Below are positions 1 through 10,906 of a stretch of DNA of 10,906 bases, piece after piece. Origin of the DNA: Candidatus Thorarchaeota archaeon (lineage in GTDB: Archaea; Asgardarchaeota; Thorarchaeia; Thorarchaeales; Thorarchaeaceae); NCBI GenBank assembly GCA_048882385.1, contig JBHLRQ010000102.1, forward strand, positions 1 to 10,906, written 5' to 3'. Under the pieces are notes generated by a model. That model saw only the letters and a program-made list of their open reading frames with translations. It was not told the origin of the DNA and made no database searches. The first letter of the stretch is position 1, and every line of letters starts with the position of its first letter. Position numbers and translations under genes: made by a program.

Positions 1-3
1 GCA

Positions 4-477
4 GTGTTAAAGGTAGGCGACGAAGCTCCAGATTTCGAAACCGTAGACGACACAGGTGAACGATTCAAGCTGAGTGATTTCAGGGGAAGAAAGATCGTAC
101 TGTACTTCTACCCAAAGGACTTCACTCCAGGTTGTACTGCTGAGGCGTGCTCAATACGCGACAGCTATACTCTCTTCGAGGGTTCTGGAATTCCGATCTA
201 TGGAATCTCTGGAGGTACTGCTGAAACTCATCAGAAGTTTAGGAGTAAGTATGATCTCCCATTCAACATTCTTGTGGATGAAGACTTAGAAATTACAAAA
301 CTCTATGGAGCCTATAGTAGATTGAACATTCTGGGGGCAGGTGTCAAGAGAATCACCTTCCTGATAGATGAAGATGGATGCATCGAAGAGATCTTTGGTG
401 GTTCTGAGGGATCTGATAAAGTTCGTTCAAATCAGCATGCCGAGCAGATAGTAGGTTTCTGGGGCTTAAAGCTCTAG
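4..477 (+). CDS. bcp: Peroxiredoxin, BCP/PrxQ family (thioredoxin-dependent thiol peroxidase)
   Basis: [11 protein letters not shown]-terminus, [17 protein letters not shown] active-site motif (PxxxTxxC with CxxxxC resolving Cys), [10 protein letters not shown] catalytic-Arg motif; GTG start at 4, upstream context lies outside the window. Confidence 0.95.
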
Positions 478-536
478 ACAACTGAACCGCCTATGGCAAT
501 ATTTCTGTCATGGAACAGTATACCTCTATAGATGGA

Positions 537-595
537 ATGATGAGTAACGAATTTATTGATGGAAATATCAAGAGAGTCGGGTCCTTAGGATCTGA
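537..595 (+). ncRNA. Candidate archaeal box C/D methylation-guide sRNA
   Basis: Intergenic between convergent genes. Perfect C box ATGATGA (537-543), 12-nt spacer, D'-like TTGA (556-559), degenerate C' ATCAAGA (567-573), guide region, perfect D box CTGA (592-595). The 59-nt span is typical of archaeal sRNAs. Confidence 0.55.
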
Positions 596-610
596 ACAGA
601 AGTTTGGAGA

Positions 611-1345
611 TTAACGATTCCTTACTGGGATACCGATACTACTCAAATAGATGACACTCTCTTCGGTGGGTTCCAATTCAAGAAGTGTATTGAGTTCATC
701 ATCATAAAGAGATCCTATCTGACAGCTACCAAGTCCAAGACCTTGGGCAGCCAAGGCTAAATTCTGTGCGATGTGACCAGCATCAAGAAACATATAGCGG
801 TAAGCCCTCTGAAGATATTTCCATTTTGACCTCTGAAATACTGCGCTCCAGATGAAGACTACTGATGCGCGCTCTGCAATCTGCTGGTCCAAAGCTCCTG
901 CTTTCACTTCTTTTGCGAAGTTACCTTTTTTCAAAAGTTCGAGTGAATGTTCCTCCACATTATAATGATAGAGTCCCGGTTCTAGTGAAGTGACCCTATT
1001 TACACACAGATAGGTCTCAATAGGATACAGAGCACCAGCAGAGGGTGCTGTGCGTAGTCCATATTCACCAACTCGTGCTGTGAGACCTTGCGTCGCCCAC
1101 AAGATCTGTGATAGGTCTTCAAGGCTGAGTGGATCTTGGGTATACGCACGGAAACTCCGTCTAGTCCTCATCGTTTCCCACAAGCCCGGACCATCTGTAA
1201 CATCAGGAGGAGGTAGCTCGAAGTGTGTTGCAGAAGGATAGGTCTTGTAAGTAGAGAGCTTGGTCGAATAATCGAGGTAGTGTTTTGGTAAGTTACCTCG
1301 TTCGTATTTCGTTGACTTGAGAAAATCATCTCCGACTCCGGACAT
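611..1345 (-). CDS. SagB/ThcOx-family FMN-dependent dehydrogenase / nitroreductase
   Basis: RRSFRAY FMN-binding motif, LSQILWATQG, LRTAPSAGALYPIETY, RSKWKY..RAYRY..LDAGHIAQNL, GLGSCQIG. Start placed at ATG 1345 (MSGVGDD); alternatives are ATG 1351 or TTG 1375. Confidence 0.9.
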   Translation of the reverse strand: MSGVGDDFLKSTKYERGNLPKHYLDYSTKLSTYKTYPSATHFELPPPDVTDGPGLWETMRTRRSFRAYTQDPLSLEDLSQILWATQGLTARVGEYGLRTAPSAGALYPIETYLCVNRVTSLEPGLYHYNVEEHSLELLKKGNFAKEVKAGALDQQIAERASVVFIWSAVFQRSKWKYLQRAYRYMFLDAGHIAQNLALAAQGLGLGSCQIGSLYDDELNTLLELEPTEESVIYLSSIGIPVRNR

Positions 1346-1497
1346 AATCATATTATTGATTCGCTTTGTTATCAATGAGATGTTTTGGACTTAACGGACT
1401 TAACCCGAAAGCATAGACTTTAATGAGGGCTGTGAGCAGCCCGACCTGCTTGACGGGCTTGTATTGCCTGTTCTCCGAATATAAGGAGCTCAACGTA

Positions 1498-2856
1498 ATG
1501 TCTGAAGAAAAACTCTCTGTTGAAGAGTTAAAGAAGAAGGCTGAGAAGCCTGGCAAGGACGCGATGGTCCTTCATCCGTTTTACCAAGGCAAAATTATGA
1601 GCATTGGTAAATGTCCGGTTCGCGACTTCTCAGACTTCGCAATCTGGTATACTCCTGGTGTGGCAAAACCATGCCTGGACATCAAGGATAATCCCGAGAT
1701 GGCTTATGAACATCTGAATAAGGGAAACATGGTTGCTGTTGTTAGCGATGGTACACGTGTCTTAGGTCTTGGAGACATTGGTCCTCTCGCAGCAGGTCCA
1801 GTCATGGAAGGGAAATCGATTTTGTTCAAATATCTTGGTGGTGTTGACGCATGGCCAGTTTGTGTTAACACAAAGGATCCAGACAAAATCATAGAGTTTG
1901 TCAAACTTCTACAGCCATCTTTTGGTGGCATCAATCTCGAGGACATCTCAAAACCAAAATGCTACAGAGTTCTTGAAGAATTGAGGAATGATCCTGAAGT
2001 TAAAATCCCAGTGTGGCATGACGACGCTCAAGGAACAGCTACAGTTGTACTGGCAGGAGTGCTTGGAGGTCTGAATGTTGTCAAGAAAGACATTGAAAAT
2101 GTCACAGTTGCATTTCTGGGTGTTGGTGCTGCAAACACACGAACTGCATACCTGTTGATAGCAGCTGGTGTTGATCCTAAGAACATGATCATGGTGGACA
2201 GCAAAGGTGCAATCTATGCAGATCGAGAGGACATCGTCAAGGATAAGGACTATGACACCTTCAAGTATGACTTGGCTCAGAAGACAAATCCTGACAGAAA
2301 GACAGGAGATTTGGGTGAAGTCATTGAGGGAACAGATGTTCTAATCACAGCATCTAGACCAATTCCAGGTTCAGTCAAGAAGGAGTGGGTCTCCAAAATG
2401 GCATCGGATTCAATCGTGTATGCTTGTGCAAATCCTTTGCCTGAAATCTGGCCATGGGATGCGAAGGATGCAGGTGCTCGAATTGTTGGAACTGGTCGTA
2501 GTGACTTTGACAACCAGATCAACAACTCACTTGGATTCCCAGGTATATTCCGAGGGACCCTAGACGTGAGAGCAAGCACAATCACTGATGAGATGTGTGT
2601 CGCTGCAGCTAAAGCTTTGGCAGACCTTGGTGCAAAAGAAGCTAATGAACGAAAGGTTATTCCCACGATGGACCAATGGGAACTGTATCCTGCAGAAGCC
2701 ACAGCAGTTGGCATGAAGGCTATAGAGCAGGGTATAGCTAAGAAACACTGGGAAGAGAAGGACCTCTACAAGCATGCTGAGGAGATTATCAAGCTTGCAC
2801 GTGGAGCTTCTGAAATGCTCTATGAAAAAGGATTCATTCCAAAGGCGCCTATTTAG
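1498..2856 (+). CDS. mae: NAD(P)-dependent malic enzyme (small prokaryotic/archaeal type)
   Basis: YTPGVA, VSDGTRVLGLGDIGP, VMEGK, GGINLEDI, HDDAQGTA, GVGAA Rossmann motif, ANPLPEI, TGRSDFDNQINN. Start at ATG 1498 is supported by SD AAGGAG at 1483-1488; the ORF-track start 1423 is probably too long. Confidence 0.95.
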   Translation: MSEEKLSVEELKKKAEKPGKDAMVLHPFYQGKIMSIGKCPVRDFSDFAIWYTPGVAKPCLDIKDNPEMAYEHLNKGNMVAVVSDGTRVLGLGDIGPLAAGPVMEGKSILFKYLGGVDAWPVCVNTKDPDKIIEFVKLLQPSFGGINLEDISKPKCYRVLEELRNDPEVKIPVWHDDAQGTATVVLAGVLGGLNVVKKDIENVTVAFLGVGAANTRTAYLLIAAGVDPKNMIMVDSKGAIYADREDIVKDKDYDTFKYDLAQKTNPDRKTGDLGEVIEGTDVLITASRPIPGSVKKEWVSKMASDSIVYACANPLPEIWPWDAKDAGARIVGTGRSDFDNQINNSLGFPGIFRGTLDVRASTITDEMCVAAAKALADLGAKEANERKVIPTMDQWELYPAEATAVGMKAIEQGIAKKHWEEKDLYKHAEEIIKLARGASEMLYEKGFIPKAPI

Positions 2857-2871
2857 TATTAACAACAGGTT

Positions 2872-2909
2872 CCTCTCTGATTAGTCAGAGAGGTCCTCTA
2901 TCTTCTTTT
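2872..2909 (+). terminator. Hairpin plus pyrimidine tract after the malic enzyme gene
   Basis: Perfect 9-bp stem CCTCTCTGA-ttag-TCAGAGAGG (2872-2893) followed by TCCTCTATCTTCTTTT, 15 nt after the stop codon. Confidence 0.65.
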
Positions 2910-3050
2910 GCCGCAATCGCTTGGTGTATTTTATCTCAAAAGCTCTATTTCATTGCACTAGATTATTAAGAAATGAGATTTCCTCCCATCAAACTCGATA
3001 ACCATTCTTACATAGTGTATCCGACCATTGGATCTATTGGAGAAACAAAA

Positions 3051-4157
3051 ATGTCCTATGACAAATGTGTACGTTGCGGTTCATGTCTGACTTTTTGTCC
3101 GATGTTTGACGCAACAGGTGAAGAGCAGTTCTCACCACGAGGGAAGGCATACCTCTTGCAGGTTATGGACCAGATAGAAGATGACGAAGAACTGGGAAAA
3201 GAATTCAGACGTCTTTTATTCCAATGTTCACTCTGTGGTCGTTGTGAAGAAACCTGCTCATCTGGAGTTGACTTGCTCAAGATTTGGCACGAGCAGAGAG
3301 CCAAAGCTATAGAAACTGCACCAGAAGAGTTTGCGTACCTAGAACCCCTCAAGGATGCTCTGTCTAATGTCAAGAACATATACGGTCTGGCTGCTGAAGA
3401 CAGAGCCATCTATTGGCTTGATGAATTAGAAGATGATATTCCTGGTCTTGAAGATAGAGTGTATGAGAAAGGAAAGACTGCTGAGGTAATGGTGTTTCTC
3501 GGTTGTCTTATGTCATTCAGAGGAAGTCAAATAGATGTGCTCAGGTCGCTGTTTCAGTCATTAGAGAACCTCGAGGTAGACTATCTAGTAATGGGTTCAG
3601 AGGAATTTTGCTGTGGGCATCCCCTATATCTTATGGGCGATGATGAAGGTGCACAGAAACTCAGGGAACACAACAAAAAGGTGATAGAAGCAGCAGAAAC
3701 AAAGAATGTTGTGACTTGTTGCCCAGGTTGTCTTATTCAGCTAAGAGAACATCACAACCTAGAAGGTCCTGAAGCACTTCACCACACTCAGTTCTTCGAT
3801 AGGAAAATGAAAACCATCCCTCAATACAAACAGACCGAGAAGTTCTCATATCATGATCCCTGCGAGCTCCATAGGATTCTCGAAATAAAGACAGAACCGA
3901 GGTCAGTCATCAACAAGATGGGTATTGAATTCAAAGAGATGGATTTGAGTTGTTGTGGAGGAGGAGGTCTCCTGAGGATGACCGACCCCAATCTTAGTGA
4001 CAAAGTAATGCAATTGCGAGCGGCACGTGAGGGCGTAAAAGACACAACCGTAATTACCGCCTGCCCCTCATGCCGAGAGCAATTACTTGGACAGAATTTG
4101 AAAACGAAGGACATTGTCGAACTCTTGGCGGACTCAGTTCAAGGAGGTTCCGAGTAA
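3051..4157 (+). CDS. (Fe-S)-binding oxidoreductase subunit, GlcF/GlpC/HdrD-like (2x[4Fe-4S] + two CCG domains)
   Basis: CVRCGSCLTFCP and CSLCGRCEETCS ferredoxin motifs, SPRG; CCG domain 1 FLGC..FCCG..TCCPGC, CCG domain 2 YHDPC..SCCGGGG..TACPSC. ATG 3051 is preceded by GGAG (3039-3042). Confidence 0.9.
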   Translation: MSYDKCVRCGSCLTFCPMFDATGEEQFSPRGKAYLLQVMDQIEDDEELGKEFRRLLFQCSLCGRCEETCSSGVDLLKIWHEQRAKAIETAPEEFAYLEPLKDALSNVKNIYGLAAEDRAIYWLDELEDDIPGLEDRVYEKGKTAEVMVFLGCLMSFRGSQIDVLRSLFQSLENLEVDYLVMGSEEFCCGHPLYLMGDDEGAQKLREHNKKVIEAAETKNVVTCCPGCLIQLREHHNLEGPEALHHTQFFDRKMKTIPQYKQTEKFSYHDPCELHRILEIKTEPRSVINKMGIEFKEMDLSCCGGGGLLRMTDPNLSDKVMQLRAAREGVKDTTVITACPSCREQLLGQNLKTKDIVELLADSVQGGSE

Positions 4158-5495
4158 ATGAGAATCAGAGATGTTGTCATCGGTGCAAATGCAAGCATGT
4201 ACTACAAGCTCAACTTCCGAAAGATCAAGGGGGTCTATTATCCAAGAAACACACAGGAAGTTATCGCTGCAATTCAACACGCTCAAGCTAATGGATTTAC
4301 AGTCACTCCCAAGGGCGGAGGATCAGGACTCAGCGGAGCATGTACTGGAGGCGATGATGAGAGAGTAATGATTAGTAGTCTCCAGATGAAGGAGATACTG
4401 ACTGTATCCAAGGATCAGGGCTACATCGATGTTCAACCGGGAATTAACCCAGACCAGATCAATGCGTTTCTCACTCCCATGGGTGTGCATTTTTATGTGG
4501 CTCCAAGTAGCAGGGATATTGCCACTGTAGGAGGTATCCTAAGTACAGATGGAGGTGGAAATGACACTTGGGTAAATGGAACGATGCGTGATAACACCAT
4601 TAGTGTGAAGCTTGTTCTGTATGACGGACGTCTGATATCAGTTGATCACAAAGGTGTTAGAAGTAACGATACGGAGCTAGAATCTCGACTGAACAAGATT
4701 GGTGTCACGCTCCATGATGTAGCTAGTTCGCATGGTACTCTTGGATTCATTTCAGAGATGCGATTGCTCATCCGCCCATTGGTAAAGGAAAACCTGATTG
4801 GAGGACTTGCAGAATTCCCAGAGTGCAACACCCTTGGGAAGGCACTAACGGACATGGTAAATGAAAATAGTCCGATCAGGTATGGAGAAGCAATCACTTC
4901 TGCGCACCCTGATGTTCGTGGAGAATTGAAACCTCCACTACTCATCCTTGAATTTCCAGAGGAGAATGAATCAGACATCAAGGATATCACGGACTTCAGA
5001 CCACTTGATAAACCGCAATTGGCTAAAATGAAGGATATCAGAATAAAATTACCAAAACGCAATCCCAACGAAGGAATACAAGTCGCACTCTTTGAGGGAT
5101 ATGGTTTCCATGGTGAGAGCTTACTCAGTCTCCAGGACAATCTTGACGAAATTGATGCGCTTTTGATTGAACACGGTATGACTCCATTTGCCAAGTACGG
5201 ACATGGACCGAGTAAATGGTATTTGGGTGACAATACACCAACCTATGGACTGATTCTACACTCGAGAGAAATCAAACCTGAAGGTAAGACGGGACAAGAA
5301 CTTCTCAATACGGTACTTGCGATTGTTGACAAATGTGATGAATTAGGAATAACACCAAAACCAGAACATAAATGGCCATTCTCAGATGCTACCAAGAAGA
5401 GACGACTTGAGGAAATTAGGCAAGTCATTGGAGAGGGCTTCAATCCGTTCCTCCTCTCACCAGAATGTAATGATGTGTTGGGTTCAATGGTGTGA
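4158..5495 (+). CDS. FAD-binding oxidoreductase, GlcD/D-lactate dehydrogenase (VAO/PCMH) family
   Basis: YYPRNTQEV, PKGGGSGLSGA FAD loop, VQPG, ATVGGILSTDGGG, HGTLGFISE, C-terminal EH and FNP motifs. ATG directly follows the upstream TAA (TAAATG) with AAGGAGG SD at 4141-4147. Confidence 0.88.
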   Translation: MRIRDVVIGANASMYYKLNFRKIKGVYYPRNTQEVIAAIQHAQANGFTVTPKGGGSGLSGACTGGDDERVMISSLQMKEILTVSKDQGYIDVQPGINPDQINAFLTPMGVHFYVAPSSRDIATVGGILSTDGGGNDTWVNGTMRDNTISVKLVLYDGRLISVDHKGVRSNDTELESRLNKIGVTLHDVASSHGTLGFISEMRLLIRPLVKENLIGGLAEFPECNTLGKALTDMVNENSPIRYGEAITSAHPDVRGELKPPLLILEFPEENESDIKDITDFRPLDKPQLAKMKDIRIKLPKRNPNEGIQVALFEGYGFHGESLLSLQDNLDEIDALLIEHGMTPFAKYGHGPSKWYLGDNTPTYGLILHSREIKPEGKTGQELLNTVLAIVDKCDELGITPKPEHKWPFSDATKKRRLEEIRQVIGEGFNPFLLSPECNDVLGSMV

Positions 5496-5498
5496 ACG

Positions 5499-5747
5499 TC
5501 ATCTAGATCTTGGTGCCTGCTTTATGCAGAGAAAAAGAACAGAAATGAAAACAACTATCGAGATTATCACTGCAGTGATGGGACCTCCTGGGATATATTC
5601 TGAAAACCCGGGGCTGTTAAGCATCACTGATACGACGAGTAATGTAAGAGATAAGATACAATAGATTGTCGTACCTTTGCATTCATTTTGTGACTGGTAC
5701 TGTATCTGTGTGTTTGGTGATTCGAGATGGTTGAAAAGCGATGACAA
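5499..5747 (-). CDS. Possible small membrane protein with two predicted TM helices
   Basis: Fills an otherwise empty ~300-bp gap; two hydrophobic stretches (IYCILSLTLLVVSVML and PITAVIISIVVFISVLFLCI) followed by a basic tail. TTG start with no clear SD, so the start and even its existence are uncertain. Confidence 0.45.
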   Translation of the reverse strand: MSSLFNHLESPNTQIQYQSQNECKGTTIYCILSLTLLVVSVMLNSPGFSEYIPGGPITAVIISIVVFISVLFLCIKQAPRSR

Positions 5748-5812
5748 TTAGTTCACATATCATTTCGAGAAGTCAGACTAGTATATGTCTTGTCTTTGAA
5801 GTAACTTTTGAT

Positions 5813-6310
5813 TCAATAGGTTGAAAGCTGTTCAGCAAGAAATTCCGCAACGGAGGATAGCTCAAATGGCCAAGCATATTTGAAAGAAACATCTGGATGA
5901 CGAGTCTGGGCATGTTCTATCATATGTGGGATGTCATTCTCAGAGTGCTCTCCTCCAGGAGTCATCATTGGAGTAATTACAACTACTTCGTTTGCGCCTG
6001 ATGAAACAGCATTCTCTAGGGCTTCAGCTATGCTTGGACTACAGAACTCATTAAAACCCAAAAAAACATCTTTTCCAGTGATTCTGCTCAGTTCTTCTGA
6101 AAGTCTATTTGATGCGTCCCAGAAAGGATCATTCTCAGCGGTACGCGGCCATCTTCGGATTCTCTTTTCCATCTCATCATGTTTCTGGCGCATTGTTTGA
6201 GGAAATCCGCTTCCATGTTCAAGAGCCAAATGCAGTTTGAAAAACTCTAGAAGTTCAGAATGAGGATAATCCTTTGGAGGCGTCCCATGCATTGCCAGTA
6301 CAATTGACAT
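5813..6310 (-). CDS. cbiX: Single-domain class II chelatase, CbiX(S)/SirB family (sirohydrochlorin chelatase-like)
   Basis: VLAMHG, GFNEFCSPSIAEAL, VVVITPMMTPGGEHSENDIP (both metal-binding His present), HPDVSFKYAWPF. Start ATG 6310 (or TTG 6313) with GGTGTGA SD-like sequence upstream. Confidence 0.85.
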   Translation of the reverse strand: MSIVLAMHGTPPKDYPHSELLEFFKLHLALEHGSGFPQTMRQKHDEMEKRIRRWPRTAENDPFWDASNRLSEELSRITGKDVFLGFNEFCSPSIAEALENAVSSGANEVVVITPMMTPGGEHSENDIPHMIEHAQTRHPDVSFKYAWPFELSSVAEFLAEQLSTY

Positions 6311-6380
6311 CAATTCACACCAGCAGCAGATGTTTTGGTATATCCTAAATTCCTTGTGATATTACCATTTCATGAACTGG

Positions 6381-6475
6381 AATACTTTCGGTTGTACATC
6401 CATTTTTCCGATTAAGAAACCTCTAATTGATAATAATAGATTCTTACGGCATTTCCGGGCCAAAATACTTTCGGT
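6381..6475. repeat. 12-bp direct repeat AATACTTTCGGT (6381-6392, 6464-6475) upstream of the cdc6/orc1 paralog
   Basis: Two exact copies flank the AT-rich stretch TAATTGATAATAATAGATT; a second repeat TTCCGATTA occurs at 6406-6414 and 6518-6526. Confidence 0.75.
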
Positions 6476-6486
6476 GATGTCTCTTA

Positions 6487-6499
6487 GGGGGTTTATATA
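6487..6499 (+). promoter_or_regulatory. TATA box (TTTATATA) preceded by a G-run; probably a leaderless or short-leader cdc6/orc1 transcript
   Basis: TTTATATA at 6492-6499, about 30 nt upstream of ATG 6529; no SD in between; GGGGG at 6487-6491. Confidence 0.65.
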
Positions 6500-6528
6500 C
6501 CAAGTTCTGAGACGAAATTCCGATTAGA

Positions 6529-7665
6529 ATGGTCCGTCCACATCGTAGCCCCAAGGGTTTGTTCGATCCCTATTACGTGCCTAAGAAAATACTTCACCGC
6601 GATAGAGAACTTGAAACAGTGAATGGGATGTATCGTGATTCCGTCGAAGAGGAATACGGAGTCAATTGCTTGGTGCATGGAATTACTGGTGTTGGCATGA
6701 CTGTCTTCTCACGTTACTTCCTAACCAAGATTGTCCCTCAGCAGTTTGATGCTCATACAGTCTATGTTGATGCAAAGCACAAGGATACACTGGAGATTGT
6801 GTCAGAGCTTAATGACAAGATTCACAGGGAAACTAATAGGCCAATTACCGTAGCGTTTGATCTTGATGTCCTCTGGATGCAATTCAAGAGAACAGCATCA
6901 GCAACAGACAAGAAGACCGTCTTCGTTATTGACAATATTGACGAAATGAGTGAGGAAGTTTACACTAAAGTCGCAAGACTCTCCAAGGAGATTCGTGCAA
7001 GTACAATCGGTGTTCTCAATAGTCATGATTACAGGTTGCTTACCAAACTTCCTGCAACCCAGATGGCTTACGACTTTGAGATACCTCTTGATACGTACAC
7101 TCAATCACAACTCTATGACATTGTACGAATGAGGGTAGAGGACACATTTCCACTTGGTCTGACCGAGGAGGTTGTTCGTTACATCACTGATCTTGTTGTG
7201 GAGTTTGATGCCTCCAAGCCAAAGACTACGATTGAAGCTCTAAAGGCATTGTGGCCTCTGGCTTCAAGTGGTCAGGAGATAGATTCAGATGCAGTGCGGA
7301 ATGCAACCATGTCTATCACATCCTTTGCTCACGATAATGACTACATCGACCTGATTGAAACCATTTCGATGAATGATTTCATGACGCTCATGGTGCTTGA
7401 GGCAATGTGTGAACATTTGATGAGATACAAGACTGAAACATACATTGACCGTCACACCTTGGAAGAAGTCGTGGAAGTAAAGTGTGAAGAACTTGGAGTA
7501 AGATATGCACGCAACGATATCGACAAGAGTTTACAGACACTCATATTCCAATCTGTCGTCTTCGAGAGCGGATACTCCAGAAACCTTCTCTACGTCCTGG
7601 CACCACCTGAGATTATCTATGATGCAACACTTGGACTAAGACGTGAAATGGCACGTAGGAAGTAA
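6529..7665 (+). CDS. cdc6: Cdc6/Orc1-family AAA+ / winged-helix protein with degenerate ATPase motifs
   Basis: N-terminal LFDPYYVPKKILHRDREL matches the Cdc6 'YxPxxLxHRExE' signature; P-loop position HGITGVGMT; Walker B position FVIDNID; YTQSQLYDIVRMRV lid motif; C-terminal wHTH-like region (CEELGV...IDKSLQTL); 378 aa is a typical length. Confidence 0.85.
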   Translation: MVRPHRSPKGLFDPYYVPKKILHRDRELETVNGMYRDSVEEEYGVNCLVHGITGVGMTVFSRYFLTKIVPQQFDAHTVYVDAKHKDTLEIVSELNDKIHRETNRPITVAFDLDVLWMQFKRTASATDKKTVFVIDNIDEMSEEVYTKVARLSKEIRASTIGVLNSHDYRLLTKLPATQMAYDFEIPLDTYTQSQLYDIVRMRVEDTFPLGLTEEVVRYITDLVVEFDASKPKTTIEALKALWPLASSGQEIDSDAVRNATMSITSFAHDNDYIDLIETISMNDFMTLMVLEAMCEHLMRYKTETYIDRHTLEEVVEVKCEELGVRYARNDIDKSLQTLIFQSVVFESGYSRNLLYVLAPPEIIYDATLGLRREMARRK

Positions 7666-7703
7666 AAAGAATGGATATGGCCGGATATACCGGCCGCTCA
7701 TTC
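7664..7703. terminator. GC-rich hairpin between the convergent cdc6-like and gcvH genes
   Basis: GGCCGG-atata-CCGGCC (7679-7695) within an outer GAATG/CATTC stem (7669-7673/7699-7703); on the minus strand it is followed by TTCTTTTT. Confidence 0.65.
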
Positions 7704-7709
7704 CAAAGT

Positions 7710-8135
7710 CTATGCAGCTTTCTTCTCTGCAAATTCTTTCTTGACCCAATCTGCAAGCCCATCTGCGCCTTGGATATTCGCAAGGTCACCATCTAGATTG
7801 TCGGGTTCAAGAACAGCAACCCAGCCCGCTCCATAAGGATCTTCATTCAGAAGTCCTGGGTTGTCCTTTAGCGCATCGTTGACCTCAGCAATGACTCCGC
7901 CAACTGGAGCCTTGACTGGTCCAGTCCATTTACCTGATTCAAGAGTACCAATGCTGCGTCCTGCAGCAATAGCCTTTCCAGCAGGTCGAAGTCTTACGAA
8001 CTTGATTTTGCCTGCGAGGTCCATACCAAAGGTTGTGAATCCAATGCGAACCTTGCTGTTTTCCTTTTTCACCCAGATTTGGTCTTCTGTGTAGTATAAA
8101 TCATCGGGAAAGTCAAAACCCTCGTGTGTTACCAA
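7710..8135 (-). CDS. gcvH: Glycine cleavage system H protein / lipoyl-carrier protein
   Basis: PDDLYYTEDQIWV, RIGFT, LESGK lipoyl-Lys motif, APVGGVIAEVNDAL..NPGLLNEDPYGAGW; TTG start with strong SD AAGGTGA (8148-8142). Confidence 0.92.
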   Translation of the reverse strand: MVTHEGFDFPDDLYYTEDQIWVKKENSKVRIGFTTFGMDLAGKIKFVRLRPAGKAIAAGRSIGTLESGKWTGPVKAPVGGVIAEVNDALKDNPGLLNEDPYGAGWVAVLEPDNLDGDLANIQGADGLADWVKKEFAEKKAA

Positions 8136-8169
8136 ATGTAGTCACCTTAGACTGCGTGATAAAGAGAGC

Positions 8170-8177
8170 TACTTAAG
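8170..8177 (-). promoter_or_regulatory. TATA-like box CTTAAGTA for gcvH
   Basis: About 35 nt upstream of the TTG start, preceded by purine-rich GAGTAAATGT; the same octamer lies upstream of the Zn-ribbon gene (8451-8458). Confidence 0.45.
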
Positions 8178-8191
8178 ACATTTACTCTTTA

Positions 8192-8208
8192 TCCAAAAAA
8201 CGGAAAAA
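8192..8208 (-). terminator. Oligo-U archaeal terminator after the Zn-ribbon gene
   Basis: Minus strand reads ATTTTTCCGTTTTTT about 10 nt after the TAA stop. Confidence 0.5.
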
Positions 8209-8217
8209 TGCGGTGTT

Positions 8218-8421
8218 TTACTCTGAAGAATCACCGTTCATGATTCGCTTCAGATGGTCGAGCTCCTCAACATCAACTTCAACATAAACAGGACCAGAGT
8301 ATCCACAGTCTTCTTCTTCACAGAAATAAGTTGTTGGAACAAGCCAACCACTGACTGAGGTCTTTGCTTCACTGATTTTCGAAGATCCGCATTTTGGACA
8401 AACTCTGATTCTTCGTGCCAT
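8218..8421 (-). CDS. Small C4 zinc-ribbon protein
   Basis: CPKCGS...YFCEEEDCGYSGP knuckles with the GWL motif common in small archaeal Zn-ribbon proteins; ATG start, GGGAGGA and a CTTAAGTA box upstream. Confidence 0.8.
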   Translation of the reverse strand: MARRIRVCPKCGSSKISEAKTSVSGWLVPTTYFCEEEDCGYSGPVYVEVDVEELDHLKRIMNGDSSE

Positions 8422-8511
8422 GACTCAACGTCCTCCCGGCGCTGATAACATACTTAAGTTCGCTTTCCTTAAAACACTTATCGGAGTTCAAAACAGGTCT
8501 TTCCGCCTTCT

Positions 8512-8525
8512 GGGGGAGGTTATAT
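8512..8525 (+). promoter_or_regulatory. G-run plus TATA-like box (GGGGGAGGTTATAT) for the RadA-like gene
   Basis: TTATAT at 8520-8525, 33 nt upstream of ATG 8553; GGGGG at 8512-8516. Confidence 0.5.
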
Positions 8526-8552
8526 GACATCATCAGTCAACAAAGAGCTGAC

Positions 8553-9320
8553 ATGAAAACTCCAGCAACTCCCCTAGGCCACGGATTTCATACTGCAGAT
8601 GAGTTCAGGTCTTTGAGAGCAGAATCAGGAGTCAAAGCAATTGACAGTCTTCTTGAAGGGGGAATAGAATCAGGCCTAGTACACCTATTCTATGGGGACA
8701 AAGTGCTTCATGATGACTTCCATCGTTTTGCTGTTAAAGCTCAGATGTCCAAGAAGAAAGGAGGACTTGAGAGCCCAACAATAATAATTGATAGTGCTAA
8801 CATGATAAAGATACAAAAGCTGACTAAACTTTCTTTTGAGATTGGTCTTGAACCAGAGGTTGTAATGGACAACATCTACATTTCAAGGGCATTCAACTCT
8901 TCTCAGACATATGATTTGATAATGAACCAGATGGAGAGTTTTCTAGACAAAGTTCCTGCAAGAGTTCTGATGGTAACAGGTCTGCCTAACCTGTATCTTG
9001 AAGAGGGATTCAAAGGAGAAGGGATTCAAGAAATATCCCACATGGCTTCAAAAATTGCAGCAGTCACTCTTCGAAGGAGTTTGTTCACACTTGTATCAGC
9101 TCCAGCTTCAGCTAGGAGACCAAATCATCCAGAGGGAGGAAGGACATTGGCTACAACGGGACAGGTGCATATTCACGTCAACCAATCTTCCTCTAGGATT
9201 ACTTACACGCTGGCAAAGCACCCTCAATTTCCTGTAAGGCGAACTAACAGAATGAAGCCTGAACCATCGAGTACTACTCTTCCACTCTCGTACTTTCTAA
9301 GAGGGGAGGACAGAGAGTAA
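8553..9320 (+). CDS. RadA/Rad51-paralog-like RecA-fold protein lacking Walker motifs
   Basis: SGVKAIDSLLEGGIESGLVHLFYG resembles RadA TG..LD.LLGGGI..G.ITE.YG; GGLESPTIIIDS resembles GGL....YIDT; GLEPEVVMDNIYISRAFNSSQ resembles RadA GLDPEEVLDNIYVARAYNSDHQ; PEGGRTL resembles PIGGH.L. No N-terminal HhH domain. Confidence 0.82.
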   Translation: MKTPATPLGHGFHTADEFRSLRAESGVKAIDSLLEGGIESGLVHLFYGDKVLHDDFHRFAVKAQMSKKKGGLESPTIIIDSANMIKIQKLTKLSFEIGLEPEVVMDNIYISRAFNSSQTYDLIMNQMESFLDKVPARVLMVTGLPNLYLEEGFKGEGIQEISHMASKIAAVTLRRSLFTLVSAPASARRPNHPEGGRTLATTGQVHIHVNQSSSRITYTLAKHPQFPVRRTNRMKPEPSSTTLPLSYFLRGEDRE

Positions 9321-9331
9321 GGAAACTAGAT

Positions 9332-10906
9332 CTATTTCCTGAGCTTCTCTGCATCCAGACTTCTGATGAGTTCTTCGATAAGGTCTCGTGGCAGCTCCTT
9401 CGCTTGTTTTACGATGATATCAATCTCTGATGCTGGAACTCCCTTCTGCTGAAGCTCTTTTTGCAGTTCTTCAATCTCGAAGGGACTTAGCATATCACTG
9501 GAAAAGCTGAAATCTTCAATTGGAACTATAGGTTCTTCTGACGGAACCTCAGGCGCTTCCTCAGGTTCCTCTTCTTCTGCGAGGAAGACTCGTTCTACTG
9601 GTTCTTCAACTTCCTCATCTTCCTCTGGTTCAGTAAGGAATACACGCTCAACTTCAGGCTCAGCTTTCTCAGTCTTTTCGCCAGCTAATCTCCTATCAGC
9701 CTCTGCAGAAAGTTCATCAATAATCTCCTCAACGGTCTTGCCCTCGCGACGAGCAGCACGAATGGCTTCCTGCATAATGACCTCTTTCACGAAAGCAGCC
9801 TGCTCACTAAGCTTCATCTTTGCAATGTCAGCTTTAAACTCATCAAGTTCCTGCTGGTTAAGGTTGGTTAGAATAGATAGCTGTATGAGTAGCCCTCCGA
9901 GCTCCGGAACTTGCACTGGAATGGATTCTTCAGGCATCTGATCAGGAGTTCGAATGATACCAGTCTTCTCATACGTGTCATTGAATAAGTCTGAAACAAT
10001 ATCTTGTCGGCTCTTGATACCGCCTAAAGGCTTAGGCACTTTGCCCTTCCTAATGGTCTTGATTAGCCCATTTATCTGTCGTAGTCGCTTTGGAACACTC
10101 CAGACTCTAACATAGACTGCAATAACAAGTGCAAGGATTATTCCAATTGGTGCACCAAAGTAGAATACGGTTGTCATTGTTCTAGCAAATTCTGTCGGAT
10201 GTACATCAATTCGAAGAGTTATTGAGAGAGCTAGTGTATCTGTCTTACTAAGTACTAGGACAAGTTGGGAGCTTCCTTCGTCTGTTCCAATGAATGGGGA
10301 CGCAGCAAAGAATTCAATGACATAATGCCCTGGATTATTTGGATCTTCATAAGGAGTTCCAAATGATACCAACTCTATGAATGATAGCTGAGTGTCCAAG
10401 CTCAGGTTTGCGTTGGTAATCACTGCACCTTCTGCATGTCCAGCCCAATCATTGTTGTATCTCACAACAATGCTACCTGAGTCACCATATTGCAGGTCAA
10501 ATTGTGTAAATATGGGATTGGGATATGTATCAGGACCGATATTGATCTCTGTAATCGTGAATGAAGTCGGTAAGTCAATTATTCGAATCTTGATATTTCT
10601 CTCAGCGATTGAGTGATTTCCTATCCAAAACCTGAAAGTTAGTTCGTATGCAAACAGTCGAGGATCAGTTGTGGTATTAAGAAGCCAAACATCTGTGGAA
10701 TCAAAGATGAATCTGTAAGAACCATTCACTAACTCTTCAACAGAGAAATAAGTTGGAGGGCGAGTTGGTCCGAAAATATCACTCAGATTAAGTTGAGCAT
10801 TTGAAATCCCGCCAACATAGCCATCTGAATCATCTGTATCGTTATAGAAAAGAAGTATCTCCATTGATTCTCCTATTGGCACGATGTAATTATCGACACC
10901 AGATGA
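9332..10906 (-). CDS. Large single-pass membrane/surface protein, C-terminal part (5' end outside window)
   Basis: Frame stays open from 10882 to the window edge (SSGVDNYI upstream of the GTG). Beta-rich region with six NxS/T sequons, one TM helix (FYFGAPIGIILALVIAVYV), basic stop-transfer segment (PKRLRQ..KTIRKGK), helical region, Glu/Pro-rich linker and C-terminal helical domain. Confidence 0.85.
   Translation of the reverse strand, partial: SSGVDNYIVPIGESMEILLFYNDTDDSDGYVGGISNAQLNLSDIFGPTRPPTYFSVEELVNGSYRFIFDSTDVWLLNTTTDPRLFAYELTFRFWIGNHSIAERNIKIRIIDLPTSFTITEINIGPDTYPNPIFTQFDLQYGDSGSIVVRYNNDWAGHAEGAVITNANLSLDTQLSFIELVSFGTPYEDPNNPGHYVIEFFAASPFIGTDEGSSQLVLVLSKTDTLALSITLRIDVHPTEFARTMTTVFYFGAPIGIILALVIAVYVRVWSVPKRLRQINGLIKTIRKGKVPKPLGGIKSRQDIVSDLFNDTYEKTGIIRTPDQMPEESIPVQVPELGGLLIQLSILTNLNQQELDEFKADIAKMKLSEQAAFVKEVIMQEAIRAARREGKTVEEIIDELSAEADRRLAGEKTEKAEPEVERVFLTEPEEDEEVEEPVERVFLAEEEEPEEAPEVPSEEPIVPIEDFSFSSDMLSPFEIEELQKELQQKGVPASEIDIIVKQAKELPRDLIEELIRSLDAEKLRK

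What the first reader, a model, noticed from the sequence alone, without database searches (positions are those of the whole stretch)
6529..7665. Full-length but apparently ATPase-dead Orc1/Cdc6 paralog (analogous to eukaryotic Orc2/Orc3)
Seen: Walker A GITGVGMT (Lys->Met, codon 6697-6699), Walker B VIDNID (Glu->Asn, 6934-6936), no Arg at the expected arginine-finger position (ATQMAY where 'SRL' is usual), sensor-2 'GDAR' replaced by SKPK, and no basic GRxG wing in the wH domain. The ORF is intact, normal length and has a good TATA box. Several independent losses argue against a single sequencing error even though ATG/AAG differ by one base. Eukaryotic ORC includes ATPase-inactive paralogs, whereas archaeal Orc1/Cdc6 proteins normally keep these motifs. 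It could be a structural subunit of a heteromeric proto-ORC, an inhibitor or a transcription regulator (inference).
Basis: partly seen in the sequence, partly recalled or inferred. Interest (0 to 1): 0.8.

Follow-up and report, generated by a model that had tools for sequence, protein, structure and literature searches.

The report
Switch-less Orc1/Cdc6 paralog in damage regulon
An Asgard (Thorarchaeia) archaeon carries a strongly conserved third Orc1/Cdc6-like protein that has lost its ATPase motifs, and its promoter bears the same control box that marks DNA-damage-response genes in Sulfolobus, so it looks like a damage-response component and not a decaying replication initiator.

Summary
Window 6529-7665 (+) encodes a 378-aa protein with a confident three-domain Orc1/Cdc6 fold. 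It has Met at the Walker A Lys position, Asn at the Walker B Glu position and no Arg finger. The gene is not decaying: it was found as a single match in 31 of 31 genomes of its family, at 68-92% identity, with dN/dS 0.03-0.07.

It belongs to a wider clade found in 78 of 151 Asgard genomes, including Lokiarchaeota-labelled relatives. No sampled member keeps the Walker B Glu, but most members outside Thorarchaeia keep the Walker A Lys.

The new result is a conserved oriented promoter box about 20 nt upstream of the TATA box (window 6464-6475). The same box sits upstream of the canonical class II Cdc6-2 gene, a TFB paralog followed by a pilus-type ATPase, Nre and a Y-family polymerase. It is not upstream of Cdc6-1. 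Its consensus matches the published Sulfolobus islandicus DDRE, the site bound by the regulator Orc1-2.

Best reading: a switch-less, class II-derived Orc paralog wired into an Orc1-2-type DNA-damage circuit. Its molecular role is not settled. A proto-ORC structural role gained no support. I found no description of it in print.

The parts
6529..7665 (+). CDS of the 378-aa switch-less Orc1/Cdc6-like protein: AAA+ base, lid, winged helix, and a C-terminal basic helix.
   Evidence: TIGR02928 4.6e-22, 78.4 bits, below the 181.3-bit cut-off. AF2 model pLDDT 91.1, pTM 0.86. Foldseek top hit 1fnn_A, TM 0.75.
6697..6699 (+). ATG codon, Met57, at the Walker A lysine position (GITGVGMT).
   Evidence: Lys in 0 of 26 ortholog clusters. 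M 24, R 2, S 1 of 27 genomes.
6934..6936 (+). Asn136 codon at the Walker B glutamate position (VIDNID).
   Evidence: Invariant in 26 of 26. N 25, G 2 of 27. Glu at this position in none of the 40 genomes tabulated across the wider clade.
6460..6485 (+). Proximal DDRE-like promoter box. The core AATACTTTCGGT is at 6464-6475 and ends 17 nt before the TATA box.
   Evidence: 31.3 bits with a matrix built from the 27 other Thorarchaeales promoters, the second-best site in the 3.7-Mb genome. A box at -61 to -69 from the ATG in 28 of 28 Thorarchaeales loci. Consensus matches the S. islandicus DDRE.
6381..6392 (+). Second, distal copy of the 12-nt box core, 83 nt upstream of the first and in the same orientation.
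   Evidence: repeat D10, 100% identical. Such an internal repeat was seen only in this genome's locus among 27.
6492..6499 (+). TATA box TTTATATA, ending 29 nt before the ATG (a short or absent leader is inferred).
   Evidence: Conserved TTTATATA or TTAAATA at the same place in the orthologous upstreams.

Best explanation
The gene encodes a non-catalytic ('switch-less') member of the Orc1/Cdc6 family. It probably arose by duplication of the class II (Cdc6-2 / Orc1-2-type) paralog in the lineage leading to Thorarchaeia and Lokiarchaeia. It is part of an Orc1-2-type DNA-damage-response circuit, not of the replication-origin machinery.

Shown by the data:
- The fold is kept, while the ATP-binding Lys (in Thorarchaeia) and the hydrolytic Glu (in the whole clade) are lost.
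- Purifying selection is strong.
- The promoter carries an oriented box at a fixed distance from the TATA box.
- The same box precedes the canonical Cdc6-2 gene, a TFB paralog followed by a type-IV-pilus-type ATPase, Nre and a Y-family polymerase, but not Cdc6-1.
- The box consensus matches the DDRE that Sulfolobus Orc1-2 binds.

Inferred:
- The canonical, ATPase-competent Cdc6-2 ortholog recognises the box, as Orc1-2 does in Sulfolobus, and induces this gene after DNA damage.
- The product cannot cycle between ATP and ADP states, so it acts purely by binding. My favoured version is that it binds its class II parent's targets (DDRE promoters or the parent's partners) as a fixed-state modulator that prolongs or limits the response, and that its activity is set by how much of it is made.
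For: - Motif losses are conserved in all orthologs.
- The gene gave one match in each of 31 of 31 family genomes at 68-92% identity. Cdc6-2 shows 66-91% and Cdc6-1 79-94% in the same genomes.
- dN/dS is 0.027-0.065 in the 3 of 351 pairs whose synonymous sites are not saturated.
- The AF2 model (pLDDT 91.1) matches archaeal Cdc6 over all three domains.
- The clade is monophyletic (SH-aLRT 100) and joins the class II rows (SH-aLRT 91; FastTree 100).
- The box lies at -61 to -69 in 28 of 28 Thorarchaeales loci and is also present in f19 (2 of 2), f12 (3 of 3) and f24 (1 of 1) loci.
- In the own genome the three strongest matrix sites are the TFB-paralog promoter (31.8 bits), this gene (31.3) and Nre (28.5). 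The Y-family polymerase promoter scores 20.1. The shuffled 1-Mb maximum is 13-21 bits.
- Footprinting in relatives: TFB paralog 26 of 28 loci at 14.6 bits or more at one fixed position; Nre 28 of 30 at 15 or more; Y-family polymerase 19 of 26 at 11 or more at a fixed position. Opposite-strand maxima are 5.8, 3.4 and 11.7 bits.
- For Cdc6-2 the best hit is at -94 to -106 in 21 of 21 loci (17 of 21 at 10 bits or more). For Cdc6-1, 0 of 21 loci exceed 1.2 bits.
- The Thor consensus agrees with the published 20-bp S. islandicus DDRE consensus at 10 of its first 11 positions. The eleventh is the N of ANTTTC.
- Orc1-2 binds that motif on its own promoter and on the ups, ced and tfb3 promoters (passages read).
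Against: - No expression or damage-induction data exist for this organism, so induction is inferred from the box alone.
- Which protein binds the box is not shown.
- In S. islandicus the Walker A mutant of Orc1-2 binds DNA poorly and loses regulation, so a Lys-less paralog may not bind DNA in the parental way.
- The Arg residues that align with wH contacts are not conserved. R328 varies among the 26 aligned orthologs. Wing residue 350 is R or K in most but Q, S, P, A or H in others.
- The ISM loop carries conserved acidic residues (FDLD).
- The class II affiliation rests on one long stem and moderate support, and a long-branch row sits next to the clade.
- The matrix was trained on this gene's own promoters in the same genomes in which the other promoters were scored, and related genomes are not independent.
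- In f9 (Lokiarchaeota-labelled) loci no box passed the matrix (0 of 4).
Confidence: 0.5

Rival explanations
1. The protein is itself the box-binding, autoregulated master regulator of the damage response, the functional counterpart of Sulfolobus Orc1-2. The canonical Cdc6-2 would then be one of its targets or a second initiator.
For: - The best-matching box in the regulon sits on this gene's own promoter, as expected of an autoregulator (31.3 bits against 5.8-18.4 bits on Cdc6-2).
- In family f19 the clade member carries a box (27.3 bits in 1 of 2 loci by matrix, 2 of 2 by pattern), while the two Cdc6-2-type genes examined there do not.
- Orc1-2 up-regulates its own gene.
- Most members outside Thorarchaeia keep the Walker A Lys but lack the Glu. 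In S. islandicus that state binds DDR promoters as strongly as wild type or more strongly.
Against: - Thorarchaeia lack the Lys, whose loss abolishes regulation in S. islandicus.
- The wH Arg contacts are not conserved.
- One genome (f8, 96% complete) has the box on Cdc6-2 without any clade member.
- An intact, box-bearing Cdc6-2 ortholog is present in all these genomes.
Confidence: 0.2
2. It is a damage-induced inhibitor of replication initiation. As a dead initiator look-alike it would occupy Cdc6-1, MCM or origin DNA and block helicase loading while damage is repaired.
For: - It belongs to the box regulon.
- It has a complete Orc fold without any nucleotide switch.
- In S. islandicus the Orc1-2 response includes inhibition of replication initiation (discussion passage).
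Against: - No evidence of contact with Cdc6-1 or MCM was sought or obtained.
- There is no origin-like DNA near the gene.
- The DNA-contact residues of initiators are not kept.
Confidence: 0.15
3. One reading: a structural, ATPase-inactive subunit of a heteromeric origin-recognition complex, comparable to eukaryotic Orc2/Orc3 (a proto-ORC).
For: - It is a conserved, universally present third Orc paralog with dead motifs, alongside two active ones.
- Conserved basic residues (R169, K173) follow sensor 1 and could act in trans (inference).
- Asgard archaea have a published precedent of an AAA+ heteromer with a Walker-B-less subunit, the RfcS2 of Lokiarchaeales (passage).
Against: - There is no specific sequence or fold affinity to Orc2-5.
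- The gene is far from the initiator genes and co-regulated with repair genes, not with Cdc6-1.
- The clade is not found in 66 of 66 sampled genomes of 19 other Asgard families.
Confidence: 0.1
4. It is a decaying pseudogene-like remnant, or an assembly or sequencing artefact.
For: The Met and Lys codons differ by one base. The HMM score is below the family cut-off.
Against: - The frame is intact in all genomes searched.
- dN/dS is 0.03-0.07.
- The motif changes are shared by all orthologs.
- The sequence is identical in contigs of two other runs.
- The promoter is conserved.
Confidence: 0.01

Closest known systems
Orc1-2 (Cdc6-2 class) of Sulfolobales, the global DNA-damage-response regulator (PMC6061795, PMC9738581; passages read).
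   Same: - It is a non-initiator Orc1/Cdc6 paralog that is not adjacent to an origin.
- Its own promoter carries the DDRE-type box. The Thor consensus equals the S. islandicus consensus at 10 of its first 11 positions.
- The box-bearing gene set includes a TFB paralog, a pilus-type ATPase and a lesion-bypass-type polymerase. This resembles tfb3, ups and dpo2, although the polymerase families differ.
   Different: - Orc1-2 has intact Walker A and B, and needs ATP binding to regulate and hydrolysis to switch off. The Thor protein has neither motif.
- The genomes here also keep a canonical Cdc6-2 ortholog, so this is an extra paralog and not the ortholog.
- The wH Arg pairs important in Orc1-2 have no conserved counterpart.
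Archaeal class II Orc1/Cdc6 (P. aerophilum Cdc6 1fnn, A. pernix ORC2 1w5s). The class labels are recalled, not taken from a call.
   Same: - The whole three-domain fold matches (TM 0.75 to 1fnn_A).
- It groups with the rows that contain the genome's own 1fnn-like paralog in the trees.
- The N-terminal YVP motif, the P-loop glycines and the sensor-1 Asn are kept.
   Different: - About 17% identity to the genome's own paralogs.
- Below the TIGR02928 cut-off.
- Walker A Lys, Walker B Glu, the Arg finger and the GDAR context are lost.
- The wing is short and not basic, and there is an added C-terminal basic helix in Thorarchaeia.
Eukaryotic ORC subunits without ATPase activity (Orc2, Orc3; Orc4 and Orc5 bind but do not hydrolyse). 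These properties are recalled from textbook knowledge.
   Same: An Orc-fold protein with a degenerate nucleotide site, retained alongside active paralogs.
   Different: - No specific sequence or structural affinity (Orc5 4e-7, Orc4 6e-4, no Orc2 or Orc3 chain among the 60 rows shown, against 1e-25 for archaeal proteins).
- No evidence of a heteromer.
- Regulated with repair genes.
RfcS2 of Lokiarchaeales (PMC12680538; passages read).
   Same: An Asgard-specific AAA+ paralog that lost Walker B while its partners keep it.
   Different: A different AAA+ family (clamp loader). RfcS2 keeps Walker A and the Arg finger, and its complex was shown by co-purification. Nothing comparable is known here.

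Membership tests
Archaeal Orc1/Cdc6 initiators (TIGR02928) | Three-domain architecture: AAA+ base, lid, C-terminal winged helix. | tested here: met
   AF2 pLDDT 91.1, pTM 0.86. Foldseek 1fnn_A E 2.3e-17, TM 0.75, followed by 2qby, 1w5t and 2v1u.
Archaeal Orc1/Cdc6 initiators (TIGR02928) | Score above the curated family cut-off. | tested here: not met
   78.4 bits against a cut-off of 181.3. The two canonical paralogs score 421.8 and 297.4.
Archaeal Orc1/Cdc6 initiators (TIGR02928) | Walker A GxxGxGK[ST]. | tested here: not met
   GITGVGMT. Lys in 0 of 26 ortholog clusters and 0 of 27 f1 genomes.
Archaeal Orc1/Cdc6 initiators (TIGR02928) | Walker B hhhhDE. | tested here: not met
   VIDN. No Glu in any of the 40 genomes tabulated across the clade.
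Archaeal Orc1/Cdc6 initiators (TIGR02928) | Arginine finger (box VII). | tested here: not met
   The aligned residue is Pro175. Arg occurs there in 1 of 27 genomes.
Archaeal Orc1/Cdc6 initiators (TIGR02928) | Sensor 1 Asn and sensor 2 Arg. | tested here: inconclusive
   N164 is kept. At the aligned sensor-2 position K 18, R 7, T 2 of 27, but in a changed context with a 5-residue insertion.
Archaeal Orc1/Cdc6 initiators (TIGR02928) | Basic DNA contacts of the wH (recognition-helix Arg, GRxG wing) and the ISM. | tested here: not met
   The wing is GYSR, short and variable. R328 is not conserved. The ISM loop reads FDLD.
Archaeal Orc1/Cdc6 initiators (TIGR02928) | Gene adjacent to the origin it serves, with ORB repeats. 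| tested here: not met
   The only intergenic repeat is the two box copies. The gene lies 1.25 Mb from Cdc6-1 in single-contig genome G157. Origins themselves were not mapped.
Orc1-2-type DNA-damage regulator circuit (Sulfolobales) | DDRE box on the gene's own promoter. | tested here: met
   28 of 28 Thorarchaeales loci. 31.3 bits. Consensus comparison.
Orc1-2-type DNA-damage regulator circuit (Sulfolobales) | The same box on promoters of damage-response genes. | tested here: met
   TFB paralog 26 of 28, Nre 28 of 30, Y-family polymerase 19 of 26, Cdc6-2 21 of 21 at a fixed position, Cdc6-1 0 of 21.
Orc1-2-type DNA-damage regulator circuit (Sulfolobales) | Class II (Cdc6-2) descent. | tested here: inconclusive
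   Joins the class II rows with FastTree support 100 and SH-aLRT 91, but on a 1.25-1.31 stem with a long-branch neighbour.
Orc1-2-type DNA-damage regulator circuit (Sulfolobales) | ATP binding needed for regulation and hydrolysis needed to switch off. | tested here: not met
   Both motifs are lost. The requirement in S. islandicus comes from passages read.
Orc1-2-type DNA-damage regulator circuit (Sulfolobales) | Induction by DNA damage and specific binding to the box. | not testable with these tools
   No RNA run holds the locus. The tools offer no protein-DNA test.
Eukaryotic inactive ORC subunits (Orc2/Orc3-like) | Specific homology to Orc2-5 beyond general Orc1/Cdc6 likeness. | tested here: not met
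   Profile against PDB: archaeal chains 1.7e-25 and 6.4e-23, Cdc6 8e-14, Orc1 1.6e-10, Orc5 4e-7, Orc4 6e-4, no Orc2 or Orc3 chain among the 60 rows shown. Foldseek TM about 0.5 to eukaryotic chains.
Eukaryotic inactive ORC subunits (Orc2/Orc3-like) | Stable heteromer with active paralogs. | tested here: inconclusive
   The one complex job gave no verdict and is not counted either way.

The most novel reading that the evidence does not exclude
In the common ancestor of Thorarchaeia and Lokiarchaeia, the Orc1-2-type damage regulator duplicated into an ATP-switching regulator and a switch-less copy. The copy is made only after damage and acts as a checkpoint effector on the replication initiators or MCM. 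This would be an archaeal forerunner of damage control over origin licensing, and the first natural, conserved, catalytically dead ORC-family protein outside eukaryotes. It would also mean that the Orc1-2/DDRE circuit predates the split of Thermoproteota and Asgard archaea.
Probability: 0.15. Interest if true: 0.85.

Novelty: new variant of a known kind. Interest (0 to 1): 0.7.

Why it matters
Three points would interest specialists.

1. **A dead Orc1/Cdc6 protein kept by selection.** Asgard archaea hold a conserved Orc1/Cdc6-fold clade that has given up ATP hydrolysis everywhere and ATP binding in Thorarchaeia, yet evolves about as slowly as the canonical Cdc6-2. Its Lokiarchaeota-labelled members are annotated only as hypothetical proteins.

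2. **A shared damage-response operator.** The box that defines the only known archaeal DNA-damage regulon (Sulfolobales Orc1-2/DDRE) recurs almost letter for letter in Thorarchaeia, in front of a coherent set of repair-type genes. This suggests that the circuit is far older and more widespread than the Sulfolobales, and it gives a predicted damage regulon for organisms that are hard to culture.

3. **A natural contrast to a lethal mutant.** In S. islandicus the Walker B mutant of Orc1-2 is lethal. Here nature keeps a Walker-B-less paralog under the same operator. This offers a testable handle on how an AAA+ switch protein can be replaced by control of expression.

It does not by itself bear on the origin of Orc2-5.

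Tried and rejected
- **Heteromer with the canonical Cdc6-2.** One complex-prediction job used alignments A6 and A5 with the dead paralog as partner. The result was no verdict (ipSAE 0.00 and 0.00, controls not run). It is not used for or against binding.
- **Expression.** The look-up of sequencing runs listed 20 DNA holders from 6 studies and no RNA holder. This says nothing on expression.
- **Taxon names of distant members.** The ESM Atlas gave only 'Promethearchaeota' for the nearest cluster. A profile search with A4 returned only Thorarchaeota clusters again. A last search with the f9 member gave Lokiarchaeota and Promethearchaeota labels. The other families remain coded as f6, f12, f15, f19 and f24.
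- **The search for related loci with A4.** No sufficiently conserved stretch, so nothing was scanned.
- **Origin-like repeats.** None beyond the two box copies. The bacterial-type promoter and terminator scan was uninformative.
- **Net charge and pI.** The dead paralog has pI 5.2 and the canonical ones 5.7 and 6.0. This does not discriminate.
- **Neighbourhood.**
  - Thorarchaeaceae synteny is conserved in 8 of 8 loci: malic enzyme, Fe-S/CCG protein, FAD oxidase, then this gene, GcvH, a RadA-like gene and a protein of about 1,750-2,000 aa.
  - It is not conserved in other classes. There a Roadblock/LC7 gene (7 loci), EndoV (2 loci) or Endo_dU (3 loci) lies beside the clade member.
  - I treat the repair-nuclease neighbours as a weak hint only.
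  - The TFB gene next to the f9 members is unrelated to the box-bearing Thor TFB paralog.
- **Co-distribution of the box with the clade.** The test was not decisive.
  - The box on Cdc6-2 was seen in f1, f2, f15 and f6 (clade present) and in f8 (clade not found).
  - It was not seen in f19, f9 and f24 (clade present), nor in the 10 further families tested that lack the clade.
  - The matrix is Thor-derived and may miss diverged boxes.
- **Other matrix hits.** Own-genome hits of 19-20 bits lie inside coding regions (C26, C75, C24) or upstream of deoxyhypusine synthase (C18). They were not followed and lie within the shuffled range.
- **Supplements.** The supplementary files of the papers were closed. 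Supplementary figures and tables of PMC6061795 (DDRE positions, Orc1-2 cluster) and of PMC12680538 (Cdc6 trees, gene neighbourhoods) may bear on novelty, and I could not see them.
Full report
**Observation.** The window holds an intact ORF at 6529-7665 (+) of 378 aa.
- Pfam sees only generic AAA domains (AAA_22, 3e-8). NCBIfam's orc1/cdc6 model TIGR02928 matches residues 10-325 at 4.6e-22 with 78.4 bits, far below its 181.3-bit cut-off.
- Codon 6697-6699 is ATG, giving Met57 in GITGVGMT, and 6934-6936 encodes Asn136 in VIDNID.
- The same genome (3.7 Mb, 256 contigs; the window is contig C102) has two canonical Orc1/Cdc6 genes on contig C1, scoring 421.8 and 297.4 bits. Both have GTGKT, LDE[VL]D and GDAR.
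- Aligned with them, the protein has Met for the Walker A Lys, Asn for the Walker B Glu and Pro175 for the Arg finger. ASKPK plus a 5-residue insertion replaces GDAR, and a short GYSR hairpin replaces the basic GRxG wing. The sensor-1 Asn and a basic residue at the sensor-2 position remain.
- A TATA box lies at 6492-6499.

**It is a conserved gene, not decay or error.**
- A search of the 5.8-billion-protein collection gave 112 relatives. All are at 59% identity or more, and those that carry a taxon label are almost all labelled Thorarchaeota.
- In 26 aligned ortholog clusters, the Walker A position is M 18, R 6, N 1, S 1 and never K. Asp135-Asn136 is invariant.
- In 27 genomes of the same GTDB family, position 57 is M 24, R 2, S 1, and position 136 is N 25, G 2. 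The finger position is Arg in 1 of 27. The sensor-2 position is K 18, R 7, T 2.
- The gene gave one match in each of 31 of 31 family genomes at 68-92% identity. The same genomes show 79-94% for the class I paralog (found in 30 of 31) and 66-91% for the class II paralog.
- Synonymous sites are saturated in 348 of 351 pairs. The three usable pairs give dN/dS 0.027, 0.039 and 0.065.
- Contigs from two other public runs are identical over the motif codons.

**Fold and kinship.**
- An AlphaFold2 model built on a 42-row alignment has pLDDT 91.1 and pTM 0.86. It shows an AAA+ base, a lid, a winged helix and an extra C-terminal helix.
- Foldseek puts P. aerophilum Cdc6 (1fnn_A) first at TM 0.75 over the whole length. 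Next come S. solfataricus Orc1-1 and Orc1-3 and A. pernix ORC2 and ORC1. Eukaryotic Orc1, Orc4 and Cdc6 chains reach TM about 0.5.
- A family profile hits 2qby_A at 1.7e-25, 1fnn at 6.4e-23, human Cdc6 at 8e-14, Orc1 at 1.6e-10, Orc5 at 4e-7 and Orc4 at 6e-4. No Orc2 or Orc3 chain is among the 60 rows shown. There is therefore no special tie to the inactive eukaryotic subunits.
- The genome's paralog L001 is class I-like (2v1u 3e-99). L002 is closest to 1fnn (1e-55). That 1fnn and 1w5s are 'class II' is my recollection, not a call result.

**A wider clade.**
- An exhaustive phmmer search over 1.84 billion representatives found full-length relatives at 20-45% identity (E 1e-107 to 1e-12). These score far above canonical Orc1/Cdc6 proteins.
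- A profile of the relatives, run over 151 genomes of the phylum, gives a bimodal result. Clade-level matches score 215 bits or more, and canonical genes score 106 bits or less.
- By that gap the clade is present in 78 of 151 genomes:
  - own family, 27 of 27;
  - the second family of the order, 1 of 1;
  - f9, 22 of 25;
  - f19, 5 of 6;
  - f12, 18 of 19;
  - f24, 2 of 2;
  - f6, 1 of 1;
  - f15, 2 of 4.
- It was not found in the 66 sampled genomes of 19 other families.
- Relatives of the f9 member carry Lokiarchaeota or Promethearchaeota labels, are called hypothetical proteins, and all but one of the 28 lack a precomputed Pfam hit.
- Across 40 tabulated genomes, no member has Glu at the Walker B position. 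The pairs seen are DN, DG, DD, DK, HN, NN, KN and SQ.
- The Walker A Lys is kept in f9, f19, f24, f6 and f15. It is Arg in f12 and f2, and Met, Arg or Ser in the own family. One protein in the wider alignment (P0126) does read DE.
- Loss of hydrolysis is therefore ancestral or nearly so, and loss of the Lys is a later step.
- In a 137-row FastTree tree the clade forms one group of 59 rows: the 47 rows labelled as clade members plus 12 of the next-best hits (support 100, stem 1.31). Its sister is the group holding all six Thor class II rows (support 100).
- A 65-row IQ-TREE run under LG+C20 keeps the clade (SH-aLRT 100) and joins it to the class II rows at 91. A long-branch row sits in between, so descent from class II is likely but not secure.

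**The promoter box.**
- The upstream regions of the orthologs share a 9-mer exactly in 23 of 27 loci, although synonymous sites are saturated.
- A looser pattern finds the box at -61 to -69 from the ATG in 28 of 28 Thorarchaeales loci. It also finds it in f19 (2 of 2), f12 (3 of 3) and f24 (1 of 1), but not in f9 (0 of 4), f6 or f15. That is 34 of 40 loci in all.
- In the window the box core is at 6464-6475, 17 nt before the TATA box. A second identical copy lies at 6381-6392.
- The 11-mer occurs only 3 times in the 3.7-Mb genome, and the box-plus-TATA arrangement occurs once.

**The regulon in the own genome.** A 26-nt matrix was built from the 27 other Thorarchaeales promoters and scanned over the own genome. 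Shuffled 1-Mb controls peak at 13-21 bits.

| Site | Bits | Gene downstream |
|---|---|---|
| C1:69373 (+) | 31.8 | 346-aa TFB paralog (Zn ribbon, weak TFIIB repeat), followed by a 569-aa T2SSE/pilus-type ATPase |
| C102:6460 (+) | 31.3 | this gene |
| C67:13555 (-) | 28.5 | Nre (PF04894/PF04895) |
| C64:7590 (-) | 20.1 | Y-family DNA polymerase |

**Footprinting in relatives.**
- TFB paralog: 26 of 28 loci at 14.6 bits or more (24 at 20 or more), almost all at one fixed position.
- Nre: 28 of 30 loci at 15 bits or more. The two misses are a truncated locus and a 27%-identical paralog.
- Y-family polymerase: 13 of 26 loci at 15 or more and 19 of 26 at 11 or more, with 24 of 26 best hits at -96 to -136.
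- The opposite strand of the same regions never exceeds 5.8, 3.4 and 11.7 bits.
- Class II Cdc6-2 gene: the best hit is at -94 to -106 in 21 of 21 genomes (5.8-18.4 bits; 17 of 21 at 10 or more).
- Class I gene: no same-strand hit above 1.2 bits in 21 of 21.
- In nine 17-kb Thorarchaeales loci, nearly the only hit of 12 bits or more is the one before the clade gene (9 of 9). It also appears in f19 (1 of 2, 27.3 bits) and f12 (2 of 3).

**Identity of the box.**
- Sun et al. 2018 (PMC6061795, passages read) report that S. islandicus Orc1-2 binds the ANTTTC motif (DDRE). It lies within a 20-bp consensus, AATAGTTTCRGWDTACTCWS, on damage-induced promoters (upsA, upsE, tfb3, cedA1). They also report that Orc1-2 up-regulates its own gene.
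- Liu et al. 2022 (PMC9738581, passages read) add three points. The Walker A mutant loses regulation and binds DNA poorly. The Walker B mutant is lethal and binds as strongly as wild type or more strongly. ISM and wH arginines give specificity.
- The Thor consensus printed reads GAATACTTTCGG followed by a pyrimidine-rich TC-type tail. It equals the Sulfolobus consensus at 10 of its first 11 positions, and the eleventh is the N of ANTTTC. It agrees in register at several downstream positions. This comparison was made by eye from the two outputs.
- The box-bearing gene set (Orc paralogs, a TFB paralog, a pilus-type ATPase, a lesion-bypass polymerase, Nre) parallels the Sulfolobus damage regulon in kind.

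**Interpretation.**
- The gene is best read as a component of an Orc1-2-type damage circuit that Thorarchaeia share with Sulfolobales.
- An intact class II ortholog with the same box is present in these genomes, so I infer that this ortholog reads the box and that the dead paralog is one of its strongest targets. This remains an inference.
- The product has no nucleotide switch, so it must work by binding. Its dose, not its ATP state, would be the control point.
- Whether it binds box DNA, the class II parent, the initiator or MCM is open.
- For autoregulation: its own box is the best in the regulon, and in f19 only the clade member carries a box.
- Against it: the lost Lys, the unconserved wH arginines, and one genome (f8) with a box-bearing Cdc6-2 but no clade member.

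**Limits.**
- There are no expression data and no protein-DNA or protein-protein evidence.
- Related genomes are not independent.
- The matrix is Thor-derived.
- Other families are known only by code.
- Class labels of PDB entries are recalled.

**Novelty.**
- Full-text searches and passages of PMC12680538, PMC7058166, PMC12993045 and PMC12490963 gave no description of an ATPase-dead Asgard Orc1/Cdc6 clade or of a DDRE in Asgard archaea.
- Supplements were closed, and subscription journals are not covered.

Noticed in passing
G000 contig C1, 69373-72337 (locus L059 9373-12337): The strongest box in the genome precedes a 346-aa TFB paralog (Zn ribbon plus a weak TFIIB repeat), followed directly by a 569-aa T2SSE/pilus-type ATPase. 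The pair lies about 4 kb from the class II Cdc6-2 gene. Comparable spacing (about 4-7 kb) is evident from the coordinates in several relatives, such as G149, G158, G116 and G027. It is reminiscent of tfb3 and upsE in Sulfolobus.
   Followed up: partly
window 8553-9320 (+): A 255-aa RadA/Rad51-core paralog (Pfam Rad51 2.9e-16, no N-terminal domain) is conserved downstream of the dead Orc gene in 8 of 8 Thorarchaeaceae loci. No box scoring 10 bits or more was found before it in the own-genome scan.
   Followed up: partly
window 9332-10906 (-), continuing beyond the window: This is the start of a very large conserved protein (1,753-2,012 aa in seven relatives) with no Pfam family. It always lies next to the RadA-like gene.
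   Followed up: partly
loci L051-L056 and L058 (families f19, f12, f24, f15): A Roadblock/LC7-domain gene (PF03259; 194-483 aa) lies immediately upstream of the clade member on the opposite strand in all seven loci examined. The two share the intergenic region that holds the box where one is present.
   Followed up: no
loci L047 and L048 (f9); L053-L055 (f12): Repair nucleases lie beside the clade member in other classes. Endonuclease V is directly upstream and a canonical-looking TFB directly downstream in two f9 loci. Endonuclease dU (PF01949) is adjacent in three f12 loci.
   Followed up: partly
loci L049 and L050 (f9); L056 (f24): Some clade members keep the Walker A Lys but replace the following Thr/Ser (GIGKK, GAGKN), and their Walker B has no acidic residue at all (NN, KN, SQ).
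   Followed up: no
window 611-1375 (-): A SagB-type dehydrogenase domain protein (TIGR03605, 3.9e-49) stands alone, with no obvious peptide-maturation partners within the window.
   Followed up: no
G007 (family f8), locus L192: The Cdc6-2-type gene carries a box at -104 (15.7 bits), although no clade member was found in this 96%-complete genome.
   Followed up: no
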